This document shows positions 1 to 64,000 of a stretch of DNA of 64,000 nt, piece after piece (position 1 is the first letter of the stretch; the number at the start of each line of letters is the position of its first letter). The stretch spans positions 1-64,000 of the IMG/VR virus record IMGVR_UViG_3300042868_007959. The stretch is one strand, 5' to 3'. A program made the translations under genes and the position numbers. A model generated the notes under the pieces. That model searched no databases and had not been told where the DNA came from. It worked only from the letters and a program-made list of their open reading frames with translations.

Positions 1-537
1 CCCTAATACTTTATTTTGCCCATCGGCAGCATGAAAATAATCTGAAATAAACGGATTGTATTTTATTTCTTCCGCCATACCTTTTAATGTAATTGGATCA
101 TCTGGTAACTCCTGCACTATACCACCAACACCAACTACTTGCTCTCTAGATGACATTTCACCTTCATCTCTAGTAGTTCTCATAATTTTATGATACCCCA
201 AACTAATATCAAAATTAATATCCCCACCCAAAAGAATGTCATTGGTATAACCAATAATTCCTGCAGTTTGGTTTTTCCTTCCTGTTTTGGTTCTACCATA
301 AACACCAAAGGCACCATTTTTATTATGTTTAATATTATGTCTGTTAGTGTGGAACCATATTTCTTTACCTACTAGTTCAGGTGATCCACCTTCTAAATAA
401 CCGTGTTGTGCCTTTGACGCAATAACTGGATCTGACATTCCTGAGTGCCAAGGTGGTGTTTCATTTAGTAATCTATCTCTCATCTCCATTAATAGATTTA
501 CCTTCCCTATGTTAATTCTTTTATCTTTAGTTCTCAT
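1..537 (-). CDS. Hypothetical protein, truncated by the window edge; leader ends RLLNE
   Basis: Manual translation from ATG at 537 (MRTKDKRINIGKVNLLMEMRDRLLNETPPW...) is open to base 1; TATTTATA motif at 542-550 upstream; absent from the ORF track. Confidence 0.8.
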   Translation of the reverse strand, partial: MRTKDKRINIGKVNLLMEMRDRLLNETPPWHSGMSDPVIASKAQHGYLEGGSPELVGKEIWFHTNRHNIKHNKNGAFGVYGRTKTGRKNQTAGIIGYTNDILLGGDINFDISLGYHKIMRTTRDEGEMSSREQVVGVGGIVQELPDDPITLKGMAEEIKYNPFISDYFHAADGQNKVLG

Positions 538-562
538 ATAATATAAATATCACTTATTTTAT

Positions 563-1492
563 TCAGTAAGACAATTTATCAAGTAAAGTTTCGTTAAACT
601 GATTCCAGTCTATGTCTCCATTACCACCATATCTGAAATGTCTATCTTCATTTATTCTTATTTTTTCATCTGGTAATATTGGGTTATCTCCTCCCCCATA
701 ATAATTCTCTTGTTCTGCGATCTTCCATAAAATTTCCTCGGGTAATGCGTAACCTGATTCTATTTCATCCATTAAAACTTCCCCAAAATACGAATTATCT
801 ACTAATTCACCTAACTCTATTTCACCTTCGTATTGTAATTCATCATAGTTTTTACCTTGGCTATCTACTTTATTTGTTAGTTTACCGTTAAATCTACTCA
901 AATAATCATTTATCGCATCTAAGATATCTGAATGTAATGAGTTGATATCTGCACTGTGCTGAGCATCTCCTGCAGCACAACCAATATCACTACCATACTC
1001 TGATTCTATAAACTCCTTAAAATCTTCTTCGTTTTCTTCACCATCTAAATTCTCTAAATATTTTTCTTTTAATATTTTCATATTATTTTGATCAATTTTA
1101 TCTATCAACCAATCATCAACATCAAAACATTCATAGTCATACCCATAATCGTAATCCCCTTCTAAAAAATTTTTCACAATTGTCTGTATACCATACTCAC
1201 CGTCATTAAAAAATTCTGAAATCTCATTTGCGGTATATATAACAGGTATATAGTAAGGTGTCCTATTCTTATATTCAGTTAAATATTTATAAATGACATT
1301 AAATTCTTTCTCCGTTGATCCAAGATCTAAATCTTTTAGGGTGTTTTTCATAAATTTTTCTGGATCAGAATCAAATATCTTAAATAATTTATTATAAACA
1401 TTTTCAGGAAATAATTCCCCAAATTTATCAATGTCCTCATCCGTAGAGTCATCACCAAACTCTAATAATATTTTTCTAATTGTACCCTTCAT
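563..1492 (-). CDS. Acidic hypothetical protein with leader MKGTIRKILLE
   Basis: ORF track; leader motif; D/E-rich body resembling 49884, 52665 and 57678. Confidence 0.8.
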   Translation of the reverse strand: MKGTIRKILLEFGDDSTDEDIDKFGELFPENVYNKLFKIFDSDPEKFMKNTLKDLDLGSTEKEFNVIYKYLTEYKNRTPYYIPVIYTANEISEFFNDGEYGIQTIVKNFLEGDYDYGYDYECFDVDDWLIDKIDQNNMKILKEKYLENLDGEENEEDFKEFIESEYGSDIGCAAGDAQHSADINSLHSDILDAINDYLSRFNGKLTNKVDSQGKNYDELQYEGEIELGELVDNSYFGEVLMDEIESGYALPEEILWKIAEQENYYGGGDNPILPDEKIRINEDRHFRYGGNGDIDWNQFNETLLDKLSY

Positions 1493-2057
1493 TATATTCT
1501 ATTTTTTCTATTAATCCATCTTGCATATATAGATAATCTTCATCAGTTAAATGATCCTCAAAACTTAATTTTGTATCATCATGTGCGTCATAACTATATA
1601 ATCCATACCATTTTATGAATTCCATAAAATCCCCAACTTTCCTTATATCTAATTTTCTTTGTATTTCTCCACTATGTTTAGTCATATCAATAATAAAAGG
1701 TTGTTCAGTATATGAAAAAAAATCTTCGTATACTATTTCTGGTATATAATCAATAAAATTATCTTTTTTCAGATTAAATGAGACTAAATCATAAACTTTC
1801 TCCGCATCAGTAACGGATAACCCAAAAGAATGTTGTATATGTTCTACAATTCTTTCTGCAAATATATTTTTTTTAGATAATTGAATATATAAACCACTTC
1901 TACTATCTGGAATTATTGGTTTACCGTCTAAATCAATAATAGTTGTTCTTACTTTTCCGTTCTCCAAAAAAAAATCATCCTTAATCATATTATAAATTCT
2001 CTTTATAATACCTTCTTGAGCAAATTCATTTAATATCTTCTTTATTTTGAAATTCAT
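1476..2057 (-). CDS. Hypothetical protein with leader MNFKIKKILNE
   Basis: ORF track; TATTTATA at 2072-2080. Confidence 0.8.
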   Translation of the reverse strand: MNFKIKKILNEFAQEGIIKRIYNMIKDDFFLENGKVRTTIIDLDGKPIIPDSRSGLYIQLSKKNIFAERIVEHIQHSFGLSVTDAEKVYDLVSFNLKKDNFIDYIPEIVYEDFFSYTEQPFIIDMTKHSGEIQRKLDIRKVGDFMEFIKWYGLYSYDAHDDTKLSFEDHLTDEDYLYMQDGLIEKIEYNEGYN

Positions 2058-2116
2058 TCTTATTATTTTTATATAAATATACTTAAATTATAATAAAATA
2101 TTTCTATATTTGTAGA

Positions 2117-2386
2117 ATGGAAAGAAAAAAAGTGAAAACTGAAACCATCAAAAACGATGACTTCAAAAAAAGAGAGGTTGTGGAAGAGAAAAAAACCATC
2201 ATTAAAAGTGTTTCTAATGACAGTAAAGTAAAATGGGAGAAGGTTAAAGGTGTTAGTGGGAAAATAATTAGATATAAAGTGGGAGATGTTACCAGAAAAG
2301 AAGAGTTATCTAAAAAAAAATACCGTCAACTTTATGTGGGGGTTGACGGTAATGATATTTATTTTTATTATGAAATTATAGAATAA
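2117..2386 (+). CDS. Hypothetical basic protein
   Basis: ORF track; TATATTTG promoter at 2105-2112. Confidence 0.75.
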   Translation: MERKKVKTETIKNDDFKKREVVEEKKTIIKSVSNDSKVKWEKVKGVSGKIIRYKVGDVTRKEELSKKKYRQLYVGVDGNDIYFYYEIIE

Positions 2387-2388
2387 TG

Positions 2389-2784
2389 TTATCTATTTCT
2401 CTCTCTTTCAGAAGTTATAGAGTTTTCTAAATCTTCCATTATTATATCATTTGTATCAATTACCATTTGATATGCTTCTAATGCGTCTACAATATGTTTA
2501 GATAATCTTTCAAAAGAAACATTAGTCATATTAGATCTATTAGATTTGTCCATTATCTTTTCTAGTTCATACATTGTTTCCTCCATCTCTTCATTTAAGT
2601 CTTTAATCGATCCTGTCAATTCGTATACATATTTAGTATAATTATATCCTGTCCCTTTAAACATACCACCGATACCCTTAATTGATGATATTAAACCTTC
2701 ATTAGTGTTTTCACTATTTTCTACTATTCTTTTTAATTCAGTATTAGAAAGTTCTATAACCTTACCATTTTTTTTGATTTTCAT
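2389..2784 (-). CDS. Coiled-coil hypothetical protein with leader (..LKRIVE)
   Basis: ORF track; TATTTAT at 2800-2807. Confidence 0.8.
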   Translation of the reverse strand: MKIKKNGKVIELSNTELKRIVENSENTNEGLISSIKGIGGMFKGTGYNYTKYVYELTGSIKDLNEEMEETMYELEKIMDKSNRSNMTNVSFERLSKHIVDALEAYQMVIDTNDIIMEDLENSITSERERNR

Positions 2785-2875
2785 AACCTATTTTATTTAA
2801 TAAATATATTCTTATTAAGAAAAATTTTTTTTATTAATAAATTTTTCGTATATTTGTATTATAAATTAATTGACT

Positions 2876-3280
2876 ATGATTTTTAAGTACACACAACCTA
2901 AAGGTGAGAAAGACATTAAATGTAATGGTGATTGTATGGTTAGAGCAGTAACTAATATCACTAAAGAAGATTATAATAAAGTACATAAAATTATGTATGG
3001 TCACGGGTGGAGAGCTTCTAGAGGTTCGTCTAAAGGTAAATGGGAGGAACAAATTACTAAAACTCTTGATGAATTAGGATTTAAATTTAAAAGAATTTCC
3101 TTTCCTGGTGTGAAAGGACAAAATAGAATGACAGGTAGAGAACTGTCTATGTTGAACCCTAACAGTAGGTATATTATTAGAGTATCGAAACATGTGTCTG
3201 TATTGGATTGTGGTAAACTATTAGACACTTGGGATTGTTCTGATAAGTGTGTCTACTTTGTGTGGGAAATTATCAATTAG
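2876..3280 (+). CDS. Conserved phage protein, possible papain-like (Cys-His-Asp) fold
   Basis: GDCMVRA...KHVSVL...LDTWDC pattern; start moved to ATG 2876; TATATTTG at 2849-2856. Confidence 0.5.
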   Translation: MIFKYTQPKGEKDIKCNGDCMVRAVTNITKEDYNKVHKIMYGHGWRASRGSSKGKWEEQITKTLDELGFKFKRISFPGVKGQNRMTGRELSMLNPNSRYIIRVSKHVSVLDCGKLLDTWDCSDKCVYFVWEIIN

Positions 3281-3284
3281 AGGT

Positions 3285-3479
3285 ATGGAAAATAAAATAG
3301 TTAAATGTTGTAAAGAATGTCCTTGGGATATTAGGAATAAAAATAATGACTCAATAGTAGAACATTCTAAAAAATGGAAGAAGAAACATAATTGTCATAT
3401 GTTGATAAAAGGTAGGGAATACAAACTTTGGGATGATTTCCCAAAGTTCCAGTGTATAGGGAACAAATCTATTTTTTAG
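3285..3479 (+). CDS. Small Cys-rich hypothetical protein
   Basis: CCKEC..HNC..C; start at ATG 3285 right after the previous stop. Confidence 0.6.
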   Translation: MENKIVKCCKECPWDIRNKNNDSIVEHSKKWKKKHNCHMLIKGREYKLWDDFPKFQCIGNKSIF

Positions 3480-4170
3480 TATCTACTTGATCCAATTCTT
3501 TAATTTTTTCTATTAGTTTTGCATACGTATTTTTTTCAGTTATCCCATTAGGATTTAATCCATTCTCTTTTTGGAATTTTCGTATTGCATCCATAGTAAA
3601 TTTACCGTATTTAGAATCTACCCCATCTTTTTTTGGACCAAATTTACCGATAAAATAATCCATCTTAATTAACATAGTTTGTATTTCACCTACTAGGTTG
3701 TTATAACAACCTTTTCTAATGATACTACTACCTAATACGTCAGTTTCATCTGCGGCACAATCGATTGTAGATTGTGTTTGTTTTTTTATGGTTTTACCAC
3801 CACCCTCTAATCCGTAACAAACATTTTTTAAAAACAGACACACTTGTTCTTTATCTTTAGTCAGTTTTGTTTGAAATTCTCTAAGTTCTTCTATAATATC
3901 CTCAATAAATTCGTCGAGTACCACACTCTCCTCAACCTTCGATGAAGAAGAACAAAAATCTCCCTCTTTCACTACCTCTCTTTGGGTATCACCAAAAACA
4001 TATATAACTTCTGAAGCAGATGTTTCTGCAACACACTCATTTTTATAAACTAACGTGTCACCATTTTGGGTACTTTTCGCACAAACAGGATTCCATTCCC
4101 CACCACATTTATAGTAGTCTTCTTTAAGGATTAACTTATTAAACTGATTTTCAGTTATTTTAATTTTCAT
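3469..4170 (-). CDS. Leader + Kazal-like domain + peptidoglycan-binding domain (PG_binding_1)
   Basis: C-x7-C (CGGEWNPVC), YKNEC and GDFC; C-terminal EIQTML..DSKYGKFTMDAIRKFQKENGLNPNGI. Confidence 0.7.
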   Translation of the reverse strand: MKIKITENQFNKLILKEDYYKCGGEWNPVCAKSTQNGDTLVYKNECVAETSASEVIYVFGDTQREVVKEGDFCSSSSKVEESVVLDEFIEDIIEELREFQTKLTKDKEQVCLFLKNVCYGLEGGGKTIKKQTQSTIDCAADETDVLGSSIIRKGCYNNLVGEIQTMLIKMDYFIGKFGPKKDGVDSKYGKFTMDAIRKFQKENGLNPNGITEKNTYAKLIEKIKELDQVDTKK

Positions 4171-4171
4171 C

Positions 4172-4411
4172 TTAATATTTACCGTTTATATATATAAATA
4201 AGACTTCAGGTATTCTCACACACTGACTCATATTACCATTCGAATCATAACAACCAATAACCTCCAAACCCCTTACAATATTTTTAATGTCTCTAGGTGC
4301 CTTCATAGTAACATTTTCGACATATTGTTTATTGTATAATTTATTTGAATCATAAAATGATTCATTTATAATTTTTTTTAGTTGGGATTCTGATATAATA
4401 ATTTTTTTCAT
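4172..4411 (-). CDS. Small protein with leader MKKIIISESQLKKIINE
   Basis: Start moved to ATG 4411, just after the upstream stop. Confidence 0.8.
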   Translation of the reverse strand: MKKIIISESQLKKIINESFYDSNKLYNKQYVENVTMKAPRDIKNIVRGLEVIGCYDSNGNMSQCVRIPEVLFIYINGKY

Positions 4412-4412
4412 C

Positions 4413-5195
4413 TTAGTATGTTGCTTTATATCCATCACAATTTTTGATACACCAATCACCTAAAGCTTTAATTCTATTTTGTTCTTCAGTAGGTATACCT
4501 GTAGAAGGCATTTTATTAACATATCCAGTTGTAAATGTTTTACTACAAAGACTACAAGATAAATCTTTTCCACTTTCTTTTTTATTACCTCTTAAACAAA
4601 ACTCAAATCCTTTATAATCAGGATCTGTAACACTAAATATATATTTTTTAACACAGTCTTTTAAATTTTCACAATCAACTGTATCTATAATTTTTATGGG
4701 ATCGATAATATAATCATCTATATCATCTTGCCAATCTTTGTCATCTTGCCAATCTTTGTTATCTTGACAATTACAATCGGTACAAAATTTTGGTTTAGGT
4801 AATGATTTAGAGAATGACAATTTTTTACACATCATTTGCCAAGTATTAAACCCGACTTTACCGTCAGCAGTTAACCCAAATTTGTTTTGAAACTCTTCTA
4901 CTGCCCCTTTAGTTTGGTTTTTAAATACTCCATCACATTTCGTCCAGTCAGAATAACACCAATCACCACTCATACCACCACCACTGTACTTAGTATTAAA
5001 TTGGTTTACGTATAATAAATGCTGAATCATTTTAACAACGTCACCGTTTGATCCGTACATTGCCAACTTTCTTTTACATATTATTTCACATAAATCATCA
5101 CCTATTTGTATGATACCAGTGTAAGCCTCATTTAGAACACTTTTAACTATCTTACTTAATTGACTTTCAGTTAATTTAATTACTCTTTTTTTCAT
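4413..5195 (-). CDS. Leader + peptidoglycan-binding domain + Cys-rich C-terminus
   Basis: GSNGDVVKMIQHLL...DGVF..QTKGAVEEFQNKFGLTADGKVGFNTW. Confidence 0.75.
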   Translation of the reverse strand: MKKRVIKLTESQLSKIVKSVLNEAYTGIIQIGDDLCEIICKRKLAMYGSNGDVVKMIQHLLYVNQFNTKYSGGGMSGDWCYSDWTKCDGVFKNQTKGAVEEFQNKFGLTADGKVGFNTWQMMCKKLSFSKSLPKPKFCTDCNCQDNKDWQDDKDWQDDIDDYIIDPIKIIDTVDCENLKDCVKKYIFSVTDPDYKGFEFCLRGNKKESGKDLSCSLCSKTFTTGYVNKMPSTGIPTEEQNRIKALGDWCIKNCDGYKATY

Positions 5196-5197
5196 TA

Positions 5198-5482
5198 TTA
5201 ATAATATATATCTTCATTATTTTCTTCACCATAATTTCCACCGAAAGATTCTGTTTGTATCCAGTCATTAAATAGATTTGCGTATTCTTCATCAGACATC
5301 TCATCGACAACCCCACCTAACCAGTTTTCAAATTCCTCAACTCTGGATGGGGTAAGATCTCCCCAACCAAACTTAAATTTCATTATATGTAAAACGTTAT
5401 CAATATCTATTGTAGATTCTCCCAATAATTTTCGATTTGCCTCTAAAATAACTTGTCTTTTAATTTTTAACAGTCTGCTCAT
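5198..5482 (-). CDS. Hypothetical protein with leader (..RKLLGE)
   Basis: ORF track; TATTTAT at 5495-5502. Confidence 0.75.
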   Translation of the reverse strand: MSRLLKIKRQVILEANRKLLGESTIDIDNVLHIMKFKFGWGDLTPSRVEEFENWLGGVVDEMSDEEYANLFNDWIQTESFGGNYGEENNEDIYY

Positions 5483-5523
5483 TTCTTTTATATAATAAAT
5501 ATAACATTATTTGAAAAAAAATA

Positions 5524-6039
5524 TTAATCTAATGGATAATTAATATATAGCTCTATTATATCAATTAAACGAGTATTAGAAACAAACTCAGGTAAATTTG
5601 TCACTACAATATCTCTAATTATATCACTTATTTCATTATTTATTTCCCATCCATCCTTGTGATTGGAAATTAATGAATCAGTAATTTCATATAAATCCAT
5701 ATCATCATTATCATCATATACTTCTACTGTACCTTCAGGTGAAATATTGATGTAAAGTCTAACTACCTCTCCGAATAATGAATTCGCATCAATTGTTATA
5801 TATTTTTTTAGTTCGACTGAATGGATACCAAAATGAAAATCATAAGTACCCGTATTTGTGTAATCGGCAGTATGGAAATCTAATTTTCTTAGTTTTTTTA
5901 AAAACGATACTTCATATTTTAAAAAATTATTAAAATATTCTTTTTCATCTATTACAAAATCGGACAATTCAGATCGTCTTCCTAACCGATGTTCGGGATT
6001 TGAGAAATACCCTATTAATTTTTTTACATAGATACTCAT
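5524..6039 (-). CDS. Hypothetical protein
   Basis: ORF track; TATTTAT at 6045-6052. Confidence 0.75.
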   Translation of the reverse strand: MSIYVKKLIGYFSNPEHRLGRRSELSDFVIDEKEYFNNFLKYEVSFLKKLRKLDFHTADYTNTGTYDFHFGIHSVELKKYITIDANSLFGEVVRLYINISPEGTVEVYDDNDDMDLYEITDSLISNHKDGWEINNEISDIIRDIVVTNLPEFVSNTRLIDIIELYINYPLD

Positions 6040-6072
6040 ATTGAATAAATATGAAAATTTATGATAAAAAAT

Positions 6073-6103
6073 TTTGCCAATTAAAAAATAATATATATAT
6101 TTG
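6073..6103 (+). promoter_or_regulatory. Bacteroidota primary-sigma promoter
   Basis: TTTG-N19-TATATTTG. Confidence 0.85.
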
Positions 6104-6122
6104 TATTATAAAACAATCGACT

Positions 6123-6284
6123 ATGAAAACTATGGTAATTAGAAATCTAAATGGTACTGACAGAAAGGTAACTAAATTTTTGTTTATTCCTGAATTTATT
6201 AAAGGAAAAATAAAATGGTTAACATTTGTGACAATACACGAAGATTACGTTGACGGTGAATGGATTCAAATAAGAAAGAAATGA
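6123..6284 (+). CDS. Small hypothetical protein
   Basis: ATG 6123 downstream of a consensus promoter at 6073-6103. Confidence 0.65.
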   Translation: MKTMVIRNLNGTDRKVTKFLFIPEFIKGKIKWLTFVTIHEDYVDGEWIQIRKK

Positions 6285-6568
6285 AACTAAGTAACATTTG
6301 TGAAATAAGAACCAATTTTGGTGATGCTGATTTTTGGTTACAACGAAAAGGTAGTGTAGAAACTGTTGGTACCCCTACCAAAGAGTTTAATCCTGAAAAT
6401 ATAGGTATTAAAGTTATTAGAACTGATATACTTGTTCCTGATTATCTTTACTACATTTTAACGTATTATCAAAGTATAGGATATTTTTCTAAAATATCAA
6501 AAGGGACACTCAATCTAAAAAATATTAGAACTGAGGATATTAGAAATATTGAGTTAGCTCAAAAATAA
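6281..6568 (+). CDS. Stand-alone protein resembling a type I R-M specificity-subunit (TRD) segment
   Basis: LVPDYLYYIL...SKGTLNLKNIRTEDIRNI resembles HsdS TRD C-terminal motifs; ATGA overlap with the previous gene. Confidence 0.45.
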   Translation: MKLSNICEIRTNFGDADFWLQRKGSVETVGTPTKEFNPENIGIKVIRTDILVPDYLYYILTYYQSIGYFSKISKGTLNLKNIRTEDIRNIELAQK

Positions 6569-6601
6569 AAAACCCATCTTGGTAGCGAACCTGATGGGTT
6601 T
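6569..6601. terminator. Bidirectional intrinsic terminator
   Basis: AAAACCCATC...GATGGGTTT with A/T tracts on both sides. Confidence 0.75.
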
Positions 6602-6656
6602 ATTTTGTCCGTAGACAACAACGGTCCTAATCCGTTTTATCTTTAATATCTTTTAT
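6569..6656 (-). ncRNA. Candidate small structured RNA (about 85 nt)
   Basis: TATTTATA at 6657-6665 with no ORF after it; hairpins ACGG/CCGU and UUGUC-UACG-GACAA; terminal hairpin plus U-tract. Confidence 0.45.
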
Positions 6657-6699
6657 TATAAATATTTTACTTTTAAAATTAATTTCAGTATTTTTAAAT

Positions 6700-7101
6700 A
6701 TGGATAACAATAGTATAAATAACTGGGAACTACACCAAAAACTTATGGAGAAAAAATATGGTAAAACCCCTATTACTGATAAATATAATTTTGAAAATAA
6801 TAGTGAGTTAGAAAAAGAATATAAGTCTAAAAATAGAAAGTTGTTCTCTATCCAAAATATCGATTTTAGGGAAGATTATATTGTTTTAGAATCCTATTTA
6901 CGAGATAGGAAAAAATATTATGTTAGTAACACCCTTACAATCCATACTGATACACCAGTAGGTAAAAATAACGAAGTAAAGTTATTGTGCGAACACTTTT
7001 GGGTGATGAAATCTATTAGTGAATTTATTTCGCAAGAAGAAAATAGGGTAGGGGGTTATAAAAACTTATTATCAGATTTATTAACCAAAGAAAAAAATTA
7101 A
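6700..7101 (+). CDS. Hypothetical protein
   Basis: ORF track, 133 aa. Confidence 0.75.
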   Translation: MDNNSINNWELHQKLMEKKYGKTPITDKYNFENNSELEKEYKSKNRKLFSIQNIDFREDYIVLESYLRDRKKYYVSNTLTIHTDTPVGKNNEVKLLCEHFWVMKSISEFISQEENRVGGYKNLLSDLLTKEKN

Positions 7102-7205
7102 TTCTCTTTAGAATATTCTTTTAATAATCTCTCATTATTTTTTATTAATTCTAATCTTTGTTTAAGATTATTAGTATTTCTTTTATATTTTTTTGACTTA
7201 GCCAT
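7098..7205 (-). CDS. Small basic protein (35 aa, MAKSKKYKRN...)
   Basis: Manual translation; fills the gap after 7217..7822. Confidence 0.5.
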   Translation of the reverse strand: MAKSKKYKRNTNNLKQRLELIKNNERLLKEYSKEN

Positions 7206-7216
7206 AATTTTTATTT

Positions 7217-7822
7217 TTAATTATTATATTTTAGTGTGAAAAAATCTCTACCATTTAAATATATTTCATGGTGATCCAATAAAGATCCATCACTTATCAG
7301 TCGTTCATAATCTTTTGTGGGTACGATAGACATTTTACTATTGTAAATTAAAATATTTTCTTTAAATCCATCTTCTATAAAATATTCAAATTCTGATATT
7401 TTTTCGAATTCACTTTCATATGTTTCTTGATCGTCACCAGTGATAATTGCGAAATTAAAGTTTTTATCGCTTAAAGGTAATGTTTCCTTTATAACATCCT
7501 TTCTTTTATACATTTTTTCCCAAACATTAAAGGCATCACCCCTAATATCTCCATCTCTAGAAATCATCAACCCATTAGGGTGGCAAAACATTAAAGCCAC
7601 TTCTAATACTGTAGGACCAAATCCTTTTTCTGCCGCAATCATTGGAAAATAATAGGTACCATCTTTATTTCTAGATAATCCTACAAATCCTAAAATTTCA
7701 CCGTTAACAAAGTCATACAATGATATATTCATATCATCATATATGGAAATTATAATATTTCTAGGTAGAGATGACATTTTTTTGTATTCTTCTTTTAATA
7801 TTCTCCGTATTATTTCTTTCAT
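7217..7822 (-). CDS. Leader + putative GNAT-fold protein
   Basis: IAAEKGFGPTVLEVAL (acetyl-CoA-loop-like), DAFNVWEK; leader MKEIIRRILKE. Confidence 0.45.
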   Translation of the reverse strand: MKEIIRRILKEEYKKMSSLPRNIIISIYDDMNISLYDFVNGEILGFVGLSRNKDGTYYFPMIAAEKGFGPTVLEVALMFCHPNGLMISRDGDIRGDAFNVWEKMYKRKDVIKETLPLSDKNFNFAIITGDDQETYESEFEKISEFEYFIEDGFKENILIYNSKMSIVPTKDYERLISDGSLLDHHEIYLNGRDFFTLKYNN

Positions 7823-7856
7823 ATAATAATAATAATAATAAATATATTTCTATATC

Positions 7857-9017
7857 CTAAAAAGGCATTTTTTCTGATATCTCTAACGATAATTCTTTAA
7901 TATATTTTTTAAAAATAATTTCTGCCAATTCCTCATCCACACCAAAATTATTTACGACATAATCAATATCCATTGAACCCATCATCCATCCACTCTTCCA
8001 TCTATGTACATCCCAAGGTTTATAAGTGTATTCTTCCCAAGGATACATAGGAAACTTTACTGAGGCAATTTTTTCTGACATAGTACCCCCATAATTTTTA
8101 TCCAATATTTCGTATTCAGTATCTTCTAACATTGTTTTTACAATGTAATCGTAGAACTTTTGTTTTCTATCTACTGATTCTGTAACGTAACTTTTACCTT
8201 CACCATCTTCAAATCCTATTAATTGACCAGTTTTAGAATCGTATTCTTTTTCCACCCAATCCCCATAGGCATCTTCATAATACACCAACAATTCTTTACC
8301 AGTGTGGGGAATTTCTAACATTACTTGTACATATTGTGGTAGTGAAACCCCCCCAACTATAAAAGAGTCAGACATATGGATTGTTATACGCCACCCATAA
8401 ATCATTCTAAAAATATCACCCCATTCTTCTATAGGGATATTGAAATTATGGAAATCAACCATATAAGGTTTTTTCAATAAAGGAATTATTTTTTTATAGT
8501 ATGAATTTTTATCTTCTACTGATTCTGTAATATTTTTTTTCGATCTAATATCATATATTTCACCATCTGATTTTTCTCGATAAATCAATTCGTTATTGGA
8601 ATTAAATTCACTTACTATCCAAAAACCATTATTTTCGTAGTATATTTGATTTTCATTTTGATCGTACCTATATATAGATAGGTTTCCCATATCTAACTCC
8701 TCATGTTCAATTAAATTACCATAGTTATCATATACCTTCCTAAGATAATCTCCATTCGGGTATTCTTTATATGTAAGGTGATCATTATCCCAACGGTAAA
8801 GTTCCCAATACCCATCAGGTGTTTCATAATATAGTGGATTATTATCTTTTTTATCTAATACCTCATCCATACCAGTTATGTAAACAGGTTTATTAAAAAC
8901 AATAGATAATATTTGATCATGACTTTTTTTATCGTGAAACCCCATTTCCGATAAATCTTTAAAATACGGTTTTTGAATTATCTTTGCGACTTTATTATAT
9001 ATATTTTCTTTTTCCAT
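7857..9017 (-). CDS. Three-module polyprotein (ITE|SV and VTE|SV junctions) with YYE..GxW..EYD beta-repeats
   Basis: KNITESVEDK and SYVTESVDRK junctions; the third module starts YDYIVKTMLEDT. Confidence 0.75.
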   Translation of the reverse strand: MEKENIYNKVAKIIQKPYFKDLSEMGFHDKKSHDQILSIVFNKPVYITGMDEVLDKKDNNPLYYETPDGYWELYRWDNDHLTYKEYPNGDYLRKVYDNYGNLIEHEELDMGNLSIYRYDQNENQIYYENNGFWIVSEFNSNNELIYREKSDGEIYDIRSKKNITESVEDKNSYYKKIIPLLKKPYMVDFHNFNIPIEEWGDIFRMIYGWRITIHMSDSFIVGGVSLPQYVQVMLEIPHTGKELLVYYEDAYGDWVEKEYDSKTGQLIGFEDGEGKSYVTESVDRKQKFYDYIVKTMLEDTEYEILDKNYGGTMSEKIASVKFPMYPWEEYTYKPWDVHRWKSGWMMGSMDIDYVVNNFGVDEELAEIIFKKYIKELSLEISEKMPF

Positions 9018-9053
9018 TATAATAATAAATATAGAGGAGAAAAGAAAATAAAA

Positions 9054-9605
9054 TTACCAGTTAAAATATAAATTTCTATCTATATCTATTCGTTTTCTAG
9101 TTTCTGGTAAAGGTAATCTTAATTCTTTAAGAATAATATTATGATTTGTTAAAATCTGATGTTCCAAATAATTAATACTAAGTCCTATACCACTTTTATA
9201 AGTATTAATTCCAGTAATTTCTAAATTTCTAATAAATTCATAACTATTTGGTAATAAAAAATCTGGTTCATAGGACTGACCGTAAAAATGTCTGTTAGGT
9301 ATATGTTGACTATATGACTTTTCCATCATTTCCCTATTGATATCATAAACCACTATATCCCATACATACCAAAAATATTCTTCTTTAACACATAAATTAT
9401 TGATGAAATGTTCATAAAATCTACCTATTATAGAAAAAAGGAAATTATTGGTAATATTTTTATCTTCAACACCCAAAGGATGTAAATTAAGTACGTCTAC
9501 CCCATCATCAAAAAATACATACCCCCAACGGTTTCCTGATGGGAAACGTTCTAATGAAAAATCGTGTAAACCTATTACTTTATCTGCGTATTTTTTTGGG
9601 TCCAT
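9054..9605 (-). CDS. Hypothetical protein
   Basis: ORF track; consensus host-type promoter at 9610-9641. Confidence 0.75.
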   Translation of the reverse strand: MDPKKYADKVIGLHDFSLERFPSGNRWGYVFFDDGVDVLNLHPLGVEDKNITNNFLFSIIGRFYEHFINNLCVKEEYFWYVWDIVVYDINREMMEKSYSQHIPNRHFYGQSYEPDFLLPNSYEFIRNLEITGINTYKSGIGLSINYLEHQILTNHNIILKELRLPLPETRKRIDIDRNLYFNW

Positions 9606-9609
9606 AAGA

Positions 9610-9641
9610 CAAATATAGACAAATAAAATAATAAAATCAAA
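9610..9641 (-). promoter_or_regulatory. Bacteroidota primary-sigma promoter
   Basis: TTTG-N20-TATATTTG. Confidence 0.85.
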
Positions 9642-9646
9642 TTATA

Positions 9647-10468
9647 TTAGGATTTCTTAATGTCCTTACTCTGATCCTCTACAAATGATTCTTTAATACC
9701 TGTATCTTTTAAAAACTTTTTGTGAGACTCCTTATAAGATTTTTGTGTTTCATCATCCGAATTTTTGGTGAACTGCCAATTCCAATAAAGTGAATCGTTT
9801 ATCTTAAACCCATAATACTCATGACTTTCTTTTTGTGTATCAACAACGTTATTACCATTCCAGTTCTGTCCCGTACAAATATACCCAGACTCAATATTTT
9901 TAATTAAATTAGATTCACCTAACGTTGTGTGTCTATTTTGAATCCATGTAAGTCTTTCCATTAAGTTTTGGTAGTACATATTTGCCTGTCCCCATCTTAC
10001 AGATGAAAAGAATACCACCGCATCTGATTCAAATAACTCCTTACTAATTTTCCATAGTTCATCGGAAGGTTCATTTATATTCACCCAACACCTATGAAAA
10101 CCAGAAGGATTTTTAGACTTATCCTTTAACATTGCCTTTAGTATACCACAACTGTTCCCATCTTTTCTTGATACGTTACCCTCACAAGGTAATATTTTCA
10201 TTTCTGTTACATCCATAAATTCTACAATATCACCTAACTCTTCTTTTATGTATAAGGCAATTAATCTAGATTTAGGTATATCGATATTATCATCATCGAA
10301 CTGATATCTATTAGAACAAGAAAGTAATAAAACTTTCTTTTTTTTCTTTAACTCATCTATTGTTTTTTTAAGGTTTCTAAAACTTGCGGTATTTGGTGAA
10401 TCATCTTTTGATTCAGACACAATACGCATCATATCTTTTATCCTATTTAATTCTTCTTGTAAATTCAT
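9647..10468 (-). CDS. Leader + flavodoxin-like FMN reductase / iron-sulfur flavoprotein family protein
   Basis: VLLLSCSNR, ILPCEG..C..C, ESDAVVFFSSVRWG..QNLMERL; start moved to MNLQEE. Confidence 0.8.
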   Translation of the reverse strand: MNLQEELNRIKDMMRIVSESKDDSPNTASFRNLKKTIDELKKKKKVLLLSCSNRYQFDDDNIDIPKSRLIALYIKEELGDIVEFMDVTEMKILPCEGNVSRKDGNSCGILKAMLKDKSKNPSGFHRCWVNINEPSDELWKISKELFESDAVVFFSSVRWGQANMYYQNLMERLTWIQNRHTTLGESNLIKNIESGYICTGQNWNGNNVVDTQKESHEYYGFKINDSLYWNWQFTKNSDDETQKSYKESHKKFLKDTGIKESFVEDQSKDIKKS

Positions 10469-10475
10469 AATAATT

Positions 10476-11084
10476 TTAATATCTTGTATTATTAGTGACA
10501 AAATCACCTAAGAATAATCTATAGTTATCCCATAATATTTTAAGATTTTTACCCTCAATATTAAACATATCGGAACAATAACTAACGAATTTTGGTGGTG
10601 GGGTTTCTAGGTTTAATAAATATAGGATATCTATATTCTCATTACTACTATATCTTAACGAAATACTATTGACAAAAAAAGGTACCTTTAATACTGAAGA
10701 GTTAACTTGATAGGTATCATCTTCAAGAATATTTAATATCTTATCTAAATACGTAACCATTCTATCATCCGATTCGTTAATAGTTTTTTTATTATAAACA
10801 ATATCTATTAAAAAATCTTTATATTTTTCCCATACATAATCGATTTGATTATCATCTTCTAACACATAATTATCATATAGATAATCTACTAATCCCAGTG
10901 GTATAGAATTATATCGTAAAATCCCTTTCATATTTGCTTCAGTAAATGCTCTATGGTTACTCCAAGGTAACTTAAAAAATAATAAGAATGTCGTATCGGC
11001 AAGAGATTGAGATTCTTGAAATTTCGTGTTGGTAATTAAATCATTAATGATATAATTTAAATATTTTTCTATTCTACTGTTCAT
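10476..11084 (-). CDS. Two-module polyprotein (INE|S)
   Basis: YLNYIINDLITNT...INESDDRMVTYLDKILNILEDDT. Confidence 0.75.
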   Translation of the reverse strand: MNSRIEKYLNYIINDLITNTKFQESQSLADTTFLLFFKLPWSNHRAFTEANMKGILRYNSIPLGLVDYLYDNYVLEDDNQIDYVWEKYKDFLIDIVYNKKTINESDDRMVTYLDKILNILEDDTYQVNSSVLKVPFFVNSISLRYSSNENIDILYLLNLETPPPKFVSYCSDMFNIEGKNLKILWDNYRLFLGDFVTNNTRY

Positions 11085-11754
11085 TTATAAAAATTTCTCC
11101 CATCTTATTCATTAATAAAACCGTTGATCCTAAACCAAAACTTGTTACTATCGAAGGATTTTTATTTGTGTACTCCCTAAATATTTCCAACATCTCTTTA
11201 AGGATATAGTCCATATATGTGTCACAAAATTTCTCAAATGACTCTACAGTACCATCATTTTCTAAGTATAGTCCATATGAATTTTTAAAATCATGTATTT
11301 TTACCACATACATATCACTTCTATCCTCGAATTGTTCATATGTCATACTTTCTAAAAGACTGTCAACAGTTTGATATATAATTTTAATTAATTTTTGTTT
11401 TAGATCCTCACTAAAACCGTCAAATTTTAAAAAATCTGATGGGTTACCCATCATCCATTGGTGATGTGAGGTAATATTTTCAGTAATAGTTTCTATATTA
11501 CCACCATATCTTCTATCTTTTAATTTTGAGACATATCTATCCCATACATATCTAACCTCTGATCGGGCAACCCCATAATTATCTTCAATATATTCCACAA
11601 ATAAAATGTAAGGTGTTCCTTGATTCTTTAAAAAATATTCCCAACCCACAACACCAAATGGTGAGATAAGTTTTAAAGGGAGATCACTAATTTTACTATC
11701 GTCTACTAAAAAATCAACAATTCTATTCAAATATTGTATGTTTCTAACACTCAT
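11074..11754 (-). CDS. Module-family protein (YLNRIVDFLVDD) plus a second segment after ITE|N
   Basis: Start moved to ATG 11754; TATTTAT at 11767-11774. Confidence 0.75.
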   Translation of the reverse strand: MSVRNIQYLNRIVDFLVDDSKISDLPLKLISPFGVVGWEYFLKNQGTPYILFVEYIEDNYGVARSEVRYVWDRYVSKLKDRRYGGNIETITENITSHHQWMMGNPSDFLKFDGFSEDLKQKLIKIIYQTVDSLLESMTYEQFEDRSDMYVVKIHDFKNSYGLYLENDGTVESFEKFCDTYMDYILKEMLEIFREYTNKNPSIVTSFGLGSTVLLMNKMGEIFINEQ

Positions 11755-11816
11755 ATATGTTTTTAAATAAATATCGTATAAAAACAAAAATATAAATGTA
11801 GATACGAATAGATTTA

Positions 11817-12065
11817 TTATTTTACAATTCTACTAATTAATAAATTAATCAGACTTTGTAACTCCTCAAAAGAATAGAATCTAATATTTGGATCAGTATT
11901 AAAAACATCAACATACCACTCATCATTTATTATTTCGTCATTTGATCTAGTAATGAATGTCAAACCATCTACTATGTCTAACGCATAGTAATAGGTATCA
12001 TCTTCATCATGTTCTTTCATTTCTTCTTTACTAAAACCCAATAGTTGTATTTCTCTTTCTGTCAT
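11817..12065 (-). CDS. Hypothetical protein
   Basis: ORF track. Confidence 0.7.
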   Translation of the reverse strand: MTEREIQLLGFSKEEMKEHDEDDTYYYALDIVDGLTFITRSNDEIINDEWYVDVFNTDPNIRFYSFEELQSLINLLISRIVK

Positions 12066-12104
12066 GTTTATTTTATATAAGGGTAAAAATTTTTTTTTAA
12101 TAAA

Positions 12105-13445
12105 TCAATGATATATAGGATCTCGTACACCCCATTCATTTATTAGTATTTGATTTATTTCATTAATATAATCTTCCCACACACTATATGATTCGTCTTT
12201 AGTTAATCCATAAGTGTCACTACAATAGTTAAAGAAATCCTCCCTATCGAAATGCATAATTCTACTATATACTAAATGAGTAAAAGGGACGAAGATATTT
12301 ATCCAATCCGATGGCCACATACGATGAGGTTCTATTTGTGTATCATTTACAATAAATTCTAAAACTTTATCTAAATAATTTTTTCTCCTATCATTAGATT
12401 CTTTTATTAACCTATCCCTTTTAGGAAATTTATCAAACATAATCTTACTATATTTTTCCCACACAACATCAAACTCTTCTGAAGTTGTACCATAATGTTT
12501 ATTACAGTAATCTGAAAATTCATTATAAAATACTTCATTCGGTGATAATAAGGACATAAATGAAGAATAAAAATTTATCGATGGGTATACTATCATTTGT
12601 AATTTAGGGACAATACTTGTATCACCAATTAAAGATTCTACAACCTTATCTAAAAATCTATTATTAGTTTCTACCGATTCATTAAGACTATTATCTTCCA
12701 TTTTATCCTCTAATTCTTTTTTTAATTTGGTGAATAATATTTTTATATACCTATTAAAAATTTCTAATATTAGAGATGTATCGGTTATTCCATACTGATT
12801 ACTTATGTAATTTACTTCTACATCATTTAATGGATAGTCTCCCATAAAATTTAAATGATAATCTGCCCCATTCCAATCCTCAGTATATATCTCACCATCA
12901 CCATAAAATGGATATACAATTCTCGCCACAGGTTCGTCTTTAATTGTTTTAATCTTATATTGAGTATCTTCTAACATAAAATTAACAATCTTATCTATAA
13001 CCATATTTTCTTTATCCCCTACAGATTCATTAAGACTATTTTCACTATAATCATCTGAATACCCTTCAGAGTTTTCATAATATATTGCCATACTCTTATC
13101 ATTATATTCGTATTTTTCCCAGTACCCATCACTCTCTTCATAATATATCATATTCCCCATTTCATCGTAATCTCTTAATGTCCACGGACCATTATCCCAC
13201 TCAACGTATAAAGGAAGTTTAGGTGGGTTAGTAGGGATATTAATAGATATAATTGTTGCCTCACTATTTATATTTCTATCTATTTCTAAAGAATTTTTAT
13301 CTTTATTAAAAAGTAATGAAAATACATCTAACCATTTATCGGTAGGTATTTTGAACATCCTTAAGTCCTCAATATAAGGGGGTTTCATAACACTTACTAC
13401 CTTTTGGGAGTAATTATCATCATTTATAGATTCATTAATTTTCAT
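12105..13445 (-). CDS. Four-module polyprotein with minimal leader MKINE
   Basis: LNESVGDK, LNESVETN and IKESNDRR junctions. Confidence 0.8.
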   Translation of the reverse strand: MKINESINDDNYSQKVVSVMKPPYIEDLRMFKIPTDKWLDVFSLLFNKDKNSLEIDRNINSEATIISINIPTNPPKLPLYVEWDNGPWTLRDYDEMGNMIYYEESDGYWEKYEYNDKSMAIYYENSEGYSDDYSENSLNESVGDKENMVIDKIVNFMLEDTQYKIKTIKDEPVARIVYPFYGDGEIYTEDWNGADYHLNFMGDYPLNDVEVNYISNQYGITDTSLILEIFNRYIKILFTKLKKELEDKMEDNSLNESVETNNRFLDKVVESLIGDTSIVPKLQMIVYPSINFYSSFMSLLSPNEVFYNEFSDYCNKHYGTTSEEFDVVWEKYSKIMFDKFPKRDRLIKESNDRRKNYLDKVLEFIVNDTQIEPHRMWPSDWINIFVPFTHLVYSRIMHFDREDFFNYCSDTYGLTKDESYSVWEDYINEINQILINEWGVRDPIYH

Positions 13446-13449
13446 ATAA

Positions 13450-13458
13450 TATAAATAT
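13450..13458 (-). promoter_or_regulatory. Putative phage late promoter ATATTTATA (representative of more than 25 copies)
   Basis: Same motif about 3-40 nt upstream of genes starting at 537, 2057, 13445, 24116, 27120, 35101, 39786, 40041, 43072, 48461 and 59709. Confidence 0.65.
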
Positions 13459-13467
13459 TACTATAAA

Positions 13468-13497
13468 TAAAAAAACCTCACCGTTTCTGATGAGGTT
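13468..13497 (-). terminator. Intrinsic terminator
   Basis: AACCTCA-N10-TGAGGTT followed by a U-tract on the minus strand. Confidence 0.65.
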
Positions 13498-13523
13498 AGT
13501 TTTTTGAAACCTTGTTGTTTATT

Positions 13524-14414
13524 TTATTTATTTTTTAGAAGTTCTATTAGTTCTTCTTTTGAGAGATTACTTAATTGTTCTTCATATGTTTCTTCTTTTA
13601 TTTCATTCCCACATTCAGGACAAAACTTCCAAGAAGACTTTTTAAGTTTTGTTAAACATTTCGAACATCTCTCAATTAAATCTTTTTTCTCTAATGGTTT
13701 CTGTGATTCTGGTAAAATCTTCCACACTGAAGTAGATACAGTCCATATATTAAAATTCTTATTTACTGTTTTAAATGTTTGATCACTTTCAGAACCTTTT
13801 TCCACTCTACCTGTCTCCACAGATTTAGATTTTTTTGAGAGACTTCTACTTCTTGGTTGTTGTTCAAATTTATTTGATCGTATATTATTACTAAAACTTA
13901 ATGTGTCATTAGTACTAGTTAAACTTACATCCATATTGGATTGTGAAGTATAGTTAAGATTTGAACTGTAAAAGTTATTACCAATTGGTGCCGTTAAATT
14001 GTTATTAATATAGGTTGGATTATAGGTTGGGTAAGTCGTAAATGAGTTTAACCTAACTTCGATTTGTTCTTCTTCCTCATAAAATAAAATTTCAACATCT
14101 CCATTGTTTGCAATTGCATTCATTGTTTCATTCGTTGAGTCCACTGTGTAAGTTTCAAACTTAAATTTGTTGGGGACATCAATGTACCTCTCAAGAAATA
14201 CTCTTTCACCTGGTCGTAATATAATACCACCACCGTTAATAAATTCTCCGTTTATTTTGATTTTTGATAGGACGTTTTTTCTTGATGGGTTATAAAGTTC
14301 TACTTCGAACTCCGATCCGTCCTTTAGATAAACACTCTGACCGAATTGTTTAACTCTTTGTTTTTCTTTTGTGATGTACGCACATGGTACATCATTGTTT
14401 AATTTGTAATTCAT
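13524..14414 (-). CDS. Conserved phage protein with C-terminal zinc ribbon
   Basis: EFEVELYNP..GIILRPGERVFLERY domain; CSKC..CPEC; likely start MNYKL. Confidence 0.75.
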   Translation of the reverse strand: MNYKLNNDVPCAYITKEKQRVKQFGQSVYLKDGSEFEVELYNPSRKNVLSKIKINGEFINGGGIILRPGERVFLERYIDVPNKFKFETYTVDSTNETMNAIANNGDVEILFYEEEEQIEVRLNSFTTYPTYNPTYINNNLTAPIGNNFYSSNLNYTSQSNMDVSLTSTNDTLSFSNNIRSNKFEQQPRSRSLSKKSKSVETGRVEKGSESDQTFKTVNKNFNIWTVSTSVWKILPESQKPLEKKDLIERCSKCLTKLKKSSWKFCPECGNEIKEETYEEQLSNLSKEELIELLKNK

Positions 14415-14561
14415 TTTCCTTATTTTATTTTTTATTATTATTGAACTCCGATTTGTTGGTATCTTTTCCAACTCAAATGACACAAGGACACTCGGAACCC
14501 AGTAACAAGGTTTCAATTATAAATATAAGGTATTTTTATTTTATTGTAAATAGTAAAATAT

Positions 14562-15014
14562 TTACCACCAACTGAACCCACCGAATTTAGTGGCATTAAA
14601 ACCAAATTTTTTATTCAATATAGATACTAATTCAGATTCCCATAATTTAGTCTTATTAAAATAATTGTTTAAAGTCTCCATCATCTCTTCACTAATAACA
14701 ATCATATCAAAATTAGTGTCCATAGCATATGTAATATCAGGTCTTTCGTAACAAGGTTCTGGTAGTTCATCGGAAAGTTCTTTAGGGTAATTACCATCCC
14801 CCCTATATCCTTTCCTCACAAGTTTAAAAATATAATCATCATGATTATCAGATTCAGGTAATACAAAACCAATTGCGTAAGGATCACAACAAATCCCCAT
14901 ACCACAGTTGTATTCCGCCCAATCCATCCATGAATCAGTTAAATTAGGGTATTCAATATCTAGTACTCTCTCTATAGTACTAATCATTTTACTTTCTGTT
15001 ATAATAATTTTCAT
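14562..15014 (-). CDS. Hypothetical protein with leader MKIIITE
   Basis: ORF track. Confidence 0.8.
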   Translation of the reverse strand: MKIIITESKMISTIERVLDIEYPNLTDSWMDWAEYNCGMGICCDPYAIGFVLPESDNHDDYIFKLVRKGYRGDGNYPKELSDELPEPCYERPDITYAMDTNFDMIVISEEMMETLNNYFNKTKLWESELVSILNKKFGFNATKFGGFSWW

Positions 15015-15337
15015 TTGTTAAAAATTTCAAGGTATAAATCTATTATGTATTGTCCATACCAATTCCAAATTTTATTTGATGTATCAAAATCCAATCCGTA
15101 ATGTCTATCCATAATCGTATAAAAACATTCAGGTACCAACTCAAAAAACGGATTATACCTTGAATGGTTTAAATGTATAGATATGTTACAATCAAATAAA
15201 TACCAATGGTATCCTTTTAGTTCTGTATTGGTTATTATGTCATTTATGACATAATCATTAAATCTTTTATTATCACTTATATTTACAGATTCATTAATAA
15301 GTCTTTTGAATTGATTTTCTGTTATAATAATCTTCAT
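15011..15337 (-). CDS. Leader + single module (MKIIITENQFKRLINE|SV)
   Basis: Start moved to ATG 15337; module motifs present. Confidence 0.8.
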   Translation of the reverse strand: MKIIITENQFKRLINESVNISDNKRFNDYVINDIITNTELKGYHWYLFDCNISIHLNHSRYNPFFELVPECFYTIMDRHYGLDFDTSNKIWNWYGQYIIDLYLEIFNK

Positions 15338-15651
15338 TTTAAAAATCCCCAATCTTGTATTTCATATAATTTTTGCATATATAGTTTCCAAACAATAAGA
15401 CACTCCTGTCCAGTAAGACCATAGGTGTCCTTACAATAATGATCAAAATAAATTAACTGAGAATCTAATCCACTATATACGGTGTTGTCTAATAAACCAA
15501 ATGTATGTTTAAAAACTGATCTAAATCCTGTTCTACCTGCAGTACTTCTACCATTACCTATATAATAAGGTGGATTAAACCAAGTATTACCTATTTCGGT
15601 ATCATCCACAAGGTACTCCACAATCTTATTTAAATATATCTCTTTATCCAT
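15334..15651 (-). CDS. Single leaderless module (YLNKIVEYLVDDT...YCKDTYGL..VWKLY)
   Basis: Full module consensus. Confidence 0.8.
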   Translation of the reverse strand: MDKEIYLNKIVEYLVDDTEIGNTWFNPPYYIGNGRSTAGRTGFRSVFKHTFGLLDNTVYSGLDSQLIYFDHYCKDTYGLTGQECLIVWKLYMQKLYEIQDWGFLK

Positions 15652-15658
15652 AACAGTC

Positions 15659-15982
15659 TTAAAGTTTTTTCATGTCTACTCCACCAGCACTACCCTCAGT
15701 TTTGGAACTTCTTGCAAAACCAATTACTGAAGTTACATTTTCTTTAGATAAAGTTTTCTCCACACCATTTTTACTTTTCACAATACATCCACCGTCACTT
15801 GTTTTGGAGATATCCGCAACATTTATATCCATATAATATTTGGAGAATCTAATTATAGTAGTTCTATCATCAGTACTTACAGAAACAGTTCCGTCATTAT
15901 TTACTTTAAATGTTGCACCATATAAAACGAAATTTTCGTTAATAAGTCTTTTGAATTGATTTTCCGATATAATAATTTTCAT
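15659..15982 (-). CDS. Hypothetical protein with leader MKIIISENQFKRLINE
   Basis: Leader DNA 43/47 identical to that of 15011..15337. Confidence 0.8.
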   Translation of the reverse strand: MKIIISENQFKRLINENFVLYGATFKVNNDGTVSVSTDDRTTIIRFSKYYMDINVADISKTSDGGCIVKSKNGVEKTLSKENVTSVIGFARSSKTEGSAGGVDMKKL

Positions 15983-16005
15983 TATATTTTGTTTTTATAT
16001 AAACA

Positions 16006-16830
16006 TCACTTAAGTAAGTTATAGTACTCTTTGAAGTGTTTTATTCTATCAGGTAAACCAATTGTACCCCCATTTACTCTTTTTGTGACTGCGGTTACTG
16101 TTGAATCGTCCGCACCTTTGTCACAGATACTCCATAACTTATTAGAATCAAAAAAGAACGCCGCAGATGCCAATGGATACTTAGTCGCAACCAAATCAGG
16201 GTTAGAAACACAATCTTCACCGATAAATTTGGTAAAATTAGTGTAATTTGACTTACCAGTTAACTGAATATACCCTCTACCTCTAAATTTAAACCCTTCT
16301 TTGGTAGTTTCGTCACCATTACCCATTCTACTTGCGTAAACACGAGCCGCAATCTTCTCAGGTTGACGTGCATATGACTCATTTAAGTTACCTGGAAAGT
16401 ATTTACCAAATATTTTCTTCAAACCGTCCGCAGAATAGTTTAAATTCTCTGAAACTGCCTTAAAACCACCTGATTCGTGACCACATTGAGCTAAAAAGTG
16501 AGCTAAACGTAAGTTATTTGTAATATTAAACTTTTTTGCAGTCTCAGGAATCTGTGCAATGACAGAATCAGGTATATGACCCTTTAATTTTTCAATATTT
16601 AATGACCCACCTGAAGGAATTACAACATCTTCTTTTATTATTACGGTTGACCCAAACATTTTTAACCATGTTCCGTCACCAACAACACCATCTGAGGTTA
16701 ATCCATTAGCCGATTGCCATTCTTTTACCGCTTTTTCTGTTCCGGGTCCGAATGATCCATCCGCAGTAAGACCTAATTTTGTTTGGAGTTTTTTTACGTC
16801 TTCTCCTTTAGACCCATTTTTTAATAACAT
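16006..16830 (-). CDS. Endolysin: PG-binding domain + glycoside hydrolase family 19
   Basis: RLAHFLAQCGHESGGF, FRGRGYIQLTGKSNY, VTKRVNGGTIGLPDR. Confidence 0.93.
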   Translation of the reverse strand: MLLKNGSKGEDVKKLQTKLGLTADGSFGPGTEKAVKEWQSANGLTSDGVVGDGTWLKMFGSTVIIKEDVVIPSGGSLNIEKLKGHIPDSVIAQIPETAKKFNITNNLRLAHFLAQCGHESGGFKAVSENLNYSADGLKKIFGKYFPGNLNESYARQPEKIAARVYASRMGNGDETTKEGFKFRGRGYIQLTGKSNYTNFTKFIGEDCVSNPDLVATKYPLASAAFFFDSNKLWSICDKGADDSTVTAVTKRVNGGTIGLPDRIKHFKEYYNLLK

Positions 16831-16896
16831 AACCTTTAATTTTATAATAAATATTCTAAAAATATTTTAAATCTTTTTTTAGTGAATATATGTAAT

Positions 16897-16924
16897 AAAA
16901 AAAACCCAGTATTTTAACTGGGTT
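16897..16924 (-). terminator. Intrinsic terminator between the TCS operon and the endolysin
   Basis: AACCCAGT-N6-ACTGGGTT plus U-tract. Confidence 0.75.
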
Positions 16925-16952
16925 CTTATTTTAATTAAATATTCTCATCTTC

Positions 16953-17435
16953 TTAGTTTATTTCACCATCTACCGATGATTCTTCTGTAGGGTACTCCTC
17001 AACAACCAAAGGAGTTTCTTCTTTAACTTGTGTATCTACAACAGTTGATCCTTGTGGTGGTCTTGGTGTTGTCGGATATTCCGCAACATTAGAAAAACTA
17101 TTTCCGTCTTCCTCATCAACTTTCTGAATTAACATCTTATCTCTGTCTTCAGAGTTGAACCAATAATCAACAACTTTATTAAGATTACCTACGAAGGCCC
17201 CGAATAAAATTAACAACATTTCTTTCCAGTTTTCTGCAATTTCAATTTGAAACATAACTGCCATATTAATACCAAAAATAATGAAGAAAAACAAGAATAA
17301 AATAATCCCTGTAATCTTCCATCTATTAGATTGCATTTGTTGCAACATATAATAGAAACGATTTTTATCCTCCACTTTAACATAAGGAGTTTCCCCGAAT
17401 AACATTTTTTTTAATCTACTTACCATTTTTTTCAT
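16953..17435 (-). CDS. Two-TM membrane protein, holin-like
   Basis: Two hydrophobic helices; LFGAFVGNLNKVVDYWFNS resembles phage holin motifs; next to the endolysin. Confidence 0.5.
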   Translation of the reverse strand: MKKMVSRLKKMLFGETPYVKVEDKNRFYYMLQQMQSNRWKITGIILFLFFFIIFGINMAVMFQIEIAENWKEMLLILFGAFVGNLNKVVDYWFNSEDRDKMLIQKVDEEDGNSFSNVAEYPTTPRPPQGSTVVDTQVKEETPLVVEEYPTEESSVDGEIN

Positions 17436-17443
17436 TTTTTTTA

Positions 17444-18124
17444 TTATTTATCTTTGTTAGGACTTGCACCATATTTTACCCCAAGTATTGTCCCCACTAT
17501 ACTGAAACTATTTGTTAACAGAATACCAAACATATTACTCCAAGTGGATCCAATAATCTCAGTATCCTTTCCTATTGTCATAGAATAAACATATATTCCC
17601 GTTGTGACACACCCAACACCTATAATTACATAAAGTGCAACCTTAACAATATTATTAATCAACTCAAACTGAGTTTTCTTTTGAACTATATCTAAATTGT
17701 TTTCTGCCTCATTTTTAGCATTTTCTGCAACGACTCTTGCCTGTTCAGATTGTTTCATAGCCTCAATCAGTTCGGCACTTATTTTTTCATTCTCTAGTTT
17801 CCATTCAAGAAGTTCAGAGTTTTGACTTTCAATCCGATTGTTTTGATCCTCCATACTGGTTAAAGTATTTTGGAGTTCCTCCACCATTCTTTGGTTTTCA
17901 TCGTTGAGTATAGTCAAATCTTTGTTCTGAACCTGAACCTGTTTGGTTACCTCCAAACGTTTACGTCTAGAATCTTTATCTTTATCCGTACATTTTTTTA
18001 AATAGTCTTTAAACAAATCGTTGTCCGATTCAAACAACTTAATAATGTTTCCTTCAAGTCCGATATTCTTGGACTCAAAGAGTTTAATTAAATTGTTTTC
18101 ACTATTTTTATCTAACTTTATCAT
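17444..18124 (-). CDS. Coiled-coil protein with two C-terminal TM helices
   Basis: Long heptad region then two hydrophobic segments; ATGA overlap with the receiver gene. Confidence 0.7.
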   Translation of the reverse strand: MIKLDKNSENNLIKLFESKNIGLEGNIIKLFESDNDLFKDYLKKCTDKDKDSRRKRLEVTKQVQVQNKDLTILNDENQRMVEELQNTLTSMEDQNNRIESQNSELLEWKLENEKISAELIEAMKQSEQARVVAENAKNEAENNLDIVQKKTQFELINNIVKVALYVIIGVGCVTTGIYVYSMTIGKDTEIIGSTWSNMFGILLTNSFSIVGTILGVKYGASPNKDK

Positions 18125-18558
18125 TTATATACTTTGAAAGGTAAGGTTCTATTTTTATAACCTTCATAATCTTTTCTGAACTCCTCTAAACGTGGCTCAA
18201 TGTCGTCAGATTTGATAATCCAAAACTGAGCTCCCGCTTGAACTGCCTTTGATTGTTCTTCTGGTTCGTTTGATGATGAAATAATTCCAACAACTACGTG
18301 ATTACCGTATTCAAAATTAATTTTTCTAATTAATTCTATACCATCAAAAGAACTACCAATGATGTTTAAATCAACAAACACACAATCAGGTTTATCATTA
18401 TCATCCCCACTTTTGAACCATTTTTCGAATTTTTTTGCCGCTTCGTCAGAACTATTTAACGCGTTTAAAGACAAACTTATGTCAAGTAACGAACAAGCGT
18501 CCTCAAATACTAAATGGAATAAATCCTCGTCATCCACCAATAAAATTGAATCAATCAT
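18121..18558 (-). CDS. Stand-alone response regulator receiver domain
   Basis: ILLVDDE, VFVDLNI (phospho-Asp), ISSS, IIKS; no output domain. Confidence 0.92.
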   Translation of the reverse strand: MIDSILLVDDEDLFHLVFEDACSLLDISLSLNALNSSDEAAKKFEKWFKSGDDNDKPDCVFVDLNIIGSSFDGIELIRKINFEYGNHVVVGIISSSNEPEEQSKAVQAGAQFWIIKSDDIEPRLEEFRKDYEGYKNRTLPFKVYK

Positions 18559-18570
18559 TTTTTTCTTTTT

Positions 18571-20169
18571 TTATTTTATTTTTATTTTCATTTTAGTTCC
18601 TATTTCATTTTTCTCACAAGTAATTTTAAACTTGTGTTCTTCCAAAATTGCAACGCAAATATTTAATCCCAAACCAGTACCTGATTCCTTTTGTCCTTCT
18701 TTTCTTGTATATGGTTTACATAGGTAATCAAAATCTTCTTGTGTTAACCCCCTACCATTATCTTGAATGTAAACAGTATTCTCATCAGAATATATTTTAA
18801 CAAACTTAGTGTCAGAATCATTGTACTTTAAACCATTCCTGATTAAGTTGTCAACTGCAGTACAGAATAACGCTTCGTTTACTTCTATTGTTGGTAAGTC
18901 CTCAATAATTACTTGACTACTATATGCGGTTGATGATAGGTAATCAGATAGTATCACTTTTAAATCGCATTCCGCCTTATTTAAAACAACATCTTTTTTA
19001 ACAAGATTTGTAAACTCATATACCCCTTTATACACTTTTTGTGAATGTTTAAGACCTTCCTTAATCATTCTAATTGGTGCCTCTATTTTTAAATCGGTAA
19101 TGTCTTCGGGTTTTAATCTTCTTTCTAAAGAACTTAATCCTCTTGGCATATATGTATTGATACCTGAGTGCATATCGTGTCTTAATATTTTAGCGGCATG
19201 TTCTAAATAAGTGTTCTTTTTTTCAATCTCTTTCTTTTGTTCGTGAGTAGTGGTGACATCTGTTGCAATTTTCATAACACGATAAATCTTACCATCCATA
19301 CCAATGATTGGATTATAGGTTGCTTGAAGATGTATTAAGGAACCATCCTTTTTAACTCTAGTGATTTCACCAGTAAATAATATACCATCATTTAATTTTT
19401 CCCAAAAAAGAGAATATTCCTCACTTTTTGAGTGGTCCTCATCTATAAAAATCCTATGGTGTTTCCCAACCACTTCATCCAGTGATGAATATCCCATAGT
19501 ATTTAAAAACAATTCATTAGCGAAAATTATATTCCCCTTCAAATCAAACTCAATAACAGCGTTGGATTTATTTATCGCGTTCATTCTATTACGAATTTCC
19601 ACTTCTTTTTTCTTAAGATCTGTAACATCTTGTCTAATTGATGAGAATCCCTCCAACTTACCGTGTTTGTCAAATTTTGCCTTGATGTAGGTATCGACAT
19701 AATATAGTTCACCTGATTTTCCTTTGTTGGTAACAACATCATTCCATATCTCACCTTTCATTACTTTTTCATACATTTTACCCCAATATCCATCAGGTTG
19801 TAATCCTGAGTTTACAATAACATGATCCTTACCTTTAACCTCATCTAAAGACCAACCTGAAACATCCTCAAACTTTTTATTAACGTATGTAATTTTACCG
19901 TATTTATCGGCAACAGAAACGATGGTTGCAGAATCAATAAAATCTTCACTATCTTTTATTTGTTTTAATAAACCATCTTTTAACTCTACGGTTTGGGATT
20001 TCATTAAAAAATAAAATAATGGAGAAAATAATAAAAAGCAAGATATCTCAATAATTTTTGTTATATCAGTGGATCCAATAATCCCCGATAAAACAAAAAT
20101 TTTAGTTAAAAGAAAAGTAACCATCAAGATTACAGAAGGTATTATTAATAATTTACGTTTTTTAATCAT
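18571..20169 (-). CDS. Membrane PAS-PAS sensor histidine kinase
   Basis: Two N-terminal TMs, two PAS/PAC domains, H-box LRHD, N-box NLIRNGLKY, DNGRG, GTGLGL. Confidence 0.93.
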   Translation of the reverse strand: MIKKRKLLIIPSVILMVTFLLTKIFVLSGIIGSTDITKIIEISCFLLFSPLFYFLMKSQTVELKDGLLKQIKDSEDFIDSATIVSVADKYGKITYVNKKFEDVSGWSLDEVKGKDHVIVNSGLQPDGYWGKMYEKVMKGEIWNDVVTNKGKSGELYYVDTYIKAKFDKHGKLEGFSSIRQDVTDLKKKEVEIRNRMNAINKSNAVIEFDLKGNIIFANELFLNTMGYSSLDEVVGKHHRIFIDEDHSKSEEYSLFWEKLNDGILFTGEITRVKKDGSLIHLQATYNPIIGMDGKIYRVMKIATDVTTTHEQKKEIEKKNTYLEHAAKILRHDMHSGINTYMPRGLSSLERRLKPEDITDLKIEAPIRMIKEGLKHSQKVYKGVYEFTNLVKKDVVLNKAECDLKVILSDYLSSTAYSSQVIIEDLPTIEVNEALFCTAVDNLIRNGLKYNDSDTKFVKIYSDENTVYIQDNGRGLTQEDFDYLCKPYTRKEGQKESGTGLGLNICVAILEEHKFKITCEKNEIGTKMKIKIK

Positions 20170-20173
20170 ACAA

Positions 20174-20231
20174 ATAAATATAGAAAAAATATTAAAAACT
20201 ATTTACTTTAATTAATTTTTTCATATTTATA
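20174..20231. promoter_or_regulatory. Divergent pair of putative late promoters (HK operon and L,D-transpeptidase-like gene)
   Basis: TATTTAT on minus at 20174-20181; ATATTTATA on plus at 20223-20231. Confidence 0.6.
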
Positions 20232-20245
20232 AAAAAATTAAAATT

Positions 20246-20842
20246 ATGAACTATACAAAAGAACAGGTTGAGGCTGCCGTAAAAGCCAAAGGTTATGTTT
20301 GGTTTGAGGACGCAAACAATAAAGGGTATGATGTAAACATTGTCGGTATTAGAAATTCAAGTACTGGACAAAAAGTGACTAACGTATTTGACGATTACAT
20401 AACATTATCTTACAAAGTTGATGGACAATGGAAATTCCATATTTGGCCAGCAACTACTGATCCAGGTACTAAAGGTGTTATGCAATTTGGTAACAAGGCA
20501 GGTGTCGCAAGATTAGTAGAGGGACAATACAGAGGGTCACATACAATGAGACTTCATGCTGGGAAATATGAAGCATTGGGTCAAAACAAACCAGTTAAAG
20601 TTTTCAGAGATCCTAATAAGAATATGGAATATGATGAAAATAAAATTCAAGAAGGTGTATTTGGAATTAATATACACAAAGCAGGTGCCGACTCAACTTA
20701 TGTTGAAAATTGGTCAGAAGGTTGTCAAGTGTTTAAAAAGTCAAAGGACTTTGAAGAATTTATGTCTATCTGTAGGAAAGCAAAAGGGGTACACGGTAAT
20801 TCATTTACCTATACACTAATCGAAACTAACGACATTAAATAA
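20246..20842 (+). CDS. L,D-transpeptidase (YkuD)-like catalytic protein
   Basis: GINIHKAG...WSEGCQV matches H-x(14-17)-S-x-G-C. Confidence 0.7.
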   Translation: MNYTKEQVEAAVKAKGYVWFEDANNKGYDVNIVGIRNSSTGQKVTNVFDDYITLSYKVDGQWKFHIWPATTDPGTKGVMQFGNKAGVARLVEGQYRGSHTMRLHAGKYEALGQNKPVKVFRDPNKNMEYDENKIQEGVFGINIHKAGADSTYVENWSEGCQVFKKSKDFEEFMSICRKAKGVHGNSFTYTLIETNDIK

Positions 20843-20862
20843 ATCTACCAACATTAAATAAT

Positions 20863-20888
20863 AAAAGGTTCTTAGGGACCTTTTTTTT
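20863..20888 (+). terminator. Intrinsic terminator
   Basis: AAAAGGTTC-TTAG-GGACCTTTT plus T-tract. Confidence 0.75.
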
Positions 20889-21013
20889 ATGATCCAAATA
20901 AAAAATCTCATCAAGAGGGGTTGGGGTGATTGAACAGTTCGGTCGTACAACTGATTAAATAGAAGATATCATATTACGAAAAATATTTTATTATACCAAA
21001 GTATTTATTTAAT

Positions 21014-21397
21014 ATGAAAAGAACCATTAAAAGAATATTAAAGGAAGAACTAACCGAAACAGAATATATGGGCGGAATTATTCCCTCACATTTTTTAGAG
21101 GAACTGGGAATTAAATTATTTAAAGAAGAAGATGTTGCCAGTCTTACAGAAATACAATTCGATACAAAACGTGTTGTAATAGATCTTTTTACTCTTGACG
21201 GAGACGAAGGATATGGTAGTTATGAAGATGCGATGAGTATACCTGATGGTTTTCAATACCAATACGGTTTTAACATTAATGATTTACCTGTAAGTTTTAT
21301 AAAGTACTTAATAAAAGAACTGAATGATAACTATGGTACCAATTATTTGTACCCATTTTTAGATATAATACCAAAAGGTATGTTTAAGAACCTTTAA
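21014..21397 (+). CDS. Hypothetical protein with leader MKRTIKRILKE
   Basis: Plus-strand leader gene with TATTTAT at 21002-21008. Confidence 0.8.
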   Translation: MKRTIKRILKEELTETEYMGGIIPSHFLEELGIKLFKEEDVASLTEIQFDTKRVVIDLFTLDGDEGYGSYEDAMSIPDGFQYQYGFNINDLPVSFIKYLIKELNDNYGTNYLYPFLDIIPKGMFKNL

Positions 21398-23636
21398 TAT
21401 AAGAATCAAATTTATCTATAATGATATTTTTATATGTATCCCATACATATTTAATATCGTCATCAGTCAAACCATACATATCTTTAGTATAATTAGAAAA
21501 AGAAGCGGGATAATTAATACGAAAAAGTAAATTATAACTTAAAGAAGATAGACGGTAAAAAGGTGCGAAGAATATATCGTCATTAATCGAAACTTTAGTA
21601 TCAGCCACAAGAAATTCCACAATTTTATTTAGATATTCATCTTTTCTATCTACAGATTCATTAATTCTATCACCATTCTTTTTTAATAACATTTCTTCAT
21701 ATATAATAGTAGATAATTTTTGTATGTATCTATCATATAACTCTTGTACAGTATCTATATCACATATACTATAAGTGTTACAAATATAATCTATATCTTC
21801 TCCTTCATCTAAATTAAAACCACTACCATTTGACCAATCATAAATATCATATATACTATAATCATATGCATCCTCATCCACATCCTCATCAGGATTAGTA
21901 AAAGGGTACCATATTTCTACTTTAGTTTCTGAATGATCACTAAACCTATTAATGTAAATATTATATTCGGTATCGTCTATCATAAAATCTACAATCTTAT
22001 TTAGATAATCAGATTTTCTATCTACAGATTCATTTATATTATTACCTTTAACCCTTAACATATCATCGTATATTTTAGTGAATAATTTCTCAGTGTATTT
22101 TTTAAATATATCTTCTATGGTTTTTACACTACGTATATTGTACACATCCCACATATATTCAATCTCCACTCTATTAAGGATATATTCACTCGATTCCTTA
22201 ATAGTAGATACCTCATATATAGTATAAGGGAATCCAGAGTCTTGTGCAGAATAAGGATACCTTATATAGACAAAAATTTCTGTAGAATCGACATTATATT
22301 GGGAAATACTAAGTTCATATTCGGTATCGTCTACCATATAATCAGAAATCTTATCTATTAGATCATCCTTTCTATCCACTGATTCATTAATGGGGACTTT
22401 AAATATATTAAGGATATTTTTTTTATATTTACTCCACACCCCTTTTACTTCTGAATTAGTTAACCCATAACTATCTTTACAATAGTTAAAAAAGTTTCTT
22501 TTCAACATATCATCAGATATTTTTTTTAAGTAGACTGTAGAAAACCATATAGATGCAAACGATGGTTTAAAAATTCCAAAATCTCCTTCTCCCATAGATA
22601 TTTCCGTGTCATCTACAAGAAATCCCACAATCTTATCTAAATAATCAGATTTTCTATCCACAGATTCGTTAATGGTAGGTACACCATTAATGATAGAAAA
22701 CCCATTAATTTTAGGGGTTAAAACTTTAAGATATCTTTTCCATAATTTTCTTATTTCCTCATCATCTGTCAATCCATACGTGTCTTTACAATAGTTAAAA
22801 AAGTTTCTTACATAAGAATTACCAATAAGATATTTTAATTCTAAATGATCTGTCATAGGTATTAGACCATAGAAATGATTAAAAGTAGGTTTAGCGTGAC
22901 CAGTAGGATAAGGTGGATACCACACTTTATTCTTTTGATCCACCATAGTGTCATCCACAAGGTAATCTATAATTTTATCCATATATTCACCTTTAGAAAT
23001 TTTATCCACAGATTCATTAATATTATCCTTACCAAATACAATATCCCTCATAACATCCTTATATGTTTCCCATACATAAACAATACCCTCTTCTGAAGTA
23101 ATTCCAAACGACTCATCAATGTATTCCATAAAACCGTCTATAGGGATATATGTCTCAAAAAGAAGTCTGTGAAAAGGTGTGAAATTATTACTACCTTGTC
23201 TAAGTGATCTCTTATATGTAAAAGGAAAAAATATCATCCTATTTTCATAGTCTACTTTAGTATCATCTACAAGAAATCCCACAACCTTATCTAAATATCT
23301 TTTTTTATTATCCACAGATTCATTAATGGGTTTAAGATCATACATAATAGATTCTTTATTATATCTATCCTTAATAATGGTTTTATAGTTGTCCCATATA
23401 TATTTTGTCTCATCGTAATTTAAACCATATGTATCCCTACAAGTTATCTGAACATCTGAAGGCATACCCCACGAAAGTTTATTTTTTAAATCATCGATAA
23501 AACTAGGTAAAGGTTTACCATTCGGACCTATCGGAGAAAAAGGATATATTATAACACCCGTTTCATATCTAATTATAGTATCATCAACAAACCACTTAAG
23601 AATCTTATCTAAATATATTTTTTTATTATCTTCCAT
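21384..23636 (-). CDS. Seven-module polyprotein with six INE|SVD junctions
   Basis: Six INESVD motifs, each followed by (Y/L)(L/I/M)(D/N)K(I/V)..(F/Y)(L/M)(V/I).DT; start could be 23642. Confidence 0.9.
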   Translation of the reverse strand: MEDNKKIYLDKILKWFVDDTIIRYETGVIIYPFSPIGPNGKPLPSFIDDLKNKLSWGMPSDVQITCRDTYGLNYDETKYIWDNYKTIIKDRYNKESIMYDLKPINESVDNKKRYLDKVVGFLVDDTKVDYENRMIFFPFTYKRSLRQGSNNFTPFHRLLFETYIPIDGFMEYIDESFGITSEEGIVYVWETYKDVMRDIVFGKDNINESVDKISKGEYMDKIIDYLVDDTMVDQKNKVWYPPYPTGHAKPTFNHFYGLIPMTDHLELKYLIGNSYVRNFFNYCKDTYGLTDDEEIRKLWKRYLKVLTPKINGFSIINGVPTINESVDRKSDYLDKIVGFLVDDTEISMGEGDFGIFKPSFASIWFSTVYLKKISDDMLKRNFFNYCKDSYGLTNSEVKGVWSKYKKNILNIFKVPINESVDRKDDLIDKISDYMVDDTEYELSISQYNVDSTEIFVYIRYPYSAQDSGFPYTIYEVSTIKESSEYILNRVEIEYMWDVYNIRSVKTIEDIFKKYTEKLFTKIYDDMLRVKGNNINESVDRKSDYLNKIVDFMIDDTEYNIYINRFSDHSETKVEIWYPFTNPDEDVDEDAYDYSIYDIYDWSNGSGFNLDEGEDIDYICNTYSICDIDTVQELYDRYIQKLSTIIYEEMLLKKNGDRINESVDRKDEYLNKIVEFLVADTKVSINDDIFFAPFYRLSSLSYNLLFRINYPASFSNYTKDMYGLTDDDIKYVWDTYKNIIIDKFDSYIKGS

Positions 23637-23760
23637 ATCCATATTATAAATACCTTAATATTTGGAAACGTAAATTTTTCTGGAAAATTTTTAACCCTAT
23701 ATACCGTTCACCAGAAATGGGTGTTCATTGTCACTGAACAAACCTATGTATTGAACAATA

Positions 23761-23790
23761 AAAAAACCCCACTCTTATTAGGAATGGGGT
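23761..23790 (-). terminator. Intrinsic terminator
   Basis: ACCCCA...TGGGGT plus U-tract on the minus strand. Confidence 0.6.
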
Positions 23791-23813
23791 AATATATTAT
23801 AAGGTTTTTATTT

Positions 23814-24116
23814 TTACCATTTTTCTCCTTCGTCATCTTTATTTCTAAGATCTTCTAATAAATCCATAAAGATTACACTCTCATCTATATAATGTAATTG
23901 ATATCTAAATTCCTCCATTATCTTTTCTGCGGCATCATAAATTTCATTTTCATACCATCCTGGATCAATATCTTGATGAGATAATTCACTTTCTATGGAC
24001 GAAACAATATCTTCGATGGAAATTGAATTACCCATTGACATATCTTGTGATTCTTTTACGGTTTTTTTAACTATTCTAGTTAAATCGTTCTCTGTTAATC
24101 TTACTATCTTTTTCAT
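23814..24116 (-). CDS. Acidic protein with leader MKKIVRLTENDLTRIVKKTVKE
   Basis: ORF track; TATTTATA at 24135-24143. Confidence 0.8.
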   Translation of the reverse strand: MKKIVRLTENDLTRIVKKTVKESQDMSMGNSISIEDIVSSIESELSHQDIDPGWYENEIYDAAEKIMEEFRYQLHYIDESVIFMDLLEDLRNKDDEGEKW

Positions 24117-24234
24117 ATTATAATTTTTTTATTATATAAATATACTATAATTCTCAAAATTAAAAATTTACTTGAAAAATTTTTGGGTAGTTGGGGAAGA
24201 ATGAAAATGGGGTCGACATTTGGAGAGATGAAAT

Positions 24235-24450
24235 AAAAAAAGGTTCGAACCTAAACTTAAAAATTTCCTGGAAAATTCATGGACAATATCGCCTCCCCTA
24301 CCACAACCAAAACATACCCAGAGGGAAGGGGGGATACGATGGGGGGTGTCTGGGGGACCCTCCCTCTTACTCTATAGGAGGGGGGTTTATTGTGTCTCTT
24401 ATCAAAGACCCCCTCCCCATTAGGATTATATGTATATATCTATCTCATTT
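24235..24450 (-). ncRNA. Candidate GC-rich structured RNA
   Basis: Consensus promoter at 24458-24489, no ORF, several GC stems, AGGTTCGAACCT hairpin plus U-tract. Confidence 0.4.
24323..24356 (+). other. Canonical G-quadruplex motif
   Basis: GGG-AA-GGGGGG-ATACGAT-GGGGGG-TGTCT-GGGGG. Confidence 0.6.
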
Positions 24451-24457
24451 CATACTA

Positions 24458-24489
24458 CAAATATACGAATAATATATTAGAAAATCAAA
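24458..24489 (-). promoter_or_regulatory. Bacteroidota primary-sigma promoter with no downstream ORF
   Basis: TTTG-N20-TATATTTG. Confidence 0.8.
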
Positions 24490-24499
24490 TTATAGGGCA

Positions 24500-24720
24500 T
24501 AAAAAAAGGAGATAGTTTCATATTCTGTTGTAATTAATACTTACTGAATAATCTTTCTATCTCCTTCTATCGTCTCTACTCAGTCTATGAACTCTGAGGA
24601 GACTTTACGTGTTAACCTTCCGTTCATGTATAAGAAGAACTTGTCATTCTCTACACTATCTTCTCCATAAGGGTGGGGAGGAGAAGAGGAAAGGATCCCA
24701 CATAACTAAATCAAACAACT
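24500..24720 (-). ncRNA. Candidate structured RNA
   Basis: ATTG-N20-TAATATTG at 24727-24758; stems TCTTCTCC/GGAGAAGA, GTCTC-CTCAG/CTGAG-GAGAC, and AAGGAGATAG/CTATCTCCTT plus U-tract. Confidence 0.4.
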
Positions 24721-24760
24721 ATGATACAATATTAAGTATATTATTTTAAAAAGTCAATAG

Positions 24761-25786
24761 TTATCTATTATAATTTATCATTTCTTCATATATAATAGGA
24801 CGTAGTTTATTTATATATCTATTATATAGTTCTTGTGTGATCCATCTTTGAGTTATACCAAATTGTTCTTCTAAATAATCTCTATCAGTTTCATTCAGAA
24901 AGAACTGTTCCCAGTCTACTTCCATTTCATCCATTTGAAATTCATCAGAGTCACCACTAGGGAAAGTTATCTCCACTCTTACATGTCGTTCTAAGTCATC
25001 TTCACCTAATTCTTCCATAAAGATATCCCATGTGGTGTCTTGTACCATAAAGTCTACTATTCTATTAAGTGTATCCTCTTTTCTTTCTACAGATTCATTC
25101 ATAGGGTTTTTAGATGATCCTAATAGTTCTTTTACTTTATCATATAATAAAGAATAATACCTTTGAGATATATTAGTAATAAGATTCCAATCTTTTATAC
25201 TATATGTATCATTAACATAATTAACAAAATTCAAATCATAACCTCTCCTTAATAATAATGGTAATACTTTATCAATACTGTATGAGTTAAATCCTTCAGA
25301 AGGGTAAACTATTACCACTCTATCTCTATGAAAATAGTATTCAGTATCATCTAACATATACTGTGAGATCTTATCTACTAATAGATCTTCCTTATTCTCT
25401 TTAGATTCATTCATTGGTTTACGTTCATAATTATCAAAGTCGTTTAATATGTTTGTAAATAAGATTGTATAATACTTTAAATATATTTTTTCTAGAATGG
25501 TTTCATCTTTTATACTATAGTTGTCATCCATATAGTTATAATCATATAAATTAAAAAAGATTACATCCACCCCTTTCTCTTTAAAATCATTTAGATGAGA
25601 TCTAATTTCACTCTCATTTAAATATATTAGATAATTATACATTGGATATTTTACCTCACATATTATCTCACCCATAAACCTATGGTAGACTTCATATGTA
25701 GTATCACCCAGTAGACTCTCTACAACTCTATCTACTAATAGATCCTCTCTATTCTCTTTAACAATACCTTTAATGGTTACCTTCAT
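24761..25786 (-). CDS. Three-module polyprotein (IVKE|N leader, MNE|S junctions)
   Basis: PMNESKENKEDLLVDKI..DDT and PMNESVERK. Confidence 0.85.
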   Translation of the reverse strand: MKVTIKGIVKENREDLLVDRVVESLLGDTTYEVYHRFMGEIICEVKYPMYNYLIYLNESEIRSHLNDFKEKGVDVIFFNLYDYNYMDDNYSIKDETILEKIYLKYYTILFTNILNDFDNYERKPMNESKENKEDLLVDKISQYMLDDTEYYFHRDRVVIVYPSEGFNSYSIDKVLPLLLRRGYDLNFVNYVNDTYSIKDWNLITNISQRYYSLLYDKVKELLGSSKNPMNESVERKEDTLNRIVDFMVQDTTWDIFMEELGEDDLERHVRVEITFPSGDSDEFQMDEMEVDWEQFFLNETDRDYLEEQFGITQRWITQELYNRYINKLRPIIYEEMINYNR

Positions 25787-26046
25787 TTTCTTTAATAATA
25801 TATTAATAAATATTAGGATATGTCAGAAATGATCCGTAACTTTATATTGTCAGTGGTTCATAACCGAGACGGGTCAGAGAAACAAGTTCTTCTCTAAGAG
25901 GGTGGACTCCGACCTGTCTTATATATTTATAATTAGTTCACCTATGATCAACCGACCTCTGATCTCTTCATACTATATATCTATATGTACGCCTGTTTCG
26001 GTATTACCACCAACATAACAAAGGTAGTAATAATAATCGACATATC

Positions 26047-27120
26047 CTAAAATAATCCACTATTTTTTATATAATGATGCCACACATATTGTATTTCTTC
26101 TATATGTAACCCATACATATTTTCACAATATATAGAAAACGCCCTGAAGGAATGTACTGGAAGATGTTGTTGTTTGTTAGGAGTAAGTAGGAGTATATTA
26201 CTAAAGTATGGATATTTAATTTCTCTCTCTTCATAATCTATAATAGTATCATCTATTATATACTGTACAATTTTATCTAAGTATATTTTTTTACTGTCTA
26301 CAGATTCATTCATTGGTTTGGAATTTATCTTATGATTAAATATAACTTTATATTGATCCCATACATATACTGATTCCTCATATGTTAATCCATATGTATC
26401 ATTACAATATTCAGAGAACGCATTAAATAATGGAGATTCAATTGTTGCGTAATATAATGGTGTTGATAAACCCCATTGGGAATTAATATAAGGAAGAAAA
26501 GGATATGTTACTAACTTTTGTTCATAGTCTAGTTCTGTATCATCGATTATATACTGTGATATATTGTCTAGATATTTTTCTTTTCTCTCTACAGATTCAT
26601 TAATAGATCCTTTATCGTCAACAATAGATTTATATTTTTCCCACACATATATAATTTCTTCACCTGTCAATCCATATATATCTTTACAATATTTAAGAAA
26701 AGAATAGTAGTAAGGAGAAGGTATTATAAAGGGTGGAATAATAGGAATGGGATTATATAGATATGGTAGTTTACATAGATTCTTATTGTAATCTATCTCT
26801 GTATCATCTATTATATACTGTACAATCTTATCTAGATATATTTCTTTATTGTCTACGGATTCATTGATAGATCCAGGAAGTTTAATCTTTCTATTAATTT
26901 GAAATAAAAGATTACCATAGACATATAAACAATCATCACTGTTTAAACCATAGTCAAACTCTAATATATCCCATACCGTACTGAAGAATCCATTTGAAAG
27001 AAACTCTACATCATAGGTTCTATTAGATCCATCTAATATCTCTACTGTAGAATGAAGATAATTTATTTTAATATCCTCTAACAAATACTCCACTATCTTA
27101 TTTAAATGTGTTTTATCCAT
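26047..27120 (-). CDS. Four-module polyprotein (INE|SV, MNE|SV)
   Basis: Three junctions, each followed by YLD(K/N)I.QYIIDDT. Confidence 0.85.
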   Translation of the reverse strand: MDKTHLNKIVEYLLEDIKINYLHSTVEILDGSNRTYDVEFLSNGFFSTVWDILEFDYGLNSDDCLYVYGNLLFQINRKIKLPGSINESVDNKEIYLDKIVQYIIDDTEIDYNKNLCKLPYLYNPIPIIPPFIIPSPYYYSFLKYCKDIYGLTGEEIIYVWEKYKSIVDDKGSINESVERKEKYLDNISQYIIDDTELDYEQKLVTYPFLPYINSQWGLSTPLYYATIESPLFNAFSEYCNDTYGLTYEESVYVWDQYKVIFNHKINSKPMNESVDSKKIYLDKIVQYIIDDTIIDYEEREIKYPYFSNILLLTPNKQQHLPVHSFRAFSIYCENMYGLHIEEIQYVWHHYIKNSGLF

Positions 27121-27135
27121 ACCTATAAATATATG

Positions 27136-27198
27136 TTAACGGTTGAATGTAATGTTATCACCATGTTCCCATTCTCCTACTTCTATCTCATCTTCCAT
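27136..27198 (-). CDS. Possible 20-aa acidic peptide (MEDEIEVGEWEHGDNITFNR)
   Basis: Manual translation; TATTTAT motifs immediately upstream. Confidence 0.3.
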   Translation of the reverse strand: MEDEIEVGEWEHGDNITFNR

Positions 27199-27215
27199 AT
27201 AAATAAATATACGTA

Positions 27216-27410
27216 GTGGTAAAAAGTGGTAAGGTTCTAGTTTTGTTAATAACTTTTTTATCGAAATAGTTGATTTTTACATATTTTTTCCGTATATTTG
27301 TATATAGGTTTTTGAAAATTTCAGAAATATTATAGGGAGAATTAACGCACTACGCAATGTTATTTTACCCTTTCTCTTTAAACCTTATTCAATTTCCCAC
27401 TTTTTACCAC
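27216..27410. repeat. 14-bp perfect inverted repeat flanking a promoter
   Basis: GTGGTAAAAAGTGG (27216-27229) and CCACTTTTTACCAC (27397-27410). Confidence 0.85.
27270..27300 (+). promoter_or_regulatory. Bacteroidota-type promoter inside the inverted repeat
   Basis: TTGA-N19-TATATTTG. Confidence 0.7.
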
Positions 27411-27588
27411 ATTAAACATCGATTATAAAATATAGTCTATTTTAATGAGGCAAACACATTTCTACGTATAGGTACAGTTTATAGAATTAATTGTGGGGGT
27501 TTCTGGTACACTCTAATAAACTATCTTTTAAGAAATATCTTCCTATACCATACAGATGTCATAGTGTCTCAGACGGTCTTAAATTCAT

Positions 27589-27639
27589 TATTAGGTTGTA
27601 GACTTATATTGTATGAATATTAGGTTGTAGACTTATATT
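27589..27639. repeat. 22-bp direct repeat, two copies with a 7-bp spacer
   Basis: TATTAGGTTGTAGACTTATATT at 27589-27610 and 27618-27639. Confidence 0.85.
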
Positions 27640-28373
27640 ATTTTATCTCTTTTAACATACCTATTAATATATGAACATAGTGGTTGTATATTACTATGGT
27701 GATTTAGTTTTATAATATCTTCTTCACACTTACCTGATGATAATGGAATTATATGATCCAAATCCCATCCATAGTTTTTAGTTTTATGATCACATAAACC
27801 ATAGTTATTCCAGTTCATCCATTCTTCCCATTGTGATTCCATATATAATTTAAATTCTTCGTATGTGCAACCTAATATCTTATATGTTTTAGATTTTTTT
27901 GTATACCCATTTTTTTTTAGGGTTACATTAATTCTATTACGAATTGAGTTAGTCAGTTTATATATAGTATTTTGATTATATCTTTGTCTACGATACCCTT
28001 GTAACCTTTCTTTATGTTTTTCCCTATATTCTTTATTTTTTATAGATAGTATTTCTTTATTTTTTTCAGTATATATTTTGTCATATTCTTTTTTCTTATC
28101 TTTAATAATTTCTTTATTTTTTTCTAAATATAACTTCCTCTTTTCTTTGTAATTTTTACTATAATATAGTTTAGAATATTCATTTGTTTTTAATCTATTT
28201 TTTTCTTTATTTTTTTCTCTATATTCTTTTTTATGGAGATATAATCTTTCTTTATTTTTTTCACTATAAAGTTTTTGGTATTCCTTTAAACATAACTTAC
28301 ATTTAGTTCTACCTTTAGGAAATTCAGTTAATTCTTTTTCTTCCTTACATTTGGTACATACTTTCTTTTCCAT
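27633..28373 (-). CDS. HNH / endonuclease VII-like homing endonuclease
   Basis: N-terminal CTKC..CKLC; LGCTYEEFK..MNWNNYG..WDLDHIIPLS..HHSNIQPL. Confidence 0.8.
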   Translation of the reverse strand: MEKKVCTKCKEEKELTEFPKGRTKCKLCLKEYQKLYSEKNKERLYLHKKEYREKNKEKNRLKTNEYSKLYYSKNYKEKRKLYLEKNKEIIKDKKKEYDKIYTEKNKEILSIKNKEYREKHKERLQGYRRQRYNQNTIYKLTNSIRNRINVTLKKNGYTKKSKTYKILGCTYEEFKLYMESQWEEWMNWNNYGLCDHKTKNYGWDLDHIIPLSSGKCEEDIIKLNHHSNIQPLCSYINRYVKRDKII

Positions 28374-28403
28374 ATAAAAATGTCAAAAACGTTTGATAAC
28401 CCT

Positions 28404-29117
28404 TTATATTATTTCCTTTCTATTTTTACCTCTTTGTTTACCATCGTGTCTGTATCTTTGATGTCTACTTTTTATATCTACCCTCCAACAGAAACCTCCC
28501 GCAGTCATACGTTCACCTTTATCAACCTTACAAATATTACCTGTCGTAGTGTTATTTTCTTTTGCCGCATCACTTATTGATTCATATGTCTTTATTATAT
28601 TGCCAAAGATATCCAACTTATGAACCCTTACAATTCTATTTTTATTTACATTTATAATGGTTTTTTCCTTTTTTAATACCTCATACCTGTGATGTTGATT
28701 ATATGTATTATCACACCATTCCAAATTTCCTACCCTATTATCATCTGTTATACCATTAATATGATTAATTTGTGGTAAATTATTGGGATTCGGTATAAAT
28801 GATTTGGCAACCTCTCTGTGTACCAATACTGATAATCTTTTTACTTTCGATGTTGTACACATATCATCATTGTAACTTAGATGAATCGATACATAGTTCT
28901 TTTTATTTAATGTACCAACAAGAATACCTTCATCAATTTTAATTAATGTTTGTTTGTATGGTTTACTAGTTTTTTTACTTATTCTGTTGGATACGGTATA
29001 CCCCTCCAAACGTTTAACCCTACCCATGTTTGATACGTAAAAGGTGTTCTCATGACCCACCATCGGTTTCCATACTTCACCTTCAATATTCTTTAAATCT
29101 TTATTTCTGTGTACCAT
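28404..29117 (-). CDS. NUMOD4-HNH-NUMOD1 homing endonuclease
   Basis: EVWKPMVG..YVSNMGRVK; VHREVA..FIPNP..QINHINGITDDNRVGNLEWC; YESISDAA. Confidence 0.9.
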   Translation of the reverse strand: MVHRNKDLKNIEGEVWKPMVGHENTFYVSNMGRVKRLEGYTVSNRISKKTSKPYKQTLIKIDEGILVGTLNKKNYVSIHLSYNDDMCTTSKVKRLSVLVHREVAKSFIPNPNNLPQINHINGITDDNRVGNLEWCDNTYNQHHRYEVLKKEKTIINVNKNRIVRVHKLDIFGNIIKTYESISDAAKENNTTTGNICKVDKGERMTAGGFCWRVDIKSRHQRYRHDGKQRGKNRKEII

Positions 29118-29135
29118 AATAAAACTATTATACCA

Positions 29136-29143
29136 CAAATATA
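29136..29143 (-). promoter_or_regulatory. -7 element upstream of the NUMOD4-HNH gene
   Basis: TATATTTG. Confidence 0.65.
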
Positions 29144-29213
29144 ATAAAATAATTCATATAAACAAAAAAAACCCCATATTTCTATAGAGGTTCTAATATT
29201 AGTTATTGTAGAT

Positions 29214-29420
29214 TCATATAAATTTTCTATTCGATATATTATGTACCTTCTTAACTTTAGAATAAGATCTAACACCTTGTTTCCTAATCTTTATCATCTT
29301 ATTTTTCATAATCAGATCCTGTTTAATCATCCCATCGTTTTGGAGTTTCATATTCCTTTCATGTAGACTATAATTAACCGAACAAGAAACTAATAGTATA
29401 AGTATTATTATAAATTTCAT
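29214..29420 (-). CDS. Small putative lipoprotein
   Basis: MKFIIILILLVSC lipobox-like signal. Confidence 0.6.
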   Translation of the reverse strand: MKFIIILILLVSCSVNYSLHERNMKLQNDGMIKQDLIMKNKMIKIRKQGVRSYSKVKKVHNISNRKFI

Positions 29421-29429
29421 ATATATTCT

Positions 29430-29798
29430 CTATTTCATTACTATATGTTTACCACAATTCTTTAATTCTTCCACATAGGTTAATAACTCTTCTACTGTCT
29501 CAAAGATCACTTCATTCTTTTCCCCACTATTAGAGACAATTACACAATAAGGTTTATAATAAAATGTTTCATCCTCTATGTATTTTTCTGTTGATCTTTT
29601 ATTATACTCTTCTATGGTTCCCCAGTATTCGTCATCCCATTTTCCATATACACCATAAAATTTTTCATACTTAGGGAATATCCCATATCTGGTACCTACT
29701 TTTATTGAACCGTTTCTTACGGATAAACCTATATCCCACACTTCTGTCTTTGTGTGGACATATATTTCTGATATATTATCAGTGAACAATATTTTCAT
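29430..29798 (-). CDS. Hypothetical protein (early-type operon)
   Basis: ORF track; tightly packed operon. Confidence 0.75.
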   Translation of the reverse strand: MKILFTDNISEIYVHTKTEVWDIGLSVRNGSIKVGTRYGIFPKYEKFYGVYGKWDDEYWGTIEEYNKRSTEKYIEDETFYYKPYCVIVSNSGEKNEVIFETVEELLTYVEELKNCGKHIVMK

Positions 29799-29804
29799 AA
29801 TTTA

Positions 29805-30005
29805 TTATTTATTTAATTCTTTACGTTCCTCAATTAAATTCTCTATTTCTTCTATGGGTAGAGTTAATATTAATTGTCTTAACATTTGATATTCCATCCC
29901 AACTTGTTTTAATATATACTCCATCGTTTCCCCATCAACCTCTACCTTCTTTAACTCTTGTATGATGTCATAAATGGTGGTGAAATTTTCTTTTAATACT
30001 GTCAT
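29805..30005 (-). CDS. Hypothetical protein
   Basis: ORF track. Confidence 0.7.
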   Translation of the reverse strand: MTVLKENFTTIYDIIQELKKVEVDGETMEYILKQVGMEYQMLRQLILTLPIEEIENLIEERKELNK

Positions 30006-30014
30006 AATCTTATT

Positions 30015-30236
30015 TTAATTATGTTTAGTTATATCTAACAGATAATTTAAATCCATTTTTAATGAATCTCTACCCATTTGTAATAAATGATTCTTTATTC
30101 CCGTAATTGGATCGGTATCGTAATAAACTGTTGTTGCCTGACCATTGATACCTTTAATACAAAAATACTTATCATTAACGTTATACGTTTCTAAATTAAA
30201 CAGTTCAACTAAGTGTAATATTTCCTCTTTATTCAT
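30015..30236 (-). CDS. Hypothetical protein
   Basis: ORF track. Confidence 0.7.
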   Translation of the reverse strand: MNKEEILHLVELFNLETYNVNDKYFCIKGINGQATTVYYDTDPITGIKNHLLQMGRDSLKMDLNYLLDITKHN

Positions 30237-30443
30237 AACTTACTATTTTTGTTTATTATATTATTTATTTCTTTTTAATGGTTCCTTCTTAAATGAGTAT
30301 CCAGTTATGTCAGTATACCTCAGTAACTCTTTATCTCCTTCGATATCTATACTACCATTACCAATTCTAACCATAACGATTTTAAACCCCAATTTATTTG
30401 AGAACCATTTAATTAATCTTACATTTAATCTTTTCATACTTTA

Positions 30444-30698
30444 TTATCTACCTATTTTATTAAAGTCTTCGGGAGTTAATTCCTCCATCCTTTTGTCTTT
30501 CCAATTAGTCCCAATAACGGCAAGTGCTTGTCCCATATCAAAACCAGTTTCAGAATAACAGAATAATTCTTCACCATCATCACCAAATACATGAGTTATA
30601 TCTACTGTATCGTGAGACCAAACGTACAACCATTTTTCTTCAGTTGACCCATAAGGTCCTTCAGATTCATATTTTATTTTCCTATACTGACTACTCAT
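30444..30698 (-). CDS. Hypothetical protein
   Basis: ORF track. Confidence 0.7.
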   Translation of the reverse strand: MSSQYRKIKYESEGPYGSTEEKWLYVWSHDTVDITHVFGDDGEELFCYSETGFDMGQALAVIGTNWKDKRMEELTPEDFNKIGR

Positions 30699-30704
30699 CT
30701 TTAT

Positions 30705-31079
30705 TTATTTAAAGTAATTTATATGTCTTTTAGATATTGGATGTTCATTACCTTTTGAATCCCTAACCATATACAACCCTGATTTGGTTTTTCTCATAAT
30801 GGTAAAAATTTCTTCATTTCTATAACTTCTCCAAGGTTGTGACATTCTTAAATCTCTCCCAAAATCAATTGTCGTTTCTTTTCCTATGTATTCTTCTTCA
30901 CTTACATATTCTGATTTAAGTTCATCACCAACTTCTTTTTTCCAAAGTTGTTTCATCCTTCCACGAGAAAGGAAATCACACATTGTTTCCCACCAGTTAA
31001 TATAACCTTTTTTAGGATGAACGTCTTCTTTCCAACGACCTGTTCCTTTTAATTTCTTTTCTCTTCCGTAAGGTTTCAT
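30705..31079 (-). CDS. Hypothetical protein
   Basis: ORF track. Confidence 0.7.
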   Translation of the reverse strand: MKPYGREKKLKGTGRWKEDVHPKKGYINWWETMCDFLSRGRMKQLWKKEVGDELKSEYVSEEEYIGKETTIDFGRDLRMSQPWRSYRNEEIFTIMRKTKSGLYMVRDSKGNEHPISKRHINYFK

Positions 31080-31145
31080 TATATTTAATCTTCTATACCA
31101 TTATCTAAAATGTCCTGTAATAAATCTGTGTATTGTTTGTCTAAT

Positions 31146-31352
31146 TTATTCATCTGTTCCTAAGTTTTTTAATCCTTCAATAACTTCCTTATTAAACTCT
31201 AAGGCAAAATCTCTTTCTATCATGTTAATAAGTGCTTGTTCAGCATCTAGTTTACCTTCAACAGTTGCCATTTCAACACAATCATCATCCGTTTTCTCAC
31301 TCCAAAACATCATATGTTTGAGTAAATCATTCCCATCAATTTTAATATTCAT
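31146..31352 (-). CDS. Hypothetical protein
   Basis: ORF track. Confidence 0.7.
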   Translation of the reverse strand: MNIKIDGNDLLKHMMFWSEKTDDDCVEMATVEGKLDAEQALINMIERDFALEFNKEVIEGLKNLGTDE

Positions 31353-31845
31353 AACTTTCTAATTTAATCATTGCAAAATATTCAAAATCTGATATAGTGA
31401 ATTCTTCTATCCTACCAGGTGTTGATTTTAGATATTCAACAATCACCTTATTTTCAGTTATATCATTTACAACTATCTCAACAGGAGTTGACCCTAAATC
31501 TAAAGTAAATTTTTTTCCAATTAGTTGTTCTTTACCATAATGCTCCAATTGATTTTCGTTGAAGATATGTAATAATCCGTATTCATCCATTTCACCAATC
31601 ACCCTGATGTCACCAGCAATTGTTTCAAATACACCTACAATTGTACAAGGAAATTTATAACCTTTTGGTTTGTGAGTCTTGTCTCCCACTTTAAATTTTG
31701 TTTCAGTTTGATTAATGATACCTTTGAGTCGTTTAATTTCCTCAATTACATCATCACCCAATTCAATCTTAGACATCATTGTTAGGTCTACCACTTGAGA
31801 GTATAATACTTTAATTAACTCGTCTTTTGCTTCTTCTTTATTCAT
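31342..31845 (-). CDS. Multidomain protein with a central DfrB/R67-like SH3 domain
   Basis: FKVGDKTHKPKGYKFPCTIVGVF..IGE..LHIFNENQLE aligns by eye with R67 FGMGDRVRKKSG..GQIVGWY..VQIYPVAALE. Confidence 0.5.
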   Translation of the reverse strand: MNKEEAKDELIKVLYSQVVDLTMMSKIELGDDVIEEIKRLKGIINQTETKFKVGDKTHKPKGYKFPCTIVGVFETIAGDIRVIGEMDEYGLLHIFNENQLEHYGKEQLIGKKFTLDLGSTPVEIVVNDITENKVIVEYLKSTPGRIEEFTISDFEYFAMIKLESYEY

Positions 31846-32218
31846 AACTTTCAATTGTTTTATCGTTGTATGTTATTGTGATTAGTTTGGTTGGGGTATT
31901 CCATTCATTATTCATTCTCCATTCTATGTCTTCAAGGTTGATAGTACGATTCCATGAATAATCCCATTTTTCTTTACATAAACCCATTCTCGCTACCAAA
32001 CTCAGTTCTCGTTCCTCAATCTTTAGTCCCCACTTTTCAGAGAATGTTTTATCGTAAGTACATAAACCAACAAACATTTCTTTGTCGGGTTTTCTGTAGG
32101 TTTTTTTACCATCCAATCGTGCAACTAAAAGACACATCCCAATAGAATTATCCTTTTCATATTCCTTTGAATAATTCTCATATGCTTTATTCAATAAATC
32201 TTGTTGTTCTTTACTCAT
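31838..32218 (-). CDS. Hypothetical protein
   Basis: ORF track. Confidence 0.7.
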   Translation of the reverse strand: MSKEQQDLLNKAYENYSKEYEKDNSIGMCLLVARLDGKKTYRKPDKEMFVGLCTYDKTFSEKWGLKIEERELSLVARMGLCKEKWDYSWNRTINLEDIEWRMNNEWNTPTKLITITYNDKTIESYE

Positions 32219-32224
32219 AACTTT

Positions 32225-32461
32225 CTATTGTTTGTTTCCAAAGTGTGATATATCGTATGATATCTTTTCTTTTTCTTCAACCGTGTTGTCACTTTTAATT
32301 TCACCAATTGCTCTTGATGAAACCCACACCGTTTGTTTTTGATTAAGTATTTCGTTCACCTTTTTTGAGGCGTCGCTATCATTAAATTGAATGGTCTTTC
32401 CTTCATCTGTTGTGTATCCAACAATCTCACCATTATATTCTACAGGGATTTCTTTATTCAT
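32225..32461 (-). CDS. Hypothetical protein
   Basis: ORF track. Confidence 0.7.
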   Translation of the reverse strand: MNKEIPVEYNGEIVGYTTDEGKTIQFNDSDASKKVNEILNQKQTVWVSSRAIGEIKSDNTVEEKEKISYDISHFGNKQ

Positions 32462-32607
32462 CTTTGTTTTGTTTTTTTATTTTTAATGATTCAACACCCA
32501 CAACGTCATCTTCTTTTAATCCGTGTAAATGTAAAGGAATTTTAAGAGATCTAAATAAATTTTGTTGTAAGTATTCAATATCTTCAATTTCTTCTTTTGT
32601 TAATTCT

Positions 32608-32892
32608 TCACTCATCTTCATCTTTGTTTAGTAATTTACGACCTTCTTCCCATATTGGTGATCCACACATATAAGGATGTTCAATAACATCTTCAAGAAA
32701 TTCCTCAAGTTCTTTTATTCTATTATCCTTTTCTTCTTTATTTAATCTCCTTTCAATTATGGATTCAAGTTCTGTTGATATTTCATTTTCAATGTCATCA
32801 CCCAAATTATCCCACCAATCATCGAATCCCCATCTAACATAAAGAACATCAAGTATCTCTAAAACACATTTTTTGATTTCTAATTTACTCAT
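32608..32892 (-). CDS. Hypothetical acidic protein
   Basis: ORF track. Confidence 0.7.
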   Translation of the reverse strand: MSKLEIKKCVLEILDVLYVRWGFDDWWDNLGDDIENEISTELESIIERRLNKEEKDNRIKELEEFLEDVIEHPYMCGSPIWEEGRKLLNKDEDE

Positions 32893-33107
32893 CTTGATAT
32901 TATCTTACATTTATCTTTACTAATGTCGTGTGATTTTTCACCAACCTTTACTCTATAATAGGAACCATAAAAATTTGACCAATCTTTAACAACCTCAAAC
33001 TGTTCACCTTGTTTAAATTTTTTCTCCACAAGTCCAGATCTATAGTAATTCAATAATTCGTGAAGGTAATGTTCACACAAACAATCTTTTGTTACCTCTA
33101 TTGTCAT
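32889..33107 (-). CDS. Hypothetical protein
   Basis: ORF track; ATGA overlap. Confidence 0.7.
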   Translation of the reverse strand: MTIEVTKDCLCEHYLHELLNYYRSGLVEKKFKQGEQFEVVKDWSNFYGSYYRVKVGEKSHDISKDKCKIISR

Positions 33108-33108
33108 T

Positions 33109-33273
33109 TTAATTTTGTTTTTCGTATATATTTCTATTTTGTTCCATCTTACTAAAACCTAGTATCTGATGTTCAGTTACATTGATAACCCATTCCTCAA
33201 AATACTTATGATACTTTTTGTGGTTATCTTTATAAAATACTTCTTCTAACCAAACATAAAGTTCTGGTGTCAT
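33109..33273 (-). CDS. Small hypothetical protein (54 aa), first gene of the operon
   Basis: Manual translation MTPELYVWLEEVFYK...; consensus promoter at 33299-33330. Confidence 0.65.
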   Translation of the reverse strand: MTPELYVWLEEVFYKDNHKKYHKYFEEWVINVTEHQILGFSKMEQNRNIYEKQN

Positions 33274-33298
33274 ACTATCAGTTTAATAAAATAATAAA

Positions 33299-33330
33299 CA
33301 AATATATGATTTTTATAACACATAATCAAA
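33299..33330 (-). promoter_or_regulatory. Bacteroidota primary-sigma promoter for the 33273-29214 operon
   Basis: TTTG-N20-TATATTTG. Confidence 0.85.
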
Positions 33331-33343
33331 TATTTTTAAAATA

Positions 33344-33370
33344 AAAAACCCCTATATTTCTATAGAGGGT
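33344..33370 (-). terminator. Intrinsic terminator; related copy near 29164-29192
   Basis: ACCCCTATATTTCTATAGAGGGT with U-tract on the minus strand. Confidence 0.6.
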
Positions 33371-33402
33371 ATTATAATATTTCTTGTTATATCTAAAAAA
33401 AT

Positions 33403-34164
33403 CTATATGTATTGTTCAAAAATTTTATTATAATGCTCATAACCTACAATATTTTTATTTCTAATAATTTTAATTTCATTTAAATTATATCTCCACTCAG
33501 GTTCAACTATTCTAGGTTTTGCACCGTGAAAGTGTATTATTTTTGAATTTTCATTTATCCCCCAATACGGTTTCCAATTATATTCCAATGGTAATTTACC
33601 GATATTTCCTTTATATATATCATTGTACATTGTTTGATCCCAAACCGATAAACTATCAAAATTAGTGTTAATATAGTTTAATATTTTTTCATCGTCAATT
33701 AAGAATGATTTAACATTGAATAACATTACACCCGCATTAATATAAGACCAATTATTAACATCAAATTCTGGACACGCAGAGAAATATTTTGGTTTAATAG
33801 TATTGATATCGGAATAATCTCCTTTTTGGAAAATAACATCGTAATCAGTATAAAGACAAAATTCATCATCATAACCTAATTTACTTAATAAAAATGGGAT
33901 TTCAGTCCTTAAAAACGTTCCTGATGAAATAGTTAATGAACCTTCTTTTTTTGTTCTTTCCGAATTAACAAATGTATCATAACATCTATGTCTATGTTCG
34001 ATAATAGTTACACCATCAGGTAAATCTAACTCCTCCTTCTTCCCATCAAAAATAACAAACACTTCGAAATCTGTATTTTGTAGTGCAGAATTAACTGAAT
34101 GTTTAAGTAATTTTATATTGTCTGTCTTACATGTATCACTATTTGTTGCTAAAAACAATTTCAT
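33403..34164 (-). CDS. Glycosyltransferase family 8
   Basis: TFLR..IP, LYTDYDVIF (DxD), NAGVMLFN, DQTMYN, IIHFHGAKP. Confidence 0.9.
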   Translation of the reverse strand: MKLFLATNSDTCKTDNIKLLKHSVNSALQNTDFEVFVIFDGKKEELDLPDGVTIIEHRHRCYDTFVNSERTKKEGSLTISSGTFLRTEIPFLLSKLGYDDEFCLYTDYDVIFQKGDYSDINTIKPKYFSACPEFDVNNWSYINAGVMLFNVKSFLIDDEKILNYINTNFDSLSVWDQTMYNDIYKGNIGKLPLEYNWKPYWGINENSKIIHFHGAKPRIVEPEWRYNLNEIKIIRNKNIVGYEHYNKIFEQYI

Positions 34165-34165
34165 A

Positions 34166-35101
34166 TTATGTTGGTAATTTTTTCCCTTTGTGATGAGTTT
34201 TCTCACTCTCTATTCTTATCTTTATTTTTGGTGAATAACCTTTAGGTAATTTATTATTGATACCCTCAAATTCCCCCATTTCATTATCCATTCTTATAAC
34301 AATTTGTTTTTCTTTTATGTTCATCATAATTTGTCCAACAGTATGCATATTATACATATTTTTAGTCCTATATGGATTTAAGAATGGATCGTCATCATAT
34401 TTTTGTTTTAATGTATTAATTACATCCATATCTGTTTTGGCATCTTTTAAATGTTTTTTCGCCAATTCCATTCTAGATACAGATGATTTTCTTTTTTCAC
34501 CTGTAGTGTAACCCGCATCTTTTTGGTATACACCATGATTTGATCTAACAACTATTTTAGAATCCTCTTTTAATTTTTTAATTATTGGTGCATGTTTAGA
34601 TGTCATTTCAATAACATAAATATCTTTACCATCTGATACAAATGTCTCACCTCTTAAACCCCATTTACTTTTTGTTCCAGTAAACTCAATTAATGACTTT
34701 ACTGCGGATCTCATATCTTTTTTTGTGAGAGCTTCTCTTATTTTTTGCCCATCTTTTGAGTATACCCTCTTTTCAGTTTTATCGTTTTTAGTTTTTCTTT
34801 GTTTGAGTACTTTTTCACCTTCTTTTTCATCGGAAGCAGTTGATAATGCAGAATTTACTATACTGATTCCATACTCATTCATTCCCTCACTCCAATCAGT
34901 ATCAACATCCCTCCAATAGGCAATTTCAACACCGTCAACTATTTCGTGAACCAATTCAATTTTCGCCTTATAACCTCTATCCCTATTTTTTGCTAAAACA
35001 ATGGTATCTTTTAATTTAACTCCTGCAATTACACATTCATTTAATACTCTTGGTTCCGTTTCTTCGAGTAATATTCTTCTTATATTGTTTTGTAAATTCA
35101 T
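34166..35101 (-). CDS. Leader + N-terminal-nucleophile (Ntn) hydrolase, Cys23 after VLNE
   Basis: CVIAG..VLAKNRD, SEGMNEYGISIVNSAL, VRSNH are typical of Cys-Ntn hydrolases. Confidence 0.8.
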   Translation of the reverse strand: MNLQNNIRRILLEETEPRVLNECVIAGVKLKDTIVLAKNRDRGYKAKIELVHEIVDGVEIAYWRDVDTDWSEGMNEYGISIVNSALSTASDEKEGEKVLKQRKTKNDKTEKRVYSKDGQKIREALTKKDMRSAVKSLIEFTGTKSKWGLRGETFVSDGKDIYVIEMTSKHAPIIKKLKEDSKIVVRSNHGVYQKDAGYTTGEKRKSSVSRMELAKKHLKDAKTDMDVINTLKQKYDDDPFLNPYRTKNMYNMHTVGQIMMNIKEKQIVIRMDNEMGEFEGINNKLPKGYSPKIKIRIESEKTHHKGKKLPT

Positions 35102-35175
35102 ACATATAAATATATTACAAAATAAAAAAACCCCTACATTTATTTAAAGGTTTATATTAAAGTAATAGTGATTAT

Positions 35176-35334
35176 TTATTCTCTTTCATATGTGGTAATA
35201 ATTTCTTCTCCCACTTGTAAGGTTACTATATGAGTTGGGGTAGTTTCTTTATAAACTTCTTCAGTAATATATAAATTTTCCCACTCCACATCGGTGTTTT
35301 TCATTACCCATTGGATTCTTTCTTCCCAAGTCAT
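35176..35334 (-). CDS. Small hypothetical protein (52 aa), similar to the C-terminus of 31838..32218
   Basis: Manual translation ...TPTHIVTLQVGEEIITTYE. Confidence 0.6.
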   Translation of the reverse strand: MTWEERIQWVMKNTDVEWENLYITEEVYKETTPTHIVTLQVGEEIITTYERE

Positions 35335-35366
35335 TTTTCGTTTTATACCCATATTATTTAGTTTAA

Positions 35367-35666
35367 TTAATCTACAACACCATTACCATAATATAAGTCA
35401 AAACTTTTTTTATTATGATCATCTGACTTTAACCATTCTTTATACTTTAATTCAAACCAATTATCTTGAAATGTGTAGTGACTACCATTACAGTATCTAA
35501 GTTTGTTATTTAGATTATAGAATTGTTCGAATAACCCAATCTCACTTTCATCAGATATTTCTTTATTATATTTAATAACTGAACTCATATCCCTATAACG
35601 AAAACCATTTTCAGTTACAACTGATTCGTCTCTAGGAGACCAGTAATCTAAAATTGTTTTAACCAT
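35367..35666 (-). CDS. Hypothetical protein
   Basis: ORF track. Confidence 0.7.
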   Translation of the reverse strand: MVKTILDYWSPRDESVVTENGFRYRDMSSVIKYNKEISDESEIGLFEQFYNLNNKLRYCNGSHYTFQDNWFELKYKEWLKSDDHNKKSFDLYYGNGVVD

Positions 35667-35667
35667 A

Positions 35668-35853
35668 TTATTTTATATTATTTTTTCCGTATTCTTTCCA
35701 TTCTTTTTTGGGGATGATCGTATCATTCATATCTAAACAACTCCATTCACATGTATTGTGATCATAAAAATGAACATGTATTCTATCTACGTGAACTTTT
35801 GGTGAACAAGATGATAGTAACAACAAAACTAATATTTTTTTTATATTACTCAT
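35668..35853 (-). CDS. Small putative lipoprotein
   Basis: ILVLLLLSSC lipobox. Confidence 0.65.
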   Translation of the reverse strand: MSNIKKILVLLLLSSCSPKVHVDRIHVHFYDHNTCEWSCLDMNDTIIPKKEWKEYGKNNIK

Positions 35854-36082
35854 CCTCTAACTCAACTATTGTGTTCTCAATATCACCTATTTTATCCTTT
35901 ACTAATTTTCGCATGTTTTCCATTTGAGATAACATTGACAATCTAAGGTTATGGAACTCTTCGTCCTTTATTTCACTAAAAGAACTATAATGTTTAAAAC
36001 AATATTCAAAACCCTCGTTGTCCATCCTATAATCAACATTTAACCAATGTTCCAATTGATCTTCTAATTCTTCTCTATTCAT
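35846..36082 (-). CDS. Hypothetical protein
   Basis: ORF track. Confidence 0.7.
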   Translation of the reverse strand: MNREELEDQLEHWLNVDYRMDNEGFEYCFKHYSSFSEIKDEEFHNLRLSMLSQMENMRKLVKDKIGDIENTIVELEDE

Positions 36083-36237
36083 CTTCTTTATTTAATTTTC
36101 CTAACATTTCTTCTATTTCGTATCCGTTTTCTTCCAGTTCCTTTTGAATCTTTTTATCATTTATGAATTTGGCATCTTCCCACGCTTCCTTAACACTACC
36201 CCATTTAAACAACAATCTAAAAAAATCATATATTAAC

Positions 36238-36450
36238 TTAAACATTGTTAATAGTTTCTAGAAAATCCCACACGTTATTTGTAAACTCCTCATAAAGATC
36301 ACCATCCTCATCATCAGATAAGTCAATGATATAATTATCAAGACAATCATCAACGACTACTTCCAATATCTCACCAAGAGTCTGATCATCATTTTTAAAT
36401 TCAATGTACTTATCTTTAATGTACTTTTTTTGATATTGTGTTAATTCCAT
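36238..36450 (-). CDS. Hypothetical acidic protein
   Basis: Start moved to MELTQ. Confidence 0.7.
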   Translation of the reverse strand: MELTQYQKKYIKDKYIEFKNDDQTLGEILEVVVDDCLDNYIIDLSDDEDGDLYEEFTNNVWDFLETINNV

Positions 36451-36467
36451 TCTATATAAGTTTAAAG

Positions 36468-36710
36468 TTATTTTATAATAACAGTGCCTTCCATAACACC
36501 CCAACTCGATTTTTCCCTAAAGTAAACCACATTCGTAGTAGTATCTTTGGTACATATCCACATTTGGTTTTCTTTCCATGTTACATTTAAGACAACTTCG
36601 TTTGTTTTAAGTTTTAACTCTTCAGTACCTCCCCATCTTCTCGCTCTAGCATTATCTGTACAAGAGGACAATCCAATTACCCCCATTAGTAAAATTATTA
36701 TTTTTTTCAT
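36468..36710 (-). CDS. Putative lipoprotein
   Basis: MKKIIILLMGVIGLSSC lipobox. Confidence 0.75.
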   Translation of the reverse strand: MKKIIILLMGVIGLSSCTDNARARRWGGTEELKLKTNEVVLNVTWKENQMWICTKDTTTNVVYFREKSSWGVMEGTVIIK

Positions 36711-36762
36711 ATATAATTTATTATTTAAACAAAATTAATGATAATATATTTAATTAACAAAT

Positions 36763-36798
36763 AAAAATCCCTCATTTAATTAAAAAAGAGGGATTTTT
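36763..36798. terminator. Intrinsic terminator
   Basis: AAAAATCCCTC...GAGGGATTTTT. Confidence 0.75.
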
Positions 36799-36827
36799 AA
36801 ATTGTCATAGTAAAATTATTTTATATA

Positions 36828-38261
36828 TTACTTTATCATTTTATTAAATTTTTTAATAGTATGTGCCAAATCTAAATCTTTCCCGTTAAATGGTTTCGTT
36901 GGGGATATCGTATTTTTTTCATTATTCATCGCAAAATTATCTAAATTCTCAAATAAAGTTTTCAAATCTGGTGTGAAATTATTTAAAACCCAACAAGCCA
37001 AAATTCTATATACAGGAAGTGTATCTATTTGTTGTTCCTTATTAACCCAACCTTCATTCCAATATGAAAAAAGAACACCAACCCAATCCATTTTTTCTCC
37101 AGGTTTAAGATTTAGTCTACTCCTAATTTCTGTAAGATTTGCAGTTTTTTCTGAATGTTCACAATTATACCCCAAATTCTTTGAGTTTAAAATCAAACTA
37201 TCTATCAAATTTTTTATCTTAGTTTTAGATCTTTTTTCACCTATTTTTCCGTATTTTGGGTGAGATATGGATGATAAATCTTTTATACCTTTTTCTAAAT
37301 CTAATTTCAATTCTTCTGGTGTATCAAAGTCAACGGGTTCACCATCAGATTCTCTATCGTCATAATTGTTTAAAACCTCAACAGATTTTTTTAAATCTTC
37401 CAAACCTATTTTATTATTTTCCTCTTTTTTAGGTGGGAATGATTTAGAAATCACTTCTGTAGATGTTAATAAACCAACCCTATCTTCTAATAAGTGTTGT
37501 ATTTCATGTGCAAAAGTTTGTTCATAATATGTCAACCCACCAATTAAAGGAGATGGTACAAAAACCCTACAATCATTTATATCGTTACCCCCTGAAACTG
37601 TTGACCCTAACGCACCTAACCACGCAGTTAATTCATTACTCCCATTTTGTATTAGTGCATCATATTCTTTGTCAAAAATATGTCCCAAACTGGAATTTTC
37701 TAAATTAGAATCGATATAGGCATCTGAAACAAATGCAAAATTATTTTCATTACTACCATATCTGTTAAGCATAACTAATTCAATATTATCAATAACCTTT
37801 AAATAATTTTTAAATTTAGTTTCCACTTCAGGCATACTTATACCAAACATTTCCATATGCTTTGATTTGGTTTTTGTATCATTTAACCAATTTCTCCACC
37901 AAGTTTTTGCCTTTTCTAATAATGGAGTAATTTTTGCCCTATCAGAATTTCTCGTATCATTGAGTTTTTGGTAAAATAATTTTTTTTGTTGTTCAAATGA
38001 ATCATCTATACCACTATATGTATCTTTATAATTTTTAGGTGTTTCGTCCTCACTAAATCCATAATTAACACATTTTTTCTTAACAATATCCCAGTATTGT
38101 CCTTCAGTACATTCAGGCCACTCTAATTTGTCACTACCTGTAGGTTTTAACATTTCGATTGCGTTAGATTCAGTAATTAAATTATTACGTGAGTTATTAT
38201 CTTCGTTGATAATACCCATCATCTTTTTAATTTTTTGTATCTCTTCTATTAAATTTTTCAT
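36828..38261 (-). CDS. Leader + putative zincin metallopeptidase (HExxH)
   Basis: TFAHEIQHLLE; leader MKNLIEEIQKIKKMMGIINE. Confidence 0.55.
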   Translation of the reverse strand: MKNLIEEIQKIKKMMGIINEDNNSRNNLITESNAIEMLKPTGSDKLEWPECTEGQYWDIVKKKCVNYGFSEDETPKNYKDTYSGIDDSFEQQKKLFYQKLNDTRNSDRAKITPLLEKAKTWWRNWLNDTKTKSKHMEMFGISMPEVETKFKNYLKVIDNIELVMLNRYGSNENNFAFVSDAYIDSNLENSSLGHIFDKEYDALIQNGSNELTAWLGALGSTVSGGNDINDCRVFVPSPLIGGLTYYEQTFAHEIQHLLEDRVGLLTSTEVISKSFPPKKEENNKIGLEDLKKSVEVLNNYDDRESDGEPVDFDTPEELKLDLEKGIKDLSSISHPKYGKIGEKRSKTKIKNLIDSLILNSKNLGYNCEHSEKTANLTEIRSRLNLKPGEKMDWVGVLFSYWNEGWVNKEQQIDTLPVYRILACWVLNNFTPDLKTLFENLDNFAMNNEKNTISPTKPFNGKDLDLAHTIKKFNKMIK

Positions 38262-38279
38262 ATGTTATTCACTTATATT

Positions 38280-38939
38280 TTATTTACATTGTCCCCACTC
38301 AAAACTTCTAACTCTACATCTTTTTACACTTTTAAGACTGATGTTGAATGAGCAAAGGATTGCGTTAGCTAACCATATAGCTATCAATGTAACTAATACA
38401 ACACTAGCAATAGTTAATATTAATGCTGGCATTGTAAAGGATCCAAAAATTGTGACTAATGCCATACTAGTACCAAAAAATTCACTTAATACTTCTTCAT
38501 TATCAGATACGCTTTTTTCTGCCTCAGATTTTTTAGATTTTATATTTTTAAATAATTTTTTTAAATCTTTTACTGTTAAAGTATGTAAAAAATCTATAAA
38601 TTTATCCATATATTCTTTTATTGTATCTAATATTTCTTCTGCCTTATCTTTAAATTTATCTTTAACTATTTGACCAAATTTCTTTTCTACATAACCATCC
38701 ATATCAGACATCTGACAAATTTCTGTATTGTCTAAAGAATTAATTACGTCTTCCTGACTAGTTAAAGAAATGCCGACCTCTTTCATTATCTCATCACCAC
38801 CCTCAGATGTCAATTCATCCATAAATGACATTTTATTATCATCATCTATATCATATTCTCTAAGTAATTTCTTATTATCACCTAATTGATATTCAAAAAG
38901 ATGTTTCATTTTTCTAAGTTCTAATTCAATGTTTTTCAT
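38280..38939 (-). CDS. Leader protein with hydrophobic C-terminal segment
   Basis: ..KKLLRE leader; hydrophobic stretch after VLSE. Confidence 0.75.
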   Translation of the reverse strand: MKNIELELRKMKHLFEYQLGDNKKLLREYDIDDDNKMSFMDELTSEGGDEIMKEVGISLTSQEDVINSLDNTEICQMSDMDGYVEKKFGQIVKDKFKDKAEEILDTIKEYMDKFIDFLHTLTVKDLKKLFKNIKSKKSEAEKSVSDNEEVLSEFFGTSMALVTIFGSFTMPALILTIASVVLVTLIAIWLANAILCSFNISLKSVKRCRVRSFEWGQCK

Positions 38940-38956
38940 AATATGTATGTTTTATT

Positions 38957-39250
38957 TTATTTACAAATCGTACTTTGTATTGCTGACCACCAAGTATCTG
39001 ACTCATCAACCTCTGAATCACCAGTCATTCCGTACTCATCTAATTCACTTCTAATTTCGATTGTAGCTTCTTTCCACATCCTCAAAGGCTTCTTTATTTC
39101 ATCCCACGATTCAGGATTTTCTTTTCTATTTCCTAAATGATTTTCTAATAATTTCATTCCCTCTTCATATGTGTCGACACTCATTATATTACAAATGTCT
39201 TTCTTTTTATTAGTTTCTTCCTTTAATATTTTTCTAATTATAGATTTCAT
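38957..39250 (-). CDS. Hypothetical protein with leader MKSIIRKILKE
   Basis: ORF track. Confidence 0.8.
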   Translation of the reverse strand: MKSIIRKILKEETNKKKDICNIMSVDTYEEGMKLLENHLGNRKENPESWDEIKKPLRMWKEATIEIRSELDEYGMTGDSEVDESDTWWSAIQSTICK

Positions 39251-39255
39251 ATTAC

Positions 39256-39786
39256 TTATCTTTTACTGATGATATCCTTAAGTTTTTCTAATGAAACTTT
39301 TAATATCTCACCTTGTTCTCTTGGTCTTAATTGACTCATTTGTTTTGCAGTTGATATCGAATACCTACTATCATTTTCGAACCACTGCCCATCTTTAAAA
39401 ACAAAAATAGGGTACCAATTATATGAATATACTACGTATGACCTATTTTCATATTGGGAATGGGTATTACTACCTTTAAATGGTACCTTAGCCATAACTA
39501 AATCTCTACCTGTTTTATTACTAGTAGCAACTCTTTTTTTAGTTATATCAGTTCTCACCAACTCATCGTACTCATCTTTGAAGTAATTGTCTTTAAATAA
39601 CTGATAAAGTTCAAATGCGTCTACACCTGAAAACCCGAAGTTTTTATTAATAAAAGCAATAACCTTACTGTATGGGGTATCTACTCCAAACCCCTCAGAT
39701 TTTAATGTCTTGATAATATATTTTTCTAATTTTTCTTTTCTATTATCAACCTCTTCTTTTAATATTTTTTTGATAGTATTTTTCAT
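39256..39786 (-). CDS. Hypothetical protein with leader MKNTIKKILKE
   Basis: ORF track; TATTTATA at 39790-39798. Confidence 0.8.
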   Translation of the reverse strand: MKNTIKKILKEEVDNRKEKLEKYIIKTLKSEGFGVDTPYSKVIAFINKNFGFSGVDAFELYQLFKDNYFKDEYDELVRTDITKKRVATSNKTGRDLVMAKVPFKGSNTHSQYENRSYVVYSYNWYPIFVFKDGQWFENDSRYSISTAKQMSQLRPREQGEILKVSLEKLKDIISKR

Positions 39787-39823
39787 ATATATAAATATAT
39801 TGTTTTCTTAAAAAAATGGACAT

Positions 39824-39848
39824 AAAAAAATCCATACAATGTATGGAT
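39824..39848 (-). terminator. Intrinsic terminator
   Basis: ATCCATAC-AAT-GTATGGAT plus U-tract. Confidence 0.75.
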
Positions 39849-39870
39849 CTTTATTTAATCTAATAAGATA

Positions 39871-40041
39871 TTAGGATTTTTTAACTTTATCAATGTATGA
39901 CCATATAAAACCTACTGCAGTCATTAATCCACCTGTAATTTCAGTTACTAAAGCTTCGTCAAAATAACCTAACATAACTACTGCACCACCAATTGCGGTT
40001 AGTGAATGTCTAATTAAACCTAAAATTTGTTCTTTACTCAT
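39871..40041 (-). CDS. Small two-TM protein, putative holin (56 aa)
   Basis: Manual translation MSKEQILGLIRHSLTAIGGAVVMLG...GFIWSYIDK; TATTTATA at 40072-40080 and a terminator after it. Confidence 0.65.
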   Translation of the reverse strand: MSKEQILGLIRHSLTAIGGAVVMLGYFDEALVTEITGGLMTAVGFIWSYIDKVKKS

Positions 40042-40125
40042 TTTTTTATTTTTAGTTCTTTATTATTATTATATAAATATAGTAGAATATGTAAAACTAT
40101 ATACCATTTAATAGTTACGTCTGTT

Positions 40126-40365
40126 CTAAAGATCATCAAGACACCATATAGGTGTTTTTTCTCCAACATAAGCATCCATAACATTAAAATGAAAATATTC
40201 TAATGCCTCTTCTTCTGTCATCTCAATGGATAGTATCTCAATACACTTACTAACAGAATAAATTAACCTCATAGAGTGTTGATCAATACCAATTATTGCA
40301 TCGTCAAAACCATCTGCTTTAAGTATCTCATCTTCAGGAAACCATTCTAAAATCTTATCTAACAT
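40126..40365 (-). CDS. Conserved phage hypothetical protein
   Basis: ADGFDDAIIG..AYVGEKTP. Confidence 0.75.
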   Translation of the reverse strand: MLDKILEWFPEDEILKADGFDDAIIGIDQHSMRLIYSVSKCIEILSIEMTEEEALEYFHFNVMDAYVGEKTPIWCLDDL

Positions 40366-40369
40366 AATT

Positions 40370-40504
40370 TTATTTTTTAGAAACTTTTTCTATTTTTTTA
40401 TAATGTGTTTTACCATAGGCATCACAATCAGCCTTTTTAGTAGTTTTACAACTAATTACAATCGTTAAAGTAACGATTAATAAGTAAACTATTTTACGAT
40501 TCAT
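40370..40504 (-). CDS. Small putative lipoprotein (44 aa)
   Basis: Manual translation MNRKIVYLLIVTLTIVISCKTTKKADCDAYG...; overlaps the sigma stop. Confidence 0.6.
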   Translation of the reverse strand: MNRKIVYLLIVTLTIVISCKTTKKADCDAYGKTHYKKIEKVSKK

Positions 40505-41021
40505 ATACTTTGTTTTTTAATTTTTTTATTATATTATTTTTAGCTCTATGGAGATTTGATTTAGATGTACCTTCATGTATATTTAATCTATCCGATATTT
40601 CTTTATGTGTTAAATCCTCATAGTAATACATAAGTATTGCAGTTTTATGTGATGCGGGTAATGTATCTAAAACTAAACTTATATCATTTAATTTTTCTTC
40701 ATTATTATTATCATCTTCTTCAACAGGTGAATCTACATTGTCACAATACTCGATAGGGTACTTTTTTTTCCTTAAAAAATCTATAGACATATTCTTAAAA
40801 ATTCTGTAGATCCAACCATCAAAACTACCTTTACCGTCATACTTATCAATACAACTATAAAGTTTTATGAAACCATTTTGTAGTATGTCTTCCGCATCCA
40901 TATCATTTTTTATATACCTCTTTACTGTAGTATACGCAATTTTCCTATAACATCGATACATTTCTGATTGTGAAATTTTATCACCCCTTAAACAACCTTC
41001 GATTACCTCATTTAAATCCAT
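40494..41021 (-). CDS. ECF RNA polymerase sigma factor, Bacteroidota type
   Basis: DAEDILQNGFIK, SFDGWIYRI..N..IDFLRK (region 2); LP..AILMYYYEDLTHKEIS..EGTSKSNLHRAK (region 4). Confidence 0.92.
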   Translation of the reverse strand: MDLNEVIEGCLRGDKISQSEMYRCYRKIAYTTVKRYIKNDMDAEDILQNGFIKLYSCIDKYDGKGSFDGWIYRIFKNMSIDFLRKKKYPIEYCDNVDSPVEEDDNNNEEKLNDISLVLDTLPASHKTAILMYYYEDLTHKEISDRLNIHEGTSKSNLHRAKNNIIKKLKNKVYES

Positions 41022-41077
41022 ATATAAATAATATTAGAAAACAAAGATAATATAAAATAATTAATAAATGAAAAATT

Positions 41078-43072
41078 TTAATTAATTATTTTTCTAATTG
41101 TCCCGTCATCGTAAATTTCTAACAATAAACCTTTAGTTTGTTGATCAACTTCCTGACCTAATAAATTTATATATTTAACAATTTTTTTATCTTTGATTTG
41201 TTTAGATACACTTATTGGTCCATATATTTTAAATTGCCCATCTATATCATATTGGTTTAATCTATAATAAGTTAACTCATTTAAGTTATAATCAATAAAA
41301 GAATATTTTATTTCTGTGTTACTATTATATGCTGCTTCTTTAATTGAGATGGTTTCCCAAAAAACCCCATCTAAACTCATTTCCAAATCAAAGTAACTAG
41401 AATTATGTTCAGATGCAGTTGCCCACTTTATCACATTATATTGTTGGTATGGGTACCCCTCAAATTCAATTAGTTCTACAGGTAATGATATAGGGTTAGA
41501 TATTCTTATAGTATACTCCTCAATTTCACCATATCCATACCCAGTTGAGTAGTAGGCATCCACGTTTGGAGTTGAATTCCAAACTGAAAGGACTCTCATA
41601 AGGACATCTCCTGTTGTCGCATCTAAGGGGATTGTTATTGATTGTGATGTTGAATTTGCAGTTGGTTTTAACAAAACATTCTCAGATGTCTGAAACGTAC
41701 CGTCACCATTCCAATCAATCCAAGCACCATAACCTTGACCTGGTGGTACTGTATTTGACGCAGTAACAGATAAATTATAAGGTTCACCTTTTGTGACATT
41801 CCCAATAATTGAGGTGAAATCAGAATAAGCATCACCATCATTAGTAGTTGTGTTATTAATGTCACTAATAGTCACATTAGTAATATGATCACCATCAGCA
41901 ATTCCTGATGAATATGGAGGTGCACTTTTTAATGTTATATTTACAATATTTGACACACCAGAAGGGCAAGTACCGTCTTTAGATGTTGTTCTAACATAAA
42001 CGTTTGGTTGTTGTATATTTAATTGGATGTTAAAGGGGTTAGTTGGGGTAACGAATGTATTACTAACCGTACCAAAATTATTGTAAGAGAATTCAATTTT
42101 TGTAATTGTTCCACCATTACCTGTAGTAGTTAAAGAAACGGCATCATTCACTGTTGTTAAAATTTTATCTGAACTTAATGTTCCTCCATTTGTCGGAGTC
42201 GTACAAACTGTTACTGATGTTACTGTTGCCTGAAACCCAGACCTAATACCTAAACCATCTGAAGTAAATCTTAAAGTTAGTTGACCTAAAGAGTTTTCCG
42301 CAGTAATGCTTGTCGGTAATGATGTACCATTTAATGTGGTCAATAAAGTAGAACTTGTATTTGGTCCGTCATAGACATACAGATAATCCCAACCTGACTC
42401 TAGATTAAATGATGAAAAATTTAATTGTAATTTTTTTGTATTATCTGATGGTGTTAAAGTTACTGTTTGGTCTAAACTATTGGCGTAATTATCTGTTGTC
42501 CCACCCCTATCTGTTATGGTATATGTTAATGTGGATGTTAGAGTTTGACTACAATTTGACTCAAAAGGGATAATAGTATTAGAATTACTATTCGAAGACG
42601 TAACACCAAAATCATCTAAATACCATACATTCATTCCTGACGCTCTCGTATCCCTTATTCGAATATAGACATTTACTAAATTTAAAATAGTTAAATCAAT
42701 TGTCCTTTTATTATATGTTGCGGTAGGATTGGCGGAATATGTATTACGAGTTGTCCAGTTTGTATTATCAGTAGATGTTTCCACTACAAAATTGTGTGTC
42801 GCGGAAGTACCACTTCTTCTTATCCAAAAAGTCACTACTGACGGATTTGATATTATGGGTGTCCTTATGAAATCTCCTTGACCATTAAATGATAAATTAT
42901 TATTACCAGTTCTTACTGATGCCGTACTATATCCTATTGATGATTGATCCCAAGTTCCTCCCTGAGTTGGTAATGATCCATTAAAACTTTCATAAATTAA
43001 ATATTGACTACATTGTGTGATACCCAAAAAAGAAATTAGGGTAAATAGTGAGATTAATATTATTCTTTTCAT
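41078..43072 (-). CDS. Secreted surface protein: signal peptide + CUB + GEVED + LPVEL Ig-like + T9SS-CTD-like tail
   Basis: LESGWDYLYVYDGP (CUB); AWIDWNGDGTF..GEIEEY (GEVED); LPVELIEF..YYRLNQYDIDG; NLLGQEV..IYDDGTIRKII. Confidence 0.8.
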   Translation of the reverse strand: MKRIILISLFTLISFLGITQCSQYLIYESFNGSLPTQGGTWDQSSIGYSTASVRTGNNNLSFNGQGDFIRTPIISNPSVVTFWIRRSGTSATHNFVVETSTDNTNWTTRNTYSANPTATYNKRTIDLTILNLVNVYIRIRDTRASGMNVWYLDDFGVTSSNSNSNTIIPFESNCSQTLTSTLTYTITDRGGTTDNYANSLDQTVTLTPSDNTKKLQLNFSSFNLESGWDYLYVYDGPNTSSTLLTTLNGTSLPTSITAENSLGQLTLRFTSDGLGIRSGFQATVTSVTVCTTPTNGGTLSSDKILTTVNDAVSLTTTGNGGTITKIEFSYNNFGTVSNTFVTPTNPFNIQLNIQQPNVYVRTTSKDGTCPSGVSNIVNITLKSAPPYSSGIADGDHITNVTISDINNTTTNDGDAYSDFTSIIGNVTKGEPYNLSVTASNTVPPGQGYGAWIDWNGDGTFQTSENVLLKPTANSTSQSITIPLDATTGDVLMRVLSVWNSTPNVDAYYSTGYGYGEIEEYTIRISNPISLPVELIEFEGYPYQQYNVIKWATASEHNSSYFDLEMSLDGVFWETISIKEAAYNSNTEIKYSFIDYNLNELTYYRLNQYDIDGQFKIYGPISVSKQIKDKKIVKYINLLGQEVDQQTKGLLLEIYDDGTIRKIIN

Positions 43073-43254
43073 AGTATTGTGTATAAAATATCGTTATATA
43101 TTATAAATATAAGGATATGACACTATATCTCAATTGATTCTAAGAAAAAAACTATGTTATTTATCATAGATACACTTTACATGAATATTTTCACATATAT
43201 TATAATTTTTATTTAATAAACTAACTATAATGGGTATTAAGTTATAAATATAAT

Positions 43255-43650
43255 TTAAAAAGTATATTTAGATTTAACTTTTTCTGAAATAGGTATTGGA
43301 TCACCGTTCTCATCAATCCTAACGAATTTTATGTTTGTACTTAAAACCACATTTTGTGTACCAGAATAAACATTGTGGGATCTAGCCTCTAAATGTAAAG
43401 TTAGGGATGTATTACCAACACCTAAAACTTTACCATATATTTTTATTAATTGTCCTTCTTTGGCAGGTTTCTTAAATAAACATTCATCTATTTTAACTGT
43501 AACCATTCTGGGTGTATCAGATACCTCCATCGCATATGCAGCACCCGCAGCGTCTAACCACGCCAATAATTTTCCACCAAATAAATTCCCATGAAACCCT
43601 AAGTCAGACTTCTTTATTGGGTGAGTGGAAATTAAATTAAAATCATTCAT
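43255..43650 (-). CDS. Acyl-CoA thioesterase (HotDog fold)
   Basis: DLGFHGNLFGGKLLAWLD, MVTVKID..FKKP, VGNTSL. Confidence 0.88.
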   Translation of the reverse strand: MNDFNLISTHPIKKSDLGFHGNLFGGKLLAWLDAAGAAYAMEVSDTPRMVTVKIDECLFKKPAKEGQLIKIYGKVLGVGNTSLTLHLEARSHNVYSGTQNVVLSTNIKFVRIDENGDPIPISEKVKSKYTF

Positions 43651-44221
43651 ATATTTCTTTTTTCTTTTTCTTATATTGTTTTCTACCAACAGGAACATAA
43701 GAATCGTTTCCACCTATCATAACTTTTTCCCCATCGAATGTAGGTATCCCATTAATAGTCCTCATGTTCATAATCGCCTTCTCATCATACTTACAAATAG
43801 ATTTTAGTTCTTCTATATCATCGGATAATGTCATAAGATAAATTGACCCCTCAAAGGGTTCACCCTTAAAATCTGATCTTAATCCATATGCAATAACATC
43901 ACAATCTAATTCATCAACAATATCAGTTAATTGCCAAACTTGTTCTTTAGTTAAAAACTGAGACTCATCAACAAAAATACAGTCACAACCAAAACAATTT
44001 TCTGATACAAACTCAAAAAGATTAGTGGATTGATCAAAAGAATACGCATCTCTACTTATACCTACTCTAGAAGTAATTTTATTTTTACCATATCTATCAT
44101 CTAAATTCGATGTAAATAATATGATGTTTCTTTCTCTTTCTTCGTAATTAAACGCAGTTTTTAATAAATCTAATGATTTACCTGCACCCATTGTTGAATA
44201 TCTAAAGTATAACTTTGCCAT
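43643..44221 (-). CDS. tdk: Thymidine kinase
   Basis: YSTMGAGKS, IFVDESQFL, YGLRSDF..PFEGS, IGGNDSY. Confidence 0.95.
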   Translation of the reverse strand: MAKLYFRYSTMGAGKSLDLLKTAFNYEERERNIILFTSNLDDRYGKNKITSRVGISRDAYSFDQSTNLFEFVSENCFGCDCIFVDESQFLTKEQVWQLTDIVDELDCDVIAYGLRSDFKGEPFEGSIYLMTLSDDIEELKSICKYDEKAIMNMRTINGIPTFDGEKVMIGGNDSYVPVGRKQYKKKKKEIYE

Positions 44222-44279
44222 AATTTTTTTTATAATTATAAGTATTTATTATTATAAAATAAAGTATTATTCTACAAAT

Positions 44280-44705
44280 ATGAAATATAAATTAACTAAA
44301 GAAGAGATAGGTAATCTTTTATCAGATTACGAATATATGGGTTACGATGAAGAATCCGCAAAAGATGATTTAGTAGATTTAGTTTCATACTTCAACAATT
44401 TAAAATCTCCTTTAACTTTATATAGAATAATTTGTTCTGATAGTATAGAAGAAATAAACATTACAAAGGTAGGATCACACTATTCATTAGATAAAAAAAA
44501 TCTAACAAATAATCATTATAGAAGAGGTAGTATTGCGGGAGATTGTAGAGGTGAGAAGGTTTTCATATTGACTGTGACTGCGGACAACTCTTTGATAAAT
44601 GTTATGGAGACGTTATCCAATAACATTTTATACCCTCATGAAAAAGAAATAACCCTCAAAAATGAGGGTTATGGTAGTAATGTTATAAAAATAGAAGAAT
44701 TATAA
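44280..44705 (+). CDS. Possible ADP-ribosyltransferase-fold protein
   Basis: LYR, HYS and ExE (HEKE) in R-S-E spacing. Confidence 0.35.
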   Translation: MKYKLTKEEIGNLLSDYEYMGYDEESAKDDLVDLVSYFNNLKSPLTLYRIICSDSIEEINITKVGSHYSLDKKNLTNNHYRRGSIAGDCRGEKVFILTVTADNSLINVMETLSNNILYPHEKEITLKNEGYGSNVIKIEEL

Positions 44706-45809
44706 TAAGTGAGCTTTCGACTCAACCATACCAGAATTAGTTATTTCTACAAAAGTTGCCTTTTCATTAAATTCCGATATAGTCCTACAACCGCTATAAG
44801 ATAATGCGGATTTAACTCCATCATTTAAACCTTCAATAATAAAACTAACTCCTCCTTTGAATGGTATCAATGTTGATTCCCCTTCAATATGTCTCTCTAC
44901 TTGACCGTGACTTGATTTAGTTTCTAAACTAGCGGAACCTCTATATCTTTTATATAATGATCCATTATTTTTTTCGACAATCTTACCAGGAGATTCTTTG
45001 GTGCCTGCCAATAACGAACCTAACATCACACAATTTGCACCAGCAGCTAAAGCTTTAGCAATATCACCACTATTTCTAATTCCACCATCTGCCATCACAG
45101 GTATAGATATATTTGAACCTACTACACAATCATTAATTGATGTTACATTTGGTACCCCATGACCAGTTTTTATTCTTGTTGTACACAGACTACCTCCACC
45201 GATACCGACTCTTAAACCGTCAGCACCCCATTCACAAAGATCCATAGCTGATCTCGTAGTAGATATGTTACCTGCAATGATATCTACATGTGAGGGTAAA
45301 CATTTCCTTAACTCAGAAATCATATTTTTAACATTAAGATGGTGACCGTGCGCAACATCAATAATTAATATATTTGCACCACTCTCAACCAATTTAGTTG
45401 ATCTAATAATATCTGAAGACATTACCCCAATCGCTGCCATAACAGGAATGTCCTTAATTTCTGTGTGCCAATCATCGTACATAACTCCCCACTCTTCATA
45501 TGTTGAATTATCTCTAAAATGTTTTCTAACTTTTTTGACTTCTTCACATTGTTCTTCTACTGTCATAAATCTATGAATACAACCTACACCACCTAGTTCT
45601 GCCATTTTAATTGCCATTTCAGATTCACATACTGTATCCATACAAGATGCGACATAAGGTGTTAATAAACCATATCTTCTACTAACTTTAGTTTCTAATC
45701 TAATATGTGATCTACTACTAATGTCTGAGTACTTAGGAACTAATAATACATCGTCATATGTTAAAGATTTTTCTACTTTTAATTTATTCTGACTTTTCAT
45801 TTTATTCAA
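44700..45809 (-). CDS. guaB: IMP dehydrogenase / GMP reductase family, no CBS subdomain
   Basis: LTYDDVLLVP, IDVAHGH, VGIGGGSLCTTR, MADGGI, MLGSLLAG, YRGSAS; guaB versus guaC not resolved. Confidence 0.85.
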   Translation of the reverse strand: MNKMKSQNKLKVEKSLTYDDVLLVPKYSDISSRSHIRLETKVSRRYGLLTPYVASCMDTVCESEMAIKMAELGGVGCIHRFMTVEEQCEEVKKVRKHFRDNSTYEEWGVMYDDWHTEIKDIPVMAAIGVMSSDIIRSTKLVESGANILIIDVAHGHHLNVKNMISELRKCLPSHVDIIAGNISTTRSAMDLCEWGADGLRVGIGGGSLCTTRIKTGHGVPNVTSINDCVVGSNISIPVMADGGIRNSGDIAKALAAGANCVMLGSLLAGTKESPGKIVEKNNGSLYKRYRGSASLETKSSHGQVERHIEGESTLIPFKGGVSFIIEGLNDGVKSALSYSGCRTISEFNEKATFVEITNSGMVESKAHLL

Positions 45810-46109
45810 TCATTTTTTCATTGTTATTTTCTGATATATATTCGCCCCACTCTTCCGATAAGACATGAAATATTACACCAGGTAAACATAATATTATAGG
45901 TATAATTAAAAATATAACAGAAATTATTTTTAACCCCCAAAATAATATTTTACTCATCTGTTTTAGTTTTTTTACGTTTACGTGTTATTTTTTTAACGGA
46001 TTCAACTACCTCAACCTCATCTCCTTTCTCCTCAGAAATTTTGATTTCTACATAATCAGGAAAGAACATATTCATTCCGATACCTGTACACACTCTAATT
46101 GTTTTTTCT

Positions 46110-46292
46110 TTACTCATACTTTTTGTTTATCATTCTTATTAATTCATTGTAACCTAAAAAATCCTCAAATTTTATATAATAAAGATTCACATAATTTTTG
46201 GCGGATTCAAAATGGCACTCTTTCACACAACTCTGTATCACCGAAACACATTTCTGTTTTGCCTCTATTTGTTTAAGAAGTTCCATCTTCAA
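46110..46292 (-). CDS. Hypothetical protein
   Basis: ORF track. Confidence 0.65.
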   Translation of the reverse strand: MKMELLKQIEAKQKCVSVIQSCVKECHFESAKNYVNLYYIKFEDFLGYNELIRMINKKYE

Positions 46293-46575
46293 TTATTTTT
46301 AATAATGTTATTATCTTATCACACATTTCATATTCTTCTATAGATTCGTAATAAGATAGACATTTATTTAAACTATTCGTCCAGTCACTCTTTTTTAATT
46401 CTGTTGTTAACATAGTATTCTCTAAAGGGTTAATTACCCTAAAAATAATTAAAGACTCTAAATTCTCCTCTATTGATTTTTTAACGCCTTCTACAATTAA
46501 TGAACATATTAACCATTTATTATCCTGAAGAAAAATTTTTTGACTGTCCCCATTACTAACATAAAAATCTTTCAT
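46273..46575 (-). CDS. Hypothetical protein
   Basis: ORF track. Confidence 0.7.
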   Translation of the reverse strand: MKDFYVSNGDSQKIFLQDNKWLICSLIVEGVKKSIEENLESLIIFRVINPLENTMLTTELKKSDWTNSLNKCLSYYESIEEYEMCDKIITLLKIIEDGTS

Positions 46576-46844
46576 AATGCCAAAACTAATTTTTTATACT
46601 CCTCATATAATTTTGTCACATATAAGTTTGAAATTGTTATACAGTAAGATTGGTGTATCCCTAAATTAGAAAGATCACGATTTATTAACCTGATTAATAT
46701 ATTTCTACCAAACTGTGTAGTAATATCAAATGTTTCTTCTGTCAAAGACATTTTTATTTTTGAAGGTAACCCATTATTGTCAAACAAAGGGATAAAATTA
46801 TTATCCAAAAATTTATCCATATTTTTAAGATTAAGAACATCCAT
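46572..46844 (-). CDS. Hypothetical protein
   Basis: ORF track; TATATTTG at 46861-46868. Confidence 0.7.
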   Translation of the reverse strand: MDVLNLKNMDKFLDNNFIPLFDNNGLPSKIKMSLTEETFDITTQFGRNILIRLINRDLSNLGIHQSYCITISNLYVTKLYEEYKKLVLAL

Positions 46845-46879
46845 ATCAAAAGGTTTTAGACAAATATAAAAATAATTTT

Positions 46880-47299
46880 CTAATTATCCAAATTTATTTC
46901 ATTAATTAATTTATGTAATTTATGATCATTCAGTCCCAACCTTTCTTTACACTCTAAAAGTTCCGAACTATTCATTTCATAATTCTGATAATAACTTTCA
47001 TATGACACTAGTAGATTATTCATTAACTCCACAAAATCATAAAATACAGTTCTATCTCTAGTATTATTTAATATAATTAATGGACCTTCTTTATCCCCTC
47101 TATGTACTTTTTCTAATAATAAGTGGGAACTACTCTTTATAATACTAACTTTTAATTGATCAAAAATGTGATCAATATTGACTCTTTGATCCTTAATATC
47201 ATTTATTTTTTTACGTAAAGTAGTTAAGTATTCCTCATCTAAAGTATGTTCTTTACCTAAATGTTTTTTTAAGGCATTAATTAGATATTCATTTTCCAT
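46880..47299 (-). CDS. Hypothetical protein
   Basis: ORF track. Confidence 0.7.
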   Translation of the reverse strand: MENEYLINALKKHLGKEHTLDEEYLTTLRKKINDIKDQRVNIDHIFDQLKVSIIKSSSHLLLEKVHRGDKEGPLIILNNTRDRTVFYDFVELMNNLLVSYESYYQNYEMNSSELLECKERLGLNDHKLHKLINEINLDN

Positions 47300-47383
47300 A
47301 AGTAAGTATAAAAAATTTATTTAATAAAATCAACATATATTTTTTTTATATTGTTTTTTTTATTAACTTCGAATAAAAAATTT

Positions 47384-47911
47384 ATGAATATTTTTGTTTT
47401 AGATTACGACACAAAAAAATGTGCACAAATGCATTGTGATAAACATGTTGTTAAAATGATTTTAGAGACTGCACAGTTACTCTGCGGTGTACACCATATG
47501 ACAAACAGTGTAAGTGACATAGAAGTACCATATAAGTTATCTCATAGGAATCACCCATGTTCTATTTGGGTAAGGGGTTGTGTTGAGAATTATGTATGGT
47601 TATGTGATTTAGGTATCGAACTATGTAAAGAATATACATATAGATATGGTAAGCGACATAAATCACAGGATGTGATCGAGTGGTGTATGTTAAATATACC
47701 TAATATTAAAGAGATTGGTGATATCACACCTTTTCCATTGGCAATGAATGACGAATGTAAAATAAATGGTGAGGTAGTAGAATCTTACAGAAAATACTAT
47801 ATTATGTATAAGAAAGATTTTGCTAAATGGACTGGTAGAGAAATTCCTTTATGGTTTAATCCTTCAAATGATTCATCAGTACCCCACCAAGTGAAGATAC
47901 TTGTCTCATAA
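47384..47911 (+). CDS. Pyrimidine-dimer DNA glycosylase (DenV/PDG superfamily)
   Basis: MNIFVLD..HCDKHVVKMILETAQLL, HRNHPCSIW, EYTYRYGKRHKS. Confidence 0.8.
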   Translation: MNIFVLDYDTKKCAQMHCDKHVVKMILETAQLLCGVHHMTNSVSDIEVPYKLSHRNHPCSIWVRGCVENYVWLCDLGIELCKEYTYRYGKRHKSQDVIEWCMLNIPNIKEIGDITPFPLAMNDECKINGEVVESYRKYYIMYKKDFAKWTGREIPLWFNPSNDSSVPHQVKILVS

Positions 47912-48461
47912 TCTCATTTATTGCGGCATCCCCTAAAGAAACTTTTCTTTTAGTATAGTCAATACCTAAGACACCGATAAATCTATCATCAATACTTTTT
48001 ATTGCGAATAAATAACCTGATTTGCAACTATTTTCTTCTGCAATATATTTTAAACCGTATGTGGGAATAGTATCATCCTTAAAATCAGGTATTTTAATCA
48101 CATCATTATTAACCAATTCATTCAGTGATTTTGAAAATAGGTTAACAGGTATATTCTGTAAACTATGTTGTATGGATGAAGCCCCAATACCAACTGTTTC
48201 ATAGATAATTGAGAATTTTGCGATAGATTTACCTGTTGGGTAAAAATGACCACCATTATGGAATTGTGTCACCCATATCCTATCGGCATTATTATCTCCC
48301 TTTATCTCATCAATTTTATGTGTAACTAATTCACTTACTTGAAGTACCTCTGCAACCATATCAGGTTTTTTAGTTTTTCTTTTCTCAACCCAATTTTTGA
48401 CTAAAAATATTGTAACTGGACTTATGACACCAGTGATAAATGCAATCGCTATCTCAACCAT
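47856..48461 (-). CDS. N-terminal TM + GAF-like domain protein (architecture like T4 holin T)
   Basis: Hydrophobic N-terminus; RIWVTQFHNG..FIGVLGIDY GAF-like pattern; TATTTATA at 48476-48484. Confidence 0.5.
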   Translation of the reverse strand: MVEIAIAFITGVISPVTIFLVKNWVEKRKTKKPDMVAEVLQVSELVTHKIDEIKGDNNADRIWVTQFHNGGHFYPTGKSIAKFSIIYETVGIGASSIQHSLQNIPVNLFSKSLNELVNNDVIKIPDFKDDTIPTYGLKYIAEENSCKSGYLFAIKSIDDRFIGVLGIDYTKRKVSLGDAAINEIMRQVSSLGGVLMNHLKD

Positions 48462-48515
48462 ATTAATCTTTTAATTATAAATATATCACCTAACTAAAAA
48501 GTATTAGATAAAGGC

Positions 48516-48543
48516 AAAAAAAATGGGGGACTAAACCCCCATT
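48516..48543 (-). terminator. Intrinsic terminator
   Basis: AATGGGGG-N6-CCCCCATT plus U-tract. Confidence 0.7.
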
Positions 48544-48561
48544 CATATCGTATCTATTGAT

Positions 48562-49356
48562 TTACAACAAACTCTCAGAAAGACTCCACAACATTTTGTT
48601 TACATCTAAATTTTGTTCGATTGATCTAATTGATCGACTTCTAGATCTTCTAACTTTACCGTTGTCTCTTGGTGTAACAATCAATGTACCACCCTGTAAC
48701 ATATTTTCCTGTACTCTATTGAATACACTCCACAAATCGTTACCAGAATCTTCATCTCTTCTGATGTGTAACATCTGATTCAAATCAATTAATTTATCAG
48801 AACCCCATCTTTCATCTGCAACCATTTTGGCGAAATCATATTGTTGAGTCATCGTTAAATCTTTGGACATCATATCCTGAACTCTACCAACAACCAATGG
48901 GATTTTCTCTGTTGTCATATTAATAACTTTAAGAATATCCTCTTTTTGAAACCCTTTGTGCATCACTCGGAACTCATCAAAAGTTTTATCTGCGATAACC
49001 AAACCATTAGAACAAACTAATCTGAATAGTCCCACATGAAACTTAAATGAAGATGAACCATCGTGTGAATTGGTTAATAAAATTTCTGGATGGGTATCAC
49101 CAATCTCTCTAGATAAATTAATGTTGTTTTCATTACGAAAACGTAACATATGTTTTTTAAATGGGCTTTTAGCTTCGTACCCCTTTCTAGTTGATGATTG
49201 CATCGCCTTTGTAGGTAACCAACCTTGTTCACTTAAAATTTCGATCACTTCCGTAGTTGGGATGAATCGATAAACATTCGACAAATGGTTTGATGGGGCT
49301 TGTGTAAGAGCCGATGGACAAACTGAACCAATTTGATTTAAATTTAAATATTCCAT
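48562..49356 (-). CDS. DUF932/DUF945 family protein
   Basis: YRFIPT, KHMLRFR, LTNSHDGSSSF..GLFRLVCSNGL, LWSVFNRVQEN. Confidence 0.88.
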   Translation of the reverse strand: MEYLNLNQIGSVCPSALTQAPSNHLSNVYRFIPTTEVIEILSEQGWLPTKAMQSSTRKGYEAKSPFKKHMLRFRNENNINLSREIGDTHPEILLTNSHDGSSSFKFHVGLFRLVCSNGLVIADKTFDEFRVMHKGFQKEDILKVINMTTEKIPLVVGRVQDMMSKDLTMTQQYDFAKMVADERWGSDKLIDLNQMLHIRRDEDSGNDLWSVFNRVQENMLQGGTLIVTPRDNGKVRRSRSRSIRSIEQNLDVNKMLWSLSESLL

Positions 49357-49378
49357 AGTTTTTATTTTTTATTTGTTA

Positions 49379-49410
49379 TAAAGTTAAGTATAATTTATTA
49401 AACTGCCAAA
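49379..49410 (-). promoter_or_regulatory. Bacteroidota-type promoter (variant -7)
   Basis: TTTG-N20-TAACTTTA. Confidence 0.7.
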
Positions 49411-49784
49411 ATTTCTTTTAATTTATTTACACGATTAGTGTAAGTTTTTTGATAAAACTTATCAAACGACTCTTTAATATAGACAAAACTAACAGGTCCA
49501 CCCATATATTTATACGCAGTCCCCCAATTCATTCCGTCATCTACCATATCAATCACACCTATAGAAACAGAATTTATACTAGTGTTACCAATAATAACAT
49601 TGATACCAGTTTCAGGTGAATACAAACCTCTTTTACAATCTTCACCTTTAGGACTTTCTACAAACCCTCTTTTTCGAAATTCTGACATTACATAATCGAA
49701 CATATCTGTACCCATTTCCTTTTTAAGGGAATTAAGTTCACTTTTCAGTTCTTTGATTTTAGTTACTTTCTCTAATACTTTCAT
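49398..49784 (-). CDS. Hypothetical protein
   Basis: ORF track; promoter at 49807-49838. Confidence 0.75.
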   Translation of the reverse strand: MKVLEKVTKIKELKSELNSLKKEMGTDMFDYVMSEFRKRGFVESPKGEDCKRGLYSPETGINVIIGNTSINSVSIGVIDMVDDGMNWGTAYKYMGGPVSFVYIKESFDKFYQKTYTNRVNKLKEILAV

Positions 49785-49806
49785 AGTTATTATTTTTTAG
49801 TTATTG

Positions 49807-49838
49807 TAAATTTAAGTCTTTTTTTTCAAACTACCAAA
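49807..49838 (-). promoter_or_regulatory. Bacteroidota-type promoter (variant -7)
   Basis: TTTG-N20-TAAATTTA. Confidence 0.7.
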
Positions 49839-49883
49839 CATTTTAATCTTTTTTTTTAATATTTATTGTATATTATTATTTAT

Positions 49884-51698
49884 ATGAGAAAATTAAACAG
49901 AGCAGAAATAAGATTTCTTAAATATTTAGATGAACATTTAGACGATGTGTTTGATAAAACGTCAGCACTTAAAGTGTTAAGAGATGATTTAGGTTTAGAT
50001 TCAAAAGAGGCGGCACACTTATATAGTGTTTGGTACTTCACCAAAGGAGATACAGATTATAGTGAGGTAGACTACGATGATGATAATAGTTTAGTATCTT
50101 TTATAAGGAAAATGAGTTCTTTTAATAGTAATTCTGATAGAGAATCTTATATAGATATGTTATATGAAGATGAACTTGAGAAATTAGAGAGAATTTATGG
50201 TGAATGGATTAATATTCGTTGTGGTGGTTGGAGAAGTACTTTACCATGTATCGTATGGGATAGTGATGGTATCACATTAGAATTAGATTATGATGATTGG
50301 AAAGAACATTTTTCAGGATTACATGAACAAAGTTTCTATATCTATGATAAAGCGTATAGTGATTATGGTAGTGATTATGACGAAATGGATGATTCAGAGT
50401 TTGATTACGCTTATAGTAATGATGAAACTATAGAACTTTTTGAAGAATTAGCGTTAATCGTAGGTAAAAATACTTGGCCTGGTAAAGATAATGGAGAGAT
50501 ATCGGAAAAAGATATATCTAATTTTTTAGAAAGTATTTTACCATCAGATGTATATGAATCGATAGTTAGTGATTATGTAACTGAACTAGGATATGTGGTT
50601 ACAAATGCTAGAAATAAATCAACAAGAGAAACTTACTCGAATGAAATAAAATATGACGTTAACAAATCCAGTTGTAGTACAAGTAATAATTGTATCGAAA
50701 TACCATATGATGATTTAATCGAAATAATTAATGAAAATGGTTTAGTAAATTTATCTGAATTAAAAGACGCTGAAATACAACCAGACATTGATCTAGAAAA
50801 TGGTTATTACGATTCTTGGGTAGATGATGATGGGGTTGATGAGGTAATAACTGAATTTAACAGAACATTAAGACGATCCATAGATTCAATTATAGAAGAT
50901 GGTGGAATAGATATTAATGAATTAATAGAAAAAAGAGAGGGTTTTTATAAATTTATTAAAGATTTAGGTTTTGTTTTAATAAACTCAACAAATAAGGGTG
51001 ATTGGTATAAAAGTAAGGATGATAAAATACATTTTTATATGAACGATGTAGATTTTGGGGAAGATAAGATTAAATTTACATATGAAGGTAAATCACATTT
51101 AGTTCCGATAGAAGATTTAAGTGATTGGTCACAAGGTAGTGTATTAGATTTAAATGAAAGTGTTAGATATAACAAGATTAAATTACTGAAAGAGAATAAA
51201 GAAATAATTAATAAAATATCGATATTCGATTTTGATGGTACACTTATGGAGACACCTCATCCAGAGAAGGGTAAGTTATTTTGGGAAGAAACTACAGGTA
51301 TGAAATATCCTCATATTGGGTGGTGGAGTAAACCTGAATCTTTAGATACTAAAGTATTTAACATTAGGACTATAACCCCAACTGTTAAAGCGTATAAGAA
51401 AGAAATGGGGGATCCTAATACATTAGTCATTATGTTAACAGGTAGGTTACCACAACAACACGATCAAGTGGAAGGTTTATTGTCCTCAAACGGGATTTAC
51501 TTTGACGAGTACCATTATAAAGGTAACGGTGATACTTTAGGTAGTAAAATAAATACTATTAGAACATTATTAAGTAAATACCCAACAGTTGAGTCCATTG
51601 AGATGTGGGAGGATAGAGAACCTCACGCAATTGAGTTTGAGAAATGGGGTGAAGAAAATGGTGTAACTATAAAAGTTAATTTAGTATTAAAGAAGTAA
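49884..51698 (+). CDS. Acidic N-terminal region fused via LNE|SV..LLKE to a HAD-family phosphatase
   Basis: FDFDGTL, MLTGR, MWEDR; similar to RNA-repair HAD domains. Confidence 0.8.
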   Translation: MRKLNRAEIRFLKYLDEHLDDVFDKTSALKVLRDDLGLDSKEAAHLYSVWYFTKGDTDYSEVDYDDDNSLVSFIRKMSSFNSNSDRESYIDMLYEDELEKLERIYGEWINIRCGGWRSTLPCIVWDSDGITLELDYDDWKEHFSGLHEQSFYIYDKAYSDYGSDYDEMDDSEFDYAYSNDETIELFEELALIVGKNTWPGKDNGEISEKDISNFLESILPSDVYESIVSDYVTELGYVVTNARNKSTRETYSNEIKYDVNKSSCSTSNNCIEIPYDDLIEIINENGLVNLSELKDAEIQPDIDLENGYYDSWVDDDGVDEVITEFNRTLRRSIDSIIEDGGIDINELIEKREGFYKFIKDLGFVLINSTNKGDWYKSKDDKIHFYMNDVDFGEDKIKFTYEGKSHLVPIEDLSDWSQGSVLDLNESVRYNKIKLLKENKEIINKISIFDFDGTLMETPHPEKGKLFWEETTGMKYPHIGWWSKPESLDTKVFNIRTITPTVKAYKKEMGDPNTLVIMLTGRLPQQHDQVEGLLSSNGIYFDEYHYKGNGDTLGSKINTIRTLLSKYPTVESIEMWEDREPHAIEFEKWGEENGVTIKVNLVLKK

Positions 51699-51701
51699 AA
51701 A

Positions 51702-52022
51702 TTATTTATCCTTTTTAGGTGAAGGTAAATATTTTAAATCTGTATAACTCATATAGATATATTCTGTTACCATATCTACATTACTGTAATATATATTCCA
51801 TTTATCATACCCGAAATAGTCAGGTATAAATTCCTCATCGTCCACATATTCTAAAAAGTCTTGACCATCAGTTACATAGTGTTCATAACACCAGTTATAG
51901 TAATCACTGTCAACTAACTCCCTATAGTAGTCATCACCATCTCCCTCTACTTTAAAAACTAATGTAAGAATATTATCCAAATCACAGATAATATCATAAA
52001 CCTCTTGTATTGTGTAATTCAT
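51702..52022 (-). CDS. Hypothetical acidic protein
   Basis: ORF track; TATTTAT at 52037-52044. Confidence 0.7.
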   Translation of the reverse strand: MNYTIQEVYDIICDLDNILTLVFKVEGDGDDYYRELVDSDYYNWCYEHYVTDGQDFLEYVDDEEFIPDYFGYDKWNIYYSNVDMVTEYIYMSYTDLKYLPSPKKDK

Positions 52023-52045
52023 AATATATTTTGAAAATAAATATA

Positions 52046-52393
52046 TTAAAATATAACAATACGTAATTTTAGTTTAAATTTTTTACATAAATCTATCATA
52101 TGTTTTGTACCCTTACTCTTCCCATCCCAAAAAATAATTGCACCATCAGCCACTTTAGCCATCTCTTCATTTCTCATGTATCCCGCTCTTTTACCGTATA
52201 AATCCCACATTGCGGGGTATTCTTCTAATTTATGATGGTTCTGGTGGGCATAATCTTCACCTAATGAATCCGCACCTTTAGCTTTTCCAGATATGATAGA
52301 AATTTCTTTCTGATTTTTTAAAAAGTAATCTAGTTTTTGTTTTAATAGTTCGTAGTCATTAAATGTCCTACTACCTGCAACTATGACTTTCAT
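52046..52393 (-). CDS. SLOG-family (DUF2493/YspA-like) protein
   Basis: VIVAGSR, ISGKAKGAD, AGYMRNEEM, FWDGKSKGT. Confidence 0.9.
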   Translation of the reverse strand: MKVIVAGSRTFNDYELLKQKLDYFLKNQKEISIISGKAKGADSLGEDYAHQNHHKLEEYPAMWDLYGKRAGYMRNEEMAKVADGAIIFWDGKSKGTKHMIDLCKKFKLKLRIVIF

Positions 52394-52614
52394 TGATTGT
52401 TTCTACTCTCTAATTCTATTAATTTATCTAAGTATTGTTTCGCCTTTTTGAGATCCTCAATACCATTCTTGTGTCTCCATCTAGTAACATATTTAACAAC
52501 ATTACCTTCAAAAAAATCTAAATTATGTGAATGCGAATAGTCCCACATTTCTATTCCTTTATTGTAGTGGGATGGGTGTACAACTCTTTCGTTCGGGTTA
52601 ATAGATTTATCCAT
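52390..52614 (-). CDS. DUF3310 family protein
   Basis: HPSHY, GNVVKYVTRWRHKNGIEDLKKAKQY. Confidence 0.9.
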   Translation of the reverse strand: MDKSINPNERVVHPSHYNKGIEMWDYSHSHNLDFFEGNVVKYVTRWRHKNGIEDLKKAKQYLDKLIELESRNNQ

Positions 52615-52664
52615 ATTTTTTAGTTTTAAGTATATGGATTTTTTATTTAAATGTCAATATACTT

Positions 52665-53795
52665 TTATAATATATGGTGGAAATTATCTACTACAAAATA
52701 ACTTTGGTTGTCTATATCGACTGTCATTAAGTGCTCAGTATTTAACGCTTTGCTAATCATCTCTTTTATCATACCCATCTCATCAAATTGTATGAGTCCG
52801 TCATCTATTGCTTCACTTATTGTCATTTCCGATTCATTAACATAATCAATTGGGTTTTCTTTATACTCATCCTCTAATTCATCAAATCTATAATGAAGAT
52901 ACATATTTTTTATGTCCTCATCAGAAATTTCACTATCTCTAAGATCATCAATATCAGATTCTAAATCAGAAATGTATTGTGATATGTTATGATAATCTAG
53001 ATTTAGTTCATTTAATTTAGTTTCTATTTTATTTAAATACTTTTCGAATCTATTATAATCTTCATCATCATCACCTTCTATCTCTTGTTTAATAACCGCC
53101 CTTTCGGATTCTAAAGATTCTATTTTTTTAAGTAGTGAATTCATTTTTTTTTCTTCTAATTTTAATTCACCTTCTAAATCTAATATCATTTCTCTATTGT
53201 TTTCGATTTCTTCTAATGTTTTACCATCATCTATATATTCTAATAAATTATCAATCGATTTATACCCTATCTCTTCCTGAATCTTCTCATTGATGTTATA
53301 GTTTAAAGATTCTTCATCTAAAACAATATATTTTTCTATCAGTGGTCTCCTATACCCACTAAATTCGTTATCATACATTTTTTCTCTAATACTACGAACT
53401 AGGTCATCATATGTACCAACTTCATATATCCCACCATTCTCAATAAATTTATAAATTTTTAAATCGTAAACATCACCTCTAAAAATAAAAAATTCTGGTA
53501 CAACTCCCCATAATTTTGATATCGCTCTAACTTGTCTACTATATCTATCTTCAGAAGTTAATTCCCATTCTATCAATTCATCATATGTTTCATCATCCTC
53601 TATGATATTATTTTTATATAACTTAATAACTCTACCTATTAAATCTCTATCATCTATATGTAAATCATTAACCAAAACTTTATATATACTTTCAGGATTT
53701 CTAGACTCAAGATTACTATGTAAATAATTAAGTAATTTTAATTCAACCTTATTAACGTGATCAACATTTTCCGATATTAATTTTATTAATTTCAT
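52665..53795 (-). CDS. Leader MKLIKLISE + acidic coiled-coil protein
   Basis: Similar layout to 57678..58766. Confidence 0.8.
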   Translation of the reverse strand: MKLIKLISENVDHVNKVELKLLNYLHSNLESRNPESIYKVLVNDLHIDDRDLIGRVIKLYKNNIIEDDETYDELIEWELTSEDRYSRQVRAISKLWGVVPEFFIFRGDVYDLKIYKFIENGGIYEVGTYDDLVRSIREKMYDNEFSGYRRPLIEKYIVLDEESLNYNINEKIQEEIGYKSIDNLLEYIDDGKTLEEIENNREMILDLEGELKLEEKKMNSLLKKIESLESERAVIKQEIEGDDDEDYNRFEKYLNKIETKLNELNLDYHNISQYISDLESDIDDLRDSEISDEDIKNMYLHYRFDELEDEYKENPIDYVNESEMTISEAIDDGLIQFDEMGMIKEMISKALNTEHLMTVDIDNQSYFVVDNFHHIL

Positions 53796-54664
53796 TCTAT
53801 ATATTTTTCTATATCATCTAAAGTTATTTCATTACCATTAATCACATCAATAATTTCATTTACTTTATTATTAAAATCCTCTTCGTAATCTACTTGAATA
53901 CTTTCCACATACTCCTTATCAAGAGTCATATAAATGTTTTTACTATTCCTTTCAAAAAAATCATCAACGTCACTATTTTCCCATTCTAATACATCCGTAG
54001 CAATAACCATATAACTAATCTCTTCCATCTGGTAATAATGATCTCTAGTGTGTTGTTCGCCAGCACCGTCGCAATAATCACAAGGGATTTTACCGCTACC
54101 ATCACAATCGTAACAAGTTTCATTTCCTGCACCACCACATTCACTACATTCTATTTCTTGTTCTTCACCTTCTCCATCTGTTTCTATTTTCATACCCTCT
54201 CCGTCACAATAACCACATTCTAAATTACCCTCTCCGTCACAATTTCTACATTCTACTTCACCACTACCGTGACACTCATCACATTGGTATGTTTCTTCAC
54301 GATAATCCTCTTCTATATTTGGACTAGTACAAGAAATGAATGTTAATCGGAACCCTTCCCCTGTTGAAATTCTATCAGTTAAAAAGTTGTTAACATCTAT
54401 ATTGATAAGATATAAAAATACAAGGTTTTTGGTGTCTTTATTTTCTAAAGATAACTCATGTTTAAAAAAATTTACTAATCTTTTATATTGGTTACTGTAA
54501 ATGATTGATGTGTCTGAAAAACAATCGTCACAATATACTTTTTGCCAAAAAAAATCTTTTAAATCTGGTTCCGAATTAGATAACATGTTTAAACATTTTC
54601 GATAAAAAATATTATCTAATTTAGATTGGTATGAACTTTCTTTAATTATATTAATAAACTTCAT
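53792..54664 (-). CDS. Leader MKFINIIKE + DnaJ-type zinc-finger repeats
   Basis: Six CxxCxGxG repeats; no J-domain HPD motif seen. Confidence 0.75.
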   Translation of the reverse strand: MKFINIIKESSYQSKLDNIFYRKCLNMLSNSEPDLKDFFWQKVYCDDCFSDTSIIYSNQYKRLVNFFKHELSLENKDTKNLVFLYLINIDVNNFLTDRISTGEGFRLTFISCTSPNIEEDYREETYQCDECHGSGEVECRNCDGEGNLECGYCDGEGMKIETDGEGEEQEIECSECGGAGNETCYDCDGSGKIPCDYCDGAGEQHTRDHYYQMEEISYMVIATDVLEWENSDVDDFFERNSKNIYMTLDKEYVESIQVDYEEDFNNKVNEIIDVINGNEITLDDIEKYIE

Positions 54665-54925
54665 TTATAGTTTTTTTACTTTTACTGTTAAATCCCCACT
54701 CCCTTTAATTACTCTATGATATACACCTTTAGGTATTAATGTTCTTTCAGTTAATGGTTTAGGTAGTTCGTTATCAATCTGGATCATCCAATCGGTATCT
54801 CCCACACTCTCTACAATTCTATCTTCCTTGTCTCTGTGCCACACTAATTCACTACTACCCACACTTTCAGAAAATTTTCTAACGTGATAACCATCTACAA
54901 TATTTTCATCAAAAGGAAAATCCAT
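54665..54925 (-). CDS. Small cupin-like protein
   Basis: LVWHRDKEDR..IPKGVYHRVIKG; start moved to MDFPF. Confidence 0.65.
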   Translation of the reverse strand: MDFPFDENIVDGYHVRKFSESVGSSELVWHRDKEDRIVESVGDTDWMIQIDNELPKPLTERTLIPKGVYHRVIKGSGDLTVKVKKL

Positions 54926-54926
54926 A

Positions 54927-55313
54927 TTATCTCTTTTTACGACCTTGACAATGTGCCCTTTGTGAAAACCCTTTTGGGTTATTACAGTCAATAGACTTTT
55001 TATATTTTTGTGACCACTTTTCTTCTAACATATCTGAAGACTTTTTTTCACCTTCTAATTTATTCATAAAGAAATCAAATACTTGATCAATATTAACCTT
55101 TGCTTCAGTTACATGATCATCTGCCCAATCATGACCATTGTTTAAAATGTCATTTACTTTATTCGGATCAAATTCTTTAATCATAATATCTAATTGTCTT
55201 CTCATTTGAGTTAGGTTACTGAAAAACATATAGTTTTCACCTTTAGATTCTTCATTTAAAGTTTCTCTTACTATTCTATAAAGATCCTTTTCTGTCAATG
55301 TTACTTTTTTCAT
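54927..55313 (-). CDS. Leader protein with a basic Cys-containing C-terminal peptide after LEE
   Basis: MKKVTLTEKDLYRIVRETLNE; MLEE|KWSQKYKKSIDCNNPKGFSQRAHCQGRKKR. Confidence 0.8.
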   Translation of the reverse strand: MKKVTLTEKDLYRIVRETLNEESKGENYMFFSNLTQMRRQLDIMIKEFDPNKVNDILNNGHDWADDHVTEAKVNIDQVFDFFMNKLEGEKKSSDMLEEKWSQKYKKSIDCNNPKGFSQRAHCQGRKKR

Positions 55314-55323
55314 ATTTTATTTT

Positions 55324-56088
55324 TTATAAACCTTGTTTTATTGATGCCTCTTGAGAACTAGAAGCGGTTTGTGGTACGCAGTCACCTAAACTATCATCTG
55401 ACATTACTGTCATTAACCCACCAATAAAGTCAGTCATTATGGAGTTAGCCAAACCACCTGTTTTTTCACCGAATTTTTTTCGTATACCATCAGATATTAT
55501 TGTTAACATCTGAGCACTAATAAACCCACCACCTAAAGCTTTTAAAATTGTTTTTGCAATATTTTTTAAGAACCCTTTTTGTTGGTTGTACCTTCTATAC
55601 ATCATCTCAATCGCATCATCTATAGTAAAATTATTTGATTCTTCTTTAGTCAATAAATTGTTAGTAATTAACTCATTTTTCATATCAGTATAAACTCTTT
55701 GGAATAAGTCATATATTTGATTTTTTACTGGTTCCATTCTTTCTGCTGCTAAAGTACCAGGTTTTCTACCTTTCCTACAATCTTCCGCATTTAAATCTTC
55801 TAATCTACCAAATAATGAACCCAAAGGTTCTATTATAGTTTGTAGTTGTGTTCTATAATTACCTAAATTAGCTGATTTCATATCCTCAGCAAATTTTGCC
55901 AAAGATTTTTCTAAATTAGGTAAATTGTCTACATCTGCCGTTTGCGTCGCCTGTTTCTCACTACCGACTGTTTTATTTTTACTTACCCTAGATAGTATAA
56001 GTTTTGCCTTATCTAAAAAATTTTCAGATATTAAAGATTTATTTTTTATTAATCTTCTAAATTGTCTCTCACTAATAATAATTTTCAT
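55324..56088 (-). CDS. Hypothetical protein with leader MKIIISERQF..LISE
   Basis: ORF track. Confidence 0.8.
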   Translation of the reverse strand: MKIIISERQFRRLIKNKSLISENFLDKAKLILSRVSKNKTVGSEKQATQTADVDNLPNLEKSLAKFAEDMKSANLGNYRTQLQTIIEPLGSLFGRLEDLNAEDCRKGRKPGTLAAERMEPVKNQIYDLFQRVYTDMKNELITNNLLTKEESNNFTIDDAIEMMYRRYNQQKGFLKNIAKTILKALGGGFISAQMLTIISDGIRKKFGEKTGGLANSIMTDFIGGLMTVMSDDSLGDCVPQTASSSQEASIKQGL

Positions 56089-56100
56089 AATTCTTTTTTT

Positions 56101-57669
56101 TTACCACCAAGTTCCTCCACCTGACAATCCTAATTGTTTTGCGTATCTTGGTAATCTACAACTCCAATAGCCCGCACTACATTTATCATTTTTTTGAGTA
56201 CAATTATGTCTGTCCGCAAATGCTTTCCTAGCTTTAGGGTCTCTAAGTTTAACTGCGAGATTACCCCCACCTGACTTAGCCCCAAAAGAAACTTTCTTAA
56301 CTTTATCGTTACACATAACATAAACATAAAATTTCTTAGAACCACCTCTTTTAGGTTTACTAAGTTCTACTTTTTTACCTTTATATTCTGCCTCATTTAA
56401 ATTATATTCCTCATTTGGTATATCTAACCACACTAATTTACCTTCATAAATTCCTTGTTTACCTATATCTGTTTTAATAATTTCTAAATCATTATGAGAA
56501 AGATCGACTCCACCTTTTTGATATACTTCCCTAACCTCATTGATAAGGTTGAAGAAGGATTCGCTACCATACCTATATACTGTTTCTGTCAGAGGTATTT
56601 GATTATCAATGTGATATTTTAAACCTTCACTTATAATAGATTTACTTTCCGTTATTAACATTCTATCGTAGTTTAAAGACTCATTCTTTTTAGATTTATA
56701 CCCTTTAACTTTAATAGGACTAGGTGTTTGACCTTTACCTGATTTACCATCTGTTTTTTCTCTTTCTCTCTTACGTCTACATGCAGAATCTTTAGACTCT
56801 TGACTCATGTTCGCCGCCACACTCTTTGCTCTACAAACTGGATACCCACCTTTGTCGGAATCACCTCTTCCACATTCAGGATGTCCACCACCTTCTTTTT
56901 TTCTACATATATTAACCCAAGGTCCTTGTGGTTGTTTAGTCCCTTTATTTTTTTTCTTTGTTCCAAACCAAACCGCCAAATCTTCATGTATTTCTATATT
57001 GTGAAATGAATCTAAATCTTGTGCCATTTCAGGTGACCAAGACTCATTAGTTTTACCAGAGCAATAACTCCCACTACATCTTTTTTTACCATCTAACCCC
57101 GCAATTGTACCTTTACAAACTTGAACTGCGTGTCCATTAGCGTAAGCAGAAGGGTAAACATCGTATTTAGATTTGGCAGAACTTACACCTCTAGCACAAA
57201 GTTTATTAGATTTTTTCTTTTTTCTTTCATCTAATCTTTCTGTATCTTCCTCATCTTCTTTCTCATTACTAGACGGCATAATACTTATACCATATTTGTT
57301 TAATATCTTCTCAAGTGCAATAGGAATCGCCATAGACACTGCTCCCATACTCATAACTGCCACTATCTTTGCAATATCTTTAGATTGTGCCTTTAAAAAC
57401 TCAATATCCTTTTCAGATACCTCTTTTTTGGATAATAAGTCACCTAAAATCTTTACCGCTTTAACAGTTTCACTTTTTTCTCTTTTTGCTATCTTAACAA
57501 AATTTTTCCATGAGTTAATCATATCATCTTTTTTGTTATTTAAAAAAGATTTCATTTTTTCACCAAACTCATTAACTACTTTAGGTTCTTCTTCTGAAAA
57601 TAATCCAGTTGACTTATTATCAAACCTCATTTCATTAAATAGTTTTTTTAATTTTTCTCTATCTATCAT
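56101..57669 (-). CDS. Mosaic polyprotein of basic Cys-rich modules separated by (I/L)xE sites
   Basis: LDE|RKKKK..YPSAYAN; IHE|DLAVWF; LITE|S; LNE|AEYKGKKV..RHNC..AGYWSC. Confidence 0.75.
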   Translation of the reverse strand: MIDREKLKKLFNEMRFDNKSTGLFSEEEPKVVNEFGEKMKSFLNNKKDDMINSWKNFVKIAKREKSETVKAVKILGDLLSKKEVSEKDIEFLKAQSKDIAKIVAVMSMGAVSMAIPIALEKILNKYGISIMPSSNEKEDEEDTERLDERKKKKSNKLCARGVSSAKSKYDVYPSAYANGHAVQVCKGTIAGLDGKKRCSGSYCSGKTNESWSPEMAQDLDSFHNIEIHEDLAVWFGTKKKNKGTKQPQGPWVNICRKKEGGGHPECGRGDSDKGGYPVCRAKSVAANMSQESKDSACRRKREREKTDGKSGKGQTPSPIKVKGYKSKKNESLNYDRMLITESKSIISEGLKYHIDNQIPLTETVYRYGSESFFNLINEVREVYQKGGVDLSHNDLEIIKTDIGKQGIYEGKLVWLDIPNEEYNLNEAEYKGKKVELSKPKRGGSKKFYVYVMCNDKVKKVSFGAKSGGGNLAVKLRDPKARKAFADRHNCTQKNDKCSAGYWSCRLPRYAKQLGLSGGGTWW

Positions 57670-57677
57670 ACTTATAA

Positions 57678-58766
57678 TTAATCTATTCTATATATATAAT
57701 AATATTCCCCATTGTATCTTTCATAACTTTCATTACCATCATAAGATGCTAATGTGACACCTCTATCTTCATTTTCAGCCAAATAAGACTCTAATCCTGA
57801 CTCATCAAAATCGTAGTAGTATCGTATTGCATCTTCTTTAGACAACCCAAATTCGTCAGTAAAATAAGATAAACCACCATCTATTACCCTTTCTCTTATC
57901 TCTTCATCATATTTTTCAATCAACTCCTCTCTAGCAGTATCAACTAAACTATCTAGTTCAGATTTCTTATCTTCTAATTGGTCCCCTAAAGTTTCCATTT
58001 CAGAACTTAATTCTCTCATTTTAATAGTTACATCGTCAATAGCTGAATCGTTTTCACCCTCTTCATTATCTTCTTCTAGATCACTCATCTCATCGTCTAA
58101 ATCAGATATTTCTGATTCAATCTCCTCAATTCTATATTCGATATTACTTATTTGTTCCTCAAATTCATCTTTATCGTATCCTGCTTCAGAAATTATATCA
58201 TCATCATCCATATCATCTACCCTATAATTTGCTTCTTCAGATGCGAAATGACTAAGACTATAATCATTAAGTTCGATATAGTCTTCAATTAGTGATGTAT
58301 CGATATTATCATACCCACCTTGATTGTCTACCCATCCATCAAAATACTTCTCCATTGCCGATGCAACGTCACTATCTGTCCCAACTGCAAATTTTTCATC
58401 ATCTTCTATATTACGGAAAACTTTTAACCCATAGTGTTCTTCATCGGTGTCTTCTATCATAATAGGAGGTAAATTTGCCCACTCCGACAAAGCTGCATGT
58501 TCATCATAGTAGTTAGAAATGTCATCAATATCATCTAAATCTGAATCTGTAACCCCTTCATAATTACCATCTTCATTAAAATTGTTTACAAATAAATGTA
58601 ACAATTCTAATTTTAGTGTCATATCCTCAATATTCAAAGTTTTTGTTAAAAATCCCCATATATCAGAAACATCATCAGTCTCACCTAAAGAAAGTGTCAT
58701 TGCCCTAAGAACTCTTTTATGTATTGGTAAAATGGTATTTTCAGTTATAAGTTTACTTAATTTCAT
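57678..58766 (-). CDS. Leader MKLSKLITE + acidic coiled-coil protein
   Basis: Similar to 52665..53795; TATTTAT at 58793-58800. Confidence 0.8.
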   Translation of the reverse strand: MKLSKLITENTILPIHKRVLRAMTLSLGETDDVSDIWGFLTKTLNIEDMTLKLELLHLFVNNFNEDGNYEGVTDSDLDDIDDISNYYDEHAALSEWANLPPIMIEDTDEEHYGLKVFRNIEDDEKFAVGTDSDVASAMEKYFDGWVDNQGGYDNIDTSLIEDYIELNDYSLSHFASEEANYRVDDMDDDDIISEAGYDKDEFEEQISNIEYRIEEIESEISDLDDEMSDLEEDNEEGENDSAIDDVTIKMRELSSEMETLGDQLEDKKSELDSLVDTAREELIEKYDEEIRERVIDGGLSYFTDEFGLSKEDAIRYYYDFDESGLESYLAENEDRGVTLASYDGNESYERYNGEYYYIYRID

Positions 58767-58840
58767 TTTTTTTAATATTTACATTTATATTAATAAATAT
58801 TACTTTTATAAGTAAAATAAACAATATTAAATATTTTATT

Positions 58841-59029
58841 ATGTTAATTGTTAATGTCAAAGGTGGTAATATAGAAAGAGCCTTAAAAGAACTTAAAGGA
58901 AAGTTCATAAAAACAAATATTGCGAAGGAATGTACAAACAGAAAAGAGTACGTAAAAAAGTCTATTATAGAAAGACAACAAGTACAAAAGGCACAGTACA
59001 TTCAAAATAAAAAAAGAAATAACGAGTAA
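58841..59029 (+). CDS. rpsU: Ribosomal protein bS21
   Basis: MLIVNV..NIERALK..K.KF..R..Y.K.S..R....KAQYIQ matches Bacteroidota bS21. Confidence 0.85.
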   Translation: MLIVNVKGGNIERALKELKGKFIKTNIAKECTNRKEYVKKSIIERQQVQKAQYIQNKKRNNE

Positions 59030-59524
59030 ATGGAAAAAGGAGTTTTAAATTTATTGAACGAACAAATATGGTTCGAAAATAGAGCGTCTCATTATTATTT
59101 AAACCTATCGGTTTTATGTGAGTCAAAAGGTTTTAAAGGTATATCTAAATTTTTTAGAGAACAGTCTAATGAAGAAAGAGAACATATGTTAAAGATATGT
59201 GATTACATTTTAGAACGAGATCAAAAACCAATTATTCCGTCAAATACGTTTTTAGATGATAGTGAATTAGATTTCGATAACATCTTAAAGATATTTGAGG
59301 ATAGTCTTTTTAACGAAAGAGAAATCACTAATTCATTTCATAAAATTATCATAACTTGTAGAGAATTAGGGGATTTCACAACTGAAAACTTCATCCAATG
59401 GTTTATAGAAGAACAAAGAGAAGAAGAATCTAAATTTAAGTCCCTAATTGATGAATTAAAGATTATAGGTAGTAACACCACAAGTGGGTCTGCATTATAT
59501 TTATTTGATAAAAATATTTCTTAA
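59030..59524 (+). CDS. ftnA: Non-heme ferritin
   Basis: LNEQIWFENRASHYY, FFREQSNEEREHM, WFIEEQREEE ferroxidase residues. Confidence 0.9.
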   Translation: MEKGVLNLLNEQIWFENRASHYYLNLSVLCESKGFKGISKFFREQSNEEREHMLKICDYILERDQKPIIPSNTFLDDSELDFDNILKIFEDSLFNEREITNSFHKIIITCRELGDFTTENFIQWFIEEQREEESKFKSLIDELKIIGSNTTSGSALYLFDKNIS

Positions 59525-59709
59525 ATTATTTTTACATAAATATATATCATATCTAAAGATTCAACAAACTTTATATCACCACCTAACCCCTTTTTTTGTG
59601 CCTTAATTTTATAACTATCATAGATAACATCAAAATTATCTTCTAATTCTTCTGTCATTATTTTCCCTAAATAGAATAATGCTTTATCGTTTTGAACTTC
59701 ATTTTTCAT
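59521..59709 (-). CDS. Small hypothetical protein
   Basis: ORF track; TATTTATA at 59726-59734. Confidence 0.65.
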   Translation of the reverse strand: MKNEVQNDKALFYLGKIMTEELEDNFDVIYDSYKIKAQKKGLGGDIKFVESLDMIYIYVKII

Positions 59710-59743
59710 TTCTCACCCATTTAGATATAAATATCTTAAAGGG

Positions 59744-61699
59744 TTAAAATGGTCTATTGATATTTATAATGGGAGTTCTATTTTCAACTACCTCTTCTGT
59801 TGGTAAATCATCTACACCCCAGTATTCTCCTATCATATCTTGTTCTACTTCAGGTACTTCTTCTAATCGGATGTAAGGGTTATGTACCGCATTTATCTGG
59901 AAAATTGAGGACGTATTATTTTCACTACTTTCATCTTTTAATGATATTAAAAATCCCCTATTCAATAGTTCTATATCCCCAAAAGATTTTATTTTTTTAT
60001 CGTACCCATCAGTAAACCTCTTTTTATTTATTTTATTAACCAATAGATTACCAATAGTCTTATGGTATTCAGTAGTTTCTTTATTACAATACGATAATAT
60101 CTGGATCATTCTAAACATTAACTGATTATCTTCTAATTCTATTTCCAAAGCTGACATATTATTAGGTGTGATAATCACAAATATTTTAGTCTTACCACTA
60201 GCAATCTTCAATTTATAATTCTGAGCATCATTATTAATACAATTCTTAAGTTTATTACCTGCCCATCTCATATCCAACTCAGAAGTTAACTCCTTAATTT
60301 TTATATCATATGGTAGGTTTAACTCATCAAAAACAATTGGTTCAATTATATTGGCTGAATATTTTTCTTTTTCTTTATCTAATTCTTGTTTCATATTTTC
60401 ATATGTAGGTTTAATCAAAATATTCCTACTTAATAATGATTTTTGTAGTAATGGTGATACCCATTCTCCATCTGAATTAAATAATTTATTAATACTCTTT
60501 ACAAAATTATAGGATTCTTGTGCATTCATTTTAAATTTAAAAATGATATATAGTAACCATCTTTCAGAATCTACCATTTTATCAATATATTGTATATGTG
60601 ATAAATCAAAATCACAATTATGGTATTGGTTATTTGTTAGACAAAGCATCTTAGAGAAATGACTATTTTTTAATATCAATTCTGCCTTAAACTTTTGTTT
60701 TTTGTTAATATCATTTTTAGTTAAATTATATGCCCCCATAAATGTTAACGGGTTAAATGATAATTGTTCTAAAATACCAAATATTAGTTCATTCTTTTTA
60801 TTATATTTTTTAGGTGTAAGTGACCATATAATATCATTATATTTCGCCCAATTACCTAATACCTCTGTTGGTATAGTATATTTGGGGTTTAACCACTTAA
60901 CACTTTCAGGAATTACTACATCATTAGGATTGGATCTATAAGCCCAAGTAGATTTCTTATGATCAAAGTATTTAATTAATGAGAAATACTCCTTCAATTT
61001 AGAATAGTATTTCATATACATATCTTTATACTTAGAACCAAAATATACTCCAAATGAACGTCTAGACATTCTAACAATATTCTCTACTATTAAGGGTTGA
61101 CTTAATAACTCCATACACGAATCTACATTACAAAAACAATTTAGTTCGTCCATCTTTTTAAACAATCTTATTGCAGTATGTGCAGGTGTGTATATCGCAG
61201 TAACCTCTAATTGTTTATTTTCTAAAAAACTTTTAAAGTCCTCAGTATATATAAGAATGTTAGTTGTTAAATCAATACCAACTTGACAACAATTAAAATC
61301 GAACCCATTTAAAATGTATTCATAATCTGTTTTGGGTGAAGACAGTGAAGAATTCTTCCTAATATAAATGTTATTCAGATACCCATCTCTATCTACTTTA
61401 ACTATTTGGTATGTGGTGTTAGTATCATACGCCATTTTAGTAACCATATACCCATCACCTTCAATGTTCAATGAGTTAGTTCTAACTGGCGCATTTGACG
61501 ATGGACTATCATATCCCTTATCCTCAATAAATATATCTAAATCGTTTATAGGGTAATTACCACCCCAAACCATATTTAAGATAGTATTCGCCACTGCACC
61601 ACCAGCCAAAAATCCGCTACTAGGGATGTTGTCATACTTACTCAATTCAATTAGTATCTCACTAACTAAAGATTTTTTTTCTAAAACATTATTCATCAT
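59744..61699 (-). CDS. Nucleotidyltransferase (CCA/poly(A)-polymerase-like head) with a PcfJ-like C-terminal domain
   Basis: FLAGGAV..NDLDIF; FDFNCCQ; DMRWAGNKLKNCI..ALEI. Confidence 0.7.
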   Translation of the reverse strand: MMNNVLEKKSLVSEILIELSKYDNIPSSGFLAGGAVANTILNMVWGGNYPINDLDIFIEDKGYDSPSSNAPVRTNSLNIEGDGYMVTKMAYDTNTTYQIVKVDRDGYLNNIYIRKNSSLSSPKTDYEYILNGFDFNCCQVGIDLTTNILIYTEDFKSFLENKQLEVTAIYTPAHTAIRLFKKMDELNCFCNVDSCMELLSQPLIVENIVRMSRRSFGVYFGSKYKDMYMKYYSKLKEYFSLIKYFDHKKSTWAYRSNPNDVVIPESVKWLNPKYTIPTEVLGNWAKYNDIIWSLTPKKYNKKNELIFGILEQLSFNPLTFMGAYNLTKNDINKKQKFKAELILKNSHFSKMLCLTNNQYHNCDFDLSHIQYIDKMVDSERWLLYIIFKFKMNAQESYNFVKSINKLFNSDGEWVSPLLQKSLLSRNILIKPTYENMKQELDKEKEKYSANIIEPIVFDELNLPYDIKIKELTSELDMRWAGNKLKNCINNDAQNYKLKIASGKTKIFVIITPNNMSALEIELEDNQLMFRMIQILSYCNKETTEYHKTIGNLLVNKINKKRFTDGYDKKIKSFGDIELLNRGFLISLKDESSENNTSSIFQINAVHNPYIRLEEVPEVEQDMIGEYWGVDDLPTEEVVENRTPIININRPF

Positions 61700-61880
61700 C
61701 TTTATTGTTTTTATAGTTCTTATACAAAAAAAAGGAAGGTATTGTTATACCTAAAAATAAAATAATATACAATATTATTGGGTAAATTATTATTATAGTT
61801 AAAAATAGGCAAAAACATATGACACCTATTAAAGAATAAAATCTAATTTTACCCCTATCTATTTTATCAAAATCAAACAT
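61689..61880 (-). CDS. Small membrane protein
   Basis: Long hydrophobic segment. Confidence 0.65.
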   Translation of the reverse strand: MFDFDKIDRGKIRFYSLIGVICFCLFLTIIIIYPIILYIILFLGITIPSFFLYKNYKNNKDDE

Positions 61881-61881
61881 A

Positions 61882-62850
61882 TTACATTATATCTTCTAAA
61901 TAATTTTTCACCTCGTTGGAGATTTCTCTTCTACTCGCACCAATTGTAATTAAATCAACTACCATATCTACAATTTCATCTGATATGGTATTGATGAAAT
62001 CATCATCATTATCGTCATCATCACCTATAAATGGTGAATAACTATTACTATATGTTTCAGTAATTATTTTTTTCTTATGAATATATTTTATATTACCCAA
62101 ATGAGAAATTAATTTTTCACCTGCAATGAGAGAATCTGATACTTCACTGATAACCACATATTCTTGATTAGTATGTTGTTTGTAATAACCACAACCCAAA
62201 TTAAGACAGTTGAAGTCGTATTTAGTTGCCAATTGATTAACGTCAGTAAATGGATCATTACTAAATTTAGTATAACCAGATTCGTTTAAAGTCGCCTTAA
62301 TTTTATCCTTAAAATCTAAATCGAAAAGATTAACTCCCCAACAAACTTCACTTATCCAATTATTAGATGGTGCATCAAACTGAATTGCGTACCCCACATT
62401 ATCAAAGAAGGCATCATCAGATTCTTTAGAACCTTTCATACCTATCTCTTCTTCAACAAAGAAAGCCCCTTTTAAGTTATCGAATTTGTTGAAGAGTTCT
62501 AAACAAACAAAGACACCACACTTATCATCCCCACCAATACCTGTTTGTATTTCTGTAGTGGGATGAAAGGCAATTAGATTATCGTCATTTTCTTTAATGA
62601 TTAGACGTTCTTTATTTTCAATTAAGGTAATATGTGATCTATGAACTGTATCCATATGTGAAACGACACAAGGGAAATGTTCTTGCGGATAGGTTACCAT
62701 ACCCTTAGTAAGATAGAGATTACCTTTTTTATCGGTGTAATACTCTATACCGTTAGTTTTTGCAAACTCTATTATGTAGTCTCTAACCATACTTTCATCA
62801 CCAGATATTGATGGTAGGGACAAAACTTCTTTTAAAAAATCTAAATTCAT
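61882..62850 (-). CDS. Zinc peptidase, M20/M28/M42 clan
   Basis: SISGDE, SHMDTV, GGDDKCG, VEEEIG, QFD. Confidence 0.88.
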   Translation of the reverse strand: MNLDFLKEVLSLPSISGDESMVRDYIIEFAKTNGIEYYTDKKGNLYLTKGMVTYPQEHFPCVVSHMDTVHRSHITLIENKERLIIKENDDNLIAFHPTTEIQTGIGGDDKCGVFVCLELFNKFDNLKGAFFVEEEIGMKGSKESDDAFFDNVGYAIQFDAPSNNWISEVCWGVNLFDLDFKDKIKATLNESGYTKFSNDPFTDVNQLATKYDFNCLNLGCGYYKQHTNQEYVVISEVSDSLIAGEKLISHLGNIKYIHKKKIITETYSNSYSPFIGDDDDNDDDFINTISDEIVDMVVDLITIGASRREISNEVKNYLEDIM

Positions 62851-62864
62851 ATCTTATTTTTAGA

Positions 62865-62896
62865 CAAATATATGGAATAGATTCCGAATAACCAAA
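62865..62896 (-). promoter_or_regulatory. Bacteroidota primary-sigma promoter
   Basis: TTTG-N20-TATATTTG. Confidence 0.85.
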
Positions 62897-62974
62897 TTTT
62901 TATTGATTTATTATTTACAAAATAATATTAATACTGATATTTATAATAATAACATTTTAAAAAAACTTAATCAA

Positions 62975-63076
62975 ATGGGTTGCGGTTGTAAAAAGAAAAA
63001 ACCAGTGGTTACTACTCAAAGTAGTAATCAAAGTACTACTCAAAGTAGTAATCAGTCAAATAATAGTGGTAACTAA
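62975..63076 (+). CDS. 33-aa peptide MGCGCKKKKPVV(TTQSSNQS)2NNSGN
   Basis: Manual translation; own TATTTATA at 62937-62944; below the ORF-track cutoff. Confidence 0.65.
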   Translation: MGCGCKKKKPVVTTQSSNQSTTQSSNQSNNSGN

Positions 63077-63493
63077 TTAAGTTAATTGATTTGCGGGTCC
63101 TCTAGCAGGCTCAACCGACCACGGTGAGCTATCTATTGGATTCGCAACTCCCCTATTTACATCTTTAAGAGGCCAAACAGTAGAAGATCCACCAGCAGGT
63201 GCACCTTCATCCTCCTCGTCTAATATTTCTTCATCAGTATAATCATCAATACCGATACCATATTCAGTTACGACAAGTCCGTACCCACCTTCTTTATCAT
63301 AGTACCCTAAATAGATATCATTATCATCATACACTACTGTTTCGTATGCATTACTATCAAACCTAAGTCTTTTAGGTTCACCATTAACCCATTTAAGTAT
63401 TTTCTTATACCAACTTTTAGGATCTTTGATTGTTTCACCAAATTCCCTAATTAGTATTTTTTTATATTGACTTTCTGTAATTATTATTTTCAT
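63077..63493 (-). CDS. Hypothetical protein with leader MKIIITESQYKKILIRE
   Basis: ORF track; start adjusted. Confidence 0.8.
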   Translation of the reverse strand: MKIIITESQYKKILIREFGETIKDPKSWYKKILKWVNGEPKRLRFDSNAYETVVYDDNDIYLGYYDKEGGYGLVVTEYGIGIDDYTDEEILDEEDEGAPAGGSSTVWPLKDVNRGVANPIDSSPWSVEPARGPANQLT

Positions 63494-63843
63494 CACCAAT
63501 TTCTTTCTTTATTGTTAATAACATTTAGCAATTTAACTTTTATGTTTTTATTTCCAGTCATATCCATTATTTCCCCTTTTATATCATAGAAAAAACTACC
63601 TACATCTGCACTATCAAAAATAGAATCAATATAAATTATTAAACCAATTTCATTATCAAAAGAAGTTGCAACTTCGACATTTTCTACTATATCCAATATT
63701 TCACAATCAACATCCTCATCAGCATAATCCCAATCCTCATCTTCTGTAGCGTGTTCACACTTATCCCTTAAATTATTTAATGAGATGTCCACTATTTTTT
63801 GATAAACAGTTTTAAGTTGGTTTTCAGTTATTAAAACTTTCAT
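63493..63843 (-). CDS. Hypothetical protein with leader MKVLITENQL
   Basis: ORF track. Confidence 0.8.
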   Translation of the reverse strand: MKVLITENQLKTVYQKIVDISLNNLRDKCEHATEDEDWDYADEDVDCEILDIVENVEVATSFDNEIGLIIYIDSIFDSADVGSFFYDIKGEIMDMTGNKNIKVKLLNVINNKERNW

Positions 63844-64000
63844 TCTATTAATTTTATATAGGATTTATATTGATCTGGCGTCCAATCAGTTGAAAAATCA
63901 AATAAAGTATCTCTAGCCATATCCCTCACAAGTTCTGCATCATCCAAATCCCAATCCAAATCAGGAAACTGATTGGGGTATGTGTCCACTAACTCTATAT
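63840..64000 (-). CDS. C-terminal part of a gene entering from beyond the window
   Basis: Open frame ending ..YIKLIE-TGA, overlapping the next ATG. Confidence 0.7.
   Translation of the reverse strand, partial: IELVDTYPNQFPDLDWDLDDAELVRDMARDTLFDFSTDWTPDQYKSYIKLIE

What the first reader, a model, noticed from the sequence alone, without database searches (positions are those of the whole stretch)
40370..43072. Phage gene for a CUB-GEVED surface protein with a T9SS-like tail, followed by an ECF sigma and a lipoprotein
Seen: signal peptide, CUB, GEVED, LPVEL Ig-like domain and a shortened CTD-like end; both this gene and the sigma gene have TATTTAT upstream; no anti-sigma is adjacent. Established: this architecture is typical of Bacteroidota type IX secretion cargo. 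Inference: the phage uses the host T9SS to decorate infected cells (adhesion, receptor masking or grazer avoidance), and an unopposed ECF sigma may redirect envelope genes.
Basis: partly seen in the sequence, partly recalled or inferred. Interest (0 to 1): 0.68.

Follow-up and report, generated by a model that had tools for sequence, protein, structure and literature searches.

The report
Phage-borne exported T9SS-type binding protein
A large freshwater phage carries a swappable gene for an exported, sticky-looking surface protein built like cargo of its Bacteroidota host's type IX secretion system, next to an ECF sigma factor gene that lacks its usual anti-sigma partner. Phage-encoded cargo of this kind has been reported once before, so this is a new variant of a known thing, not a new kind.

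Summary
ORF 41078-43072(-) encodes a 664-aa all-beta protein with these parts:
- a Sec signal peptide
- a weak galactose-binding-like domain
- CUB
- an Ig-like domain
- GEVED
- an FN3-fold 'LPVEL' domain
- a 39-aa beta tail

An ECF sigma gene (40494-41021) and a 44-aa lipoprotein ORF (40370-40504) follow it.

The contig is a 254-kb T4-like jumbo phage from lake water and is not a chimera. The protein belongs to a family of more than 265 members found on phage contigs.

The tail fails every T9SS CTD model. About 12% of family members carry a canonical type A CTD at the same position; one of these passes TIGR04183. In Bacteroidota genomes the LPVEL domain almost always precedes such a CTD. Rare bacterial proteins in SprA-encoding genomes have the same short tail.

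T9SS export is therefore plausible but unproven.

The gene is a moron-like cassette with its own phage promoter motif, ATATTTAT, which occurs upstream of 59 ORFs. In relatives it usually lies just downstream of the major capsid gene. Only a sub-lineage pairs it with the sigma, in a hypervariable island.

In 15 of 15 bacterial loci examined (14 of them Crocinitomicaceae), the sigma's homologue is followed by a ~285-450-aa membrane protein that is probably its anti-sigma. The phage lacks this partner.

Phage-encoded T9SS cargo has precedent (Cryophage, 2020).

The parts
41078..43072 (-). Cargo gene, 664 aa. Domain order: Sec signal peptide (1-19, cleavage predicted before invariant Q20); weak galactose-binding-like jelly roll (about 25-160); CUB (about 175-287); Ig-like beta domain (about 295-382); GEVED (about 390-525); FN3-fold 'LPVEL' domain (527-625); 39-aa three-strand tail (626-664).
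41078..41491 (-). C-terminal module of 138 aa (FN3 'LPVEL' domain plus short tail). It is shared as a unit, at 49-92% identity, by phage proteins with different passenger domains.
43103..43110 (-). ATATTTAT, a phage promoter-like motif 30 nt upstream of the cargo ATG.
   Evidence: The same 8-mer lies upstream of 59 of 301 ORFs in sense orientation. Seven of the nine cargo-gene upstream regions compared (this window and eight related loci) carry ATATTTAT or TATTTAT.
40494..41021 (-). ECF-type sigma factor, 175 aa, with regions 2 and 4 only.
   Evidence: phrog_1740.
41042..41049 (-). TATCTTTG, which matches the Bacteroidota housekeeping-sigma -7 consensus TAnnTTTG (consensus from own knowledge). 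It lies 20 nt upstream of the sigma ATG.
   Evidence: The equivalent TATATTTG is present upstream of the sigma gene in L093 and L095.
40370..40504 (-). 44-aa lipoprotein ORF with a signal peptide, a VISC lipobox and a basic 26-aa mature peptide. Its ATG overlaps the sigma stop.
   Evidence: Conserved in L093 and L095 at the same level as the flanking genes. No family hit.
40126..40365 (-). 79-aa acidic cytoplasmic protein (phrog_13182, function unknown), conserved downstream of the island.
39871..40041 (-). Holin of the Pam3 gp28 family.
   Evidence: 56.6 bits.
43255..44221 (-). Conserved upstream flank of the island: 4HBT thioesterase and thymidine kinase.

Best explanation
The 664-aa ORF is a phage accessory ('moron'-type) gene. 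It encodes an exported, non-enzymatic, multi-domain binding protein.

Proposed route and role:
- A Bacteroidota-style Sec signal, with cleavage leaving an N-terminal Gln, takes the protein into the periplasm.
- Its C-terminal module (LPVEL FN3 domain plus 39-aa beta tail) is a shortened counterpart of the 'LPVEL domain plus type A CTD' ending of Bacteroidota T9SS cargo.
- That module most likely hands the protein to the host T9SS. The lectin-like, CUB and GEVED domains then end up on the infected cell's surface or in the medium.

Genomic setting:
- The gene is transcribed from the phage's own ATATTTAT promoter class.
- In this sub-lineage it sits in a hypervariable island together with an ECF sigma. 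That sigma derives from a sigma/anti-sigma pair that is near-universal in Crocinitomicaceae, but only the sigma half is present in the phage.

Shown: phage origin, domain content, signal peptide, family distribution, island structure and absence of the anti-sigma partner.

Inferred: T9SS dependence of the short tail, surface display, ligand binding and any regulon of the sigma.
For: Phage and not a chimera:
- IMG/VR virus record of 254 kb.
- gp23-type capsid protein, prohead protease, baseplate wedge, sheath-like protein and a gp55-like late sigma.
- An independent lake assembly spans holin, sigma, cargo and TK on one 8.6-kb contig.
- The same synteny occurs in L093, L095, L151, L167, L187 and L191.

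Exported:
- The conserved signal peptide ends in ..(S/T)Q in all passenger variants printed, and a loose signal-plus-Q pattern matches 160 of 189 relatives.

Link to T9SS:
- 14 of 116 full-length family members carry an FPNP-type CTD in place of the tail.
- P0120 scores 36.6 bits on TIGR04183, above the cut-off of 23.
- P0011 is 82% identical to our protein over the aligned 94% of its length, yet ends in the canonical CTD. The two endings are therefore exchanged on one passenger.
- In 80 bacterial loci the LPVEL domain is nearly always followed by an ~85-aa CTD.
- Short-tail versions exist in four bacterial genomes, all of which encode SprA.
- Related phages carry neighbouring signal-peptide proteins with PKD and CHU_C domains.
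- Atlas neighbours of the module are viral clusters and Bacteroidota Por_Secre_tail clusters.

Moron and island behaviour:
- Own promoter motif.
- Variable positions.
- Flanks are 94-99% identical in DNA while the cargo is replaced and the sigma is 44% identical in L095.

Orphan sigma.
Against: - The tail itself gives no hit to any CTD model.
- Its profile alignment to canonical CTDs is not significant.
- Published work, as far as I recall it, found that roughly 70-100 residues are needed for type A CTD function in Flavobacterium; here only 39 residues follow the FN3 domain.
- The host is not identified.
- The family's commonest position, directly after the major capsid gene, and its sharing of a promoter motif with structural genes fit a virion-related role equally well.
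- No expression or localisation data exist; no RNA runs were found.
Confidence: 0.55

Rival explanations
1. The protein is Sec-exported but not a T9SS substrate. The short tail would be a decayed CTD or a different anchoring or oligomerisation element, and the protein would act in the periplasm or on the inner face of the outer membrane, for example in superinfection exclusion, as other phage envelope proteins do.
For: - No CTD model matches.
- hhalign is not significant.
- Bacterial short-tail proteins also fail TIGR04183.
- Short-tail forms are a small minority next to canonical CTD forms within bacterial genomes: 1-4 against 8-38 LPVEL proteins per genome.
Against: - The tail is under clear constraint. 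K102, N109, G112, Q113, G121, D129 and G130 of the module are invariant across 24 divergent proteins.
- It substitutes for a canonical CTD on near-identical passengers.
- One bacterial short-tail protein has an N-terminus resembling that of the extracellular nuclease ExeM.
Confidence: 0.25
2. The protein is virion-associated: a Hoc-like head decoration or adhesin. The conserved C-terminal module would dock on the capsid and the variable passengers would be displayed.
For: - 25 of 45 IMG/VR loci place the gene within 4 kb of the gp23 gene, often 150-200 nt downstream of it.
- A constant C-terminal module with variable passengers is the pattern expected of a docking domain.
- The ATATTTAT motif is shared with structural genes.
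- T9SS-sorting-domain ORFs near head modules were also noted in gut phages (PMC6949934).
Against: - A conserved cleavable Sec signal in every variant would remove the protein from the cytoplasm, where heads assemble.
- The same module occurs in dozens of chromosomal bacterial proteins per genome.
- Some family members end in a bona fide T9SS CTD.
- There is no PHROG structural hit.
- In this phage the gene lies far from the head genes.
Confidence: 0.13
3. The block is a host fragment mis-joined to phage DNA, or a recent one-off capture with no role in the phage.
For: The domains are typical of Crocinitomicaceae surface proteins, and the sigma is about 40% identical to host sigmas.
Against: - GC content is uniform, 27-33%.
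- The same linkage appears in independent assemblies and samples.
- More than 265 homologues on phage contigs share 53-93% identity, whereas no full-length cellular homologue was found in 151 Crocinitomicaceae genomes; only single domains match, at 28-47%.
- A phage promoter motif lies upstream.
Confidence: 0.02

Closest known systems
Phage-encoded T9SS cargo of 'Cryophage' (Bellas et al. 2020, PMC7468147)
   Same: A Bacteroidota phage carries genes for proteins with T9SS sorting domains. These genes are among the phage's flexible, hypervariable genes, and the authors proposed host-T9SS hijacking and superinfection exclusion.
   Different: Cryophage is a 76-kb phage with enzymatic or PA14 passengers and canonical type A domains. 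Here the phage is a ~254-kb T4-like phage, the passengers are non-enzymatic CUB/GEVED domains, the ending is a shortened one that no CTD model recognises, and an ECF sigma is paired with the gene.
Bacteroidota T9SS type A cargo with an LPVEL FN3 domain followed by a CTD (Crocinitomicaceae, Saprospiraceae and others)
   Same: Signal peptide, beta-rich binding domains (CUB, GEVED), and an LPVEL FN3 domain as the penultimate domain.
   Different: Bacterial proteins nearly always end in an ~85-aa CTD (module about 183 aa), whereas ours ends in 39 aa (module 138 aa). No full-length cellular homologue was found in the genomes searched.
T9SS sorting-domain and BACON-repeat ORFs next to head genes in crAss-like and gut phages (de Jonge et al. 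2019, PMC6949934)
   Same: ORFs with T9SS sorting domains placed beside the head module of Bacteroidota phages.
   Different: Different phage groups and domains; the function is likewise unknown.
T4 Hoc and other Ig-like capsid decoration proteins
   Same: Arrays of Ig-like or lectin-like domains with a conserved C-terminal module. In relatives the gene is adjacent to the capsid gene.
   Different: Hoc has no signal peptide. There is no sequence or profile similarity, and the module is abundant in cellular secreted proteins.
ECF sigma / membrane anti-sigma pairs of Flavobacteriales (for example L096 and the Crocinitomicaceae loci L137-L150)
   Same: 36-42% identity over the whole sigma, with the same region 2 plus region 4 build.
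   Different: The cellular gene is followed, with an overlapping start, by a ~285-450-aa single-pass membrane protein; two of the 11 scanned have a CHU_C domain. The phage gene is followed instead by a 44-aa lipoprotein ORF.

Membership tests
T9SS type A C-terminal sorting domain (TIGR04183 / PF18962) | Profile match above the curated cut-off at the extreme C-terminus | tested here: not met
   No hit for the whole protein or for C-terminal pieces, even at E=10. A six-frame scan of the phage genome finds none. Family member P0120 does pass (36.6 bits against 23); P0067 and P0011 score 18-19 bits.
T9SS type A C-terminal sorting domain (TIGR04183 / PF18962) | N-terminal Sec signal peptide on the same protein | tested here: met
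   MKR, hydrophobic core, then ..T|QC, with Q20 and C21 invariant. All passenger variants printed end the signal in ..(S/T/A)Q. Heuristic only; no SignalP run was possible.
T9SS type A C-terminal sorting domain (TIGR04183 / PF18962) | Host organism possesses a T9SS | tested here: inconclusive
   The host is not identified. The four bacterial genomes that carry the same short-tail module all encode SprA at more than 2300 bits in total.
T9SS type A C-terminal sorting domain (TIGR04183 / PF18962) | Export that depends on T9SS components, with CTD removal by PorU | not testable with these tools
   Needs genetics and biochemistry.
T9SS type B sorting domain (TIGR04131 / PF13585 CHU_C) | Profile match at the C-terminus | tested here: not met
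CUB domain (PF00431) | Profile match above the gathering score | tested here: met
   34 bits against 21.4, residues 196-283.
GEVED domain (PF20009) | Profile match above the gathering score | tested here: met
   58.4 bits against 24.4, residues 448-522. It is the only copy in the phage.
ECF (group 4) sigma-70 factors | Regions 2 and 4 only, about 170-200 aa, with a profile match | tested here: met
   TIGR02937 at 115.7 bits against 42.9; Sigma70_r2 and Sigma70_r4_2 both match.
ECF (group 4) sigma-70 factors | Co-transcribed cognate anti-sigma factor | tested here: not met
   The downstream ORFs are a 44-aa lipoprotein, a 79-aa acidic protein and a holin. In 15 of 15 bacterial loci examined, the homologous sigma gene is followed by a conserved single-pass membrane protein.
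Phage moron / flexible accessory gene | Autonomous transcription unit at variable positions between conserved genes, with alleles far more divergent than the flanks | tested here: met
   Own ATATTTAT motif, and in L094 and L011 a terminator hairpin ahead of it. At least four contexts. Flank identity is 94-99% against a replaced cargo.
Capsid decoration protein (Hoc-like) | Cytoplasmic protein (no signal peptide) present on virions | tested here: not met
   A signal peptide is present. Virion presence is not testable here. The gene is adjacent to the capsid gene in relatives.

The most novel reading that the evidence does not exclude
The LPVEL FN3 domain plus 39-aa tail is a previously unrecognised minimal T9SS sorting module. 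A whole clade of freshwater jumbo phages uses it to export interchangeable binding domains. In one sub-lineage the module is coupled to a fast-evolving ECF sigma, stripped of its anti-sigma, that switches on a host envelope regulon.
Probability: 0.25. Interest if true: 0.72.

Novelty: new variant of a known kind. Interest (0 to 1): 0.5.

Why it matters
If the short module works as a T9SS signal, three things follow:
- It would define a much smaller sorting tag than current models recognise, so genome annotation is missing a class of cargo.
- It would show that abundant lake phages routinely remodel the surface of infected Flavobacteriia, using a diversifying set of binding proteins.
- It would offer a compact tag for secretion engineering.

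The orphan ECF sigma is a simple test case for phage capture of half a signalling pair.

If the protein instead proves virion-bound, it would be a case of a secretion-type module reused for capsid display.

Tried and rejected
- megablast of 20 kb of the window against GenBank phages gave no match.
- tblastn of the cargo against the same collection found only C-terminal module matches in four uncultured huge phages.
- NCBIfam scans of three C-terminal pieces at E=10 found nothing.
- hhalign of the tail against canonical CTDs gave 3% probability. The module-level alignment extends into the CTD only with a 25-aa gap and low confidence. Homology of the tail to the CTD is therefore not claimed.
- Foldseek against the PDB gave only generic FN3/Ig matches with E>1e-3. 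No solved T9SS CTD appeared among the 50 VIA rows shown.
- The full-length AF2 model is too weak (pLDDT 66) for a fold search.
- I first took the near-identity of the 44-aa lipoprotein between phages as a sign of special constraint. I rejected this: the flanking genes are equally conserved.
- I considered that the lipoprotein, orf79 and holin form a spanin set. I rejected this because orf79 has no membrane segment and the mature lipoprotein is only 26 aa.
- I considered that the ECF sigma reads ATATTTAT. This is unsupported. Cargo genes in the other genomic contexts, with no sigma gene nearby, carry the same motif, and the phage also has a gp55-like and an RpoS-like sigma.
- Complex prediction and the large representative search were not used. 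No binding claim is made, and the word search already gave hundreds of relatives.
Full report
**What is there**

On the minus strand, ORF 41078-43072 encodes 664 aa.
- Pfam finds CUB at residues 196-283 (E 4e-8) and GEVED at 448-522 (E 1e-15). Both are above their gathering scores.
- A sub-threshold galactose-binding-like hit covers residues 79-145.
- The N-terminus is a Sec-type signal: MKR, a hydrophobic core, then ..GIT followed by Q20-C21. Q20 and C21 are invariant in an 18-member alignment.
- From my own knowledge, a Gln at +1 after signal peptidase I cleavage is the 'Q-rule' typical of Bacteroidota.
- All other passenger variants that share the C-terminal module also begin with such a signal ending in ..SQ..AQ or similar.
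- LPVEL is at residues 530-534.

Models:
- An AF2 model of the last 138 aa, built on 24 sequences, has pLDDT 92. It shows seven strands followed by three tail strands.
- Residues 2-100 of the module match fibronectin type III domains at Z about 10. Foldseek gives only generic matches.
- The full-length model is all-beta apart from the signal helix and has modest confidence, pLDDT 66. No catalytic domain was detected.

Downstream genes:
- A 175-aa ECF sigma at 40494-41021: TIGR02937 at 115.7 bits, regions 2 and 4 only.
- A 44-aa ORF at 40370-40504. Its ATG overlaps the sigma stop, and it encodes a signal peptide with a VISC lipobox plus a basic 26-aa mature peptide. It has no family hit.
- A 79-aa acidic protein (phrog_13182).
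- A Pam3-gp28-type holin.

**Is it phage, and is the block real?**

The window is the first 64 kb of a single 253,879-bp IMG/VR virus record. The record is 29% GC and about 91% coding, and CheckV estimates 78% completeness.

It encodes several phage hallmark genes:
- a gp23-type capsid protein and a prohead protease (by 60% and 52% identity to genes annotated Gp23 and Peptidase_S77);
- a baseplate wedge protein, ribonucleotide reductase and a DnaB-type helicase;
- a weak sheath match;
- a gp55-like late sigma.

GC content is even across the window.

Evidence from sequencing runs:
- The stretch 39500-44500 is held, in part or whole, by 24 lake or freshwater metagenome runs from 24 studies.
- In an independent run, one 8,585-nt contig covers 39500-44500 at about 94% identity.
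- In that contig only 42557-42982, which encodes part of the N-terminal domain, is replaced by 418 different letters.

The same gene order (IMPDH, TK, 4HBT, cargo, sigma, 44-aa ORF, orf79, holin) recurs in L093, L095, L151, L167, L187 and L191. The chimera or host-fragment alternative is therefore rejected.

**The family**

The word search returned 265 relatives. The best 120 are 53-93% identical over the full length and lie on contigs of up to 283 kb. Their neighbourhoods, where looked up, are phage-like: Gp23, T4-type portal, prohead protease, T4 RNA ligase, GP88 and HSP70.

In 151 genomes of the family of G001, a Crocinitomicaceae MAG by its record title, only single domains match, at 28-47% identity. 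No full-length counterpart was found in the genomes searched. This architecture therefore appears to be phage-specific.

**The C-terminus**

The family has two endings.
- Most members, like ours, end with the LPVEL domain and a ~39-aa tail with the consensus KKIVKYINLLGQEV..TKG..E(I/V)Y(E/D)DGT..KIIR.
- 14 of 116 members end with the LPVEL domain and an FPNP-type domain about 50 aa longer.
- Of the longer ones, P0120 passes TIGR04183 (36.6 bits, cut-off 23, full model length). P0067 and P0011 score 18-19 bits.
- P0011 is 82% identical to our protein over the aligned 94% of its length, which is closer than most short-tail members. The two endings have therefore been exchanged on one passenger.

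The 138-aa short module also closes phage proteins with quite different passengers. These include CUB only, GBD_T9SS_assoc plus GEVED plus fn3, MAM, and some with no known domain. Module identity in these proteins is 49-92%.

In bacteria, 580 stretches in species-representative genomes encode LPVEL-domain relatives, and the best 80 were kept.
- By record title nearly all are Bacteroidota, with Crocinitomicaceae, Brumimicrobium, Fluviicola, Lishizhenia and Saprospiraceae at the top.
- In nearly all of them the domain is followed by a canonical ~85-aa CTD.
- Four loci, L014, L016, L017 and L021, end in a short tail like ours. Their GC content is 36-45%, and they share no other gene with the phage.
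- Within those four genomes, 8-38 proteins carry the LPVEL domain and one to four of them carry the short tail.
- All four genomes encode SprA.

The tail itself matches no CTD model, and its profile alignment to canonical CTDs is not significant.

My reading is that the short module is a conserved and therefore functional relative of the T9SS-cargo ending. Its use as a T9SS signal is an inference from substitution and context, not a demonstrated membership.

**Position and transcription**

Across 45 IMG/VR loci with family members:
- 25 lie within 4 kb of the capsid gene, often 150-200 nt after it;
- several cut contigs share the same downstream genes;
- four lie next to the ECF sigma;
- one lies by an RNA ligase gene.

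One long-form relative lies beside HSP70. It is followed by three more signal-peptide proteins, one with PKD_6 and one with CHU_C.

- It is the most enriched 7-mer in the 60 nt upstream of ORFs: 66 of 301 ORFs against 8.2 expected.
- ATATTTAT occurs upstream of 59 ORFs in sense and 17 in antisense orientation, out of 121 copies in the whole genome.
- The genes carrying it include structural and replication genes, and the motif often follows a terminator hairpin.
- The cargo gene carries it 30 nt before the ATG.
- Seven of the nine cargo-gene upstream regions compared (this window and eight related loci) carry ATATTTAT or TATTTAT.

The sigma gene has only the 7-mer, 2 nt from its ATG. It does have TATCTTTG 20 nt upstream, and L093 and L095 have TATATTTG at the same place. 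These fit the Bacteroidota housekeeping -7 consensus TAnnTTTG, which I cite from my own knowledge.

The motif therefore marks a general phage promoter class and is not a link between the two genes. Which of the phage's three sigmas, or the host sigma, reads it is unknown.

**The island and the sigma**

Comparison with L093 and L095:
- The flanking genes are 94-99% identical in DNA.
- In L093 the cargo is 81% and the sigma about 90% identical in protein.
- In L095 the cargo slot holds a 361-aa protein with a different passenger but the same signal type and short module. The sigma there is only 44% identical.

L187 and L191 show a third haplotype, with a sigma about 50% identical to ours. Cargo plus sigma is thus a hypervariable island, like the flexible T9SS-cargo genes reported for Cryophage (PMC7468147).

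The 44-aa lipoprotein is no more conserved than the flanks.

Sigma homologues of 36-42% identity occur in 60 of 61 Crocinitomicaceae genomes.
- In all 15 bacterial loci examined, the gene is followed by a ~285-450-aa protein (13 of them 405-450 aa).
- In the 13 longer partners the N-terminus carries a conserved ..PY(N/D)..AW..L..RLD motif and one membrane helix; the two shorter ones (L143, L145) also have one helix but a looser N-terminal motif.
- The start overlaps the sigma gene in L096.
- Two of the 11 partners scanned carry CHU_C and four have PKD matches, three of them below the cut-off.
- This is the classical anti-sigma position.
- The phage has nothing like it, so an unopposed sigma is a fair inference. 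Its targets remain unknown.

**Comparison with what is known, and verdict**

Phage-encoded T9SS cargo has been described for Cryophage, a 76-kb phage with canonical type A domains on variable enzyme or PA14 genes (PMC7468147). T9SS-sorting-domain ORFs have also been noted near head genes of gut phages (PMC6949934).

This case adds the following:
- a large family in T4-like lake jumbo phages;
- a non-enzymatic CUB-GEVED passenger;
- a shortened ending that no CTD model recognises but that is interchangeable with the canonical one;
- in one sub-lineage, a linked orphan ECF sigma.

I rate it a new variant of a known kind, of moderate interest.

The main open alternative is a virion-associated role, suggested by the capsid-gene adjacency. 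The conserved Sec signal argues against that reading.

Noticed in passing
whole G000 contig; e.g. window 43103-43110, 39790-39797 region, 47856-48461 upstream: ATATTTAT is a strand-specific promoter-like motif upstream of 59 of 301 ORFs. It usually lies 2-35 nt before the start codon and often follows a hairpin plus T-run. A second enriched class, ATATTTG (20 ORFs against 4.4 expected), resembles the Bacteroidota TAnnTTTG -7 element.
   Followed up: partly
G000:C1 125314-126111(-) and 241722-242456(+), outside the window: The phage encodes two further sigma factors: a 265-aa RpoS/RpoD-like sigma (phrog_351) and a 244-aa gp55-like late sigma (phrog_234). With the ECF sigma this makes three.
   Followed up: partly
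L096:4557-5858 and L137-L150 (bacterial loci): Homologues of the ECF sigma in 14 Crocinitomicaceae loci and one Flavobacteriales locus (L096) are always followed by a ~285-450-aa single-pass membrane protein. Thirteen of the 15 share a conserved N-terminal motif (..PYN..AW..L..RLD). Two of the 11 scanned end in a CHU_C (T9SS type B) domain. These look like putative anti-sigma factors with a secretion-type C-terminus.
   Followed up: partly
window 18571-20169 (-): A 532-aa phage protein with PAS domains and a HATPase_c domain, resembling a sensor histidine kinase. It is 64% identical over 322 aa to a GAF-PAS-HATPase gene in the related contig L010.
   Followed up: partly
window 42557-42982: In an independent lake assembly (run X4), this part of the cargo gene, which encodes part of the N-terminal domain, is replaced by 418 unrelated or diverged letters. 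The rest of the 5-kb stretch is about 94% identical.
   Followed up: no
window 43255-45809 (-): A run of nucleotide and metabolic accessory genes: 4HBT thioesterase, thymidine kinase and an IMPDH/GMP-reductase-like protein. A pyrimidine-dimer glycosylase-like gene lies at 47351-47911 and a DUF932 gene at 48562-49356.
   Followed up: no
L001:10141-12797: In a related phage with the long-form cargo, three further genes for signal-peptide proteins follow it. One has PKD_6 and one has CHU_C, so together they form a small cluster of T9SS-type secreted proteins.
   Followed up: partly
L011:2480-2665 and L001:5770-7635: Related phage contigs encode ribosomal protein S21 and an HSP70-family chaperone.
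   Followed up: no
L094:7992-8471 and L011:10568-11047: Where the cargo gene follows the capsid gene, it is itself followed, with an overlapping start, by a conserved 159-aa hydrophobic protein that looks multi-pass. It has no family hit.
   Followed up: no
window 36468-36710 (-), 35668-35853 (-), 29214-29420 (-): Several further small ORFs with lipoprotein-like signals (..SSC, ..VSC) are scattered among the small genes of this part of the phage.
   Followed up: no
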